Source: Octopus vulgaris (lineage: Eukaryota). From it: DNA of 64,000 nt. The notes under the pieces were generated by a model. That model saw only the letters and a list, made by a program, of their open reading frames with translations, ran no database searches and was not told the DNA's origin. A program made the position numbers and the translations under genes. How positions within the stretch are numbered: position 1 is the first letter of the stretch; the number at the start of each line of letters is the position of its first letter. This document shows positions 1 to 64,000 of the stretch, piece by piece. The stretch lies in contig OX597821.1 of NCBI GenBank assembly GCA_951406725.2, positions 14,508,001 to 14,572,000 on the forward strand, given 5' to 3'.

Positions 1-973
1 CCTCTTTGCGTATCTCCTCAAACACATGTTCTTTTTTCTGATGATATTTATGCTGACAACATGACTCTAAATAAAGTTCGTCTACACCCCAGTACTCCAA
101 GTCCTCACTGAATGCCAGCACACACATTTCCTCCACCAAGTGAAGTTTTCCAGTGCGGTAAAAGTTGAGGATGGAGGCAAACGATCGAGGATGTCGATCA
201 AAAAAGTATTCATTTTCGGCCAAGCTATAATCGTCACAAAGGTCAACAATTGCATCATGTGTATTACAGTCCCTCAGCTTACCAAGCCGAGTATGAGGCA
301 TGCGGTCAAGAGTGCGCCACAATACCTCATGTTTTACCCCACCCACATTTAGGATAACACGTTTAGAAACTTCCCTACTCCTCAAAATTGAAGCCGGATC
401 AGGAGGGCTTCCTATTGAGGATGTTGCATAGAAGGGTCGTTGCAGGGCCGACGACATGTCTCCTACTCCCACACCTACCACACTACCACTGCCAACACCA
501 CCACTGCCAACTCCTCTGCCACCTCCTTGAATAGGAAGGTTATTGTTGCCTGCAGGAATAAGACTACCTGGAGGTTGCACGACTGCTGGAGACGCTGCTA
601 GCTGTAAAGAACCACTAACACCACTCGTCACTACAGGATCAGCTATTTTCACTTCGGATCGACCTTGTTTAGCACGGAATGATCCTGATGTGGCTGTGGT
701 TGGATCTCCCGCAGTCGTACTAGTTGAAGACAATAATGGTGGAGGATGTTGGTGGTGATGATGATGATGTGAGTGGTGATGTGGAAAATGGTGATGGTGA
801 TCGGATGCCGCTGTGTTGGCCGATGATGTGGGGTCCCTTTTCCGAATTCCTATTGATGTGGGGTGTTGCTGTTGTTGGTGACGGAGCGAGGCGTTTCGAG
901 ATGCTGCCAAGGATGTGGCTGAAGGGAGGTCGCTCCGGCGATCTGAGCTGGCTCCAGAGCTGTGGTAAAACAT
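1..973 (-). CDS. Shab: Kv2 (Shab/KCNB) voltage-gated potassium channel, 5' coding exon (N-terminus + T1 tetramerisation domain); continues beyond position 1
   Basis: Manual translation of the minus strand (codons start at positions 1 mod 3) is open from 973 to 1: [38 protein letters not shown]...[22 protein letters not shown]...[154 protein letters not shown]. The last ~120 aa closely match the Shab/Kv2 T1 domain. The 5' boundary is uncertain: ATG at 973, splice acceptor ttttaccacag| before 959, or internal ATG at 457. Confidence 0.96.
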
Positions 974-1956
974 GGTTAGAAAAAAATGGTCAGGAGGGCA
1001 TAAACTTAAAAATATTTTAAGGTTAATTTATTATTTTAATTCTACCTAAATTAATTGATATACTTTTTTTTTGTTTTTCCATCAAAGATATTTAGCAGTT
1101 CATTTTAGCATTTTCATTTCATTCCTTCTTAAATTATAAAACTTTAAATTGTCCTCATTAAAATAATGTGTGTTAACCAAGTCGGAAAGCTTCAGTTGTA
1201 AAAAAATGAAATCTTTTATGAAGATCTTCTTCATCTTTGTTTCCTGATTTGAAACTGAGAACTTTACTAGAATTTACTTGAAAGGTTCATGAAATGATGT
1301 CATTTTGATAAATTTGATTAAAATGTTTGCTATTTCTTCACAACTCTTACCAAGTTGGCTCTTTTCAACAAGCATTTAGCTTTGATTAGAATTCAAAATT
1401 TGTGTTTTTTGTATTTATTGCCACATCATTAAGAATATTGAAGATATTGTATGAGTAATATCAGCAATAGAGCAGTACTACCACAATAAATATTGAATGC
1501 TGAACAACATCACACATTATTATATCATATCAAGTAAAATTTAAAAATATGATATGATAGTTGTATAAATAACAGTTTAATGGTGCCATAGAAATAAACA
1601 ATCATTTATAAATGACAAATCAATAAAATGTTTTATGATATAGTAATGAGTGATATTGAAGTACTTCATTTTCCGTAACTAATATATATTTATATAAATA
1701 TAAATCCTAGATATTTAGTAAGGCTGAAAATATTTTCTTGACAAACTTCTCCAGGTAATTTTGTTTATCTTAACTAGTTTATTTCCTGTAGTTAGGACAG
1801 AAGTAGCAGCTAAAATGGAGGGTAGAGTGAGGGTGAGGAGTTTTGGTATTTGCTAAAATCTACACTAAATGTGCAATAGTTGGAGGGTAAACTGAGGTTT
1901 TAGCAAGGATGAAGGCCAGGTACAAAAGCAGGGTGCGACAGCAGGAGTAAAGGTCA

Positions 1957-2072
1957 CGTCACAGATGAGAGGCGGGAACGAATAGCCAACACAACGACTG
2001 TGGTGGCGGAAGGAGAGACGTCGGATAGTCCGGGTATTCCCACCGTTGCCCGAGCTCGCCAAACCACTGGGA
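1957..2072 (-). other. Candidate upstream exon of the Kv2 gene
   Basis: Unique GC-rich, CpG-containing island in AT-rich DNA, preceded on the minus strand by a strong acceptor (cttgttctccttgtcttttgtatgcag|). One frame reads SPSGLASSGNGGNTRTIRRLSFRHHS. The donor is ambiguous (cg|gtggga or ac|gtgacc). Confidence 0.45.
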
Positions 2073-2500
2073 CTGCATACAAAAGACAAGGAGAACAAGT
2101 GTATAGTAATGAAAACAACATTTGCTTATACCAATCATTATTAGGATCTTTCTGGAGCAATCACAAGGTTGGTAGATGGAAGTAGATCATATGACTTATA
2201 AAAGTATAAAATATTATTCATTTCTTTGTAATTTTTTTCTTTTTTAATGCATGTAGCATTGATATCAATAAGGATTCTGTTAATGAATTAGTTATAGTAA
2301 TGATTTATATCATTGATACAAGGCCACAAATTTAAAATTAATTAGATTGACCTCACTCCACCAGTACATGACTGGTACGTAATCACTTCTCAATAGATAG
2401 AAGGTAGTCAGCTATGACAGGATTTTAAATATAAAATTAGAGCATGAAGATTTACATTATTTACATTCAACGGATATTTGTCCTCATCTTGTTTGTTGTT

Positions 2501-2546
2501 AACACAACGTTTCGGCTGATATACCCTCAAGCCTTCATCAGGTGTC
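2501..2546 (-). ncRNA. Minimal type I hammerhead ribozyme motif (best-preserved copy)
   Basis: GACAC-CUGAUGA-A-GGCU...AGCC-GAAAC-GUU-GUGUU: stem I GACAC/GUGUU, conserved core, stem II, palindromic ACGU stem III, GUU cleavage triplet. Confidence 0.7.
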
Positions 2547-2796
2547 TTGGGGAAATTTCAAACCTGGGTTCTCATTCCTAAGGTATTTTTCGATGTTGTT
2601 ATTATTATTATTATTATTGTTCAGGTCCCTGCATTGAATCAAACTCAGAATCTTGGGGTTAGTAGCCCACACTCTTAACTCCAAGATTCCAAACTCAATT
2701 CCAAGCAGTGACCTGAACAATAATAATAATAATAATAATAGCAACAACATCGAAAAATACCTTAGGAATGAGAACCCAGGTTCGAAATTTCCCCAA

Positions 2797-2842
2797 GACA
2801 CCTGATGAAGGCTGGAGAGTATATCAGCTGAAATGCTGTGTT
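2797..2842 (+). ncRNA. Hammerhead ribozyme motif, degenerate
   Basis: gacac-ctgatga-a-ggctg-gagagtatat-cagct-gaaa-tgct-gtgtt; stem III and cleavage triplet are altered. Confidence 0.5.
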
Positions 2843-3224
2843 ATCCACAAATAAGATGAGGACAGATATCTGTAGAATGTAAATAATGTAAATAATGCAC
2901 ATAATTCCTCATCTCTTAAATATAGAACTGTAGAGCATGAAGAGATGAAGCTAAAAACTACAAGGTTTGTAATCCAACATTTTGCTACCTTCTTAAATAA
3001 GGATTTCTTACATCGGTACATGGTTTAAATAGTGGAAGAGCTTAGTTGATTACATCAATTCATTTTGTTGGCCCCAGTGGGGATTAAACTCAAAGCAGAA
3101 GAGCAGCAAAAAAATTTTTAAAAACCAACAAAAAGAGGGAACAATTTTATATCTCACTCCCTTTAAAGCATATAAGTAAATCCTGAAATCTTTACAAATG
3201 CTAGGCATCACAGTTTCATGGCAA

Positions 3225-3265
3225 ACTCACACACATGCATGCATGCACACACACAAAAACACACA

Positions 3266-3321
<56 letters not shown>
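3225..3321. repeat. (CA)n microsatellite
   Basis: Direct read of the CA run. Confidence 0.95.
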
Positions 3322-3323
<2 letters not shown>

Positions 3324-3571
3324 AAATAAAACCTCATCTCAAAGATTAGGCTTCTCCAGTACTATAAAATATTCCAGCTCTTACAAAGCCTAAACTATAT
3401 TTACATTTCAGTTCTACACCCAGTTTAGAATAGCACTGCAACTTTGTATATATACAAGCATCTCTTACCACATCCAAAATAATCTCAAGCTCATAAACGG
3501 CAAAGATTCATATACCAAGAACTTACAAGAAAGTTAGGGAATCCCTTTTCCATAGATGAAATTTGGTCTGT

Positions 3572-3801
3572 GGCAAGCTGGCAGAAACGTTAGCACACCG
3601 GGTGAAATTGCTTAGCGGTATTTTGTCTGCCACTACGTTCTGAATTCAAATTCCACCAAGGTCGACTTTGCTTTTCATCCTTTCGAGGTCGATTAAATAA
3701 GTACCAGTTACACACTGGGGCTGATGTAATCGACTTAATCCTGTTTGTCTGTCCTTGTTTGTCTCCTCAGTGTTTAGCCCCTTGTGGGTAGTAAAGAAAT
3801 A
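3572..3801 (+). mobile_element. SINE family B (tRNA-related head, gtcgactttgcctttcatcctttcg core, agccccttgtgggtagtaaagaaata tail)
   Basis: A/B-box-like motifs, multiple copies in the window, 16-bp TSD gaaatttggtctgtgg (3558-3573, 3802-3817). Confidence 0.85.
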
Positions 3802-4225
3802 GAAATTTGGTCTGTGGACACATTTGAAACCATTCCCAAACAAAGTCTGTGATAAAAGCCAATTTAAGCCCTTAGATCAAAAACAATAATCTGTAAATTT
3901 TAATATGTTTCAAGACTTACTTATTTGTTCAGAACACATGTATCCCTCTTCCACAAGTTGTTACTTTTGTGCATGGAAGTTGCTAAAAAGGTTCCCACAC
4001 TTGATCAAGAACCATTAACTCTTATACATGATATCACTTTTCTCTGCTTTTTCCTATTTTCTATAGCTAAATTGACTTTTGTTGATATGAACTATTTAAG
4101 TAACATACTTGTCGACCCATGACTGCTTAACACAATTTTATCTTTTAAAAGCATCATCATCATCTCTGTATTATCCCCCATTTTTACATCATGACCATCA
4201 TCTCTGTATTATTCTCTTATGCAGA

Positions 4226-4274
<49 letters not shown>

Positions 4275-4359
4275 GCAACAGGTTTCTTTCAGTTTCCATC
4301 TTCCAAATCCACTCACAAAAATTTGATTGGCCCGAGGTAGAAGATTCTTGCCCAAGGTG

Positions 4360-4401
<42 letters not shown>

Positions 4402-4940
4402 GCATATACAAAAATGAGCTGGCATAGTTCTATGGTAAAGAAACTTGCTTCACACTTATATGGTTTTAGGTTTGGCAAGTACGTTCTCCCATAGTTCCAG
4501 GCCAACAAAAGTCTGTGAGTGAATTTGGAGAAGAGTCCTACCATGTGTGTATGTGTGTGTTTGTTGTGTGTGGGAGTATGGAAGTATGGAAGTATTTTGT
4601 CTCCTTGTCTTGAAAACATCAAAAAACACTATCATTACAGAAGTGGTATTTTTCTAATCTTTCATAAAAGTATACTTGCTATAAGCAAATCAGCTGCAAT
4701 GAATCATATGTGACTCATGCAAGCATGGAAAAGCAGGCATTTAAACGATAATGACATTAAATATGAGTGTGTGTTTTACATCAACCAAATTTATTTACAA
4801 GGTATTGGCCAGCAACAGTAGATAGCACTTCCCCAAAGTAGAACACAGTGGATTTGAACCAAAGACCACATAGTTTCAAAATAAGCTTTTCTACCCAACT
4901 GCCATGAAATAATAAGCAATATAAATAATAAACTATATAT

Positions 4941-5151
4941 ACTCTTTTAGTTGTTTCAGTCATTTGACTGCGGCCACGCAGGAGCAGCACTTTTAGTCGA
5001 GCAAATCGACCCCAGGACTTATTCTTTGTAAGCTTAGTACTTATTCTATTGGTTTCTTTTGCCAAACCGCTAAGTTACTGGGACGTAAACACACCAGCAT
5101 TGGTTGTCAAGCAATGCTAGGGGGACAAACATAGACACATAAACACACACA

Positions 5152-5199
<48 letters not shown>

Positions 5200-5369
5200 T
5201 ATATACGACAGGCTTCTTTCAGTTTCCGTCTACCAAATCCACTCACAATGCTTTGGTCGGCCCGGGGCTTTAGTAGAAGACACTTGCCCAAGGTGCCACG
5301 CAGTGGGACTGAACCCGGAACCATGTGGTTGGTAAGTAAGCTACTTACCACACAGCCACTCCTGCGCCT
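4941..5369 (-). mobile_element. SINE family A (tRNA-derived, internal (TA)n(TG)n, (AAAGAGT)n tail)
   Basis: Matches the ~400-bp repeat aggcgcaggagtggctgtgtggtaagtagc...gggttcagtccc...gactgaaacaagtaaaagag, seen about 20 times. Confidence 0.92.
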
Positions 5370-5465
5370 ATTGTATACATAACTACTACATCTCTTTATT
5401 GCTTGCATTGTATCAGAAAGATCTGGAGGTACTTGTTTTAAGCTGCATTATTATTTCAAGAAAAT

Positions 5466-6610
5466 ACAAGGTGGAATTAAAAAGTTCCCAGACTAGTTCT
5501 ATAGTGCACCAACAGATGGCAGCACACAGTTGTGTATGCAGTGAGAGCTAGCAGTGATCTTCAAGATGTGTGCCAAAAGATATTGCTGTGTTTACTTTGC
5601 AGGTTGTGAAATTTGTGCTTTAATGATCATATGTATGCTGTAGTCTGTGATTTTGTCATGGATGGAAAGAAAGAGCTAACATGAAATTTCGCGATAAACT
5701 TGGAAAGTCTGCTACAGAGACAATGAGCAAGCTTTGGCAATGATGATGAAGCAATAGGTCATACACAATATTTCGAGTGGCATAGGCACTTCAAAAGTAG
5801 AAGAAAAGCCCTGGTAGGCGCAGGAGTGGCTGTGTGGTAAGTAGCTTACTTACCAACCACATGGTCCCGGGTTCAGTCCCACTGCGTGGCATCTTGGGCA
5901 AGTGTCTTCTGCTATAGCCCCGGGCCGACCAATGCCTTGTGAGTGGATTTGGTAGACGGAAACTGAAAGAAGCCTGTCATATATATGTATATATATATAA
6001 GTGTGTGTGTCTGTGTTTGTGTGTCTGTGTTTGTCCCCCTAGCATTGCTTGACAACCGATGCTGGTGTATTTACGTCCCGTCACTTAGCGGTTCAGCAAA
6101 AGAGACCGATAGAATAAGTACTGGACTTACAAAGAATAAGTCCCGGGGTCGATTTGCTCGACTAAAGGCGGTGCTCCAGCATGGCCGCAGTCAAGTGACT
6201 GAAACAAGTAAAGAGTAAAGGTGGTATTGTGCATTGAGAATTTGTAAACCAGGGCCAGACCATCAATCAAGAGTGACGTTTTGAAATATTTGAGGGAGAA
6301 CATTTGGTGTAAGTGACTGGGTCTGTGGAATGGGAAGAATTGGCTCATAAGTTTCTCACCAAAAACATGGTATCACTTCCAAACTCACCCTATTTGTCAG
6401 ATTTAATGCCTGTGGAATTCCATCTTTTCCATAATGAAAATGCAGCGTAAAGGTCACTGTTTTAACACCATAATTGAGATCAAAAGTGAACTGCAGAAGG
6501 TCCTCCACTCGCTTACAGAAAACAACTTCCCGGCAGAATTCCAAAAGTGGCAAGGATGCTGGGTCTGGTGTGCAGCTGTACAAGGTGACTATTTCAAAGG
6601 AGATGATGCT
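5466..6610 (+). mobile_element. Degenerate mariner (DD34D-type) transposon interrupted by a SINE A
   Basis: Fragments translate to KLGKSATET..FEWHRHFKS (HTH), GIVH*EFVNQGQTINQE, PYLSDL..F.LF..MKMQRKGHCF...GDYFKGD. Contains stops, frameshifts and deletions. Confidence 0.85.
5816..6220 (+). mobile_element. SINE family A
   Basis: Full-length copy nested in the mariner relic. Confidence 0.92.
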
Positions 6611-8247
6611 GGCATGGAATGGATGGCTTCACAGGAACTGATAAGGTCAGGGGATGCATCAGGTTCCATTGTCAGTTTTGGCTTGGTTTCTATAGCTGGA
6701 TGTTCTTCCTAATGCCAACCACATTTTATGTGGCACTAGCACCCACACCAATGCTTTTACATGGTACTTTGGTTTTAGGACACACACACACACACACACA
6801 TATATTAGCAGGCTTCCACACAGTTTTTACCACATTCATTCACTGACATTGGTCGGCTCAGAGCAATTTTAGAAAACACTTTCTCAGAGTGCCATGCAGT
6901 GGTACTAAACCAGAAAAAACATTATTGCAAAGCAAGCTGTTAAACCACAACTTTGGTTATGAACTTAAAAATTGTAATCTAGTAAGCTTTAAAAATAAAT
7001 TTGTTTATAGATCCATAAAAGTCTGGTGATGTCTCACTGCAAAATGAGGTCTGTACTATTTTTGCTGTTCTGATCACAATAATGATTGACTATCATTACT
7101 TAAGACAATTCTATACATGAAAATAATTATCAAATTAGCCAGGAATTAATCAAAGAACAAATGGCACAAACAATGAATTGGCTCCTAACATTAAAGTAAG
7201 CAAATGTTTTTACATCATTAGTAGATGAGTATCGTTAATGAATAGTAATTACAGATTAAATATGTCCGGAAATAGAAAGAATACCTTGTTGCAGGAAATT
7301 GGTTGAAATTAGAAATGCTTGCTTTTCAAGATACTCGGGTACTTTTATGCATCCAAAAATGTATGCATTGTCGAGTTAACGACTTGACTTATGGACCTGA
7401 TACATGTAAAATGATCTACTCATTTTTATAGTATAAACTACCAGTAAATACTATCAAGCAGATATGTACTTGTTGAATGATAAATGTGTTAACTTTGTCT
7501 CAGTATTTAAAAATCATGGTCAGTGCTACACTCTAGGCAAACCAAACAATTACCTAGGATGTTGAAATCTGAGGGCCTTGCACAAATTATGAACAGCATC
7601 GACAAAAATTCTTAATCAAACTAACAAAAAAAAAAAAAGCCAATTTTTGAAGAACATTGGAAGAGAAAATAAAAATAAAAATCTACCCCAAATATCTTTT
7701 TAACATTAACCTTAGTATCAAGGAAGAATTGAGGGAGTTGTTTCAGGAGTGTTTTAGTAGTAAAAGAATATTGAATTATTACCTACTGAAATATTATACA
7801 CTTGCTTTTGGCTGAGTTCACCAGAGAGTTACAACTTGGGGATGGATGGGTGGTGAGTATATACTGATTAAGACTGGCTTTGAGTGTTGAATACCCAAGT
7901 GTTGGCCATGATTGTAAGCATTTAGTTACAATGGCCAACCACTGAATCATAGCAGTTTACTGTTTGAAATCTTTTCCTGTTTGGTTCAGTTTATTTAGTT
8001 AAGCTACTAACTGACACATACTGGCAAAATAAATATCACATTTAAATCAGATATCAACAAGGATATAGCATATTCTTAGACTATAAATATAATAGTCAAA
8101 GATATAAATATAAGAAACAAACAGTTTCTATTGTAACAAACAGTCAAGTATGTTTTAGTTTTATGTCTTTTATTTAGTATTTAATTCTTCTTTTATAGTA
8201 TTTCTGCTGAAATTGTTTCAATCAATGTTGTAAAAAAAAAAATGAAG

Positions 8248-8666
8248 AGGCACAGGAGTGGCTGTGTGGTAAGTAGCTTGTTTACCAACCACATGGTTCC
8301 GGGTTCAGTCCCACTGCGTAGCACCTTGGGCAAGTGTCTTCTACTATAGCCTCGGGCCGACCAAAGCCTTGTGAGTGGATTTGGTAGACGGAAACTGAAA
8401 GAAGCCCGTCGTATATATGTATATATATATATGTGTGTGTGTGTGTGTTTGTGTGTCTGTGTTTGTTCCCTAGCATTGCTTGACAACCGATGCTGGTGTG
8501 TTTATGTCCCCGTTACTTAACGGTTCGGCAAAAGAGACCGATAGAATAAGTACTGGGCTTACAAAAAGAATAAGTCCCGGGGTTGAGTTGCTCGATTAAA
8601 GGCGGTGCTCCAGCATGGCCACAGTCAAATGACTGAAACAAGTAAAACGAGTAAAAAAATAGAGTA
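8248..8666 (+). mobile_element. SINE family A
   Basis: Full-length copy. Confidence 0.92.
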
Positions 8667-9026
8667 AATTATTAAAATTATTAAACTGATGTTTGAAATG
8701 TAACATAAAATTTTTATGACAGTCTTAATTTAGACCAGTTTGAAATAGACTCTTTGAATCATAGAATTAGGAGCAGTTCGAAGCTGCCTCTGATTCTATG
8801 ATACCACCATAGTATCAAAGAGGATTTATTAGTTCTATCAAAGCCAAAGTTTACACAATCAGGGCTTACAAGAACTTCCCAACTAATTATTCAGCTAACT
8901 AATTGTTACCAGCGTCTGTATTTGTAGTCTCAATTAATTAGGCTGTTATGGTTTCCAAAAGGATCTATAATGCCCTCCTAGAAGAGATGTTATAATCCAT
9001 GAAGCAGATAGTGATTTTAGATTTAA

Positions 9027-9421
9027 CTAGCAGTATCGCCCGGCATTGCTCGGGTTTGTAAGGGGAATAACTATATAAGCATTTTCAGAAATGTAAAATA
9101 TAATAGCCATCTCAATATGGCTAACCACAAAGCGGGGTGTTACTGTAGCTTTTTACGTTCTGAGATTTAATAATAAATTTTTAGAGAGTTACTTCCCTTA
9201 TATAATAGAAAAAAAATGCATTAAAAATGGGAAAAATTGATGGTAAATTTTTTTAAAAATCGTAGACTCATCGTAGACGCGTGCTAATACCCAGAAGGGC
9301 TCGATATGAATCACGACTATAAGATACCCGGTTTTGGTTACACTGCACTGCAAAATGTGGGAGTAGTTAGGAATCTAAATCGTAGGAGACAGACACACAA
9401 CTTCACTTTTATATATAAAGA
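9027..9421 (-). mobile_element. Non-autonomous Helitron
   Basis: Minus strand reads A|TC...hairpin cccgagcaatgccggg...CTAG|T; homologous copy at 40799-41186. Confidence 0.85.
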
Positions 9422-9879
9422 TTACAGCCATTATTTGTGCTAATAGTTTGACAGTATCATACTAAGTATCCAAATGTTTTCATTGTTCAGTAGTAAAAAA
9501 GGCTAGGAAACACTACTACTCCATTATAAAGAAACAAATGTAAGATAGATTAAATGTAAATAACAACATTGTAGGTTATTAAATTGCTGAATCAGAGTTT
9601 CTTCCCAGAAAGCTTCGGATATCTGCACATGTCTATGGAAGTTGGTGCATCCGTTAAGTTACTCTAAAGTTGAAAATAATTTTATACTTATTTGATGTTT
9701 TTGTTAATAAAGATGTTTTGAGTGATGGTTGATTGTGAGCATTATATGAGTGAGGAAAAAATAAAATGATAAAGATGTAAAAATTATACATTGCTTGATG
9801 CATAAACATATAGAATGATGTGCATAAACAAGCACATCTCTCTCTCTCTCTCCACACACACACACACACATATATATAT

Positions 9880-10033
9880 AGGAGTGGCTGTGTGGTAAGT
9901 AGCTTGCTTACCAACCACATGGTTCTGGGTTCAGTCCCACTGCGCGGCACCTTGGGCAAGTGTCTTCTACTATAGCCTCAGGCCAACCAAAGTCTTGAGA
10001 GTGAACTTGGTAGATGGGAACTGAAAGAAGCCC

Positions 10034-10095
<62 letters not shown>

Positions 10096-10304
10096 TATAT
10101 TTGTGTGTGTCTGTTAGTCCCCCTCCACCATTGCTTGACAACTGATGTTGGTGCATTTACGTCTTTGTAGCTTAGTGGTTCAGCAAAGGAGACCAATAAA
10201 ATAAATACTAGGCTTACAAAGAAGAAGTCTTGAGGTCGATTTGTTCGACTAAAGGTGGAGCTCCAGCATGGCCACAGTCAAATGACTGGAACAAGTAAAA
10301 GAGA
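9880..10304 (+). mobile_element. SINE family A with expanded (TA)n
   Basis: Slightly diverged copy. Confidence 0.9.
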
Positions 10305-10719
10305 ATATATATATATATATATATATATCTCATATGGTTTAATTTAAAATTTCTGGAGGAGGGATATTCATTTTCTTGGTGAATCAGGTAGTAGGGGAAA
10401 GTGTCATCCTAGAAATAGTATAGTATCATCATTATCTCTGAGTGCAGCAAAGTCAAAGGAAGATGCACAAGTGAGAAGAAACTACAAAGTTATCAATCTT
10501 TTGACTAAGAAATGAAAGCTATGTTAAGAAATGCAGTGCAACTGATTAAGAAGTGGATTAATCTAGATGAGATACAGTTCAGCTTTGTGCCATGAAAGAG
10601 TAGTACTAATACTAACTTCTTAGTAAGACGAATTCCATGCTCAGTAATTTGCTGGTAACCGAAGAAGCTAGGAGTAGATGAATGTTTTATGACAGATGTT
10701 AGTATTAGTACTACTTTTT

Positions 10720-10989
10720 TTTGCGCAAACTGCACGTGCATTTTTCTCGCGTATGCGTTGTATTGATCGCAACAGCTGATGAACTTGCTCATACAAATGC
10801 ACGTTCCCACGGTTTTATCGATCGCATTCTCACCTGGAATCGGTTTTTTGTAATTTTTTCAAGACTTATACATGCCCTGATACCGTCTGTATCTACGTAT
10901 CAAATTTGAGCGCAATCGGATGGAGGATACACGAGATCCTAGAAGACACGCACACAGACAGACAGAACGGATTTTATATAATAGAAGAT
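10720..10989 (-). mobile_element. Helitron-like fragment (second family, 5' end)
   Basis: Minus strand starts a|tcttctattatataaaatccgttctgtctgtctgtg, the same architecture as the 5' end of the Helitron above. CpG-rich; no 3' CTAG hairpin seen. Confidence 0.55.
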
Positions 10990-11810
10990 ATCGTCGTCAT
11001 CATCATTTTAATGTCCCCTTTTCCATACCTGCTTTGCACGGGTTAGACAGAATAAGCTGAAGCAGATTTCTACATCTGGAGGATCTTTCTTTCAACATCC
11101 TTCTTTTGCCTTTAAGCAAGGTAATATTTTACCTTGTCCAGACATGTTTGCAAGGAAGATATTAAACAAATGATATCACATATTTCATAGTGACATTTGT
11201 TTACAATTTGCATGTATTTTATCAAGATAGGGAGTCATACACACACAACACATGCACACACGCACACACACACAACACAGATACACACACATACACACAC
11301 ACATAGATGCATGTGCACACACACACACACAAACAACACAGATACACACACATTTATATATGTAAACATAGGACCTGCTTCTTTTAGTGTCCATCTACCA
11401 AATCTACTCATGTTAGCTCAAGCCTACAGTAGGAGACACTTGACCATGGTGCTGTGCAGTGGGATTGAGCCTGAAACCATTTGGCTGTGAAATACATTTC
11501 TTAATCACACCACCATACCACTGTGTGTGTGTTTATAAAGAGAATGCATAAGAAATTGCTAAGGTGATTTTAAAGTTGCTTCAATAAATGTCCGTTAATT
11601 TATTCTTTCAGTTCAATAATATAATCAATCAGCTATCAATATGTTCATACTATAGGGTTCAACACTTGAATTACTACCATCACAGGGTTCATAGATGACC
11701 TGGTCAGTGCATGAGAATATGAGATGTAATTTTAGGTTGACCGTTTCATGACATTAGCACATATGAGATTGACAGGAGAAAGTAACACATGCAACTACTA
11801 ACTTAGAAGT

Positions 11811-12187
11811 GGATGGAAGCACTCCGTCGGTTACGACGATGAGGGTTCCGAATCAATGGAACAGCCTGCTCGTGAAATTAATGTGTAAGTGGCTGAGCAC
11901 TCCACAGACACGTGTACCCTTAACGTAGTTCTCGGGGATATTCAGCATGACACAGAGTGTGACAAGGCTGGCCCTTTGAAATACAGGTACAACAGAAACA
12001 GAAAGTAAGAGTGAGAGAAAGTTGTGGTGAAAGAGTACAGCAGGGTTCACCACCATCCCTGCCGGAGCCTCGTGGAGCTTTAGGTGTTTTCGCTCAATAA
12101 ACACTCACAACGCCTGGTCTGGGAATCAAAACCGCGATCCTATGACTGCGAGTCTGCTGCCCTAACCACTGGGCCATTGTGCCTCCA
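11811..12187 (-). mobile_element. SINE family C (tRNA-Arg-like head, anticodon TCG)
   Basis: Head gtggaggcacaatggcccagtggttagggcagc.gactcgc...gattcccagacc; ~14-bp TSD actaacttagaagt (11797-11810, 12187-12200). Confidence 0.9.
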
Positions 12188-12705
12188 CTAACTTAGAAGT
12201 CTTACCAAGATGAAAGCCTGGCCAGGTGATTGCAAAGTAATATTGAACCATCAAAATATGAAACAATGGCTCTATCAAGGAAATGAATCTTATCAAGTAT
12301 TGTGTTTCACTTTCACTTTCACACACACACATTTATATATTGTATGAAAGAAGTTCATCACGTGAGTATATGCGTGCATGTGTGTATTGGTATATGTGTA
12401 TGCAACAATGTGTGTCTGTTTGCAAAACTATGCTCGGCTGATGTAATCATTTGTTGCTCAGCTACAAATGCTGATGTTGTTGTTTGTGGTTGGGCTGCAA
12501 CTGATGAATTTAGTTAATATTTCTAGTAAAAAAAATAGTGCACTAGCTTTGTGCAAGTAATTCCTCTATTCCTCTGGGCTAAAAGTCCTTGATGTAAAAA
12601 ACAAGTAAGGATTGGTAACAAAAAGTGAATATTTCTGTAAAAATCCTTTCTCAAATTTACTTCCAACTCAGCCATTTGTACATGGCACAATTTTGCACAA
12701 TTTTA

Positions 12706-13386
12706 CTGTGTGTCTTTTACTATAGCCTCAGGCTGACCAAAGCCTTGTGAGTGGATTTGGTAGACAGAAACTGAAAGAAGCCTGTCATATATATATTTCT
12801 TTACTACCCACAAGGGGCTAAACACAGAGAGGACAAACAAGGACAGACAAACGGATTAAGTCGATAACATCGACCCCAGTGCGCAACTGGTACTTAATTT
12901 ATCGACCCCGAAAGTATGAAAGGCAAAGTCGACCTCGGCGGAATTTGAACTCAGAACGTAACGGCAGACGAAATACGGCCACGCATTTCGCCCGGCGTGC
13001 TAACGTTTCTGCCAGCTCGCCGCCTTATATATATGTATTTCAAAGGGCCAGCCTTGTCACACTCTGTGTCATGCTGAATATCCCCGAGAACTACGTTAAG
13101 GGTACACGTGTCTGTGGAGTGCTCGCCGCCTGTCATATATATGTATATAGATACATGTATGTGTGTGTATAAGTTTGTGTGTCTGTGTTTGTCCCCAGAA
13201 CATCGCTTGACAACCGATGCTAGTGTGTTTACATCCCCGTAACTTAGCGGTTCAGCAAAAGAGACCGATAGAATAAGTACTAGGCTTACAAAGAATAAGT
13301 CCTGGGGTTGAGTTGCTCAACTAAAGGCAGTGCTCCAGCATGACCACAGTCAAATGACTGAAACAAGTAAAAGAGTAAAAAGAGTA
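12706..13386 (+). mobile_element. 5'-truncated SINE A carrying nested SINE B (12795-13026, minus) and a SINE C fragment (13035-13124)
   Basis: Recognisable A, B and C segments; direct repeat gcctgtcatatatat flanks the insert. Confidence 0.85.
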
Positions 13387-13415
13387 ATTAAGTCATAATT
13401 ATCTTTTTATCTTTT

Positions 13416-13831
13416 ATCTTTTACTTGTTTCAGTCATTTTGACTGCGGCCATGCTGGAGCACCGCCTTTAATCGAGCAACTCAACCCCGGGGACTTATTC
13501 TTTTGTAAGCCCAGTACTTATTTTATCGGTCTCTTTTGCCGAACCGCTAAGCAACGGGGACATAAATACACCAGCATCGGTTGTCAAGCAATGCTAGGGG
13601 ACAAATACAGACACACAAACACACACAAACACACACACGCATATATATATATATATATACATATATACGACGGGCTTCTTTCAGTTTCCGTCTACCAAAT
13701 CCACTCACAAGGCTTTGGTCGGCCCGAGGCTATAGTAGAAGACAGTTACCCAAGGTGCCACGCAGTGGGACTGAACACGGAACCATGTGGTTGGTAGACA
13801 AGCTACCTACCACACAGCCACCCCTGCGCCT
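13416..13831 (-). mobile_element. SINE family A
   Basis: Full-length copy, tail-to-tail with the previous one. Confidence 0.92.
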
Positions 13832-14506
13832 ATATGCAATTTACTTATCAGGTGTACAATCCACTTGTTTATATTGTACTATATATTCTATTATATTATA
13901 CCAAACTCTACCATCTGGCTCTGAATGTGTCCATCTCTTGTATATGGTCATCATACATATGTTATGCACATACATTCATCTTTCTGTCTACCTAATTCCA
14001 CTGAGAAAGAATTGGTGAATTCGAGGCTATTGTCGTCAAGATTTGATGCATAATGGGATCTTCACATGGTTGTGAAGCAGATTTTGTTGTGTTGTGAACA
14101 TTTTTCCTAAAGAATAGAAGCATGGGGTCTGTGAAGTTAGAGATTTGAATTATTGAATATAAGATAATAGTTATTATATTGTGCTCTTTAACAAAGTATT
14201 TTATTCTCTCTTGGGTAGCAACTTAATCAATTGTCTGGTTTCTAGTTTCTTTGGTGCCTTTGGCTAACTTCACTTTGTAAGAACTTTCAACTTGGCACCT
14301 TCTTCCCTCCAGCCCACCAGTCTCAGAGGACTGTAAAAGGTTATGAGTCATTTCTTTCTTCCTGACTTTAAAAATAATTCCCCTTATTGAAAATAGGAAT
14401 AATTTCCAATGTACAGGTAATGGTGTGCTACTAATACGTTACTATATAAATCCTAGCTACTTCACATTTTTCCAACATACATCTTGTTTCTGTACCCAAG
14501 CTATAT

Positions 14507-14918
14507 ACTCTTTACTCTTTTACTTGTTTCAGTCATTTGACTGCAGCCATGCTGGAGCACCGCCTTTAGTCGAGCAAATCGACCTCGGGACTTATTCTTT
14601 GTAAGCCCAGTACTTATTATATTGGTCTCTTTTGCCGAACCGCTAGATGAGGGTGATGTAAACACACCAGCATCGCTTGTCAAGCAATGCTATGGGGACA
14701 AACACAGACACACAAACACACACATACACATATATATATATATATACATATATACGACAAGCTTCTTTCAGTTTCCGTCTACCAAATCCACTCACAAGGC
14801 ATTGGTCGGCCTGGGGCTATAGCAGAAGACACTTGCCCAAGATGCCATGCAGTGGGACTGAACCCGGAACCATGTGGTTGGTAAGCAAGCTACTTACCAC
14901 ACAGCCACTCCTGCACCT
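14507..14918 (-). mobile_element. SINE family A
   Basis: Full-length copy. Confidence 0.92.
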
Positions 14919-15159
14919 ATATGAATGTATATAGATATAGATATGCACACATACATACACATATAGGTCGCAGTCAGAGCTAACTGAGAAGTACTCAACA
15001 ACAACCAAAATATAATTGTTTCTAATTTAAGCTTAAAGACAGTAGTTTCGAACAGAAGGGATTAGTTGGTTGCTACGACCTCAGTCATTCGCAGGTCGTT
15101 TATTTTATCAACACTGGATGGAAGATAAGTAGACATGACTTGATAGGTTTTGAACTTAA

Positions 15160-15434
15160 CCCTTTAGTGTTCATATTATTCGGCCAAAACTAATGCTTTT
15201 TTATCCACATTGTTTTGAACTAATCACGCATTATCTTGTAGCTATGAGATTTTGATGAGGTAACTGTTAATGTTTAAAATGATATTGTAGGGTTGGTGTG
15301 AGAGACCAGATCTGGCCAGTTTGAACGTAAAACAGGCAGAATACTTTTGGCTGGATATGATTGATTGATTGATTCTAGTTTCAGCTCACGAGCTGTGGCC
15401 ATGCTGGGGCACCGCCGGTTTAAATGCTAAAGGG
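15160..15434. mobile_element. piggyBac-type MITE
   Basis: TTAA|CCCTTTAG...CTAAAGGG|TTAA; carries a small SINE-tail insert at about 15359-15416. Confidence 0.8.
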
Positions 15435-16308
15435 TTAAAGAGTGAAAGAAAAACTGCAAAGCATTGCTTCCAAGCTCTAGTGATTCTGCCAACTTGTCTA
15501 AGAGCAACTGATACCTAACATTAAAAACCATTTTCTTCAGTACATCTAAATATCAAAATTTAAAAATAGATAAATAAATAGATAAATTTATTGGAGAAAA
15601 AAAAAATTCATTTTAAAATAGCGTTAAAAATATTAAAAGCAAATTAAAAAAAACAAAAACAAATAGTGGAATTAATTGATTTATAAGTGTACTTTATCTA
15701 ATGTGATTTCACAAATTAACAAAAGCAACAAGAATAATAAAAAAACAATACTTTTTTTTTTGTTGTTACTCTACTTTTAAGCAATGAAGTGAAAAGTTGT
15801 AATTAATTATGTTTATGATTGAAATCTCCTTTGTAGCTTCTCTTAGGTTCAGCAGCAACTGTAACAGTTAAACTATAACAACAGTAAGGCAAGTGGAACA
15901 TTGAAATATGTAGATGGATGTAAGGGTGTATGGGAAGTGTGAGTAGGTGCAATGATGATGCAGAACGGTGTGCATTAGCCTATATAAAATATTAAAGTGC
16001 ATATTCGTAATAATTTGGTAGAAATAAAAGTATCGGAATGGAATAATTGATAACAGTCGGCTACATGTTCACAGTAAAAGCTTATTTAATTTGAATGTCT
16101 GATAACTGATAAAGGCAATTTATTTTTGTTGGTTTTGATAGTCTTAATGTTATCATTATTATTATCAGCATGATATTTTGACTTTAAACTGTTAATTAGT
16201 TACTAAGTATCTTAATATTTAAGAATATATTAAAACAGCATTAGGGTAAAAAGGGCAGGAGATTGATTTTAAATGTAAATATTCACTGATTAATTATCAT
16301 TATTATAT

Positions 16309-16699
16309 GGATGATGGAAGCACTCCGTCGGTTACGACGACGAGGGTTCTGGTTGATCCGAATCAACGGAACAGCCTGCTCGTGAAATTAACGTGTAAGT
16401 GGCTGAGCACTCCACAGACATGTGTACCCTTAACGTAGTTCTCGGGGATATTCAGCGTGACACAGAGAGTCACAAGGCCGGCCCCTTGAAATACAGGTAC
16501 AACAGAAACAGGAAGTAAGAGCGAGAGAAAGTTGTGGTGAAAGAGTACAGCAGGGATCACCACCATCCCCTGCCGGAGCCTCGTGGAGCTTTAGGTGTTT
16601 TCGCTCAATAAACACTCACAACGCCTGTTCTGAGAATCGAAACCGCGATCCTATGACTGCGAGTCCACTGCCCTAACCACTGGGCCACTGCGCCTCCAC
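16309..16699 (-). mobile_element. SINE family C
   Basis: Full-length; 12-bp TSD tcattattatat (16297-16308, 16700-16711). Confidence 0.9.
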
Positions 16700-18204
16700 T
16701 CATTATTATATATCTGCAAGGCAGCAAGATGGCAGAGTCATTAGAATACTGGACATGCTTAGTGGCATTTTGTCTTTTTACATTCTGAGTTCAAATTCAG
16801 CAGAACACAAATTTGCCTTTCATCCTTTTGGGGATTGACAATTTTAAGAGGTTAAATCTCACAGAGACCAAAGCAAGTAGAAAATGCACAGTAGGATTGA
16901 ACCCAAGCCCATATGATTGTGAAGCATAATTCTTAACCATAGAGCCAATATATAGGATACACACTGATGGAATTTATCAATGTCTGAATGTAAGTATGTG
17001 TCTGAGAGTGTGCATGAACACAATTTATTTCAGATTCTAAGCATACAGCTAGCCATTTTAACAAGTTTATAGTCATCATATAAATATATGTGTATTCTTA
17101 CATACATCTCTGGATAGATGATATGTTTATTTATCACTGCTTATAAAATTTTTGGATCATATAAGAAATGAACCTGAGATCTAAGAGGAGAACATTTCAC
17201 TCTTATTACTCTTTCTTTTAAAAATAGTTTGGACTGTTGCATATATGAGTGTGAGTATGCACACATTATCTTAAAAGGATCAGTAGAAGAATTACAAACA
17301 CCTACTTAATTTAGAGAAGGTTGTTTAGAGACCTCATTGGTTTGATGTACAAGCATTATGTATGTCAGAAGATCTTGGAATAACTTCCCTTTCAAGCAGA
17401 TAATGGCAATTGTATTCTTTATTTTGAATGTATAAATTGTGATGCAGAGGTAAATCTATTTATTGTCATTATAACATGCCCAAACTTGCAACATGGAATA
17501 GAATTGTGCTTATGAAGAAAGATGCAGTCTGATACACTTTGCCTATGCATGTAGGTATAGTTGTGTAGAATCTCTTTGTTTGAATGTGGAGGCTTTTGAA
17601 AAGATATACTGATAAGCTGCACATCAGTAGCTGCTCATGTATACACTCACACACACACGTACACACACATGCACACATATATCTGATTATACATTTATGA
17701 CAGCATATAGTCACAAACATATGCTTACAAAGCTTTCAGACAAAAAAAAAAAGAAAATCTTATCCAGAGCACTTCCAATTCATGACTCTATTCAATAGTG
17801 TATGGGTGCATACATATGTGCATTTGTGTTGGCTTATTATGTGTGTATACACACACACACACACATATATATATATACATACATACATACATATACACAC
17901 ATACATATATATATAAACGTAATAAAAAATTTCCATAGAAGTAATTTTATAATAGCAGTCTAAAGAGAGAGGAAAAAAAAGTGAAAACATTCTTTAAACT
18001 GTTCAGTAGCCATTTACTGGCTCACTTTTATTTTTCAATTTTTTTTTTTATGATTACAAAAAAATGTCTGTCTTGTGAGTAAATCTTGTTTCAGATTATA
18101 TACAAATGAACACAGTGGAAAGTGATTCACTTTTTTTGTTCTTTTTTTTTTTGTTGCTACAAATATCTAAGAATATCGGGCATGATCGAAGATGAACAAT
18201 AACA

Positions 18205-18287
18205 CTGTATATGTGTGTACTTGAGTATATATAACATATATATATACATATATACATTATACATACATACATATATATACATTATAC

Positions 18288-18336
<49 letters not shown>

Positions 18337-18412
18337 CATATATGTGTGTGTGTGTAATATATATATACACGTATGTATATATATATATATATATAAATAT
18401 ATACATGTATGT

Positions 18413-18446
<34 letters not shown>

Positions 18447-18500
18447 CGTATATATATATATATATATATATATACAGATGTATGTATATATATATACAAG

Positions 18501-18544
<44 letters not shown>

Positions 18545-18715
18545 TAAATATATACATGTATATATATATATATATATACATGTATATATATATATATATA
18601 TACAGATGTATGTATATATATATATAAATGTATGTATATATACATATATATATGTATATTTATAGATATGTATCTACAAGAATATATAATATATATATGT
18701 ATGAATGTCTATATA

Positions 18716-18755
<40 letters not shown>

Positions 18756-19048
18756 ATGTATATATACATATATATATGTATATTTGTAGATATGTATCTA
18801 CAAGAATATATAATATATATATATATAAAAATGTATGTATATATACATATATATATGTATATTTGTAGATATGTATCTACAAGAATATATAATATATATA
18901 TATATAAAAATGTATGTATATATACATATATATATGTATATTTGTAGATATGTATCTACAAGAATATATAATATATATATATATGTATGAATGTCTATAT
19001 ATATATGTATAAATGTCTATATATGTATGTATGTATATATATAATATA

Positions 19049-19120
<72 letters not shown>

Positions 19121-19362
19121 AGTATCTCTATGTATATAGATATGTATATGGAGATATATGCATGTATATATATATATATATGCATATATATGTATATATG
19201 CATTTATGTATATATATATATATATATAAATATTCATATGTAGGTATATATATGCATATATGTATATGTGTATATATATATATACATATGTATGTGTATA
19301 TATATGCATATGTATATATGATTGTATATATATGTGTTTGTGTGTGTGTATATATATATATT
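18205..19362. repeat. ~1.15-kb interrupted (TA)n satellite with a 79-bp higher-order repeat
   Basis: TA-dominated tract; motif gtagatatgtatctacaagaat recurs at about 18671, 18795, 18874 and 18953. Confidence 0.95.
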
Positions 19363-19556
19363 AATGAATAAAAGAAAATAATGAAATATATTTACTAAAA
19401 CATAGTTGTAAAAGAATTTTGAACATTATGATATTAAAAGGTTGAGCTGGCAGTTTATCAAAGGATGTTTTTTTGCAAGCTAATATCTACTTCCATCGTT
19501 GAGTCAAGTGATTCTTCCAGAATACAATGTCTCAGATATGAATGAATAAGCATTGA

Positions 19557-19584
19557 AATAATAATAATAATAATAATAATAATG

Positions 19585-19614
<30 letters not shown>
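19557..19614. repeat. (AAT)n microsatellite
   Basis: Direct read. Confidence 0.95.
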
Positions 19615-19619
<5 letters not shown>

Positions 19620-20421
19620 GACCCAAGAAGAATAAATATTTGAACATGGATCAAAAGAGAAATAATATCTAATTCCAGGCTATGAAATTATTGCTTATTG
19701 AACCATGTTTACCTGGTCAACAGAAGATGCATGATACAATTCACTTTGAAAGTTATTGCATTGATCACTAAACAGAAGTATATATATATATATATATATA
19801 TATTTTTTTATGTAAGTTCAAACTCAGAAAGGACACAGTAAGAAAGAATAAAATGGAATAATTTGCACACTTATTTTATATTCTTTTTCATTGTGTCTAA
19901 ATTTAACTCATATAAATGTATACATGCACATACGTACAACTATATACATACACATTACATGCTCATTATATACATATACATATATATATAAGTGCAATGC
20001 ATATGTGTGTTCATCAGGATGTTCCAATGAAAAGCTTGTATTGATTTGTCAGGTCTTGAATCGTTTTGATACGGGATGTAAATAGTTATCAGTTTGCATG
20101 GGGTAACCACTTTATATAAGTGTGTTTGCTATAGTCAAAGGTATGTTACATTTAAGGAAAACAGCAGCCAATCTAGCTACTACAAAGGGCAGCTTTAACC
20201 CACACTATACCTTTCACCTAATCACCAATATGTGCATCATTATTATCATTAATATTGTTAATCTCACTCTTTTCAATAATAACTGACATCAGAGTGTGTT
20301 CAACGAATAACAATTTTTCAAAGTTTCTGCATATATACTTTGAAAAGTATTGAAGACTAAAATGATTTTTATTTTAAAATCATCATTAGCAATGTTTAGA
20401 CAGTTTTTTTCTTTTATATAT

Positions 20422-20765
20422 ATCATCATCATCATGCTAGCATAGGTTGGGCGGTTCAACTGGGGTCTGTGAAGCCAGAAGGCTGCATCAGGCCCAGTCT
20501 GATCTGGCAGTGTTTCTACGGCTGGATGCCCTTCCTAACGCCAACCACTCCATGAGTGTAGTGGGTGCTTTTTACGTGCCACCCACACAGGTGCCAGACG
20601 GAGCTGGAAAACGGCCACAAACAGATGGTGCTTTTATGTGCCACTGGCACGGGAGCGAGGCGAGGCTGGCAACAGCCACGAACGGATGGTGCTACATGCC
20701 CCCGGCACTGAGGCCAGGCGAGGCTGGCAACGGACATGAACAGATGGTGCTTTTACGTGCCACCG
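20422..20765 (-). mobile_element. Retroposon family D 3' part ((GAT)n tail, ggaagggcatccagc motif, internal ~60-bp tandem units)
   Basis: Homologous to 59792-60172, 22723-22905, 31155-31385 and 42540-42727. Confidence 0.75.
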
Positions 20766-22722
20766 TATATATATATATATATATATATACGGATCAAAAA
20801 AGAAATATATATATATACTTATATATATTCTCTTTTAACTAGTTAACTATTCTTGTTAGCCCATCTCTTAATTTCTCAAGTTATAACATGCCCTTGGTTG
20901 ATATTTATATAAATGTAGTAAGTTGTTTTAGCAATTACAAAATAACTGGAACCTTGTTTATGATATGATTTTTAGTAGTAAATTTACTAAATTAACCGAA
21001 CTGCATTCCCTAATTAGTAATCACTAATTGCATCCTTAACGGAACCAAAGTAAAAAGAAAATGAAAAACTACAAGCTAATGAATCTGTCATATTAGCTCT
21101 CTATTTCAGCATGTCCTCCAGTTGGCATCCAATTCCCAGTTAGGGTAAACTGAAATAGAACTAAGTACTAAGCATAAGTCTGCAGATATTGATCTGCACT
21201 GATACTTTATTTAAAAAGAAACAATTTACAATTCAGAAACAAGCTTTTTTTGTTTTGTTAATGAATTGATTACATACTTATTTTCTCTACTTATTTGTAT
21301 CCCAATTGGTGAACAGTATTATCACTGGTTACAAGTATCAAATGACCAATTATTAGTTCACAGTATTTCTAGCAGTGAAATTAAGGGAAAAGTGTCTCTA
21401 ATATGATGCAGAGCATATATTACAAGGTACTTTATTTGAAAAATACCAGTTTTTCAATATTCCTTGGCAATGTTAACACACACACGAACATACCTATATT
21501 GAAGAATATCTGTAACGTTGAATGACAAGAGTTCACTTCAATCAACTGAACCGTTTGCTCATTGAATTAGCATGTAAATGGCTGAGATTCTACAAACACA
21601 CATACCTTCTAGGTAATTCGCAAGTAAAATCATCACCGTGACACTGTATGTGTAAAGCTGTACCTTCAAACTACAATTACAGTTCATATGACAGACTTCT
21701 TAAGTTTCCACCAACCCAGATTCACACACAAAGTATGACTTGGGCATCCACACAGTTTTTGTCTATCAAATTCAGCTCGTATGTTACTGGTCAACCCAAG
21801 AATATAGTAGAAGACATTTGGGCAAGGTACCATAGAGCAAATTGATTTTGGAGCCATATGGTTGTGAAGCCAAACTGCTTAAGCACATAACCATATCTGA
21901 GCCAAACTTTTTTACCACACAAATTAGCCTGCTCTCAATTCAGACATAAAAGTTTCTGCTATCAAAACCTGTATTTTTTTCTGAAATTAGTTTTTAGTTC
22001 TCTCAGTTTTTAAGCCTAAATATAAATTGCAACATCTAATTTTAATTGGAATATGGAACATACATCAAGGTAGATGTAGAAGTTTCCCAATTATTTTTGG
22101 ACTCGTATTTAGATTTTATTGTAGTGAAAGCAATAAAATTTGTGATACTAAGCTAAAATGTATGGCAATGATTTTCATTGACAGATTGATGTGTGTTCAT
22201 GAATAATATTTTGTTAACTGTTTCATTAATTTAATTACTTTTGCATGAGAAAATATGATTTCTTGCAGAGTGATTTTTTCAGTCATATTCGGTAATGCAA
22301 CTCATAACATGAGTGGCAGGATGCAATGAAATGTCAGCACACTATGTACTCATTTATAACAATTCTCCATTTTTCTGAATTGAATATATATATATAAAAA
22401 ATATTATCTTGTTTTATATTGGCTTATGTTGTTGTAGATTTCACTAGGTAATTGCACTTAATATCTAAGTATTAGCATTCATCCATCCATCTTCATAACC
22501 ATTTCTGCGAGGGTTATTAGTGCAACATTTTCAGAATGCTTTCCAGTGAGTTCCAATATTTCAAAAAAATTTAAGGCAAAAATTAAAACTTTATACAATC
22601 CAAGCATATAAATCAAAGTTAGAAAACTATCTTATCTTGGAGAAGATCAAAGATGAAGCATTAAGAGACTAATGTCAAAATTTCCACAGGAAGTGTTCAC
22701 ATTCTCTTTTCTTTTTAAATTA

Positions 22723-22905
22723 TCATCATCATCATCGTTTAACGTCCGCTTTCCATGCTAGCATGGGTTGGACGATTTTGACTGAAGGCTGGTGAACCAG
22801 ATGGCTGCACCAGGCTCCAATCTTGATTTGGCAGAGTTTCTGCAGCTGGATGCCTTTCCTAATATCAACCACTCCGAGAGTGTAGTGGGTGCTTTTATGT
22901 GCCAC
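22723..22905 (-). mobile_element. Retroposon family D 3' fragment
   Basis: catcatcatcgtttaacgtccgctttccatgctagcatggg... as in other copies. Confidence 0.75.
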
Positions 22906-24616
22906 CTTCTTTAGAAATGGTGAAGTTGATAAAGCTACACATAATAGAATGGAAATATTGGGTTAAAAATTGCTCTGGACAGAAAAAGTCGAAGGTTCCC
23001 AGTGGAACTCGAACTCACACCTCCTGTGAATATAACTGGCATTCTGCCATTGAACTAAAACAATTCTCTGAGTTTCTCAATCTATTTTAGAAACTTCATT
23101 CTTACCAGCAAGAATTGTATGCTGTTGACATCATAAGAATTTATAAACCTTGAGGTAATGTGAAATAATAAATTTCTTTTGGAATGGTGCAGCTCAAAGT
23201 GTTGCTTCATTCTTATGATGTTAACGACAAATGTATGTTTCACTTTTTTCATTTATTATTATTTTAACTTTGTACCATAGAATTTTGATGTTGCTCATCC
23301 CCAAAATAGATATCAACAAGCTTTCATTGGAACATCTGAAAGGAAATGTATATATGTAGGTAGGTTGTATCTACCTACTCTCGTATGCATGTACGTATAA
23401 ATACATGTATATAAATGATATGTAGTTCTGAGTCTTCTAACATAAGAAAAAAATTTGGAGCGGTATTCTTTTTGTTTAAATACAAAAATGAAAAGTGGAA
23501 GAAAGTTAATATATACTGTATAATATTCCTAAATCATTCATATCTGATACAGAAATATACACACAAGGATATAGTACAGAGCCAGCCTTTTACAAAAGAG
23601 AACATATGAAAAGAAAGAAATTAAAAAAAAAAATAAATGAAGAAAAAGGAAATATAGAAATCACAATGTAGCAAATATAAAGGAAATTATGCTAAAGTTA
23701 TATCACAGTTAATTATTTTTAGTATACAACTTTTAATTACATCAAAAGAATTAATTTATTAATATTTATTAATATAAATTTACAAACTTTTCAAGATTAA
23801 TATGCTGGCTCTTTTAAATAATTATTATTACTATAGTTTAGATTTGTTTTTATTAAAGAGTTTTTAGATACAATTTCTTTTTAAAGAAAGATGAAAGAAT
23901 GGAATTATCACAAAATTCAAATTTATAAAAATCTTTTTTTACATTTTTTTTTTTGTTCCTTTCAAAATTATTCAAGATTTGTTGATTTCATTCAATGTGA
24001 TATTCTGAAACTCTGTTCAAATCTAATTGTTGATGTGGTATTATTTCAAAAAATATTATGTAAAATTGACAAGTGAGGTGATAACAACATGATTTTTGTG
24101 TTAAATTAGCATTTGGCAAATATTGCAACTGCTTTTGTTCCATCTCAGTATATCTTTATGTGTGTAATCTAAGAGTTCCCAAGTCCAATTCTATTGCATA
24201 ACATCTTGGACAAATAACCTTTTTTAAAGCTTTTAGGTATGCCAATACCTTCTGAATGGTAGATAGAAATTATGTAGAAGCCCATCAAATGAATTATCTA
24301 TAATTCAAAGGTTACACACTGTATTATACTAAATCTACCTGAGAGTTACATTAAGGGGACATGTGTTTGTGGAGTACTCAGCCATTTATAAGCTAAATCA
24401 AAGAGGAGGTAATTCAGTTAACCTAATTCTCATTCAAGACCTACATCAAACAGAACTGCAATCCCTCTGACCTGCTGAATATGATAAACAATAGAACTGG
24501 CTGGTGACAGAGAGTCACAGGCATCCTTACAAGCAGTGCGACCAAATGATGTTTATCATAATCTTCGTTGTAGAAACCAACAAAGTTCCATCCATATAGA
24601 ATACATTATTGTATTA

Positions 24617-25000
24617 TGGCGCAATGGCCCAGTGGTTAGAGCAGCGGACTCGCGGTCATAGGATCGCGGTTTCGATTCCCAGACCGGGTGTTGTGAGTGT
24701 TTATTGAGCGAAAACACCTAAAAGCTCCACGAGGCTCCGGCAGGGGATGGTGGTGATCCCTGCTGTACTCTTTAACCACAACTTTCTCTCACTCTTACTT
24801 CCTGTTTCTGTTGTACCTGTATTTCAAGGGGCCGGCCTTGTCATTCACCGTGTCACGCTGAATATCCCCAAGAACTACGTTAAGGGTGCACGTTTCTGTG
24901 GAGTGCTCAGCCACTTACACGTTAATTTCACGAGCAGACTGTTCCGTTGATTCGGATCAACTGGAACCCTCGTAGTCGTAACCGACGGAGTGCTTCCATC
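24617..25000 (+). mobile_element. SINE family C
   Basis: tRNA-like head with A box tggcccagtgg, anticodon loop ctcgcgg and B box ggtttcgattccc; TSD cattattgtatt (24604-24615, 25001-25012). Confidence 0.92.
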
Positions 25001-25211
25001 CATTATTGTATTTGCATATTTACATTTGAATTGTTATGCATATGTAGACTGTAATTATGAGTGAATGCTTGCTTCTGGATGATGCAACTGCAAACAGGAA
25101 AGGAACTATGTGTGAGTTTGCAATATCCTGTTCTAATGTCTGTAGCAGGATATTTTTGAATCCTGAGCTATATTTGGAAGACTGAATGTCTCCCTTCAGA
25201 ATTTCTGTAAT

Positions 25212-25656
25212 AGACGCAGGAGTGGCTGTGGGGTAAGTAGCTTGCTAACCAACCACATGGTTCCGGGTTCAGTCCCAATGCGTGGCATCTTGGGCAAGTG
25301 TCTTCTGCTATAGCCCCGGGCCGACCAATGCCTTGTGAGTGGATTTGGTAGACGGAAACTGAAAGAAGCCTGTCGTATGTATGTATATATATATATGTGT
25401 GTGTGTGTGTATGTTTGTGTGTCTGTGTGTGTTTGTGTGTCTAGCATTGCTTGACAACCGATGCTGGTGTGTTTACGTCCCCTCACTTAGCGGTTCGGCA
25501 AAAGAGACCGATAGAATAAGTACTGGGCTTACAGTTCTGCGGTCGATTTGATCGACTAAAGGCGGTGCTCCAGCATGGCCACAGTCAAATGACTGAAACA
25601 AGTAAAAGAGTAAAGAGTAAAAGAGTAAAGAGTAAAAGAGTAAAGAGTAAAAGAGT
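25212..25656 (+). mobile_element. SINE family A with long (AAAGAGT)n tail
   Basis: Full-length copy. Confidence 0.92.
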
Positions 25657-25857
25657 ATAATGTAATGTAGAACACACCTCTCTCACTGCAGATAATATCA
25701 CTCATTCAACAGCGATGGAAGCCTATTTTTGTATCATTCAATTAAATACAAAGATATTTCCATGGTACTAAGTTTTTCAAATGTTGCAGTACAATAAATG
25801 AGTAGGGTTTAGTAGCATGTACTGTGCTTTTCTTGATTGTTTTCGGTACCTATGTAT

Positions 25858-26276
25858 AGGCGTAGGAGTGGCTGTGTGGTAAATAGCTTGCTTACCAACC
25901 ACATGGTACCGGGTTCAGTCCCACTGCGTGGCACCTTGGGCAAGTGTCTTTTGCTATAGCCCCGGGCCGACCAATGCCTTGTGAGTGGATTTGGTAGACG
26001 GAAACTGAAAGAAGCCCGTTGTATATATATATATATATGTATGTGTGTATATATTTGTGTGTCTGCGTTTGTCCTCCCAACATCGCTTGGCAACTGATGC
26101 TGGTGTGCTTACGTCCCTGTAACTTAGCGGTTCGGCAAAAGAGACCGATAGAATAAGTACTAGGCTTCCAAAGAATAAGTCCCCTGGGTCGATTTGCTCG
26201 ACTAAAGGCGGTGCTCCAGCTCATGGCCACAGTCAAATGACTGAAACAAGTAAAAGAGTAAAAGAGAGAGAGAGAG
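25858..26276 (+). mobile_element. SINE family A
   Basis: Full-length copy. Confidence 0.92.
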
Positions 26277-27978
26277 TCATAAGCAGAAATAGTCACTTTT
26301 CTCAAGCTCCTCACTCTTGGTCCAGTAAAACAGCCAGAATGTGACAGGTGCTAATAGTGGGAGGCTTGCTCCTAGCTTGATATATTCAGTTTTGGTGATT
26401 ATGCTTGTATTTGTCTTTTTGTCCTTGCTATGTTCTATCTTGCTTGACCTTGGCTAAGAAGGCTAAAACAGTCTAAAGATTTTATGGAGGAAGCAAAGAG
26501 TTGTTTGATCCTTTTATAGATAAAATGTTATACTAGGAGACATGGTATCTTGTCTGTTGATCTATAAACAACATTACTGAGAACTATCTAAAAACAGTTA
26601 TAGCGAGCACTACTTAAAATAGCTAATGTAGAAAATATACAAAATCGGTTGCAGTTTGGAATACCAAAAGCATAGTTTAAATGGTGAATATCTAAACAAA
26701 TATAATCTAAAATACTGTTTAAGGGTTGTCATTTCCAATTCCAGTCACTAGACACATTGAAACAGAATGTTTCGAAGAGAAAATATTCATATTATAGTTG
26801 AATAAAGAGAAGTGGATATATTTCAAGTAATTTGAGAAATGCAGAATACAGTATTGTATTTATATTGTATTTATGTATTTACATTTGAATCTGAATGTTT
26901 GTGTAGATAATATACAATGATTTTTGCATCTGAATAGGATATCAGTTAAAAATAATGAAACTATTAGTTGTGACTGGCTGAGTAGGTTTTACATTAAAAA
27001 ATTAAGTTTTGAGGAAATTAGCATATGGTTGTCTATTCAGTATGAAATAAAGGCCAGTACAAGTAACTCTGATTTACTGCTTTGCGTAGAAGTGGTTTCC
27101 AAAAGTATAAATTGATGATAATTGGACAATCATCAATTTATACATTCTGCTTTTTAATTTTTTAAAAAACTATTTTCTGATTTTAGTCACTGGATTATAC
27201 CCCACCCCAGGGCATCTTATTTTCAAAATGTAATGAAAGGTCTGCACAATTAGAGATAATTGATGCTCTGCTATAGAAGCAAATAATATTTGTCTCTAAT
27301 GATTGTTTGTTCACTGCAAGAAAGATTAGTATTCTATGTAAGTTAAACCAGGCATTAGTTTTCCTTGATCATCCAGTATGAGCAGTTTCTTTGATTAGCT
27401 AGAATCAAAGACATACATCTCAACTTAGTGTGTTTCTAAGTACTCATTGGACTTAGAAAGATAACTGGCAAAGTTGATCTTGTCAATTTTTGACCTTAGA
27501 ATGATTAGACCCGAAAGTAAACATATTTTAATGACATAGTCAGAAGAAGAAAGGCAGCATCTAAGACTTCTTTCAGGACCTTTGAGGTAGGTGGAAGAAA
27601 AGAAGGAAATTATTTTTAAACTGGAGACCTGGCCTAAAATGCTGTCAATAGAGTGGATTCTGTAAAATTCACCTAAGAGTAAGAAAGTGAATGTCAGCTA
27701 CCCAAGCATCTAGTTGACTCTACCAGTTTTTAAATTGTTGTTCTAACTCAAATGAAAATTGAGCAGCAATTTCAGGGGAGGCTGCAAGCTGTTTTCATCA
27801 ACACAAGAGCTCAAGTGGCACTTATTTTATCAACCCTGAAGGGATGAAAGTCAAAGTCAACCTTGGTGGAATCTGAATTCAGAATGTAATGATGAAAGAA
27901 ATGCTGCTAAGCATTTTGTCCACTGTGCAATTGGTTCTGCCAGCTTGCTGCATAACTCAAATGAATATTGGAATGTGT

Positions 27979-29160
27979 AACTAGTTATGAGTTACTCATC
28001 TAGATATGTATTACAATTCCATTATAAGCTACCCGACCAATCTATTGTGAATTACCCATTTAGATGTTAGTTAACTATTCAGATATGAGTTATCCATTTA
28101 ATTACTGTGTATTTATCTAGATGTTAATCACTAATCTAGATTTGATTAATCTAATGATTTATATATATCAATCATAGGTGCAAGAGTGGCTATGTGGTAA
28201 GTAGCTTGCTTACCAACCACATGGTTCCGGGTTCAGTCCCACTGCATGGCACCTTGGGCAAGTGTTTTCTACTATAGCTTTGGGCTGACCAAAGCCTTGT
28301 GAGTGGATCTGGTAGATGGAAACTGAAAGAAGCCTGTCGTATATATGTGTATATGTTTGTGTGTCTGTGTTTGTCCTTCCAACATCTCTTGACAACCGAT
28401 GCTGATGTGTTTACGTCCCTTAGTAAATTAGCGATTCGGCAAAAGAGACCGATAGAATAAGTACTAGGCTTCCAAAGAATAAGTCCTGGGATTGATTTGC
28501 TCGACTAAAGGTGGTGCTCCAGCATGGCTGCAGTCAAATGACTGAAACAAGTAAAAGAGTATCTAATATGAGTTACCTATTCAGTTATCCGTAATTCTTT
28601 TATTGTAAAGTCCATTTTGATTGATATGTAAAGTCCTGCAGCATATTTATTCCATCTTTTTTTATACATTGCCAGGCAAAATTTAGACCAAAGTCCCAAT
28701 CAAAGTGAATTTTACAATAAACCCTGCTCTATTTTCAGTATTGCATTTCCCTATCACTAAATTTTCTTTTATTATTCTTACACTTATTTAAAATTATGGT
28801 TTTGAATGTTGGTACAAGGCCAGCAATTTTAAGGAGATGGGGTCAACCCTAGTCCTTGACTAGTATTTTTACTTTATTGACCCTGAAAGGATAAAAGGCA
28901 AAGTCAACTAAGGCAGAATTTGAACTCAAAAAGTAAAGAGCCAGAAGGAATTCTGCTGAGCATTTTGTTTGCTGTACTAAGGATTTTGTTGCCTCACCAC
29001 TTCCAACTTGCTTTAAAATAATAACCTTCAATTAACATTACGTGTTACCCATCTAGTAAAGTCATCTATCTAAATATGAGACACCTAATCCAGGTGCCTA
29101 TCTAGATGAGATTTATGCATCTAGTTATGAATTACCCTTATATTTAAGAAGTGTCCATTT
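27979..29160. repeat. Old degenerate ~19-20-bp minisatellite (approx. ATCTAGATATGAGTTACCC), interrupted by SINEs
   Basis: Variants recur at 27979-28140, 28561-28590 and 29041-29140. Confidence 0.55.
28176..28560 (+). mobile_element. SINE family A
   Basis: Full-length copy. Confidence 0.9.
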
Positions 29161-29171
29161 AGTTATGTGTT

Positions 29172-29695
29172 CTTGCTTCTTGCTATTCTTCGGCCAGTAT
29201 GGAAGTCCACTGCCATCTCAACTCGAACTAAACTCTGCTTATTTAGTTTAAATGTAAAATCTGTGCTTTTGTATGGCTCTGAAACATGCAGAGCCATCTG
29301 CAGCAACTACCAGAAGATCCAGACCTTCATCAACAAATGTCTCTGGCAGATCCTCCATCTGAAGTGGTTCGACAGAGTGCCAAACACGACCTGTGGGAAA
29401 GGGCCAACTAGGAGTCCGTACATGTTCAGATTAGACGAAGGAAATGGAGATGGATTGGACACACACTGCAGAAAGAACCCTCAAATGTGACACGACAAGC
29501 ACTTGACTGGAACCCGCAAGGGAAACGGAAGTGATGATGCCCGAAGCAGACATAGAAGCGGAGCATTTTGGACAAGCTCAGGACCACCAGTCTGACATGG
29601 GAAGCAGCCAAGAAACATGCCAATGACTGCAAAAAGTGGAAAACAACTGTTGGGGCCCTATGTTCCACAAGGGGCAAAAAGGTTTAAGAAGAAGA
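29172..29695 (+). mobile_element. 5'-truncated RTE-clade LINE
   Basis: Translates (frameshifted) to TKLCLFSLNVKSVLLYGSET...FINKCLWQIL...[13 protein letters not shown]...[12 protein letters not shown]...W. (AAG)n tail; 11-bp TSD agttatgtgtt (29161-29171, 29696-29706). Confidence 0.9.
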
Positions 29696-32600
29696 AGTTA
29701 TGTGTTATTTCACCTGGTACAATTTACCCTCCTGGTTACTTAAAAATTAACATATGTTTGTTTTTCATACACTTTATGAACATTTATATTGTCTGTCGTG
29801 GCAAGAATAGCTAAGGCCATTATAATTAATAACTGCTTAATTATCAAGATATTTATGATACTCTGTAGTTGAGCTATCAATTCACTGACCTCAAAATAAA
29901 TTATTATTGCTGATATTTCTTTTTTTTAACTGTATCACATAAAATATTGACATTAAAAAAATACTATTTTTGCAGACAATACTACTATCCAGATCAATAG
30001 ATTTACCTTTATATATCACTTTTAATAATATCAATTGATTTGATTCAAGCACCTGTTGAATATAATCTATGGGGTTAAATGTTTCTTTCAATGAATGTAG
30101 GCCACAAACGACCCATATGGTTGTTTTTTTTATATATATTTGGTACTGTTTAATTGACAGCGTTGAATATTGAAAATGTTGAATTATTGAAGAGATTGTG
30201 CATAACAAATTAAATTCATATTAATGCAATTCTGTTTTATGCCTGCAAGCCCCGAATATTGCTTTGTATATGTTTATGAACATTCAGCTTTCAGTCAGTC
30301 TTTTATCACTATATTTAATATGGTATAATCACAACTAATGACATTTCCTTTCCTGTTGTGAATCTCTATAATCCAAAGAGGCTTTTGAAATTTGCTTTAC
30401 ACTTTTAATTATAGAATAATTTTCTAACACAGACACAAGGTCAGATATTTCAGATGAGGGAAATAATTGATTGATATGGACTCCAGATCTTGGTTGGAGA
30501 CTTTATTTCATCAAAGGGATGAAAGGCAAAGTTAACATCATGAGGTTTGATCTGAGGATCTAAAGATCCAAAAGAAATACTGCAAGGCACCTTGTCCAAT
30601 GCTCTAACAGTTCTGTCAATTCATTGCACTCGTTTAAATTTAGACACAAAGCTAGAAATTTCGAGAAGTGGGGGTTAGTCAATATTATCTATCCCAATAC
30701 TTGACTGGCACTTTATTTTATTGACTCTAAAACATGAAAGGCAAAGTTTGACTTCTGCAGGATTTGAACTTAAATGTAAAGACTTAAACAAAATACCACA
30801 AGGCATTTTTTTCCATTGCTTTATTGATTTTGCCATCCGACTGCCCTTTTATAGTTATAATTCTCTCTACTAGAGGCACAGGGCTTGTTTTATAATTATA
30901 TAATAAAAATTATTATATTATAAAAATTATTATATAATAAAACTTATCACTATGTTGTTTCAAATTTAGTAGAATGACAGTAAATTTAACACCTTGATTG
31001 CTAAATATTCCTCTTTAAGTAAATTTTGTTTCTTTCCATAACATCTTAGAATAAAGTTCCCCAAGCAATCAAATTATAGAACCTACAACTTAATATTTAA
31101 CCCTTCAAATTATAGAAATTTTTCTCAGACACATTATATGATATACATGAAGAGTGCTTTATGGTTTCAATCTGATTTGGTGCGGCTTCTTATGGCTGGA
31201 TGCCCTTCCTAATGCCAACCAGTCCAAGAGTGTAATGGATGCTTTTTACGTGCCACCAACATAAGTGCAAGTTACGTGACCCCCGGCATTGGCTACAACC
31301 GTGATTTCACTTGGCTTAACAAGTCTTCTCAAGCACAGCATATTGCCAAAGGTCTTGGTCACTTATCATTGCCTCCACGAAGCCTTATCTGAGTTTGCAA
31401 ATTATCTTTAACTCTTTTAACTATCTAGATTAATTCAAACTGTTTCAAAAACATCTCCCTCGACTAATTAATTTTGTAACAATACATATTCATCATAATA
31501 ATTAGCATTACTTAAATATAATTCCATCTTAATGTAAGTTTTTTTCCTCTTGCTTTAGGTTAAATAGATATGCTCAAATCCGATTATTACCATAGCAACT
31601 GGATAGAAGCATTGTAATATGACAATGTGTATAAAGGAATATAGAATTGAACTCGAATTTCCAGCTGGATATTCTTGCTATATTATATTTCCACATGCAG
31701 AACTCATAAAATTAATTATAGTATTCATTATTTTCTTTGTGTTTTGTTCTGTTTAAACTACAACAAAAGCAGATCATCTCAAGAATCTAGCTAATTCTCC
31801 TAAAAAAAACCAGTTATTTATATTACAGAGTATATTTTATTACACGCCTATACCATCAACACCTGGTGAATGAAATAATCAATGTTTTCTTGACTACATA
31901 ATCGGTTGACCAGTTGACGTAGACTTACTAGAAAACATCCTTTTTCTGACATCTATGAAATAAGCAGATTATCATTAAAATACCAGATGCCATTAGCTAC
32001 AATGAAAAAGGGCCTATATGAAATAGAATAGTGTAATGTAGACTTTCTGCAGTAAAATAGTTGAATCTGCAAGAACTGGATTACTCATTAAGAGCAGGTA
32101 TAGAGTATTTGCAACCAGACTCTAGTTAACCATAAACATTGTTATTCTTAATATTTGGATTTAAGTACTATCATTTGTAGATTATTGTTGCTATCACTTA
32201 CAAGAGAGTGGATTACCACAGTCATTAGAAAGTCACACAAAATACTTTGTACTGTTGGCTTTAATGCAGAACATAATCTGTAAACAATATTTCAGATGTG
32301 CATAAGGTGGTGTACTGGCAGAATCTTTACCACATCGGATGAAATGCTTAGTGGTTTTCATCTGTCTCTGAGGTTCAATTTAGCTAAGGTGGACTTTGTC
32401 TTTCACCCTTTTGGGATCGACAAATTAAGTACCAGTTGAGCACTGGGGTTCGATGTAACTAGCTTACCCCTGAACTTGCTGGCCTTGTGCCAAAATTTGA
32501 AACCAATATTTCATATGTACAAGACATTAATAGTTTCCTCTGTATGTTAGAAGGTAGAGTTGGTGAATTATATACACTATTTAATATATAATATTCTGTC

Positions 32601-33410
32601 ATGGGGACATCAGTTAAAGGCATTTTGTGCAGAACTGATGCTAGGATATCCAGCACTTTAGGTCAGTCCTATAAAGTGTGCACCCTTCTCTCAGATATGA
32701 CTATTTTGTAAATACAGCCAGGATCAGTAGCTTATAATAATATAGTGTATAATAGTTCAACTGGTAATGATTTAATTATCTGATATTGTTAAAGCATTGT
32801 ATGAAGATCCAAAACATTTCTTCCTTAACAATGGATACTAAAGTTAAACTTTAAAAACTATGCTATGATGTTTTCTGTCTCTCTTTGTCTTTTTTGCTTA
32901 TATTCTTTGAAAAGATTGGATTAAGAAATTCTGTCTAAGGACTTCAGAAATTGTGTGGAACCCACAGATTTCAGTGCCCTAGGCATCATCTGATTTACTG
33001 AATACATAGTACTGATCCCGTTTCTGTGTCTAAGGTGATGTTGCCAGTAACTATGATTAGATTCTTCCAAGATCCCAAAGAATGCTTCAGACGATGAAAG
33101 TATGCTGTTATCTTTATGGCATGTATTGTCTGATAATGTTATCTAATTGCTTTGAGATGTTGTGTGTTGGTGTCTTATTTGAGAATCTGTAGGTCATAGG
33201 ATGTTGTATTATTTAAGTAATTTTATTGCTCTATAAATATTTGATGGAATCAATGAGGAGGAGTGGTTAAATCCAGTTTTTAACTAAGTAGTGTTGTGTT
33301 TCACACAAAATGTAGGGTACTGGGAGTCCGAAGTCTTGCCTGGCAGTCTGACAAGCCACTACGAGCAAAACTTCACAGTCAAAGTTACAAAAAATTTTCT
33401 AAAAGTATAT

Positions 33411-33815
33411 CTCTTTTACTCTTTTACTTGTTTCAGTCATTTGACTGTGGCCATGCTGGAGCACCTCCTTTAGTCGAGCAAATCGACCCCGGGACCTTAT
33501 TCTTTGTAAGCCCAGTACTTATTCTATCGGTCTCTTTTGCCGAACTGCTAAGTGACGGGGACGTAAACACACCAGCATCGGTTGTCAAGCAATGCTAGGG
33601 GGACAAACACAGACACACAAACACACACATACATATACATATACATATATACGACAGGCTTCTTTCAGTTTCCGTCTACCAAATCCACTCACAAGGCATT
33701 GGTCGGCCCGGGACTATAGCAGAAGACACTTGCCCAAGATGCCACGCAGTGGGACTGAACCCGGAACCATGTGGTTGGTAAGCAAGCTACTTACCACACA
33801 GCCACTCCTGTGCCT
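33411..33815 (-). mobile_element. SINE family A
   Basis: Full-length copy. Confidence 0.92.
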
Positions 33816-35104
33816 ATATATCAAAATATTTAGATTCTACGTTTATGTGTTAGAGGCAGAAGAGGATGTATGTCATGGATCAATGCTGTCATCATCTTTA
33901 ATGGGCTGTCATAAGTAAGTAAAAAGTATGTGAAGACCCTGTTTGGTTTAGTATTGGTAAAATAAATTGAAACAAAACATATTTTCCAAGAGAATATGTT
34001 TCTTCCTAAGGATTAGGGTGAACTATGATTGAAGCATCTCAGTTGTGAGTGTGTACATGTATGTCATTGCATTGTCCAAAAATGGACATGACCACATTGC
34101 TAAAACAAATTTCTGCTTATGAGGATACATATCAAAATGGAAGAATTGATATATAGAATGATAAATATGTCTACACCATATACATAATTTCAATTGACAC
34201 TTAATTGAGAACCCATGTTATGCTTATTTTGTATGAGAATATGCATGAGTGCAAATAAGTATGCAGGTATGTGAAGTTGTAATTTTTGTCTTCAACTTGG
34301 CAATTTGTTATCTGAAAATTGTCCCCAGATTTACCCGTTTTTTTACATTGGCAGCACCTAGTACTTGCTTCATCGAGTTCTTAGACATTGAATATCTTTA
34401 TATTGAATGTAACCACAAATCTAGAACAGCATTGAAAATTCCATTAGAAGTGTAGATTATTTATTTAAACAAGGTTATTAATTGTTGAGTTTTCATCTTT
34501 CTTATACTCATTTGGAAAAAGATATACATTTTTCAAGAAAATCAAAGGTAAATAAAAATATAAAATAATATTTATGCAGCTCTGAGTAAATGAATATTTA
34601 TTGAAATTTCAAAAAAGAAGCAATTATGAATTTTGAGAACAAAATGCTAGGAAATTAGATGTCTGAAGTGTACTATATCTATATCTATATCATTGAAGTG
34701 TTTTATGTAGTGAAGTTTTACTATATTAACCATAAAATGCTACTTAAGGTATGAATATTTCTAAGATAAATGGTCATAAGATATTGATGTATTTGACAGC
34801 CAATAATTTACTTCTAATTTCATGAAATAGCATTCTATTTTGATGATTTATGTTAAATTGGTAAATGCTTCATTGCTTCAGTCCTTGAAAGTAGGTGGCA
34901 TGTCATGCCTTTGAGCAAGGTACTTCATTTTACATTGCTGCAGTCCACTCAGCTGTAAATCAGGATCACAAAGAACTGGATGGTTAACCCTGCCGTTCTA
35001 TTCAGAGTGTAGTCCTGTATTTTCTGTCATTTAAACTGAGATGGGCTCTGACCAATAGGCTTGAGACAGATTTGAACATGTGTGTGTGTGTAATGAAATG
35101 TATG

Positions 35105-35140
<36 letters not shown>

Positions 35141-35216
35141 TATTTAAATATATATATATATATATTCACATGTGTGTGTGTGTATATATATTTTTATGTA
35201 TATGAACTGTTTTTTG

Positions 35217-35316
35217 GGATCATGTGGATGAGAAAGGCGCGATCCAGAGAGGAGTGGACAGCGTGCTGTGACCAGCAGTGTCAAATGGACGCCTGACGGA
35301 CTGGTCGGTCAAAGTG
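35217..35316 (+). mobile_element. Extreme 3' fragment of a probable RTE-like LINE between ~110-bp direct repeats
   Basis: GC-rich 100-bp insert encoding WMRKARSREEWTACCDQQCQMDA* (resembles the W..xA.DR..W C-terminus of RTE ORFs). Flanks 35103-35216 and 35317-35426 are near-identical. Confidence 0.6.
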
Positions 35317-35318
35317 TG

Positions 35319-35350
<32 letters not shown>

Positions 35351-37273
35351 TATTTAAATATATATATATATATATTCACATGTGTGTGTGTGTATATATT
35401 TTTTTATGTATATGAAGTGTTTTTTGTTATATTATTTCATGAAATAAAATTGTACGAAAATTAAGTACAAAATGATCTCAGTTCAGATGAGAAAGGGCAG
35501 ACTGTTGATAGGAAGGATCATCCTTATTTTTTATTTTTTTTTTTTCAATAGGCTTACTTGTCAGGAATCATTCAATATCAATAAAGACATCAAAGAAAAT
35601 GTCAAATTACTTTGACAATTCACTGACTCAGTGATTTTTGTATAATTTAATCTTATTTCCTGCCATGAAAATTATTGATCTATCAAGCTTGATCTGAGAG
35701 CATAATTGATTCTGAATAGTACAACTTGCGGGATTTCTGAAAAATATTATAAGTTATTTTATTTCTTTCCTTTACTGCATTTTACCCTTTTCTTTTTGAA
35801 ACTACTCATTCTTCTCATCACCAGTAAATTGAAAGCAATGTATAAGGATAGCAGATATCAGCATCTTCTGACTAGCATCAGATTAGTATGATGCTTTAAA
35901 TTCTGAAGCATTAGTAAGTGATTTAGTGCCGAGATGTTATCAAGTGATGAATGCTTAAACAAACGTGATATTTTACTGCTAACTTCATATACAAAACTAT
36001 TTTTAAGTGCGCAGTTTTTCTCTATTTCATTATAGTGTTAGATATGAAATAGAGTGGGTGAGATAGAAAGACAGTGTGTAAAGCACACATACATATGTTA
36101 TAAAATAACACTTTTATGTGTAGCATAGCTTGAAGGTGATGGGGAGGTTGTCATTTACTAAAGGTGCTTAAAATACCAAAATCTTCATTAGCAGGATTCT
36201 AGTAGATTTTTGGCATTTCACCTTAAAAATACTTTCTTCTGGTGATATACTAATTACATAAGGTTTTTATTGAATACCAAGACACACGTTTCACTCATAA
36301 ATAATCACTTTATAGGAAAAATTAAGGATAAAGACAAGAGTCTTAGACTATGATAGAAGAATTTCATTCCAGTCAAAAGCAAAGTTTCTTAAATTGCCAA
36401 TACAAGTATGGTTTCAGTCATGCCTTAAAGCTTCATGTACTAAGGCACCTACACTTAGAGTAAACTGACTTGAAGAACTTTTGTTTCTTCTCTACATTAT
36501 ATGGTCACAGGATTTGGTGGGAGAGCAGCCAAATATCTCTCAAGAAAAAGAAAGACTTTTAGATAATACAGTCATGGCTGCACAAAACGAAAAAATATGA
36601 AAATAAAATGATGTGATGTTTATAGCAGGAACATCTTATATCAGAGGTCTGCTCAGTCAGAACTGACCTGGGAGTAGCCCAATTTCATTATCAATCTTGC
36701 TTCTAAAACTTCTTCTGCAAAACATTTAAGAGTGTTGCAAGCTGAATTAAGTTAGAAATGAGGAATTAAGATTTTGGAATGGAAGAATTATAGTTCTTTG
36801 TGACAAACAATGTGCTAATTCTAAATGTTGAGTTCATGTCTTTGATCATAAGTAGCAACTGGTTTCAGTGTTTTCAAATTGTTTCCATTTCTTTACATCT
36901 AAATTTCTCAAAGAGAAGAATACTTTGAAATGTCAAATCATACAAAAACCATTGTAGATGTTTAAGTCTAATCTTATCAATTGTACTAAGAATTCTGAAA
37001 CGTGATATTCAACCGAAGACTACAGTTGTATCATTATTTGATATTGCTTCCAAAGTTAACTAAAAGGGAAATAGTCCTCAATCTTTCTTATTGAAGAGTA
37101 GAACCTTTCAATATTACATATGTAGAATAATATACAACAGTACATCTGATGATATGGACTTGCCCTACAAGCCTATGAATCTCCAAGTCATGTGGAACTA
37201 AGTCAGACTTATATTAAATACATGTAACTCCAACCAAGAAGTGTTAAGAGCTACTTTCATTTATTCACCTCAT

Positions 37274-37313
<40 letters not shown>

Positions 37314-38764
37314 ATGCATACATACATGTATATATTGTGAAGATCAAGTTGACTTGGATTTCAAGATTTCTCCTTTAGTTTATTCAGTCTGATTGAACAA
37401 ACTATAAGGCGAAACTTGAAGTCCCTGTCAACTTGAAACTTAATATAAATTTGACTCTGCTTTAAGAGTCACACAATCAATAAATGTCCTGTTGTTCTTA
37501 AACTTGCACACATATATGTGTGTGTGTGTACAAAACTATGTAATCATTTCTTCTTTGTTTTGATTTTATCAATTTTATATATGTTCTCTTAAATTGCTAC
37601 TTTTGAAAATTCAATTGAATTAAATATATTATCTCTTTTCGCAGAGCTGCCAAATTAAGCAGATATTTTATGTGATAAGAATTAAAATTTGTAAATAAAT
37701 AATTGACATTTAAAAACTCAAAATAAAAACAATACAAAAAAAGAAAACTGCTAATAATAATGAGATTTTTTTTTAATTTATGAAATGTTTGGCAAGTAAA
37801 ATGAGGTGTCTTATCTATGGACATGATGAATGAATTGACAATGTGAAATGAGCTTATGAAAATAGGGACAAAAGAATCTTGACATTTTCACTTGATGATT
37901 GTTTTTCACAATAATGAAGATGATAATATAAATGATTGAAATAAGTAATGTAATCTTAAATAATGAGTATATGAAAGCTTGATAACGAACAGATGAATTT
38001 GATTAGAAAGTGAAGTAATGAAGATGATTACTGATACTTCATGTTAGGGTAAGGTAGATGAGATATGATATGTTGAAAGATTAGTAATGACTGAATGATA
38101 AGTTCTAAGTATTTAATGATAATGGTGTTGAAAATATGATTGGTAGAAAACGAAAGGAAAGAAAGTCTTCTGTTTGTTTTCATGTATTGCTTGATAAAAT
38201 TTTGTTATTTAGGATACCATTATCTGAGTAAAACAGGAAGCTTAATTTGGGAGCTAATTATTATATTTCAAAAGGAAAAAATTAGTTCTTCACAAATTTC
38301 CTTCCTTTTCATTTTTAATACGAAAATTATTCTTTCTTTTTCTTGGAAATATTAATTGAATTTTTCTTCTTAATTAGTTGAAGATTGTAAAAAAAAAAAA
38401 AAAAGAAAAAGAGCTACATTCATTTTTATGTTTTGTGTATTTCCCAATATGCTTGTATCAAAATATATGCAGCTGGCCATTTTGAAAATAATACAAAATT
38501 TTAAATAAATAAATCATGTTTAAAGAAATAAACCATCAAAATCTCTGAGAAACCCTATCTTCATAATATGAATTTCTCTTTAAATTCATATTTATTCTTA
38601 TCATATATTTCTTCTGACAATTACTACTGTTTACGTCAGTTTTTTTTTTTTATCACTATTAGAATGGTGGCCTGCATAACATTATTGAAATTCTGCTGAC
38701 CTAGTCTGTCAACACAATACAGACTTCAAAAAAAAAAAAAGAAAAAGGGTATATGTATATACAT

Positions 38765-39250
38765 ACAGTTCTATATTTAAGAGATGAGGAATTATGTACA
38801 TTATTTATATTTGATTGATATTTGTCCTCATTTTGTTTGTTGATAACACAGCATTTCAGCTGATATACCCTCCAGCCTTCATCAGGTGTCTTGGGGAAAT
38901 TTTGAACCTGGGTTCACATTCCTAAGGTATTTTTTGATGTTGTTATTATTATTTCTAAGGTCACTGCCTGGAATTGAACTTGGAATCTTGGAGTTAGTAG
39001 TCCGGGCTCTTAACCACTGCGCCATATGCCCACGGACATATGGTGTAGTGGTTAAGAGCCTAGGCTACTAATCCCAAGATTCCAAGTTTGATTCCAGGCA
39101 GTGACCTTAGAAATAATAACAACATCTGAGAACCCAGGTTCAAAATTTCCCCAAGACACCTGATGAAAGCTAGAGGGTATATCAGCTGAAACGTGTTAAC
39201 AACAAACAAGATGGGGACAAATATCCGTCGAATATAAATAATGTAAATAA
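38765..39250. mobile_element. Palindromic tRNA-headed, hammerhead-containing element (family E), copy 2
   Basis: Head-to-head arms with a 2-nt spacer (39032-39033); 73-nt tRNA-like heads at 38959-39031 (minus) and 39034-39106 (plus); hammerhead motifs at 38845-38890 (minus) and 39155-39197 (plus). Confidence 0.85.
38959..39031 (-). pseudogene. tRNA-like SINE head (A box TGGCGCAGTGG, B box AGTTCAATTCC, loop CT-ACT-AA); not a functional tRNA
   Basis: 73 nt, cloverleaf-like but with acceptor, D and T-stem mismatches; embedded in repeat E. Confidence 0.7.
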
Positions 39251-39279
39251 TGTATATATATATATATATATATATATAA

Positions 39280-39480
39280 AGTTAATCCAAACAAGAAAAC
39301 ACAAAAAAACACAACAACGTGAGGATGTGGAACAAATACAGTACTATTGGACGCTCAGGAAAGAAGGGAAAATGTTTCGAGTGGAGCTCTTCGTCGGAAA
39401 CATAGGAGAAGGAAAGATCCCAAGAAGGGAAGACAGATGAAAAAAAATCGCCAACGGTACACATGAGGTCACATTTTGAA
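39280..39480 (-). mobile_element. Penelope-like pLTR remnant with a variant hammerhead core
   Basis: Minus strand 39371-39400 reads gtttCCGACGAaGAGctccaCTCGAAACa. Confidence 0.5.
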
Positions 39481-39815
39481 AGACCAGAAGTCGAAAGGGT
39501 GAAGAAGGTTGTTTTCAAAGACAGAAGAGTTCTCAAAGACAGTATGGTAGTATGTCAAAGACGAGGAATGTGGGAGGGGGAATGTGTGTGGATGTGTGCA
39601 TGCATGGAGGTCTGCGTGTGAGTGTGTATGTGTGTGTGTGTGTGTATGCATGTGTGTGTATGTGTGTATGGTTCTGGCTGCAAACAACAGGCTAGTGGCT
39701 GGCCAGTTTGTAAGAATAAGGAGTGGTGTTTTTTGTTTCCCAGCCACAGGTCAGAACAAAGAAGTATGTGTGTGTGTGTGTGTGCGTGTATGTATATGTA
39801 TCGTGTGTGTGTTTT

Positions 39816-39860
<45 letters not shown>

Positions 39861-40269
39861 TAATTTATATACTTATTTTTTTTATCATTGTTTGTGTGAG
39901 TGTGTTTTTATGTCTTTCAATATATAGACAATGCAATACAGACTTTAAAAAAAGACTTCTACTTTGAAGAATTTATGAAGATACATGCATAATTAAACAA
40001 ATATTTTTACCAGCAGCATAGCAATGGACAACAACCTTGAATGACACTTACTATGCCATGGCATACGTTACAAAAAAGTTTCATTGGCTTGTAATGAAAG
40101 AGCCAAATTCTCTTTTGAGTCTCAAGTATGTAACATGACCTCTTCCCCAAAAATCTAAAAGCAACATGATCACTAGAATTCGAAATACCATCAATAGTGT
40201 AAAGCAGTCAACTGAAAGACAAGTTTCTACAAATTTAGACAACCATCCACAATAAGTGGTATGAAGTAA

Positions 40270-40607
40270 AATAAAGACTCTCTTTGGTCATCTATGACCA
40301 TGGGATTACACCTAAAAATTTCCCTCCTGAGGCTTAAGTCTGAGCAAGGTTTTTCATGGAAGACCAGCAGTTTCCTGTGCATACCAGCCTCCCCTCTCCA
40401 TGCCATTGATGGTATCCAAAGGAAAGGCAGAAGCCAATACAGTTTAGCACCAGTGATGTCACATTTCATTTCTAAGCGGAGGGAACTAGAGCAATGTGAA
40501 ATAAAGTGACTTGCTCAAGAACACAACACACAGCCTGTCCGGGAATCAAACTCACTACCTCGTGATTGTGAACCTGATGCTCTAACCATTGAGCCATGCA
40601 CCTTCAC
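40270..40607 (-). mobile_element. Older tRNA-derived SINE (family F; tRNA head + cttgagcaag..acttt core)
   Basis: Minus strand gtgaaggtgcatggctcaatggttagagcatc...gagtttgattccc...gttcttgagcaagtcacttt; similar decayed pieces near 52040-52165, 57190-57305 and 62400-62530. Confidence 0.7.
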
Positions 40608-40739
40608 AATGATATGAAGCAATCAAGAGAAATACATATTTTAAAACCCATCTCAAGCTACTAATTTTAGGATGCATTATTCCTTGTTCCTTATCAATTC
40701 AATTTTCATTATCACACACACACACGCACACACACACAC

Positions 40740-40785
<46 letters not shown>

Positions 40786-40798
40786 ACACACACACACA

Positions 40799-41186
40799 TC
40801 TTTATATATAAAAGAGAGGTTGTGTGTCTGTCTGTCTCCTACGATTTAGGTTCCTAACTACTCCCACATTTTGCGGTGCAGTTTAACCAAAACCGGGTAT
40901 CTTATAGTTGTGATTCATATCGAGCCCTTCTGGGTATTAGCGCATGTCTACAATGAGTCTACGATTTAAAAAAAATTTACCATAATTTTTTTCCATTTTA
41001 ATGCATTTTTCGCTATTATATAAGGGAAGTAACTCTCTAAAAATGTCTACGATGAGTCAACGATTTAAAAAAAAATTTACCATCATTTTATTTCCATTTT
41101 TAATGCATTTTTTTGCTATAACTCTCTAAAAATGCTTTATAGTTATTTCCCTTACAAACCCGAGCAATGCCGGGTGATACTGCTAG
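40799..41186 (+). mobile_element. Non-autonomous Helitron
   Basis: A|TC...cccgagcaatgccggg...CTAG|T; internal ~85-bp tandem duplication; homologous to 9027-9421. Confidence 0.88.
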
Positions 41187-41974
41187 TTTAGTATAAGGGA
41201 GTCCAACAATTACACAAAAATTTTGCAAAAGAACAATCATGCAGGGCCCTGACATTATTGAAGCATTTGTAAACTTTTCTGATTTCTTTCATAACATAAA
41301 TAAAAAGATATTCTACCAAATATTTAAATATATTGAGTCCTCTTATGTGTAAATCATTTCCTTAAACATTTCCTAAATTAAGTTAACTGCATCATATCTA
41401 TATGCATATATGTATATGCATGTATGACTGAGTAGTTAAGAATTTTGATTTAGGGTTCAGTCCCATTGCGTGGCACCTTGGGCAAGTGTCTTCTCCAATA
41501 TGTGAGTACAAATATTAATGTTTGTTTTTATGTTCAATTAAAAAAAACAATTTTGCACTAATGTGATGGGTTATTCTATATTGTTGTAGAGTACACTCTG
41601 GCAAACAAGTGCTCATGACTGAAGATGAGCCAACCAGTTTGAAACTGAGTCAGTCTCATGATCCTGTTGTCTGTTTGATGATGGCAGGGTTCACTCTCCT
41701 GCCAGCAATATATATGTACAGGGTGCAGGCTGCACCAGAAAATCAGCTGACGGAAGATCTGCCTGGAGTTAAACAAGTAGTAACATGGAACAACCATTTT
41801 GATGTGGTAATTAACTTTACATTTAGTATTCTTTTGCTAGAATATTACTGACCATGACTTCGATGTTTCAACCAGCTTAGCCATTATCAGACTGTCTGAT
41901 GATAACTTAGCTAGCCTAAATTTTGAAGTCACTGTCAACAACATTCTTGTATAAGAATAATAAAATATATGTAC

Positions 41975-42531
<557 letters not shown>

Positions 42532-42791
42532 ATATATATGTGTGGTGCCATAAAAAAAACATCCAGTCCATTCTGTAAAGTGATTGGCATTAGAAAGGGC
42601 ATCCAGTCATAAAAAAAAACATGCCAAAACAGGCAGTGGAAATTGGTGCACTCCTCTGGTTTACCAGCTTCTGTCAAACCATCCAACTCATGCCAGTATG
42701 GAAGACAAACATTAAATGGTGATGATGTTATATATGTATGTGTCTATGTATGTATGTATCTATGTATGTATGCCTGTATGTGTGTCTGTTA

Positions 42792-42926
42792 ATCAGTCGA
42801 AATTGCGAGGATGATCCGGTTCTTGACTGAAGATTAAAGGCTTTGAATGACCCGTCCGTTTTTTTGTATCGTCTATTTAATGTTTTGCATTCTTGTCCCA
42901 TTTTGTATTTTTTTATATATATTTTT

Positions 42927-42963
<37 letters not shown>

Positions 42964-43080
42964 TTGATCGAAAACCTACCCCACTTTCTTTTTTTTTTCT
43001 CTTCCCCCATCGCCAAAAAAAAGCTCTACTTTGTAATTAGTCCCGTCTGTGTTCAGCCCTGTGTGGCTAATAAAGAAACA
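42792..43080 (+). mobile_element. 3' UTR fragment of a LINE-like element sharing its tail with SINE B
   Basis: Ends gtcccgtctgtgttcagccctgtgtggctaataaagaaaca, followed by (TA)n. Confidence 0.5.
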
Positions 43081-43172
43081 TATATATATATACATATATA
43101 TATATATACATATATAATATATAAATATATACATATATATACATATATATATACATATATATACATATATAT

Positions 43173-43228
<56 letters not shown>

Positions 43229-43575
43229 TTGTTTGTGTATTTGTGTCACAACAATTGTAAATATACATCACCATCATTCAAGTAATGTCATTTGTTTCCA
43301 GACTTCCATTAAAATATGTCCAGCTTAAGGGAAATATTACTTTGCTCAGAAACAGGCAAAGGTTGGTGACAAGTAGAGCATCTGATCATAGAAAATTTGC
43401 CTGAGCAAATTCTGTTTCGCTTATGCAAGCATGGAAAAGGGGATGTTAAAATGGTCATGTTAATAAAGACACCAATGATACATAAATATATATATATATA
43501 TACCGGAGTAAACACAAATGTGAAACAAGGTGGAAAAAAGAGTACTCAAATACCAGTGGTAGAGTAATATGCTTT

Positions 43576-43671
43576 ATTTAAAGCAGCAGAAAATTCAACA
43601 AAACCTGTTACTCTGAGTTTCCCGGGAAACTCAGAGTAACAGGTTTTGTTGAATTTTCTGCTGCTTTAAAT
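43576..43671. repeat. Perfect 96-bp palindrome (48-bp arms, centre CCC|GGG) at the end of a repeat (43501-43671)
   Basis: Direct base comparison; a single-arm copy of the same repeat lies at 59167-59283. Confidence 0.95.
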
Positions 43672-43674
43672 CAA

Positions 43675-43719
<45 letters not shown>

Positions 43720-44792
43720 TTGACTTCTTTCAGTTTACATTACCAAGTCTATTTATGGGGTGTTGTTAATTGGAGGCTATGGTCCTATAGTAGAATACAC
43801 TAACCTAAGTTGGTCACAGCAGGACTGAACCCAAAACTGTTTGACTGGGAAGTGAGCTCTTTATTTGGCTGAATGAGATTCCTTAGTATAAAAATGATAA
43901 TGACTGTTCCAAATGTAACATTATGAATTTAAGGGAAAAGAAGGACCCTCAGACAGCAGAGTTAACAAAATTAGAGAGAGACAGAGAGGAATGAAGGAGA
44001 GAGAGAGAGAGACAGAGACAGACAGATAGAGAAAAGAAACATATCTAGGAGTGAGTATGTAGAAATTTAGGTGAAGTTGGCTAAAATGATCTTGGCCTTG
44101 ATAGTCAGTATCCAAGTAGATAAAAAAGCAATATAATTGATTTTTTTAACGTATTGATTTCACTCTAGTCTGAGTTGGGTATCAGTATCTGTTTACACAT
44201 AAAGATTTAATTAAATTAATTTACTTAGGACAAAAAAATTGTTCTCTAGTTTCAAAATATTGCATACGAACAAAATCTGCAAGAAATCAACCTTCCAAGT
44301 ATTTGCTACAAATTAATCGACACTGATTACATAGACGTATTTTATCAACTACTTCTTTACCCTGAGTGGCTTTATTTCAATGAAAGCAATGAAACTGAAG
44401 GGACATTAATACAAATTACAAAATGAGGAACTGATGCTTTTACCTTCAGAATTGTATATTTGTGGTGTAAATGTTCAAAGTGTAAAAGTATTGAATTGGA
44501 AGGTTTATGCTTGATTGAATTTGCAGCATATAAAATTTCTATTGGCATATTTTTAGCCAAGAAAGAAAGCAGTGGTGATGAGGCTTCACAGGGCCTCTGA
44601 CTGGGGTGGAAGGGAGAGGAGAAGGGATTCTCTAACAGGAGATCAGACTCAAATGTTTTCTGCAGGTTACTCTCTGCTAAAGACACCCATGGTGTCATCA
44701 GGTAGGGGGACAGATGAAGTCTACCACCCTACTAGGCCACAGCATGATTTGAACTCAGAAAGCTGAAAATCAGAACAAATACTGCAAGGCAT

Positions 44793-45209
44793 TCTCTTAC
44801 TCTTTACTCTTTTACTTGTTTCAGTCATTTGACTGTGGCCATGCTGGAGCACCGCCTTTAGTCGAGCAACTCGACCCCGGGACTTATTCTTTGTAAGCCG
44901 AGTACTTATTCTATCGGTCTCTTTTGCCGAACCGCTAAGTGACGGGGACGTAAACACACCAGCATTGGTTGTCAAGGAATGCTAGGGGGACAAACACAGA
45001 CACACAAACATACACGCACACACACATATATATATACATATATATGACGGGCTTCTTTCAGTTTCCGTCTACCAAATCCACTCACAAGGCTTTGGTCGGC
45101 CCGAGGCTATAGTAGAAGACACTTGCCCAAGGTGCCACGCAGTGGGACTGAACCCGGAACCATGTGGTTGGTAAGCAAGCTACTTACCACACAGCCACTC
45201 CTGCGCCTA
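44793..45209 (-). mobile_element. SINE family A
   Basis: Full-length, close to consensus. Confidence 0.93.
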
Positions 45210-47049
45210 TGTTCACTACTCTAAAACCTTTTACAAATTTGTCACCTTTGTACATAGCTAAACAAAGACTCTCTCTTGATTAGCTTTAACTTGGTTTGAT
45301 GTAATCAAATATTCAACTGATTTAGAATTCAATAAATATATTCAAATAGAATTCCTTTTCATGACTAACAAAACCGATACAAAATGACTAAAATGCTATT
45401 GGAACCAATTCTTCAGTTCTAGAAGGAAGGAAAAATAAAGTTAACTTTAGGTAGATTGGAATTACCAAACCATTAATTTACTTCATCATTCATCAAGTCA
45501 CTTTGATCCACTATCTACTATGGATCTACTATACTATTGACTATTGCATAGTTTTTTATTTAATTTTTTTATATAAATAACTAAATGAAAGTAGTATTTT
45601 CTAATAATAGTCAAACCTGCTTTGAATGAAATGTCTATTTACCATGGTTGCAGTAACATTGATTAAAGGCTTCTATTGAAATGGCAAAAATAACTTATTG
45701 ATTGATTTTTCATTTTTTTTTTTTTGCTTGTCATTTGCCAACTTTAAAGTTTTCCGTAGTGTTTTTGAAATATAACATACATCGCAAAAGTTTTTCTTTT
45801 GCTCTATTTTATAATATCGGAATATTTTTCTAATAAAACATTAATGAACCTTTATATTTAACAAAACAAAATTATCTATATGAAATTGATTTGGTATTAT
45901 TTATTTGATGCACGAGGACAACAATCTTACGAGTAGTAATGGACATTTAGATATTCCACTGCACTTAAAACTTTGATGATATTTTAATTACTATCCATCA
46001 AATGTTCATCAAATTAAATTATACTAAAAATTACAGCAACAAACCTATCTTTAGTTACTAGATATGCTTTATTATAAGGTGACATTTAAAACAAAAATAT
46101 AGATGATTTTGGTGATCTATAATATAAATGGTCTTGTCATGGTGATAAATGTATTGAATAGAATCTATAATAGAGATTTTATATAAAGGTTATGAGGTAG
46201 TTCTTTGTTCTTGGTAGTTATGGTAAATCAGATAAAACAGAACCAAATGAGACTGGTCGTGGCCAGCATCAAATACAAAATGTAACAGAAAAAGTACAAT
46301 GAAATTATTATGGTGAGTGGAGTAACCAATGTTTCAGTCTTCAGTATAAAGATGACAGGAGGGAAATAAACGAAAGCGGGGGAAGTTTTATATCCTCTAT
46401 GTTTGAGAAACTGGCTGCAGCTGATGGGGAACACAAGACCATATCAGCTTCATACATAGACAGAAGCCATAGGAGACTGGTTGTAAAAGAAATGTAAAGA
46501 GGACTTGGGTGATGGGGGTGGGGGAAATGAAGTAAGTAGGAAGCTGAAGAATTGAAGAATACAAATAAGATCACTTTAGAGAGGATATAAGAGTAGAATG
46601 AAAGATGTTCATTTAAACCTATCGGTAACATGCTGGATAAATGTCTCAGAAGTATATACCTTTCACAATATCTAAATAATGGAGTGAACCTACAGCTGAT
46701 AACAGTGATTGCTGTTTCACTTGACTTCAAAAATTTTTAAGAGTGAAATACAAAAAAGAAAAGAACACTGCAATATCCTAATTTATCCTCCATTCTATAG
46801 CTAGTCCTACATAGTGAAAGACTTCCCATTATATGGAAAGCGATGGGCATGCTTCCCATATAATGCGATGGGCATGCAGGTTGCACATCTTCTGATCCAA
46901 ACATTTCAAGTGAATCTACAGAGCTACATAAATTTCCTCAGAGCGAAATAAATTATTTTACAAAGGACTTACGTTTGTGAAAATGAATGCAGATCCTCTG
47001 GGCATACAAGTGAGACTATGTAACCTACTTGCTGATGATGCCAAATATT

Positions 47050-47940
47050 TCATGTGACTATGGTAAGGATTTCTCACTTTTTCTTTTTTTATATAAAAGA
47101 GAGCAATTTGCTTGCATGCAATAATATTTATAGTCTCATGAAAGCTTGTAATTTAAATCACAATTCAATCAAATGGCAACTATTCAAAGAAACGTTGAAA
47201 CTTGTCTTGAAAAAGGTTTCAATACACATTCATAAGTTGTTGCCATCAATATTCATAGGATATTCAACCTATATGAAAGAAATGTGTATGACAACATTTA
47301 AAACTTTTGCTATCTGTAATTTATGACAATTGTCAAAGGAAAAATTCTTAATTTGAAAGTTGTGGCTTTTGCATTTCATGTAAAAGAATAATTTAAAAGA
47401 AATCCTTTGAACCTAGCATAAAAAAATTTTGATCTGCCTCTTGTTGAGCAAGAAAAAAAATCATTTTGCTGCCATCAAATATATAAACTAAGATTACTGA
47501 ATAGCTTTAAGGAAGCTACAGACCAAATGTGAGCAACTCTCCTTTATCACAAAGACAAACTTCTAGCAATTAGTGATGCAAAAATTGAAGGAATGTTTAT
47601 CACCTCTGTTCTGTCACAAAAACTTCATGCAGACAATGAATTTGATGGTATTTTAGAAGTCAAGGAAAAATATGTATGGATGACTTTCAAAATGACAATA
47701 AACAAATTTCATGGAACTAAATAAACTGAAAATTATAAACTTTATTTGAAAACTTGTTTCATGCCTATCAAGAGTTAAGGCATGACATGTCTCTGAAGAT
47801 ACATTTTCTCAATTTACACTTTGATTTTTCTCTCTGAAAAATGTGGGCTGTGAGTAATGAGCATGATGGAATACGACCCCAGAAATTTCTATCATAGAAA
47901 AAACATTACCATAGCAAAAGAACATCATCAGTATTGGCAG
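47050..47940 (+). mobile_element. Decayed Chapaev/CMC-like DNA transposase relic
   Basis: Frameshifted motifs LACNNIYSLMK..NHN..KWQLF, LPSIFIGYSTYMKE, PLVEQEK.I, ISDAKI, DNEFD..L...EKYVWMTFK, MSLKIHFL..HFDF, AVSNEH, in the order I recall for Chapaev3-type transposases. Confidence 0.65.
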
Positions 47941-48041
47941 ATTCAGTCCCACTGTGTGGCACCTTGTGCAAGTGTCTTCTACTATAGTCTCGGGCAGACC
48001 AAAGCCTTGTGAATGGATTTAATTTTGGTAGACGGAAACTT

Positions 48042-48693
48042 TAGGTGTAGAAGTGGCTGTGTGGTAAGTAGCTTGTTTATGAACTACATGGTTCTGGGTT
48101 CAGTCCCACTGCGTGACACCTTGGGCAAGTTTCTTCTACTGTAGCCTCGGGCAGACCAAAGCCTTGCGAGTGGATTTGGTAGATGGAAACTGAAAGAAGC
48201 CCGTCGTATAGATGTATATATATATATTTCTTTATTGCCCACAAGGAGCTAAACACAGAGGGGACAAACAAAGACAGACAAAGGGATTAAGTCTACTACA
48301 TCGCCCCTAGTGCGTAACTGGTACTTTATTTATCGACCCCAAAAGGATGAAAGGCAAAGTCGACCTCGGCGGAATTTGAACTTGGGACGTATCGCCAGAC
48401 GAAATACGGCTACACATTTCGCCCGACGTGCTATCGTTTCTGCCAGCTTGCCGCTGTATATATATGTATATATATGTATGTATATATGTATGAGTATGTG
48501 TGTTTGTCCCCCCAACATCACTTGACAACCGATGGTGGTGTGTTTACATCCCTGTAACTTAGCGGTTCAGCAAAAGAGACAGATAGAATAAGTACTAGGC
48601 TTCCAAAGAATAAATCCAGGGGTCGATTTGCTCGACTAAAGGCAGTGCTCCAGCATGGTTGCAGTCAAATGACTGAAACAAGTAAAAGAGTAA
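48042..48693 (+). mobile_element. SINE A with nested SINE B (48226-48455, minus) in its (TA)n tract; partial A head at 47941-48040
   Basis: Both families recognisable. Confidence 0.88.
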
Positions 48694-49539
48694 ACTGTAG
48701 TCAAAAATAATCTCAACAATATTTACCATTAACAAGCAAAATAACCATGAAAGTGAACTGTAAGGACTTCATAAAAATCTTGGTAGAAATCATGTATCAT
48801 ATCACATGTTTTATTAGAAGAACAATAATGAAACTAATTTGCTCTTGTTACATATCACTTATAGTAATCAATGCTCTTTATTGTGTCATATTCTTTCTAT
48901 AGATTTTGAAGAAGTAATCCAAAACTTTAGCTAATATTGAAAAATTAGAATCATTTTCATCATTAATGACCAAAGTTCTCTAAGAATCGACATATCTCTC
49001 AGTACAGTAAATTGTTTCCTTTTACTGAAAAATTGTTTAGATATAGACTTGAACAGAAAATTGTAACTCAACTGATGCTGGTGGTGAGCTGCATGGGCAA
49101 GATTTCTGTTATTTGGAAAGGCAGAAAGTGTATAGCAAAATTGCTGTGGAAAGTAGAGTATCTATCCAAAAGGAGTCCTACTTCAGGACTATGGATGAGA
49201 GGAGGAATGAATACATACAGACATACAAAAGCACATACACATACAAACATAGTATACACACACATATATTTCTCTTTAATTCTCCATTGCTCTCTCTTTC
49301 TCTCTCTCATCTTACCTTTCTCACTATCTTAAGGTATATACTTAAGGCAGCTTATCAGACCTTCATATACCTCATACACTCAACCTATAACCCCACCCTT
49401 AACCATTTAGTAATCAACAGCTCATCATTCACTCACTATTTATCCACCTCTCTCTCTTTCTCTCTGCTTTTTATCTCTAGTGCTGGTATCACAGTAAAAT
49501 GACTGAGTTCATTCTGCTAAGAATATAAGAACCCTTTAA

Positions 49540-50058
49540 CCCTTTCGTTACTGTATTTATAATAATATATATAATAATGAAATTATTGTATACAGTGCTC
49601 AGGTACACCACAACTTGTCAGAAAGTGCATATAAAGTACATGCAGTAATGTACAAATGTCTGGAAAGCGAACAATGTATGAGTCAGGTACATGCTTGTGT
49701 GTGTATGGAGGGGAGAAAATCAAGTGTAGTGTTGGCGAATCTCAGGAAGCATGGAAGTTTTGAAGGATGCAGTGCTCCGACAACTAACAACTGATGCTGG
49801 CAGTTTGTTCCATGCTTCAGCAACTCTAAGCGTGAAAAAATGTTTCCTGAAGTCATGGGAGCTGTGCTGTTTTCTTATGTTCTGTGTTTATGCTACATAA
49901 CAAAGAATTTAGTAAAATAACTTAGTTACCATTCAGCTAGTATTAGGAACATAAATTGTGACTAAGGTTTGGTGGAAGATTTTAATTCAGAACTTATGAA
50001 AACAAGGCATTTGTACTCAGAGCCAGAGCCGGTTTCAGCCGGGTTGGTAACGAAAGGG
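49540..50058. mobile_element. piggyBac-type MITE containing a CR1 LINE 3' end
   Basis: TTAA|CCCTTTCGTTAC...GTAACGAAAGGG|TTAA; an empty homologue lies at 52542-52761. Confidence 0.85.
49560..49876 (-). mobile_element. CR1-type LINE 3' fragment
   Basis: Minus strand RKQHSSHDFRKHFFTLRVAEAWNKLPASVVSCRSTASFK...* (CR1 FF..RV...WN.LP motif), then 3' UTR and (ATT)n tail. Confidence 0.85.
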
Positions 50059-50520
50059 TTAATCATATTCTTGAAATAACAAGTTCTCTAGTGTTAGCAC
50101 CACTATAAAATACAGCCAGTGCAATTTGTAAGATTTCTGATGATAGGAAGGGCATCCAGTATTAGAAACTTACGAATGAAATTTGGTCTCCCTGGTTATC
50201 TGAGAGAGCAACAATAACTTATCCAACTTATGTCAGCATAAAGGTCATTACAAAATGATGATGATGATGATGATGATGATGATAACTTCTATGGAAAATA
50301 TATATAATTAAATGGCCAAGAGTGACACCTATATGTTGTTACTTAACTTCCTACAAATAGTAACCAAAACTCCCACAAGATATTCCATACTTTCAGAATT
50401 TAATTCTGTTAGCAGAAATGACAGAAATTAAGCTGGCATTGTCAAACCAGTTCAATACCAAGCTTGCAAAATTTTGAATTTAAAAACTCTGTATAGAATA
50501 AAAAGCAAAATGAACATTTT

Positions 50521-50934
50521 GGCACAGGAGTGGCTGTGTGTTAAGTAGCTTGCTTACCAACCACATGGTTCTGGGTTCAGTCCCACTGCGTGGCATCTTG
50601 GGCAAGTGTCTTCTGCTATAGCCCCGGGCCAACCAATGCCTTGTGAGTGGATTTGGTAGACAGAAACTGAAAGAAGCTTGTCGTATATATGTATAAATAT
50701 ATGTGTGTGTGTATTTGTGTGTCTGTGTTTGTCCCCCTGTGTTTGTCCCCCTTGACAACCGATGCTGGTGTGTTTATGTCCCCGTAACTTAGCAGTTCGG
50801 CAAAAGAGTACGATAGAATAAGTACTGGGCTTACAAAAAGAATAAGTCCTGGAGTCGAGTTGCTCGATTAAAGGCAGTGCTCCAGCATGGCCGCAGTCAA
50901 ATGACTGAAGCAAGTAAAAGAGTAAAAGAGAGAG
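50521..50934 (+). mobile_element. SINE family A
   Basis: Full-length copy, followed by an older related tail (50950-51205). Confidence 0.9.
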
Positions 50935-51527
50935 TATATGGGAGGGTGTATATGTGTGTTTGTGTGTGTGTGTGTGTGTGTGCGCAAATCTTTGTATTTG
51001 TGTTTGTTCCTCATCACTTCTTGAGAACCAGTGTTTGTTTGTTTATGTCCCTATAATGTAGTTGTCTGGCAAAAGGAGACCAACAAAATAAGTACCAAAC
51101 TTAAAAAAGCACAAATTTCTGGGTTGATTTGTTCAATTGAACCTGTCAATGTGGTGCCCTAGCATGGCCATACTCCAATAACTGGAACACTTAAAAGATA
51201 AAAGAGAGATGTCACAACAACCACCAACTGTCTTCCCTGGTGAGATAAAGGAGGAGTCTCTGTATAGTCATTTGATCTGCCAGAAACAGCAGCCAAATCT
51301 CTTTGAATCACATACCAACTGTCTCAAAAAAGAAAGGTCACATTCGATAATGTAGTTCTTAATAAATGATTTGCACTCCTTGGTTACAATGATAAATGTT
51401 CCAGCAGGAGTGGCTGTGTGGTAAGTAGCTTGCTTACAAATCACATGGTTCTGGGTTCAGTCCCACTGTGTGGCACCTTGGGCAAGTGTTTTCTACTATA
51501 GCCTCAGGCTATACACTCCACAGACAT

Positions 51528-51693
51528 AGGCGCAGGAGTGGCTGTGTGGTAAGTAGCTTGTTTACCAACCACATGGTTCCGGGTTCAGTCCCACTGCGTG
51601 GCACCTTGGGCAAGTGTCTTCTACTATAGCCTTGGGCCGACCACAGCCTTGTGAGTGGATTTGGTAGACGGAAACTGAAAGAAGCCTGTCGTA

Positions 51694-51752
<59 letters not shown>

Positions 51753-51946
51753 TTGTCCCCCTAGCATTGCTTAACAACCGGCGCTGGTGTGTCTATGTCC
51801 CCGTTACTTAGCAGTTCGGCAAAAGAGACCGATAGAATAAGTACTGGGCTTACAAAAGAATAAGTCCCGGGGTCGAGTTGCTCAATTAAAGGCGGTGCTC
51901 CAGCATGGCCGCATTCAAATGACTGAAACAAGTAAAAGAGTAAAAG
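51528..51946 (+). mobile_element. SINE family A (partial head also at 51406-51512)
   Basis: Full-length copy inserted into an older C-like remnant. Confidence 0.9.
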
Positions 51947-52436
51947 GGACATATGTACCCTTAATGTAGTTCACTGGGAGATTCAGTATCACATAGAATA
52001 TGATGAGGCAGACCATTTAAATTACAGGTACAATTCATTTTTGCCAGATGAATGAACTGGGGCAATGGGAAATAAAATGCTTTGCCCAAGGGAACAACAT
52101 GCCACCAGGAATAGACCTCATAACCTTACGATTGTGAGCCGAATATCCCTAACCACTAACCCATACACTACCAATCTGGGCTGTCCCTTGAGGATTCACA
52201 CACTTCTTAAGCAGTAATCATTGGAACAGATGTCAATGAGAACAAGCAAAACAGAAAACACCCGAGGAGACAAAAGTACCAGAATTAAAACAGCTTTATA
52301 TTCTACAACAATTCACGCAAAAACACCTACATAGCTCCACAAGCTAACCATAACAACTTTTCTTTGCTAGAAATCACTTTTTGTAGTTCATCAATTGCTG
52401 CCACAACCATTTCACAAACAGTTCTTCAATTTCTGC

Positions 52437-52443
52437 AACCACC

Positions 52444-52477
<34 letters not shown>

Positions 52478-52498
52478 TCATCACCATCATCAACATCA
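52437..52498. repeat. (ACC)n(ATC)n trinucleotide repeat
   Basis: Direct read. Confidence 0.9.
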
Positions 52499-52541
52499 TT
52501 AACAGCAGCACTACGACCACCACAACATACTTTCACATTAA

Positions 52542-52761
52542 CCCTTTCATTACTGTATTTATTTTGAGATGTTCTGTGTTTCTTTCAGTTACTTTAAATA
52601 TTACAAAGAATTTAGTAAAATAACTTAGTTATCATTAGGCTAGTGTTAGGAACATAAAATGTGACTAAGGTTTGGTGGAAGATTTTAATTCAAAACTTAT
52701 GGAAACAAGACATTTGTACTCAGAGCCAGAGCAGGTTTCAGCCGGGTTGGTAACAAAAGGG
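52542..52761. mobile_element. piggyBac-type MITE (empty copy)
   Basis: TTAA|CCCTTT...AAAGGG|TTAA; same family as 49540-50058. Confidence 0.85.
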
Positions 52762-54813
52762 TTAATAAACAAAACTAAAGCACTTCCATAAATTTCAAGA
52801 AAGCTTAAAACCCCCAATTTGGGTTTTCTTGAGCGGTGCTGGGTGAGAAAGGTGAGAAGTGTGAAATGAGTGAGATGGGTGTTCTGAACTCAAGAAAGAT
52901 ATAGTTCAATAACATGACAATCACCAAAATACTGCAATATTGCAGTGGTGCATGCATGCAAAAAAAAAAATGTAATTATATAACATCCAGAAAATACTTG
53001 GTGCAGAACCAATTTCACCAACTTCCAGAATTGCACAATAAAGCACCCAACCTTATAAAAGAAACTAAGTGCCAATGCCATATATAATAAAAAAAAATAT
53101 AACTCAACAGTATGAAGCCAAACAAAGAAATAACAAAAAAAAAAAAAATAATAATAATAATATTGGCAAAGGTTTGTATCCAACAGGAGTTGTAAAATAA
53201 ATGGTAAAATATTATACATTGTAATTAACAGCATCTATAACTCTAACTGCAGCATTGCATTACATGTCACACTGACAATGTCAGGTAACAAAACCAGATT
53301 CCAGCAGTAAGTAATCTACATTACCAAATACTTTTTTTTCAAAATCGGTTACCCCCCCCCCCAAAAAAAAAAACAGAGCAAAAGCATATAAAGGTAAATG
53401 CACGATTTTGATCTGAACTATGATCTTGATCCTCTCTTTCCATTCGATATAAATACAAAAGTAATAAAACAACTCCAAAATATTAAAAAAAAAAGTGTTT
53501 AGGATTTGACAAAATTATAAATGTGCACCGGAAACAGCTAAGGCTAGAAAGAGTTATTGCAGTGGTTAATAACTTCAGTTATAGTTAATGAAGAAGACTC
53601 TACATGGTTGCTTGGTCAGTTAGAGATACTAGCTAAATCTCACTCAAATCACATTTTACTATCTTTTAAAAAAAAGGCAAGGACAAACTGGATAATGGAT
53701 TCCCAGGTGCATAATGTTAGACATGCACAAAAAATAAAATTATACAGATAGGATAGTCATGGCTAGAATTATTTGTCTTTAATTACAGGTCTTTGATTAC
53801 TGATACTTGAGACAAATCTTGTATTAAACTACAGATTCTTGAAAATGGCAATAAATACAATTTTAAAACTTAATATCAAGCAACCTACGTAAAACAATGC
53901 ACTCTTTATATGTACAATAAGACATCCTAAAAACATTTACTCTTTAACGTCAGAAACCCATAGGTTGCTTTTTCCATCTTATATGAATTCAGATCTCCGC
54001 TCTCAATGACAACATTATCTACAAACTTTACATAGAAAAGAGAATATCATTTTAACTCCGATGATATTAGCAAACATTTTGATGTATTTCATACATAAAA
54101 AAATATTAGAAACCTTAAGAAACTATCTTATAGGTCACCAAATATACATAGAGTACAAATTTAGGATCTGTGACTTCCCAGACTATGTATCAAAAATATC
54201 AGTCCTCACACCCACTCTTTTTAACAACATTCTTATGCCCTAATAGTGCATGCACGCAATCTCATTTATCATCTCATATAACATCACAGTTAGGGGTACC
54301 TGACATTACTTGGAGTCACAGTAACTCTGATTTTAAATCAACCATCTAAAATCCTGACACCAAACAAACTTTTAAACTAATAGATCTTTATAGCAGCATC
54401 AAAGGATATTTAAAAGCACTACACTTGCTGATACAGACTTAGCAGATACACAGAATTAATTTCAGTATAATATCTATTACCATACACAAACCAGACAAAA
54501 AAAACATTACAAACAAATATTTCTCTCTAATTTTAGTACAAGGCCAGCAGTTTTGAGGAGTGGGAAGAAGTAAAATACATCAGCCCCAGTGCTTGACTAA
54601 TATTTCGATTGCTGACCCAGAAAGGATGAAAGACAAAGTCAACCTCGGCAGGATTTGAACTCAGAATGTAATAAGTTAGAAGAAATATAACAAAGCATAT
54701 TTTTTGAGGTTTTAAAAATTTTATGCCAGCTCACCTCCCTACAACAATGAAATAATAACAGAATAACAACAGTAGTGTACAAATGATGAAGCCATCTTCA
54801 ATAAAACCAGTCA

Positions 54814-55217
54814 AGGAGTGGCTGTGTGGTAAGTAGCTTGTTTACCAACCACATGGTTCCCGGTTCAGTCCCACTGTGTGGCACCTTGGGAAAGTGTTTT
54901 CTACTATAGCCTCGGCCTGACCAAAGCCTTGTGAGTGGATTTGGTAGACGGAAACTGAAAGAAGCCCGTCGTATATATGTATATATATATATATATATAT
55001 ATGCGTGTGTGTGTGTGTTTGTCCCCCTAGCATTGCTTGACAACCGATGCTGGTGTGTTTATGTCCCCGTTACTTAGCGGTTTGGCAAAAGAGACCGATA
55101 GAATAAGTACCGGGCTTACAAAAAAGAATAAGTTCCGGGGTTGAGTTGCACGATTAAAGGCGGTGCTCCAGCATGGCCGCAGTCAAATGACTGAAACAAG
55201 TAAAAGAGAGTAAGAGT
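54814..55217 (+). mobile_element. SINE family A
   Basis: Full-length copy. Confidence 0.92.
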
Positions 55218-55543
55218 AGAAAAAAAAAAGCAGGGGACTAATCAGAGCTGGAACAAGAAGATTATAGGTCTTCTTAGAGTAGCAGAACTAGGACTAAACA
55301 TCTACTCATGCAACATAGTGAAACTCCCTAAATCTGGAAAGCGAGTAGCAAATGTAAATCTAAAGCTTAACCAAAAGGAACATCTCATAAATCCATCACA
55401 TTTTTATATACACACTCATAATTCCTATAAACTCTCCACCAAATTCACCACAGCAAAAACATACAGTAGCATACTTTGTGTAGCTAAGGCTTCATAGACC
55501 TCTGACACAGACCTCATTCACGGCATAATCAAAATAGTCAGAA

Positions 55544-55975
55544 TGGAGTGGCTGTGTGGTAAGTAGCTTGCTAACCAACCACATGGTTCCGGGTTCAGTC
55601 CCACTGTGTGGCACCTTGGGCAAGTGTCTTCTGCTATAGCCCTGGGCCAACCAATGCCTTGTAAGTGGATTTGGTAGACGGAAACTGAAAGAAGCCTGTC
55701 GTATATATGTATATATATGTATGTGCTGTATGTTTGTGTGTCTGTGTTTGTCCCCCTAGCATTGCTTTTCCCCCTAGCATTGCTTGTCCCCCTAGCATTG
55801 CTTGACAACCGATGCTGGTGTGTTTACGTCCCCGTCACTTAGCGGTTCGGCAAAAGAGACCGATAGAATAAGTACTGGGCTTACAAAGAATAAGTCCCGG
55901 GGTCGATTTGCTTGACTAAAAGGCGGTGCTCCAGCATGGCCACAGTCAAATGACTGAAACATGTAAAAGAGTAAA
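55544..55975 (+). mobile_element. SINE family A with internal 18-bp triplication (ccccctagcattgcttgt)
   Basis: Direct read at 55750-55805. Confidence 0.9.
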
Positions 55976-56910
55976 ATGAGATTAACCATGTAGGAAGGTC
56001 AGTTTCTTGGTTCAGCAATTTAAAATCTGCATTCGATGATAAGATAGATCACTCTTAAACATAAAAGGGTGGAATAGAAAACTCATTAGAGAATTGGATA
56101 ATATGCTCTCTAATATTTGCTCATATTGTCTGTCATCTGAGTTCAACTTCCAGTAAGGTCAACTTTACCTTTCATCTTTTGAGATTGACAAAAAAGTAGC
56201 AATTCATGTTGGTAGATTGCAAGAACTGTAAGAATATCAGATTGGATGCATTTGTCCCAGCTCTTAGTGTTCTGAGTTCAAATACTACCATAACCTACTT
56301 GATAGACATAATATATCATCCAACTAAATGCTACCATCTGGCACTTTAAGCAAGTGTCGTGTAATATATTCCTGACTTGTGATGAATTTAGCAGATAGAA
56401 ACTTTTCAGACACTTCGTGTGTGTGTATGTGTGTATAAGAGAGTTATAGTTCGCTTGAAGCATTGTAATATCAAAGAAGGGAAAGAAAGGAGAGAAAATA
56501 GAAAGCATCTGACAATGTGGTAAGTTTTACAAAACGTTTATATTTCAGGCACAAAAGCCCATCTTCAGAAGAAAAACATTCTGGTGGGAAATGTCCAGTT
56601 ATGCAAATTTCATTAACCCATTCAAATCCCCTGCTTCTAATAATAACAATCACTGATTACCTCCCCTAAAATTTATTTCCCTCTTGATTCATTTGCAAAA
56701 TAGCCTTCCTTCTACTAACATAGAATGAAGATTTCATATGATAGCATGAAATCATAAGATTATCACAAACTTCTAAGCACAAGTGAAACCGGTTGACCAT
56801 GTAAATAGTTGATTTCATAAATATATATACATATTTTCTGCAACGTAAAATTTGTGTATTTTTCACTAGAGTTTATGACATGAAGAAAAAGAATCGATGA
56901 ACCTATTCAT

Positions 56911-56988
<78 letters not shown>

Positions 56989-57486
56989 TGTGTGTGTGTG
57001 TGTGTATTTATATAAATACATGCATACATATATATATATATATATATATATGAAAGTAACAAGGGTCAAAGGTCCTTCCAAAGCCTTAGGCTCATATGGC
57101 TGATTTCCCAAATTCTATGTGTACCAATTCTTCACCCACTGGAAAGGATGCTCATTCATTGAAGGATTACGCAGTTGTGCCTGCTGAGTGGACTGAAGCA
57201 ATGTTAAATAAAGTGTTTTGCTTAAGATCACAATGCATTGCTCAGTCCAGGAATCAAAACCACAATCATGAATACAGTGCCCCAAACACTAAGCCATGTG
57301 CCTCCACACACACAGACACACACACATGCAAAAGGTTTAGCAAAAGAGACCAATAGAATAGGAATCAAACTTAAGAAAATAAATACTGGGTTTGACTTGT
57401 TCAAATATAACCCTTCGAGATGGTGCCCCAGTATGGCAACAGTCAGTGACTGAAACAAGCAAAAGATAAAACATAATACATTCTTA

Positions 57487-58207
57487 TTTCTTATTTAGAC
57501 CCACAAGGGGCTAAACATAGAGGGGACAATCAAGGACAGACAATGGAGTTAAGTTGATTACATCGACCCCAGTGCATAACTGGTATTCATTTATCGGCGA
57601 GCTGGCAGAAACATTAGCACGCCAGGCGAATGCTTAGCGGTATTTCGTCTGCCATTACGTTGTGAGTTCGAATTCCGTTGAGGTCGACTTTGCCTTTCAT
57701 CCTTTCGGGGTCGATAAATTAAGTACCAGTTACGCACTGGGGTCGATGTAATCGACTTTATACCCATGTCTGTCCTTGTTTGCCCCCTCTGTGTTTAGCC
57801 CCTTGTGAGTAATAAAGAAATAGGTATTAATTTATCGACCCTGAAAGGACGAAAGGCAAAGTTGACCTCAATGGAATTTGAACTCAGAACGTAGCGACAG
57901 ACGAAATACCTATTTCTTTACTACCCACAAGAGGCTAAACACAGAGAGGACAAACAAGGACACACAAAAATACCTGTTTCTTTACTACCCACAAGGGGCA
58001 AAGCACAGAGAGCACAAACAAGCACACACAAACGGATTAAGTCGATTATATTGACCCCAGTGCTTATTTGGTACTTAATTCATCGACCCCGAAAGGATGA
58101 AAGGCAAAGTTGACCTCGGCGGAATTTGAACTCAGAATGTAGCGACAGACGAAATACCGCTAAGCATTTCACCCGGTGTGCTAACAATTCTGCCAATTTG
58201 CCACCTT
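57487..58207. mobile_element. Nest of SINE B copies (plus-strand copy 57596-57822 inside a minus-strand copy, plus a further minus copy)
   Basis: Inner copy flanked by a ~15-bp repeat ggtatt(c/a)atttatcg. Confidence 0.8.
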
Positions 58208-58745
58208 CAAAAGATAACACATTCTTACAGCATCCCAAAACACCATCAACCCTAGTCACTTCAGACAACACAAAGAACATGTATACAAAAAGTAGCTGCA
58301 GCAGCAATAACCTCTATAACTCAAGCACTATGGTGGCATGCCCACAAGTGATATATGCTTAAAGAAGAATCATTGATGTCTTTTGACTGGATCCTTCTTT
58401 CCTATCTTTATAAAGAACATTGCTGTCACCAGAACCTATAGGAATACAACAGATTGGTTTGTGGAGGAAACAACTTGTTGATTGTCACACTGCATCCTAG
58501 ACAATAAACTATTGCATGCAAGATAGTACAGTGCTTTTCAACTTGGAGAATACCTTCTTTGTCTGGAGCAAAAGATTTGGGGATCCTATCCAGTTGCTGC
58601 TAAACCAAATACCCATGTGCTACTGTCTTGCTGGATTATGGCTGGCTGGGGCTATACAATAACATGTATGTACGCATGTGTAAGTGTGTGCATGTGTGCA
58701 TGTAAGTATATATGCATTCATGTATTTATTTAAAATCTCTCTCTT

Positions 58746-58778
<33 letters not shown>

Positions 58779-59009
58779 ATGGTGGTTGTCTACTCCTTAA
58801 ACAGAATTTGACCGTCTAATGCATTTACACCTAAGATCCATCTGATGAGGTTTTTTAAACCAGACAACGTATTGAAAAGACACCCTCATAGATTGCATTT
58901 CTGATTTGGTCCATCAAGAGTTGGAGTTAGGCTTGCAAACCTTATATTTGAAAAATGAATGTGTATGTTTCTATGTATGTACTTGTATATGTATGTGTGT
59001 GTGTGTATG

Positions 59010-59047
<38 letters not shown>

Positions 59048-59280
59048 TAGATACTTAGCTGCATGTACATATGCGCCATACTAATACGATTGTTTGTTTG
59101 TATTCCACCTGCCTTCGTCTTTTGTTTATTTTCATAAAGCTTCCCTATATATATATATATATATATACTGGAGTAAACACATAAATGTGAAACAAGGTGG
59201 AAAAAGAGTACTCAAATACCAGTGGTAGTGTAATATGCTTTATTTAAAGCAGCAGAAAATTCAACAAAACCTGTTACTCT

Positions 59281-60472
59281 GAGGGTGCGATGGGTAAATT
59301 GTCGCCGTTTTATATCTTTAATTTCACGCTTGTACATTGTTTGTTTATGATTTTGTTGACTAAACAGCATAATAGAGTTAGTTGGGCACCATCTGTGAGA
59401 AAAACACCATGATGCAATTCTCTCTGCCAGAAATTTGGAAATGACATGCTGTACTGCTTGGCATAGTGTCAATCTGAGGACATGTATCAAGAGTGATAAA
59501 AATCAAACATCCAGTCAACATCATGGATTTTGGAATGATCACTAGTGATGGCAACATCATGCCTGCAGTCATCTTCCCACATGGCCTTAGACTCAACACG
59601 GTGACCTACATCAAGTGCCTGGAGGAGGTAGTGCTGCCCTGGGTGAAGAGAGTAGCTGCTGGAAGACCCTATGTCTGGCAACAAGACTCTGCCCCATGCC
59701 ACACAAACAGGAGAACCCAGCCATGGCTGTCAGACAATTTCTGTGATCATATCACCTCTAACACCTGGCCAACTAACTCCCCAGACTGCAACATCATCAT
59801 CATCGTTTAGCGTCCGCTTTCCATGCTAGCATGGGTTGGACGGTTCAACTGGGGTCTGGGAAGCCAGAAGGCTGCACCAGGCCCAGTTTGATCTGGCAAT
59901 GTTTCTATGGCTGGATGCCCTTCCTAACGCCAACCACTCCGTGAGTGTAGTGGGTGCTTTTTACATGCCACCGGCACAGGTGCCAGACGAGTCTGGCAAA
60001 CAGCCACGATCGGATGGTGCTTTTTATGTGCCACCGGCATGGGGGCCAGGCGAGGCTGGCAAACGGCCACGATCGGATGGTGCTTTTTATGTGCCACCGG
60101 CATGGGGGCCAGGCGAGGCTGGCAAACGGCCACGATCGGATGGTGCTTTTTACGTGCCACCGGCACGAGGCCAGTTGGTTATTATGTGTGGAGTGTAGTT
60201 GAGCGAGAGACCAACAAAACTCTTTGTAACACCAAAGATGAACTGAAGGCAAGGATTACTTAAACAAGAAAACTGTCCAGAAGAGTTGCAGGAGATTCTG
60301 AAGTTTTGTGGAGCCTGTGGTTGCAGCCAATGGTGATTTTATTGAATGAATTTACTTTTTAGTATTTCAAGATATTTTTGTGTAATTTTGGTAAATGTAT
60401 ATGTTAAAATGATATGTCAGTGTTATTTTAATTTTTGCATAATTTAGATGACAATTTATTCCCAGCACCCTG
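59281..60472 (+). mobile_element. Internally deleted Tc1/mariner-superfamily element, maT (DD37D)-like
   Basis: Imperfect TIRs gagggtgcgatgggtaaattgtc / gacaatttattcccagcaccctg. Protein fragment YVWQQDSAPCH...WPTNSPDCN|..YYVWSVVERETNK; spacing from the QD aspartate to the (disrupted) PxDY position is about 37 aa. Confidence 0.8.
59792..60172 (-). mobile_element. Retroposon family D inserted in the maT transposase; ~3.5 x 63-bp tandem units
   Basis: (GAT)n tail; the unit translates as repeated GAFYVPPAWGPGEAGKRPRSD (21 codons). Confidence 0.8.
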
Positions 60473-61043
60473 TGTATAACACCCACATTTAGACACACAC
60501 ACACATACGTACGTGTGTATCTATACCTTATGAATTACTTTATTAATTACCATTTGGCATCCATTTTGTCTATGCATATATTGGATAGCTTTTTATTTTA
60601 TTTTATTTTACTTATGATTTATTTTAATTTTAAGAGCAATTGGTTTTCTCATTTAGATGTTCTTACTTGCACAGATTTGGCATAGAACTTATTTTGTGTC
60701 AGTTAAGCAAGCTGAGTTACGTTTTACATCTTAATCATTTAATCAGGTGGGAAGACTGTACTCAGGAATCATTCCACAGCTTCCAAGACTGGTAGAATGG
60801 TAGGAGAGCCAGGTAAAGCTATCTTCAAATTGGAAAACTGGGCTACATGCTCACAAGAGAATCTACTAAATGCATTTAAGATCCAGGTGGTGGGATTAAA
60901 GATTAAACTGTGTGACAGACTGAGCCCACCAACAAAGTAATCTATGTTGAGATTTGACTCGAGAATACAAAAGGCTGGAACAAATACTATCCCATGTTTG
61001 GATCTTAATGGTTGCTATCACAGATTTCATATTTTTCAGTTAT

Positions 61044-61440
61044 ACTCTTTACTCTTTACTCTTTTACTTGTTTCAGTCATTTGACTGTGGCCATCCTGGA
61101 GCACCGCCTTTAGTCGAGCAAATCGACCCTGGGACTTATTCTTTGTAAGCCCAGTACTTATCCTATCGTTCTCTTTTGCCGAACCGCTAAGTGACGGGGA
61201 CGTAAACACACCAGCATTGGTTGTCAAGCAATGCTAGGGGGACAAACACAGACACACAAACACACACACACATACATATATATATACATATATACGACGG
61301 GCTTCTTTCAGTTTCCGTCTACCAAATCCAATCACAAGGCATTGGTCGGCCCGAGGCTATAGCAGAAGACACTTGCCCAAGATGCCATGCAGTGGGACTG
61401 AACCCGGAACCATGTGGTTGGTAAACAAGCTACTTACCAC
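61044..61440 (-). mobile_element. SINE family A
   Basis: Near full-length copy. Confidence 0.92.
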
Positions 61441-61987
61441 CCAATTATTTTCAAATTTGGAAAAATGATTTAGTAATGAGTTTTGTAAGCTAATTATTAA
61501 AATGAAATTCATTTTTACCATAAATTAATAAATAAAAATTTAATAGCTTTTAATGTTTTCAAACTTTGGGTAATTTTAGCCAATCAAAAGCTATTCTTAT
61601 ACACATAAACATAAATTTCACATTGGAATCTGTTTTGCAAAGTAAGACTTTCTCCACTATAACCACACTACAAAATTTGATGGGTGATATCATTTTGTGC
61701 CAGTTTTTTTTCTTTTTTTTTTTGTCTGTCATTTTGTGAGACAGATGTCATGCAGAAAATGCTGACTTCTGATTCTTGTTTTCTTATTAAACTACAAATT
61801 ATCAAACTTTGAACCTCTGTAATATTTTCCTAATTTTTCTGAGAATAAATAAATCCCAAATTTAGATTCAGCATGTAAAATTACATCAATATACTAAAAT
61901 TTTATAAAATTTTCAGTTAAATTTCCAAACTTGTGACAGCTGCTGAAAAGATCCCAATGTTCTGATGTTTCTGTCAGTTCACTGCCC

Positions 61988-62021
61988 TATATATGTGTGT
62001 GTGTATGTGTCTATATATATG

Positions 62022-62053
<32 letters not shown>

Positions 62054-62152
62054 ATGTGTATGTGTGTACATACATGAATACATACATATTCACATACATA
62101 CATATATATACATACATATTCACACACACATCTACATACATACATACATATG

Positions 62153-62201
<49 letters not shown>

Positions 62202-62240
62202 TGAGAGATATACATGCACACACACACACATATATATATA
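61988..62240. repeat. Compound (TA)/(TG)/(CA) microsatellite
   Basis: Direct read. Confidence 0.92.
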
Positions 62241-63608
62241 AATTAGCAAACATTATACATTCACTAATTGTAAAAGATATCTATGTAGTTGGCGACTAGA
62301 TGAGAGGGCCGAGAACATCCTCTTAACCCTCCCATCCACGAATCTGTGTAACATCCAGATGACAACCAGAGGGAAAAGGGCTGTACTAGCAATTGGCTGG
62401 TCTTCCTTTTCAGCTGCAGATTGGAGCAATGTGCAATGAAGGACCTTGCTCAAGGACACGATATGCCATCCAGTCCAGAAAGGAAAACCATGACCTCATG
62501 ACTATAACACATTAACCACTTGGCCACACATGCATGTACAGAACACACTTATGTTATTATTATTACTTATATATTATATGAAAATGTAGATGAGTACACA
62601 CATTAACTAATGTCATTTAGTTTCCATTGAAGTTTTTCTTTTATATTGTAAAGCTATTGACACAGTTTACATCCGGTTTCTGTACCTTGGTAATATTTCA
62701 GTTACTGTAAGCAATTATAAAACATTATCAGCAGCCATAGAACTCCCATGTTAATGCATTTTTGCTGGCATGAATTTGAATGAAAATTACATTTCCTTCA
62801 ATATTTCATAAATCATACATTGTCTGTTCCATAAAACAGAAATGTCAGTGAAAAAATCCTTTAATGACTTGGGATTGACTCTAAAATATCAAAGAAAACT
62901 TTATCAAAGTAAATCTAAATTATTCTGTATAGTTTACAAATGTTATTCTACATGTAGAAACAAAAGATATGCCATTAGTAAAGGGGAAAAATAATGATTT
63001 CAAGTTCTTTGGCCAACACACAATCAGCTGCATTATTGTTTTGGTCATCATGTTTCTAAGGATATTCATCAGAAATATAATGAAAATCAAGCTAAGGATG
63101 AGCTGAATTTTTAGATTACTCAACAAACAGCCAAAGGATGGTTACATTGTTATCCTGTCACCAGTGCTGCATTAACACATGCATCAGCTGAGTATTAGGC
63201 ATCACATGATGCATTAGATCATTGCCAGTAGTAACAGCAGCATAGTGAAGTTGATAGGAATTTCTCTGGTGTACAGTACAAAAGTCAACACCTCTTGTTT
63301 TTAAGGTCAGAAGAGGTGTAAGTTACATCTAAATCTTGTCTATTTACCAAAACTGACTGTGATAGTCATCTTCGTCTCTGACCCTCAAATATAAAATTAG
63401 AATTTTTAATTTTATTCCTAGTGTTAATAGAATACTTTTTGTAATGATTAGTGTTTAGTTAGAGATTGTATCTGAAATATATCTTCAAGCTAAGTATGTT
63501 CTGATTCAACATCATAAGTTTCTTCAACAGAAGCATATTAAAAGGAAATATATATAGCTTTAATTCAAGTAATGCCTTCACTTGATTGTTCTTAATTTTC
63601 TTCTCCTC

Positions 63609-63728
63609 CACATGATTCTGGGTTCAGTCCCACTGTGTGGCACCTTGGGAAAATATCTTCTACTATAGCTTTGGGCTGACAAATCCTTGTGAGTGGATTT
63701 ACTAGATGGAAACCAAAAGAAGACCATC

Positions 63729-63779
<51 letters not shown>

Positions 63780-63980
63780 TCCCCCACCACAGCTTGACAA
63801 CTGATGTTTGTGTGTTTACATCCTCATAACGTAGCAGTTTGGCAACTGAGACCAATAGAATGAGTATCAAGCTTTAGAGTAAAAAAGGTATGTAGTATGC
63901 ATTTGGCTCAAAATTCTTCAAGGTGGTGCCCCAGCATGGCCTTAGTCTAATGACTGAAGCAGGTAAAAGATAAAAGATAA
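63609..63980 (+). mobile_element. Older SINE A-related copy
   Basis: Diverged head and (AAAGAT)n tail. Confidence 0.8.
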
Positions 63981-64000
63981 CTGGGATGTGACTTGACTTT

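What the first reader, a model, noticed from the sequence alone, without database searches (positions are those of the whole stretch)
2438..2943. Hairpin 'ribozyme-SINE': tRNA head + hammerhead ribozyme, inserted as one head-to-head palindrome with a TSD
Seen: two inverted arms, each reading tRNA-like head -> (AAT)n -> GACAC-CUGAUGA-A-GGCUG-loop-CAGCC-GAAAC-GUU-GUGUU (consensus of the four arms in the window). One 13-bp duplication (tagagcatgaaga) brackets the whole ~480-bp hairpin. One arm carries a ~35-nt extension (..attcctcatctcttaaatatagaactgta). Established: minimal type I hammerheads with a palindromic stem III, active as dimers, typify Penelope-like element pLTRs and retrozymes; Penelope insertions often show inverted pLTRs and a short tail; Schistosoma SMalpha combines Pol III boxes with a hammerhead. 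Inference: a non-autonomous, Pol III-driven, self-cleaving retroelement mobilised by a Penelope RT/GIY-YIG enzyme. I do not know of it being described in cephalopods but cannot exclude that.
Basis: partly seen in the sequence, partly recalled or inferred. Interest (0 to 1): 0.85.

Follow-up and report, generated by a model that had tools for sequence, protein, structure and literature searches.

The report
Penelope retroelement carrying a tRNA-derived promoter
This hairpin is a truncated, two-armed insertion of a decayed Penelope-type jumping gene whose terminal repeat holds a predicted self-cleaving ribozyme and, unusually, a tRNA-derived stretch that likely served as its promoter; thousands of such hairpins lie in this genome.

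Summary
The anatomy is confirmed: two inverted arms, a perfect 13-bp target duplication, a minimal hammerhead motif and one tail. The reading needs correcting: the arm is not a separate SINE. It is the pseudo-LTR (pLTR) of an autonomous Penelope/Poseidon element. Full copies read pLTR - RT/GIY-YIG ORF - pLTR. The tRNA-like head starts about 30 nt after the ORF stop, and the hammerhead and tail encode the ORF's N-terminus. The family is large (6,767 exact core 24-mers) and about 3-5% diverged; all 21 ORF copies examined are broken. About two thirds of sampled loci are head-to-head, with one tail in 57 of 60 two-bodied dimers and two tails in none. The two arms share source alleles. The new part is the head. 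It is significantly tRNA-like with intact A/B boxes; 58 of 66 arms that reach it stop within 7 nt upstream; and no TTTT terminator is shared along the 2.3-kb ORF (P about 0.03-0.04). Pol III transcription is therefore likely but untested. Cleavage is not shown: there was no covariation and RNA-seq showed no end pile-up. Ten literature searches found no such element; Repbase/Dfam and the 1994 octopus SINE paper could not be checked.

The parts
2438..2450 (.). Left target-site duplication, 13 bp
   Evidence: Identical to 2931-2943; family TSD mode 12-13 bp
2450..2679 (-). Left arm: tail-less pLTR copy, read on the minus strand from head position 17 to body position about 148
   Evidence: Probe alignment of locus W1
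2617..2679 (-). 5'-truncated tRNA-like head of the left arm (A box missing, B box mutated)
2598..2616 (-). (AAT)n spacer, left arm
   Evidence: Sequence
2501..2546 (-). Minimal type I hammerhead motif, left arm; core intact; predicted cut between 2506 and 2505
   Evidence: Core match 2510-2541; flanks; features as in PMC4209133
2676..2679 (.). Head-to-head junction; 4 nt shared by both arms
   Evidence: Overlap of the two head alignments; the family shows no overall excess of microhomology
2676..2930 (+). Right arm: tailed pLTR copy from head position 35 to the tail end
2721..2745 (+). (AAT)n spacer, right arm
   Evidence: Sequence
2768..2930 (+). Stretch homologous to the 5' coding region of the Penelope ORF (likely start ATG at 2768-2770); it overlaps the hammerhead and tail
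   Evidence: Frame open through the hammerhead in natural copies and continuing into the ORF; same N-terminal peptide in homologue P0008. The start codon is inferred.
2797..2842 (+). Hammerhead motif, right arm; decayed and predicted inactive
2893..2930 (+). PLE tail (about 38 nt), on one arm only; in full elements it runs on into the ORF
2931..2943 (.). Right target-site duplication; its first 2 nt also match the element's continuation
38765..39258 (.). Second head-to-head copy; tail on the left (minus) arm, both heads nearly complete, TSD obscured by (TA)n

Best explanation
The hairpin is a 5'-truncated, two-armed insertion of the pseudo-LTR of an autonomous, now broken Penelope/Poseidon retroelement, and the tRNA-derived head inside that pLTR likely acted as its internal Pol III promoter. 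Steps: (1) Shown: the unit is ORF (DKG, RT with YVDD, C-terminal GIY-YIG with CCHH) - stop - about 30 nt - tRNA-like head - (AAT)n - hammerhead - tail - next ORF. (2) Inferred (about 0.55): transcription starts 0-7 nt before the head, driven by the A/B boxes. (3) Inferred from PAc biochemistry: the element's protein nicks both target strands about 12-13 nt apart and primes reverse transcription at two internal RNA sites, the tail end and about 30-40 nt upstream. (4) Shown as a pattern, inferred as a mechanism: two cDNAs from the same source RNA, one tailed and one tail-less, are joined head to head, giving the hairpin between TSDs. (5) Inferred: promoter and both priming sites fit in about 280 nt, so a lone pLTR with a full head could itself be copied again like a SINE. 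(6) Predicted: the hammerhead cuts only as a same-sense dimer or with protein help; in a read-through hairpin transcript it is locked in the duplex.
For: Five 'solo' loci have GIY-YIG coding DNA directly before the head. Of the 30 best hits to that DNA, 29 carry head and/or body next. L182, L220, L223, L226 and L236 show pLTR-ORF-pLTR. RT: PF00078 over cut-off in 2 of 6 fragments. 41% identity to an 836-aa Anolis protein, with N- and C-terminal matches at E 5e-10 and 1e-17. No linker Zn-finger, whereas another PLE family in the genome has one. One tail in 57 of 60 two-bodied dimers and two tails in none, and in 13 of 13 in a genome-wide sample; 59 of 61 partners of tailed arms are tail-less. 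TSD of 8 bp or more in 37 of 96 and 36 of 84 loci against 2.4% and 1.8% in mismatched flanks (samples overlap). Arms share alleles at 22/22, 22/24, 36/41 and 41/53. The tail lies on the short inverted arm in 5 and on the ORF-bearing arm in 3 ORF-linked loci. Head score 62.5 against the best of 35 genomic tRNAs, shuffle maximum 46.5. 58 of 66 arms with a head start end 0-7 nt upstream, none at 8-25, and 8 run into the ORF. Exact 24-mers fall from 2,733 to 846 across the boundary. No TTTT run is shared by more than 2 of 15 ORF copies (null mean 2.6-4.1, P 0.015-0.042), against 1.7-9 per kb in 12 stretches of other PLEs.
Against: Pol III activity was not measured. The sharp 5' boundary also coincides with a 12-nt quasi-palindrome, and could mark a Pol II start site, as in D. 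virilis Penelope (PMC2377424 passages). In the tail-ascertained sample the stop is weaker: 18 of 29 arms. ARAGORN (0 of 51 loci) and Rfam do not call the head a tRNA. An uncapped Pol III RNA is a poor mRNA (general knowledge). The T-run test is one modest P value. No compensatory change in 100 of 163 listed stem II variants. The N7 polymorphism (T109/A39) is also a conservative Asp/Glu codon change, so it does not prove ribozyme selection. No read-end pile-up in three unstranded RNA runs. Arm asymmetry could partly come from later deletion in palindromes. A fifth site (b73) showed no concordance between arms.
Confidence: 0.75

Rival explanations
1. An ordinary Poseidon element with a Pol II promoter; the tRNA-like piece is a passive old insertion, and 5' ends pile up because reverse transcription stalls or joins at the short palindrome before the head.
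For: D. virilis Penelope uses a LINE-like internal promoter in its pLTR. A 12-nt quasi-palindrome spans positions -7 to +5 and forms the centre of many dimers. A 2.6-kb coding RNA is unusual for Pol III (general knowledge).
Against: Many arms end at 0 to -7 although the partner arm ends elsewhere (45 of the 58). A and B boxes are intact while the tRNA stems are broken. The ORF lacks shared TTTT runs. Junctions show no microhomology excess (10 of 43 against 21%).
Confidence: 0.35
2. One reading: a distinct non-autonomous tRNA-plus-hammerhead SINE that borrows a Penelope enzyme.
For: Short copies outnumber ORF-linked ones (6,767 core against 846 ORF-end 24-mers). Some lone copies start at the head and have a TSD (L113, L025).
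Against: The whole arm is present in the autonomous element. Four diagnostic sites do not differ between ORF-linked and short copies (P 0.12-0.31). The body is ORF-coding.
Confidence: 0.12
3. The inverted arm arises by snap-back: the first cDNA folds on itself and is copied.
For: Arms share source alleles. A small hairpin sits at the head start.
Against: Often neither arm contains the other: a long ORF-bearing tail-less arm faces a short tailed arm (L186, L187; five loci). In the window the tail-less arm reaches further 5'.
Confidence: 0.15
4. A MITE or other TIR DNA transposon.
For: Long inverted repeats between direct repeats.
Against: Variable TSD, mostly 9-15 bp; unequal ends; variable internal breakpoints; direct link to an RT ORF.
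Confidence: 0.01

Closest known systems
Penelope/Poseidon clade PLEs (D. virilis Penelope; Anolis PAc, PMC11167929)
   Same: Single RT + C-terminal GIY-YIG ORF, pLTRs, inverted 5'-truncated copy, 30-40-nt tail on one end only, hammerhead overlapping the ORF start, AT-rich targets (TSD GC 26%).
   Different: The pLTR here holds a tRNA-derived head with A/B boxes and an (AAT)n spacer, whereas Penelope has a TATA-less LINE-like promoter and an intron. No recurrent spliced form among 233 cores.
PLE minimal hammerheads (Cervera and de la Pena 2014, PMC4209133)
   Same: Helix I of 5 bp, unpaired base between positions 9 and 10.1, G10.1-C11.1, palindromic 15.2-16.2 with no loop 3.
   Different: Helix II is 5-6 bp here. 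Activity untested; the paper reports no monomer cleavage and low dimer cleavage.
Schistosoma SM-alpha / Sj-alpha SINE-like repeats (review passage in PMC6765202)
   Same: Pol III-type promoter followed by a hammerhead.
   Different: Those are non-coding, often tandem, and cleave in vitro. This unit is part of an autonomous element and is mostly inverted.
TRIMp3: Cassandra, Helenus, Ajax (Kojima 2024, PMC10886601)
   Same: Small-RNA-derived Pol III promoter inside a terminal repeat, proposed to arise from a SINE inserted in the repeat.
   Different: Those are non-autonomous LTR elements with PBS/PPT and 4-5-bp TSDs; the paper argues their autonomous partners must use Pol II. Here the head is in the autonomous element.
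Octopus tRNA-derived SINEs OK, OR1, OR2 (Ohshima and Okada 1994; paper not held)
   Same: tRNA-derived head; the best match here is tRNA-Arg, and I recall OR1/OR2 as Arg-related.
   Different: OR2 is listed as a CORE-SINE (PMC4758252 passage). Sequences could not be compared, so identity with one of the three is not excluded.
Non-LTR retrozymes (PMC7229834)
   Same: Type I hammerheads in short animal repeats.
   Different: Retrozymes are head-to-tail tandem repeats giving circular RNAs. This family is head-to-head and carries coding sequence.

Membership tests
Penelope/Poseidon PLE | RT followed by C-terminal GIY-YIG endonuclease in one ORF | tested here: met
   PF00078 in 2 of 6 fragments; C-terminus aligns to the Anolis protein's endonuclease, E 1e-17. 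Pfam GIY-YIG itself is not hit. All 21 natural copies examined are interrupted.
Penelope/Poseidon PLE | DKG motif, CCHH in the endonuclease, no CX2-5CxxC linker finger | tested here: met
   Translations; criteria from PMC8557442 passages.
Penelope/Poseidon PLE | pLTRs flanking the ORF | tested here: met
   L182, L220, L223, L226, L236, L238.
Penelope/Poseidon PLE | Inverted 5'-truncated copy and 30-40-bp tail at one end | tested here: met
Penelope/Poseidon PLE | Placement in an RT phylogeny with named reference elements | not tested
   No tree was built. That P0029 is PAc is my inference from species and length.
PLE minimal hammerhead | Core boxes, helix I, helix II, palindromic helix III | tested here: met
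   Complete in 19 of 77 arms not chosen on the core, core boxes in 37 of 77; stems I and II in the fold of a near-typical copy.
PLE minimal hammerhead | Covariation in stems | tested here: inconclusive
   0 compensatory changes in 100 of 163 listed variants, as expected for dead copies. Homologue DNA could not be fetched.
PLE minimal hammerhead | Self-cleavage | not testable with these tools
   No end pile-up in RNA reads. 7 of 33 tailed arms start at body 93-100 (P 0.002 for that window, 0.12 for any window; 1 of 18 partner arms), confounded by a GTTAAC palindrome.
tRNA-derived SINE | tRNA-derived head with A and B boxes | tested here: met
   not detected by ARAGORN or Rfam.
tRNA-derived SINE | Non-autonomous, head absent from the partner element | tested here: not met
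   The head is part of the autonomous pLTR; alleles are shared.
tRNA-derived SINE | Transcribed by Pol III | tested here: inconclusive
   Indirect only: 5' end pile-up and T-run absence.
TIR DNA transposon / MITE | Fixed short TSD and matching termini | tested here: not met

The most novel reading that the evidence does not exclude
An autonomous Penelope/Poseidon retrotransposon captured a tRNA-derived promoter and was transcribed by Pol III along its whole 2.6-kb unit, ORF included, so that every complete pLTR is also a self-contained SINE-like retroposon; its two-armed insertions seeded some ten thousand near-perfect RNA hairpins in a genome of a heavily RNA-editing animal.
Probability: 0.25. 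Interest if true: 0.85.

Novelty: new variant of a known kind. Interest (0 to 1): 0.6.

Why it matters
A SINE-type promoter inside the terminal repeat of an autonomous retroelement would link SINEs and PLEs and show one way a SINE can arise from its own partner. The copies give large-sample genomic evidence on an open question, how PLEs make inverted copies and a one-sided tail: one tail per dimer, both arms from one source, neither a copy of the other. The family leaves roughly 10,000 ready-made hairpins (my estimate: about 15,000 tails, times about 70% inverted). Octopus has an unusually high dsRNA potential and hyper-editing (PMC5625713 passages), so this is a candidate source of ADAR substrates; that the host is an octopus is my inference, and editing was not shown. 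Pipelines will likely mislabel the family as a SINE, MITE or tRNA pseudogene.

Tried and rejected
Rfam, three scans, and ARAGORN: no hammerhead or tRNA call. Pfam GIY-YIG search of the genome returned other PLE families; none of the 50 loci checked was this family's ORF. L100's odd upstream proved unique. A pattern aimed at a parent tRNA-Thr found only 32 mutated copies; among 35 genomic tRNAs of few isotypes, Arg scored above Thr, so the isotype is open. Phage BLAST gave only E 2-8 hits. Two metagenome scans for homologue DNA found nothing. PDB search: 0 hits. No RNA holder was listed as such. RNA reads were unstranded, showed no discrete ends, and had more places with A>G/T>C but also G>A/C>T than the contig run, so no editing claim is made. 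A spliced-intron idea was rejected: 7 of 233 cores had odd upstream DNA, all different. A microhomology excess at junctions was not found. Three look-ups of earlier scan findings were empty.

Full report
Observation. The 13-bp repeats at 2438-2450 and 2931-2943 are identical. Between them two arms are inverted (172 nt at 91%) and fold at -297 kcal/mol against -95 +/- 6 for shuffles, with 38 unpaired 3' bases. A second copy lies at about 38765-39258. All four arms carry the hammerhead boxes. Rfam and ARAGORN see nothing. The window lies on contig C8 of a 2.8-Gb genome.

Family size and age. Exact 24-mers in the genome: core 6,767, tail 5,846, head start 2,733, and ORF end 17-41 nt before the head 846; reversed controls gave 0. 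Correcting for decay gives about 21,000 arms and 15,000 tails, a rough and probably low estimate. Arms differ from the column majority by 3.4% outside CpG sites and 4.7% overall. Seven runs from five coded organisms hold half or more of the sampled words; one of them was laid.

Architecture. Of 96 loci (65 by core pattern on C1, 29 by similarity to the tailed window arm, 2 from the window), 66 are head-to-head, 29 single and 1 tail-to-tail; among the 65 pattern loci 42 are head-to-head. Of 60 dimers with two bodies, 57 have one tail, 3 none and 0 two. A genome-wide sample of 30 gave 19 dimers, with one tail in 13 of 13 two-bodied ones. Of 90 tail-ascertained loci, 63 have an inverted partner within 300 nt, and 59 of 61 partner arms end before the tail. 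TSDs of 8 bp or more occur in 37 of 96 and 36 of 84 loci (6 of the 90 lacked enough flank) against 2.4% and 1.8% for mismatched flanks, mostly 10-15 bp. The C1 samples overlap in part. This is the PLE pattern described in PMC8557442 (passages).

The arm is a pLTR. Five single copies have the same DNA before the head, and it encodes a GIY-YIG C-terminus. Of the 30 best genomic hits to it, 29 continue into head and/or body; the remaining one has the first letters of the head and then (AAT)n. Downstream, the tail runs on into an ORF. L182, L220, L223, L226 and L236 show pLTR-ORF-pLTR; all 21 loci examined have broken frames. Fragments hit PF00078 (2 of 6). A homologue search gave 139 proteins, among them an 836-aa Anolis protein at 41% that also matches both ends. 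The protein has DKG, YVDD and CCHH and lacks the linker finger, which places it in Penelope/Poseidon by the criteria of PMC8557442; no tree was built. The frame is open from an ATG before the hammerhead through the tail, and homologue P0008 has the same N-terminal peptide over the hammerhead. ORF-linked and short copies share alleles at four sites (P 0.12-0.31), so no separate SINE lineage is seen.

How the hairpin forms. The two arms of a dimer agree at subfamily sites (22/22, 22/24, 36/41, 41/53; a fifth site shows no agreement), yet differ by 6.3% against 6.6% between dimers, with 13 shared derived letters against a shuffled mean of 4 and maximum of 10. So both came from one source and were little homogenised later. 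The tail sits on the short inverted arm in 5 and on the ORF-bearing arm in 3 ORF-linked loci (see also L186, L187), and in the window the tail-less arm extends further 5'. Neither arm is then a copy of the other, unless later deletions hid it. This fits two reverse-transcription events at the two internal start sites and on both target strands, as reported for PAc (PMC11167929, parts 1-2 of 4 read). Junctions show no microhomology excess.

The head. Aligned to 35 distinct genomic tRNAs, a natural head scores 62.5, against a mean of 29 and a maximum of 46.5 for the best scores of 300 shuffles. Arg is closest in this limited set. The A and B boxes match the Pol III consensus (recalled) while the stems are broken. 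Of 66 arms that include the head start, 58 end within 0-7 nt upstream, none between 8 and 25, and 8 continue into the ORF; 45 of the 58 do not abut an inverted head. In the tail-ascertained sample 18 of 29 stop there. No TTTT run is shared by more than 2 of 15 ORF copies; nulls expect 2.6-4.1 (P 0.015-0.042), and 12 stretches from other PLEs have 1.7-9 per kb. Together these favour a Pol III start at the head, but a Pol II start or the 12-nt quasi-palindrome at the same place could give the boundary. D. virilis Penelope has a LINE-like internal promoter (PMC2377424 passages).

The ribozyme. The motif has the features of PLE minimal hammerheads (PMC4209133, parts 1-2 of 4 read). It is complete in 19 of 77 arms. 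The window's left arm keeps the core; the right arm has lost it. N7 is the only common non-CpG variant in the core, but it is also an Asp/Glu change. No compensatory change was seen in 100 of 163 listed variants. Three RNA runs gave 6,720-9,816 reads on a 661-nt copy from about 6% of each run, equal on both strands, with no pile-up of ends; such libraries would hardly show a cut. A weak excess of 5' ends just after the predicted cut (7 of 33; 1 of 18 in partner arms) is confounded by a palindrome. Cleavage is not shown.

Literature. Ten searches listed no paper describing a tRNA-derived head in a PLE pLTR or this family. I saw passages only of PMC6962438, PMC8557442, PMC7229834, PMC5625713, PMC10886601, PMC10294476, PMC4758252, PMC3531059, PMC6765202 and PMC2377424, and no supplements; the supplementary family lists of PMC8557442 and PMC4209133 may include it. 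Ohshima and Okada 1994 and Lunse et al. were not held. Repbase and Dfam were not available.

Verdict. Real, and a member of Penelope/Poseidon (about 0.9). The inverted form, tail, TSD and minimal hammerhead are known PLE traits. The tRNA-derived, likely Pol III head in an autonomous pLTR appears to be a new variant. Interest 0.6.

Noticed in passing
window 2-1027, minus strand: A 342-aa open stretch with a BTB_2 domain (E 4.9e-31), probably the first coding exon of a voltage-gated potassium channel or related gene; the hairpin lies about 1.4 kb upstream of it.
   Followed up: partly
L037, L042, L110 and many hits: A younger PLE family with intact 781-aa frames, a linker Zn-finger (Neptune-like) and tandem repeats in its 3' region; at least four further PLE families are present.
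   Followed up: partly
L063, L112, L119, L132, L143, L147, L264: Other repeats ending in (AAT)n sit inside this element's (AAT)n spacer and split many copies; the spacer looks like a target for microsatellite-targeting retroelements.
   Followed up: no
L339, L379: Recurrent internal jump from the head to the body at a shared GTTAA, which removes the hammerhead.
   Followed up: partly
L162, L177, L179 (C31); L136, L137, L255-L257 (C1): Copies multiplied with their flanks by segmental duplication.
   Followed up: no
L305: A cluster of about seven tRNA-Cys genes and pseudogenes within 3 kb.
   Followed up: no
L156:1480-2140 laid with X21-X23: One ORF-end variant, rare in the contig run, makes up a third to a half of RNA reads at linked sites, suggesting one highly transcribed locus.
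   Followed up: no

Follow-up and report, generated by a model that had tools for sequence, protein, structure and literature searches.

The window, by which we mean the whole stretch of 64,000 nucleotides analysed here, contains at 38764-39251 a palindrome whose inverted arms, 38791-39031 (minus strand) and 39034-39251 (plus strand), align with 198 matches, 20 mismatches and 23 gap columns, the left arm running 27 nt further than the right (to 38764). An earlier note on this DNA had placed the palindrome at 38765..39250, and the arm alignment confirms that it is real. That note had also expected a hairpin of >200 bp upon read-through, and the predicted fold is indeed one hairpin of 214 pairs (-329 kcal/mol). 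The left, full-tailed arm (38764..39031, minus strand; 85% identity to the family reference) corresponds to the 3′ end of a Penelope-like element (PLE), running from +1, the first base of a tRNA-like head, through the whole tail. It includes a Penelope 'tail' of ~30 nt (38764..38796, minus strand), which the arm comparison places only on this arm, a minimal type I hammerhead (38845..38890, minus strand) and the left tRNA-like head (38959..39031, minus strand), whose A box (39014-39024) and B box (38970-38979) both match the consensus. The right, short-ended arm (39034..39251, plus strand) has no tail and carries a private 17-nt internal deletion. Its tRNA-like head (39034..39106, plus strand) has an A box at 39041-39051 with one CpG change and a B box at 39086-39095 with a C56>T change, likely inactive, and its minimal type I hammerhead (39155..39197, plus strand) bears a recurrent 3-nt deletion at the predicted cut. 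The two heads, 73 nt each, and the 2-nt spacer between them lie exactly where they had first been described; the spacer (39032-39033) corresponds to the bases that immediately precede the head in the native element and belongs to a self-complementary leader or junction (39026..39038, no strand assigned). A T run starts at 38746, just beyond the left-arm tail. Target-site duplications of 13 bp were found on the left (38749..38761, plus strand; TA-rich, one mismatch with the right copy) and on the right (39252..39264, plus strand). This duplication is weak alone because it sits in a TA tract, yet it matches the 11-16 bp duplications of sister palindromes.

The two heads had been proposed as complete promoters, each with A/B-box-like motifs and each followed by a hammerhead. 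The left boxes do fit the consensus, but the right B box has lost C56, which is invariant in 14 tRNAs of the genome, so that the locus does not hold two complete promoters. A hammerhead motif does lie ~90 nt after each head, but both copies are damaged: the left one has lost its palindromic stem III and its GUH triplet, likely leaving it inactive, and in the right one the 3-nt deletion lies over the cut site. As for outward Pol III firing, the heads resemble Pol III promoters, but with the right B box lacking C56 and both hammerheads damaged, firing in both directions with ribozyme-trimmed products is unlikely today. The focal copy is, judging from its sequence, probably a relic and mostly dead, in which at most the left head could still fire. 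A second insertion of the same family (2450..2932, no strand assigned) is also a palindrome with a 13-bp duplication at either side, but both of its heads are 5′-truncated and begin at +18 and +36, hence both A boxes are missing; the idea of one architecture repeated at two loci 36 kb apart does not survive this comparison.

Positions within the element are counted from the first G of the head (+1) on a script-built reference carrying a long AAT tract. In the family consensus the A box is at +8 and the B box at +53, with tRNA spacing, and both boxes are intact (the box consensus being in part that of PMC10886601). A tRNA covariance model, built from 14 tRNAs of the same genome, scored the focal heads at 14.3 bits (E 0.017) and 11.6 bits (E 0.15) and the heads of sister copies at up to 25.4 bits, with a match across the full length of the model. 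The closest tRNAs to the head were those for Arg (~49/75 identity among only 10 tRNAs compared), a weak lean that is not decisive. ARAGORN and Rfam gave no tRNA match in the window; Rfam, used with gathering thresholds and, on 8 loci, with E-values, returned no tRNA or hammerhead, and only microsatellite miRNA models matched. We rejected the head as a tRNA gene on the basis of the negative ARAGORN and Rfam results and of a predicted fold with no clean cloverleaf. Five other tRNA-like heads in the window (40532-40599, 16626-16688, 22994-23061, 12105-12181 and 24620-24696) outscore the focal ones, with 15.8-26.2 bits, and are probably ordinary tRNA-derived SINEs.

The window also contains ~20 copies, in both orientations, of a SINE-like family of ~430 nt with an internal CA/TA microsatellite (e.g. 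5822-6225, 8254-8659, 9880-10312 and 50526-50931), and an open frame of 342 aa (2-1027, minus strand) that contains tracts of His and of Gln, runs off the window start and is likely a host-gene exon. A second high-copy repeat (39287-39520, minus strand) adjoins the palindrome and has a hammerhead-like motif with a variant core. It is deep in runs X16 and X18 and nearly absent in X19 and X20, and is likely the pLTR of another, lineage-restricted Penelope-like family. Elsewhere, at locus L048, a cluster within 3 kb comprises tRNA calls for Cys (six, one of them with anticodon ACA) and for Ser(ACT) (one).

The element from which the palindrome derives is ~2.7 kb long, with an RT, a GIY-YIG-type end, a minimal hammerhead and a 30-nt tail. 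Long copies have the order RT, GIY-YIG-type end, stop, 29 nt, tRNA-like head, AAT tract, ORF start, hammerhead and tail: precisely, the head sits 29 nt past the stop of one ORF and before the start of the next, and the hammerhead is located inside the first codons of the ORF, 23 codons in. A partial tandem (L111) has the pLTR followed by the ORF start. The script consensus of 30 long copies has one open frame of ~837 codons. Pfam RVT_1 matches were obtained in natural copies, among them L007, with a 264-aa RT frame upstream of the head; the end of L248 aligned with the Pfam GIY-YIG stretch of protein P0022 (37%, E 3e-34), although Pfam itself gave no match on the L248 piece. Homologues (32-71%) have RT and GIY-YIG, and one of them, P0005, has the hammerhead-encoded peptide stretch in common with the focal family. 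By its domain layout, on which the clade call is made, the family is an EN+ PLE of the Penelope/Poseidon type, and the palindrome represents one insertion event, in which the 3′ end (pLTR) of such a retrotransposon has an inverted partner. The focal family has no CxxC linker, unlike the young Neptune-type Penelope family of the same genome (L104 141-1196; L263-L287; 3,559 candidates, copies 96-98% alike), which served as control and has the CxxC linker, its ORF being followed by a long TA tract. At L103/L104 (G000:C11:56264014-56269004) we observed that >900 bp of the coding region of the focal element are duplicated in inverted orientation at 99% identity, a divergence well below that of other arm pairs; this may be a recent conversion, a recent duplication or an assembly artefact.

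Exact pattern matches in the 2.8-Gb genome numbered 2,724 for a 25-nt stretch of the head and 4,605 for a 29-nt stretch of the hammerhead; since the exact-match share of arms was 11/54 and 17/88, rough scaling gives ~13,000 heads and ~24,000 hammerhead-bearing arms. Hammerhead or tail sequence was present in 66/70 head-anchored loci. A tRNA-derived SINE separate from the partner element was rejected, in view of this linkage of 66/70 heads to the PLE end and of 267 exact native junctions, and a non-LTR retrozyme was rejected because copies are head-to-head or solo, with no head-to-tail tandem units. Among the 55 relatives and 5 control loci scanned, a tRNA-like head between stop and hammerhead (pLTR) was absent; tRNA-like matches near relatives L300, L321, L322 and L341 were discarded as lying in the flanks, outside the pLTR, and L343 was judged by coordinates only. 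The AAT tract behind the head reaches hundreds of bases in L188, L200, L095, L096 and others, and with such expansions in some copies the family seeds trinucleotide microsatellites.

Target duplications, mostly of 11-16 bp, were found round 38/48 simple palindromes (about four of the 48 being the same insertion counted twice) and round 37/300 shuffled, i.e. mismatched, flanks. The suggestion of a SINE-like dimer at the focal locus therefore gives way to one Penelope-like insertion with a single target duplication round the whole palindrome. One tailed and one short arm were present in 95/122 head-to-head pairs, a set that includes score- and junction-selected loci. Derived bases common to both arms were 80, versus 25 at random, and the source variant at +169 was concordant between arms (12/4/4/62, P 3e-8); since partner arms share source variants, they derive from one source element. 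At the focal locus the tailed arm is longer than the short arm and does not have its two deletions, hence it was not copied from the short arm, and plain snap-back copying of one cDNA was rejected as the whole explanation there. Other copies do contain true fold-backs, which are short (10-25 nt). The arms thus speak for two cDNAs of a single source that became joined through microhomology, and against plain self-copying. Decay of the focal arms, ~4% from consensus at non-CpG sites, is like that of other copies. No empty pre-insertion site was found in contigs of four other organisms, where the sole left-edge contig was too short inside to count.

The head-to-head dimer had been regarded as the normal integrated form. 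Inverted copies are in fact frequent (59/90 hammerhead-anchored loci, a figure biased upward because palindromes are sampled through either arm), but two complete heads occur in only 11/90. RNAs ending at the ribozyme, also proposed earlier, do not agree with the arm 3′ ends, which cluster at ~+250-259 and +284-286, so that the templates extended 55-85 nt beyond it. In the accessible text of PMC8557442, Penelope elements as a rule have inverted partners at the 5′ end and, at one end, a tail of 30-40 nt, and in that of PMC11167929 the tail lies between two RT start sites; two priming sites with tailed and short ends accord with what both these texts describe. Opposite-strand minimal hammerheads 100-700 bp apart were noted earlier, in the available part of PMC4209133. 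We consider it practically certain that the palindrome is real, explained and ordinary for a Penelope element.

The position at which copies stop was analysed on two sets of loci. In the first 70 exact heads along C1, native upstream sequence was 0-7 nt long in 56 and ≥45 nt in 14, with none between; ends inside the head are excluded from this set by the search pattern, and a few rows resemble segmental duplicates. The second set consisted of 90 loci chosen by hammerhead alone (the first 100 listed matches minus four, with neighbours merged). Here 14 turn points were upstream of -8, 32 at -7..+1, 13 at +2..+17 and 31 at +44..+148, about seven of these last being breaks at long AAT tracts; the upstream ORF end was not reached in 76/90 loci. 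Expressed as ends per nt at risk, this corresponds to 0.12 at -7..+1, 0.015 at +2..+17 and 0.003-0.004 either side, i.e. a pile-up of copy 5′ ends at the head edge of ~35-fold background. Many ends are exactly at +1 or -1..-6 and are joined to unrelated positions without use of a hairpin. Five of the 64 tail-ORF junction pieces reach the head, and 4/5 stop at -8..+1. The head, its native upstream sequence and junctions falling within the same few bases also turned up in contigs of four other organisms.

The leader and the start of the head are self-complementary, the 2-nt spacer forming the loop, and the predicted fold of the native leader is a 9-pair hairpin (-9.6 kcal/mol). Over the whole genome, exact short fold-backs numbered 222 and native read-throughs 267, and the longer upstream hairpin accounted for 0 fold-backs; given 222 short versus 0 longer, an RNA starting ~6 nt before the head fits better than a stall in a longer RNA. 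Against the head as the sole start, 14/90 copies extend into the upstream ORF, hence longer RNAs are used too, and the raised ends at +2..+17 (13/90) could also reflect an RT that stalls at a structured head.

The hammerhead of the family reference has the conserved core, an extra base between 9 and 10.1, G10.1-C11.1, a long stem II, a short stem I and a palindromic stem III, so that all the features listed in PMC4209133 are present. Accessible parts of that paper give no evidence of in vivo cleavage for minimal hammerheads, and those of PMC11167929 report for Anolis Poseidon that cleavage is not needed in vitro and that RNA ends were not found at the cut. A loss of 3 nt at the predicted cut was found in 52/315 arms (~17%; 43 plus 9 aligned one base left); the corresponding figures were 0-4 of 170-327 for seven other 3-nt sites sharing the 2-nt microhomology and 12/320 for a 5-nt one. 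Its frequency was equal in tailed (26/136) and short arms (27/141) and flat over divergence thirds (16/94, 14/95 and 22/95), and the deletion was not common to partner arms (3/11/12/61, P 0.70), hence it arises independently per arm. We rejected it as a subfamily mark, as it had no linkage to source variants and a signal at +197 was an alignment effect. Junction pieces started at +202..+207 in 7/64 cases (1.7 expected), and in a larger set there were 8 such starts, only mildly raised; a short, 6-nt palindrome there is an alternative cause. On these counts, it is an even call whether the 3-nt deletion is the scar of hammerhead cleavage, with the RT crossing the cut template by a 2-nt jump; RT skipping of a folded structure, or later slippage, may also be its cause.

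In Metazoa, a run of at least four T is a stop signal for Pol III. The sense strand of the family consensus has 0 TTTT in 2,656-2,667 nt, where 5.5 are expected under codon resampling (P 0.002) and 2.95 under a codon-preserving shuffle (P 0.026); a base shuffle gave P 0.006 and a Markov-1 model P 0.066. The deficit is thus modest under the conservative nulls, i.e. codon-preserving shuffle and Markov-1, which counts against a Pol III reading. AAAA is also low under codon resampling (P 0.0013) and CCCC is not low. Decayed copies contain 0.50 TTTT per kb (100 in 199.5 kb) versus 3.3 CCCC per kb. The Neptune-type family of the same genome has 10 TTTT in 2,358 nt, and 33 relatives, namely those with an open stretch of ≥400 aa among 80 related PLE loci from metagenome contigs, have 350 TTTT in 64.9 kb (5.4 per kb), each with ≥3 and the lowest at 1.6 per kb.

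Since most copies begin at the tRNA-like segment, Pol III transcription of the family is likely. We consider it probable, from the features described above, that the head is an internal Pol III promoter and that the start of its RNA set where copies end and turn back; our confidence is the same or slightly greater that the head would serve as the Pol III start for a short template. Pol III would start ~6 nt upstream of the head, or the RNA would be trimmed to +1, and the RT would prime twice on RNA from one source element, with each chromosome end serving one of the two Penelope start sites. Each cDNA would run to or toward the RNA 5′ end, and the two would be joined at their far ends by microhomology, here via the self-complementary leader, giving the 2-nt spacer. 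A weaker part of the scheme is that the same promoter would drive the coding unit, free of any TTTT terminator, over its full 2.7 kb, and that the hammerhead would have cut some templates, on which the RT crossed the break, losing 3 nt. Taken as a whole, the reading in which a captured tRNA-derived promoter made the entire 2.7 kb coding PLE a Pol III unit with TTTT purged from its ORF, in which most of the ~ten thousand copies go back to a short RNA made from the same promoter, and in which the 3-nt deletion records in vivo cleavage, is put forward tentatively, as somewhat less than an even prospect. PMC10886601, in its accessible part, argues against such a reading that the processivity of Pol III is too weak to serve autonomous elements. 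Three raw RNA runs (from a related organism and one study) and one contig set were compared with a full-length copy; orientations were about equal, depth tracked copy number and no start or end pile-ups were seen, and libraries of this kind are unable to show Pol III use or editing.

Alternatively, Pol III might make only a short (~290-nt) SINE-like pLTR RNA, mobilised in trans, while Pol II makes the coding mRNA, the lack of TTTT being incidental and RNase P-like trimming at +1 possibly adding to the boundary. This division of labour, to which we assign a lesser though still appreciable chance, avoids the translation problem, suits the many loci that never reach the upstream ORF end (76/90) and fits the SINE/TRIMp3 pattern described in the accessible part of PMC10886601; but 4/5 head-to-ORF pieces share the boundary, TTTT stays at 0.50 per kb even in decayed copies versus 5.4 per kb in relatives, and in a tandem copy without a terminator after the tail Pol III would continue through the TTTT-free ORF. 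An ordinary Pol II Penelope, in which a passenger tRNA-derived insert (an old SINE or tRNA pseudogene with an AAT tail) sits in the pLTR and the leader hairpin and structured head stall the RT or snap back, would give a junction hot spot without any Pol III start. The hairpin of the native leader, the raised truncation at +2..+17, the resemblance of the head plus AAT to a tailed retropseudogene and a TTTT deficit of only P 0.026-0.066 under the strict nulls all suit it. We nevertheless find it improbable, because the longer, stronger hairpin yields none of the fold-backs, many ends at +1 or -1..-6 join unrelated positions with no hairpin, the consensus A and B boxes are intact and none of the relatives is TTTT-free.

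A dimer of two SINE-like units, acting as a bidirectional Pol III gene with ribozyme-trimmed RNAs or as a selected ADAR/Dicer hairpin, seems to us very improbable. Perfect fold-back junctions are frequent (the 222 exact ones) and a long hairpin would form, but the single duplication encloses the whole palindrome, junctions are mostly asymmetric, with two complete heads so rarely present, the right B box and both ribozymes are mutated at the focal locus, and the arms decay like other copies.

Pol III is not expected to drive a protein-coding retrotransposon. If the reading of the family as a Pol III-run coding retrotransposon is true, it breaks the usual split between autonomous elements, which use Pol II, and SINEs and TRIMs, which use Pol III, and it poses a concrete problem of cap-independent translation, with an uncapped RNA and, at 23 codons from the ORF start, a ribozyme. 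Self-cleavage is reported to be able to initiate cap-independent translation in fungal and plant systems (PMC13725137, accessible part), a route that may also be open to the focal family. The formation of Penelope inverted ends is called undefined in the accessible text of PMC8557442; since the RNA 5′ end looks fixed here, the family exposes how such ends form. The cut-site deletion, in turn, offers a countable genomic readout of whether Penelope minimal hammerheads cleave in vivo.

The new part is the tRNA-like head in a coding Penelope family, the palindrome alone being a known Penelope by-product. We found no PLE with a tRNA-derived Pol III head in listings and abstract openings of the openly accessible literature, nor a comparable element in the accessible parts of PMC8490949, PMC7229834, PMC13282606 and bioRxiv 10.64898/2026.07.22.740005; the family may be in some repeat library as an unclassified SINE or Penelope. 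With Penelope/Poseidon PLEs, as described in the accessible parts of PMC8557442, PMC11167929 and PMC4209133, it shares the single ORF with RT and C-terminal GIY-YIG-type domain, the DKG and CCHH-type residues, the absence of a CxxC linker, a minimal hammerhead in the pLTR overlapping the ORF start, an inverted 5′-truncated partner and a 30-40 nt tail on one end; it differs from them in the A/B-box tRNA-like head in the pLTR, the sharp 5′ boundary there and the TTTT-free sense strand. The TRIMp3 elements (Cassandra, Helenus and Ajax) also have a small-RNA-derived Pol III promoter in a terminal repeat, thought to come from a SINE insertion, but they are short non-coding LTR elements, whereas the focal host element is an autonomous coding PLE; non-coding TRIMs with promoters that come from tRNA or 5S RNA are described in the accessible part of PMC10886601, according to which Pol II must serve their autonomous partners. 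Like tRNA-derived SINEs (SINE2), the focal sequence has a tRNA-like head, a defined 5′ end, a LINE-like 3′ end and thousands of copies, but it is colinear with an autonomous PLE and joined to its ORF, with no separate SINE consensus. The SM-alpha repeat of Schistosoma reportedly has a tRNA-type promoter. Together with animal non-LTR retrozymes it resembles the focal copies as a short hammerhead-bearing repeat tied to PLEs, SM-alpha being called SINE-like (PMC8490949, PMC7229834 and bioRxiv 10.64898/2026.07.22.740005, in their accessible parts); retrozymes, however, are head-to-tail, non-coding and have canonical hammerheads, whereas the focal short copies are head-to-head pieces of a coding element, with the head in the autonomous element itself.
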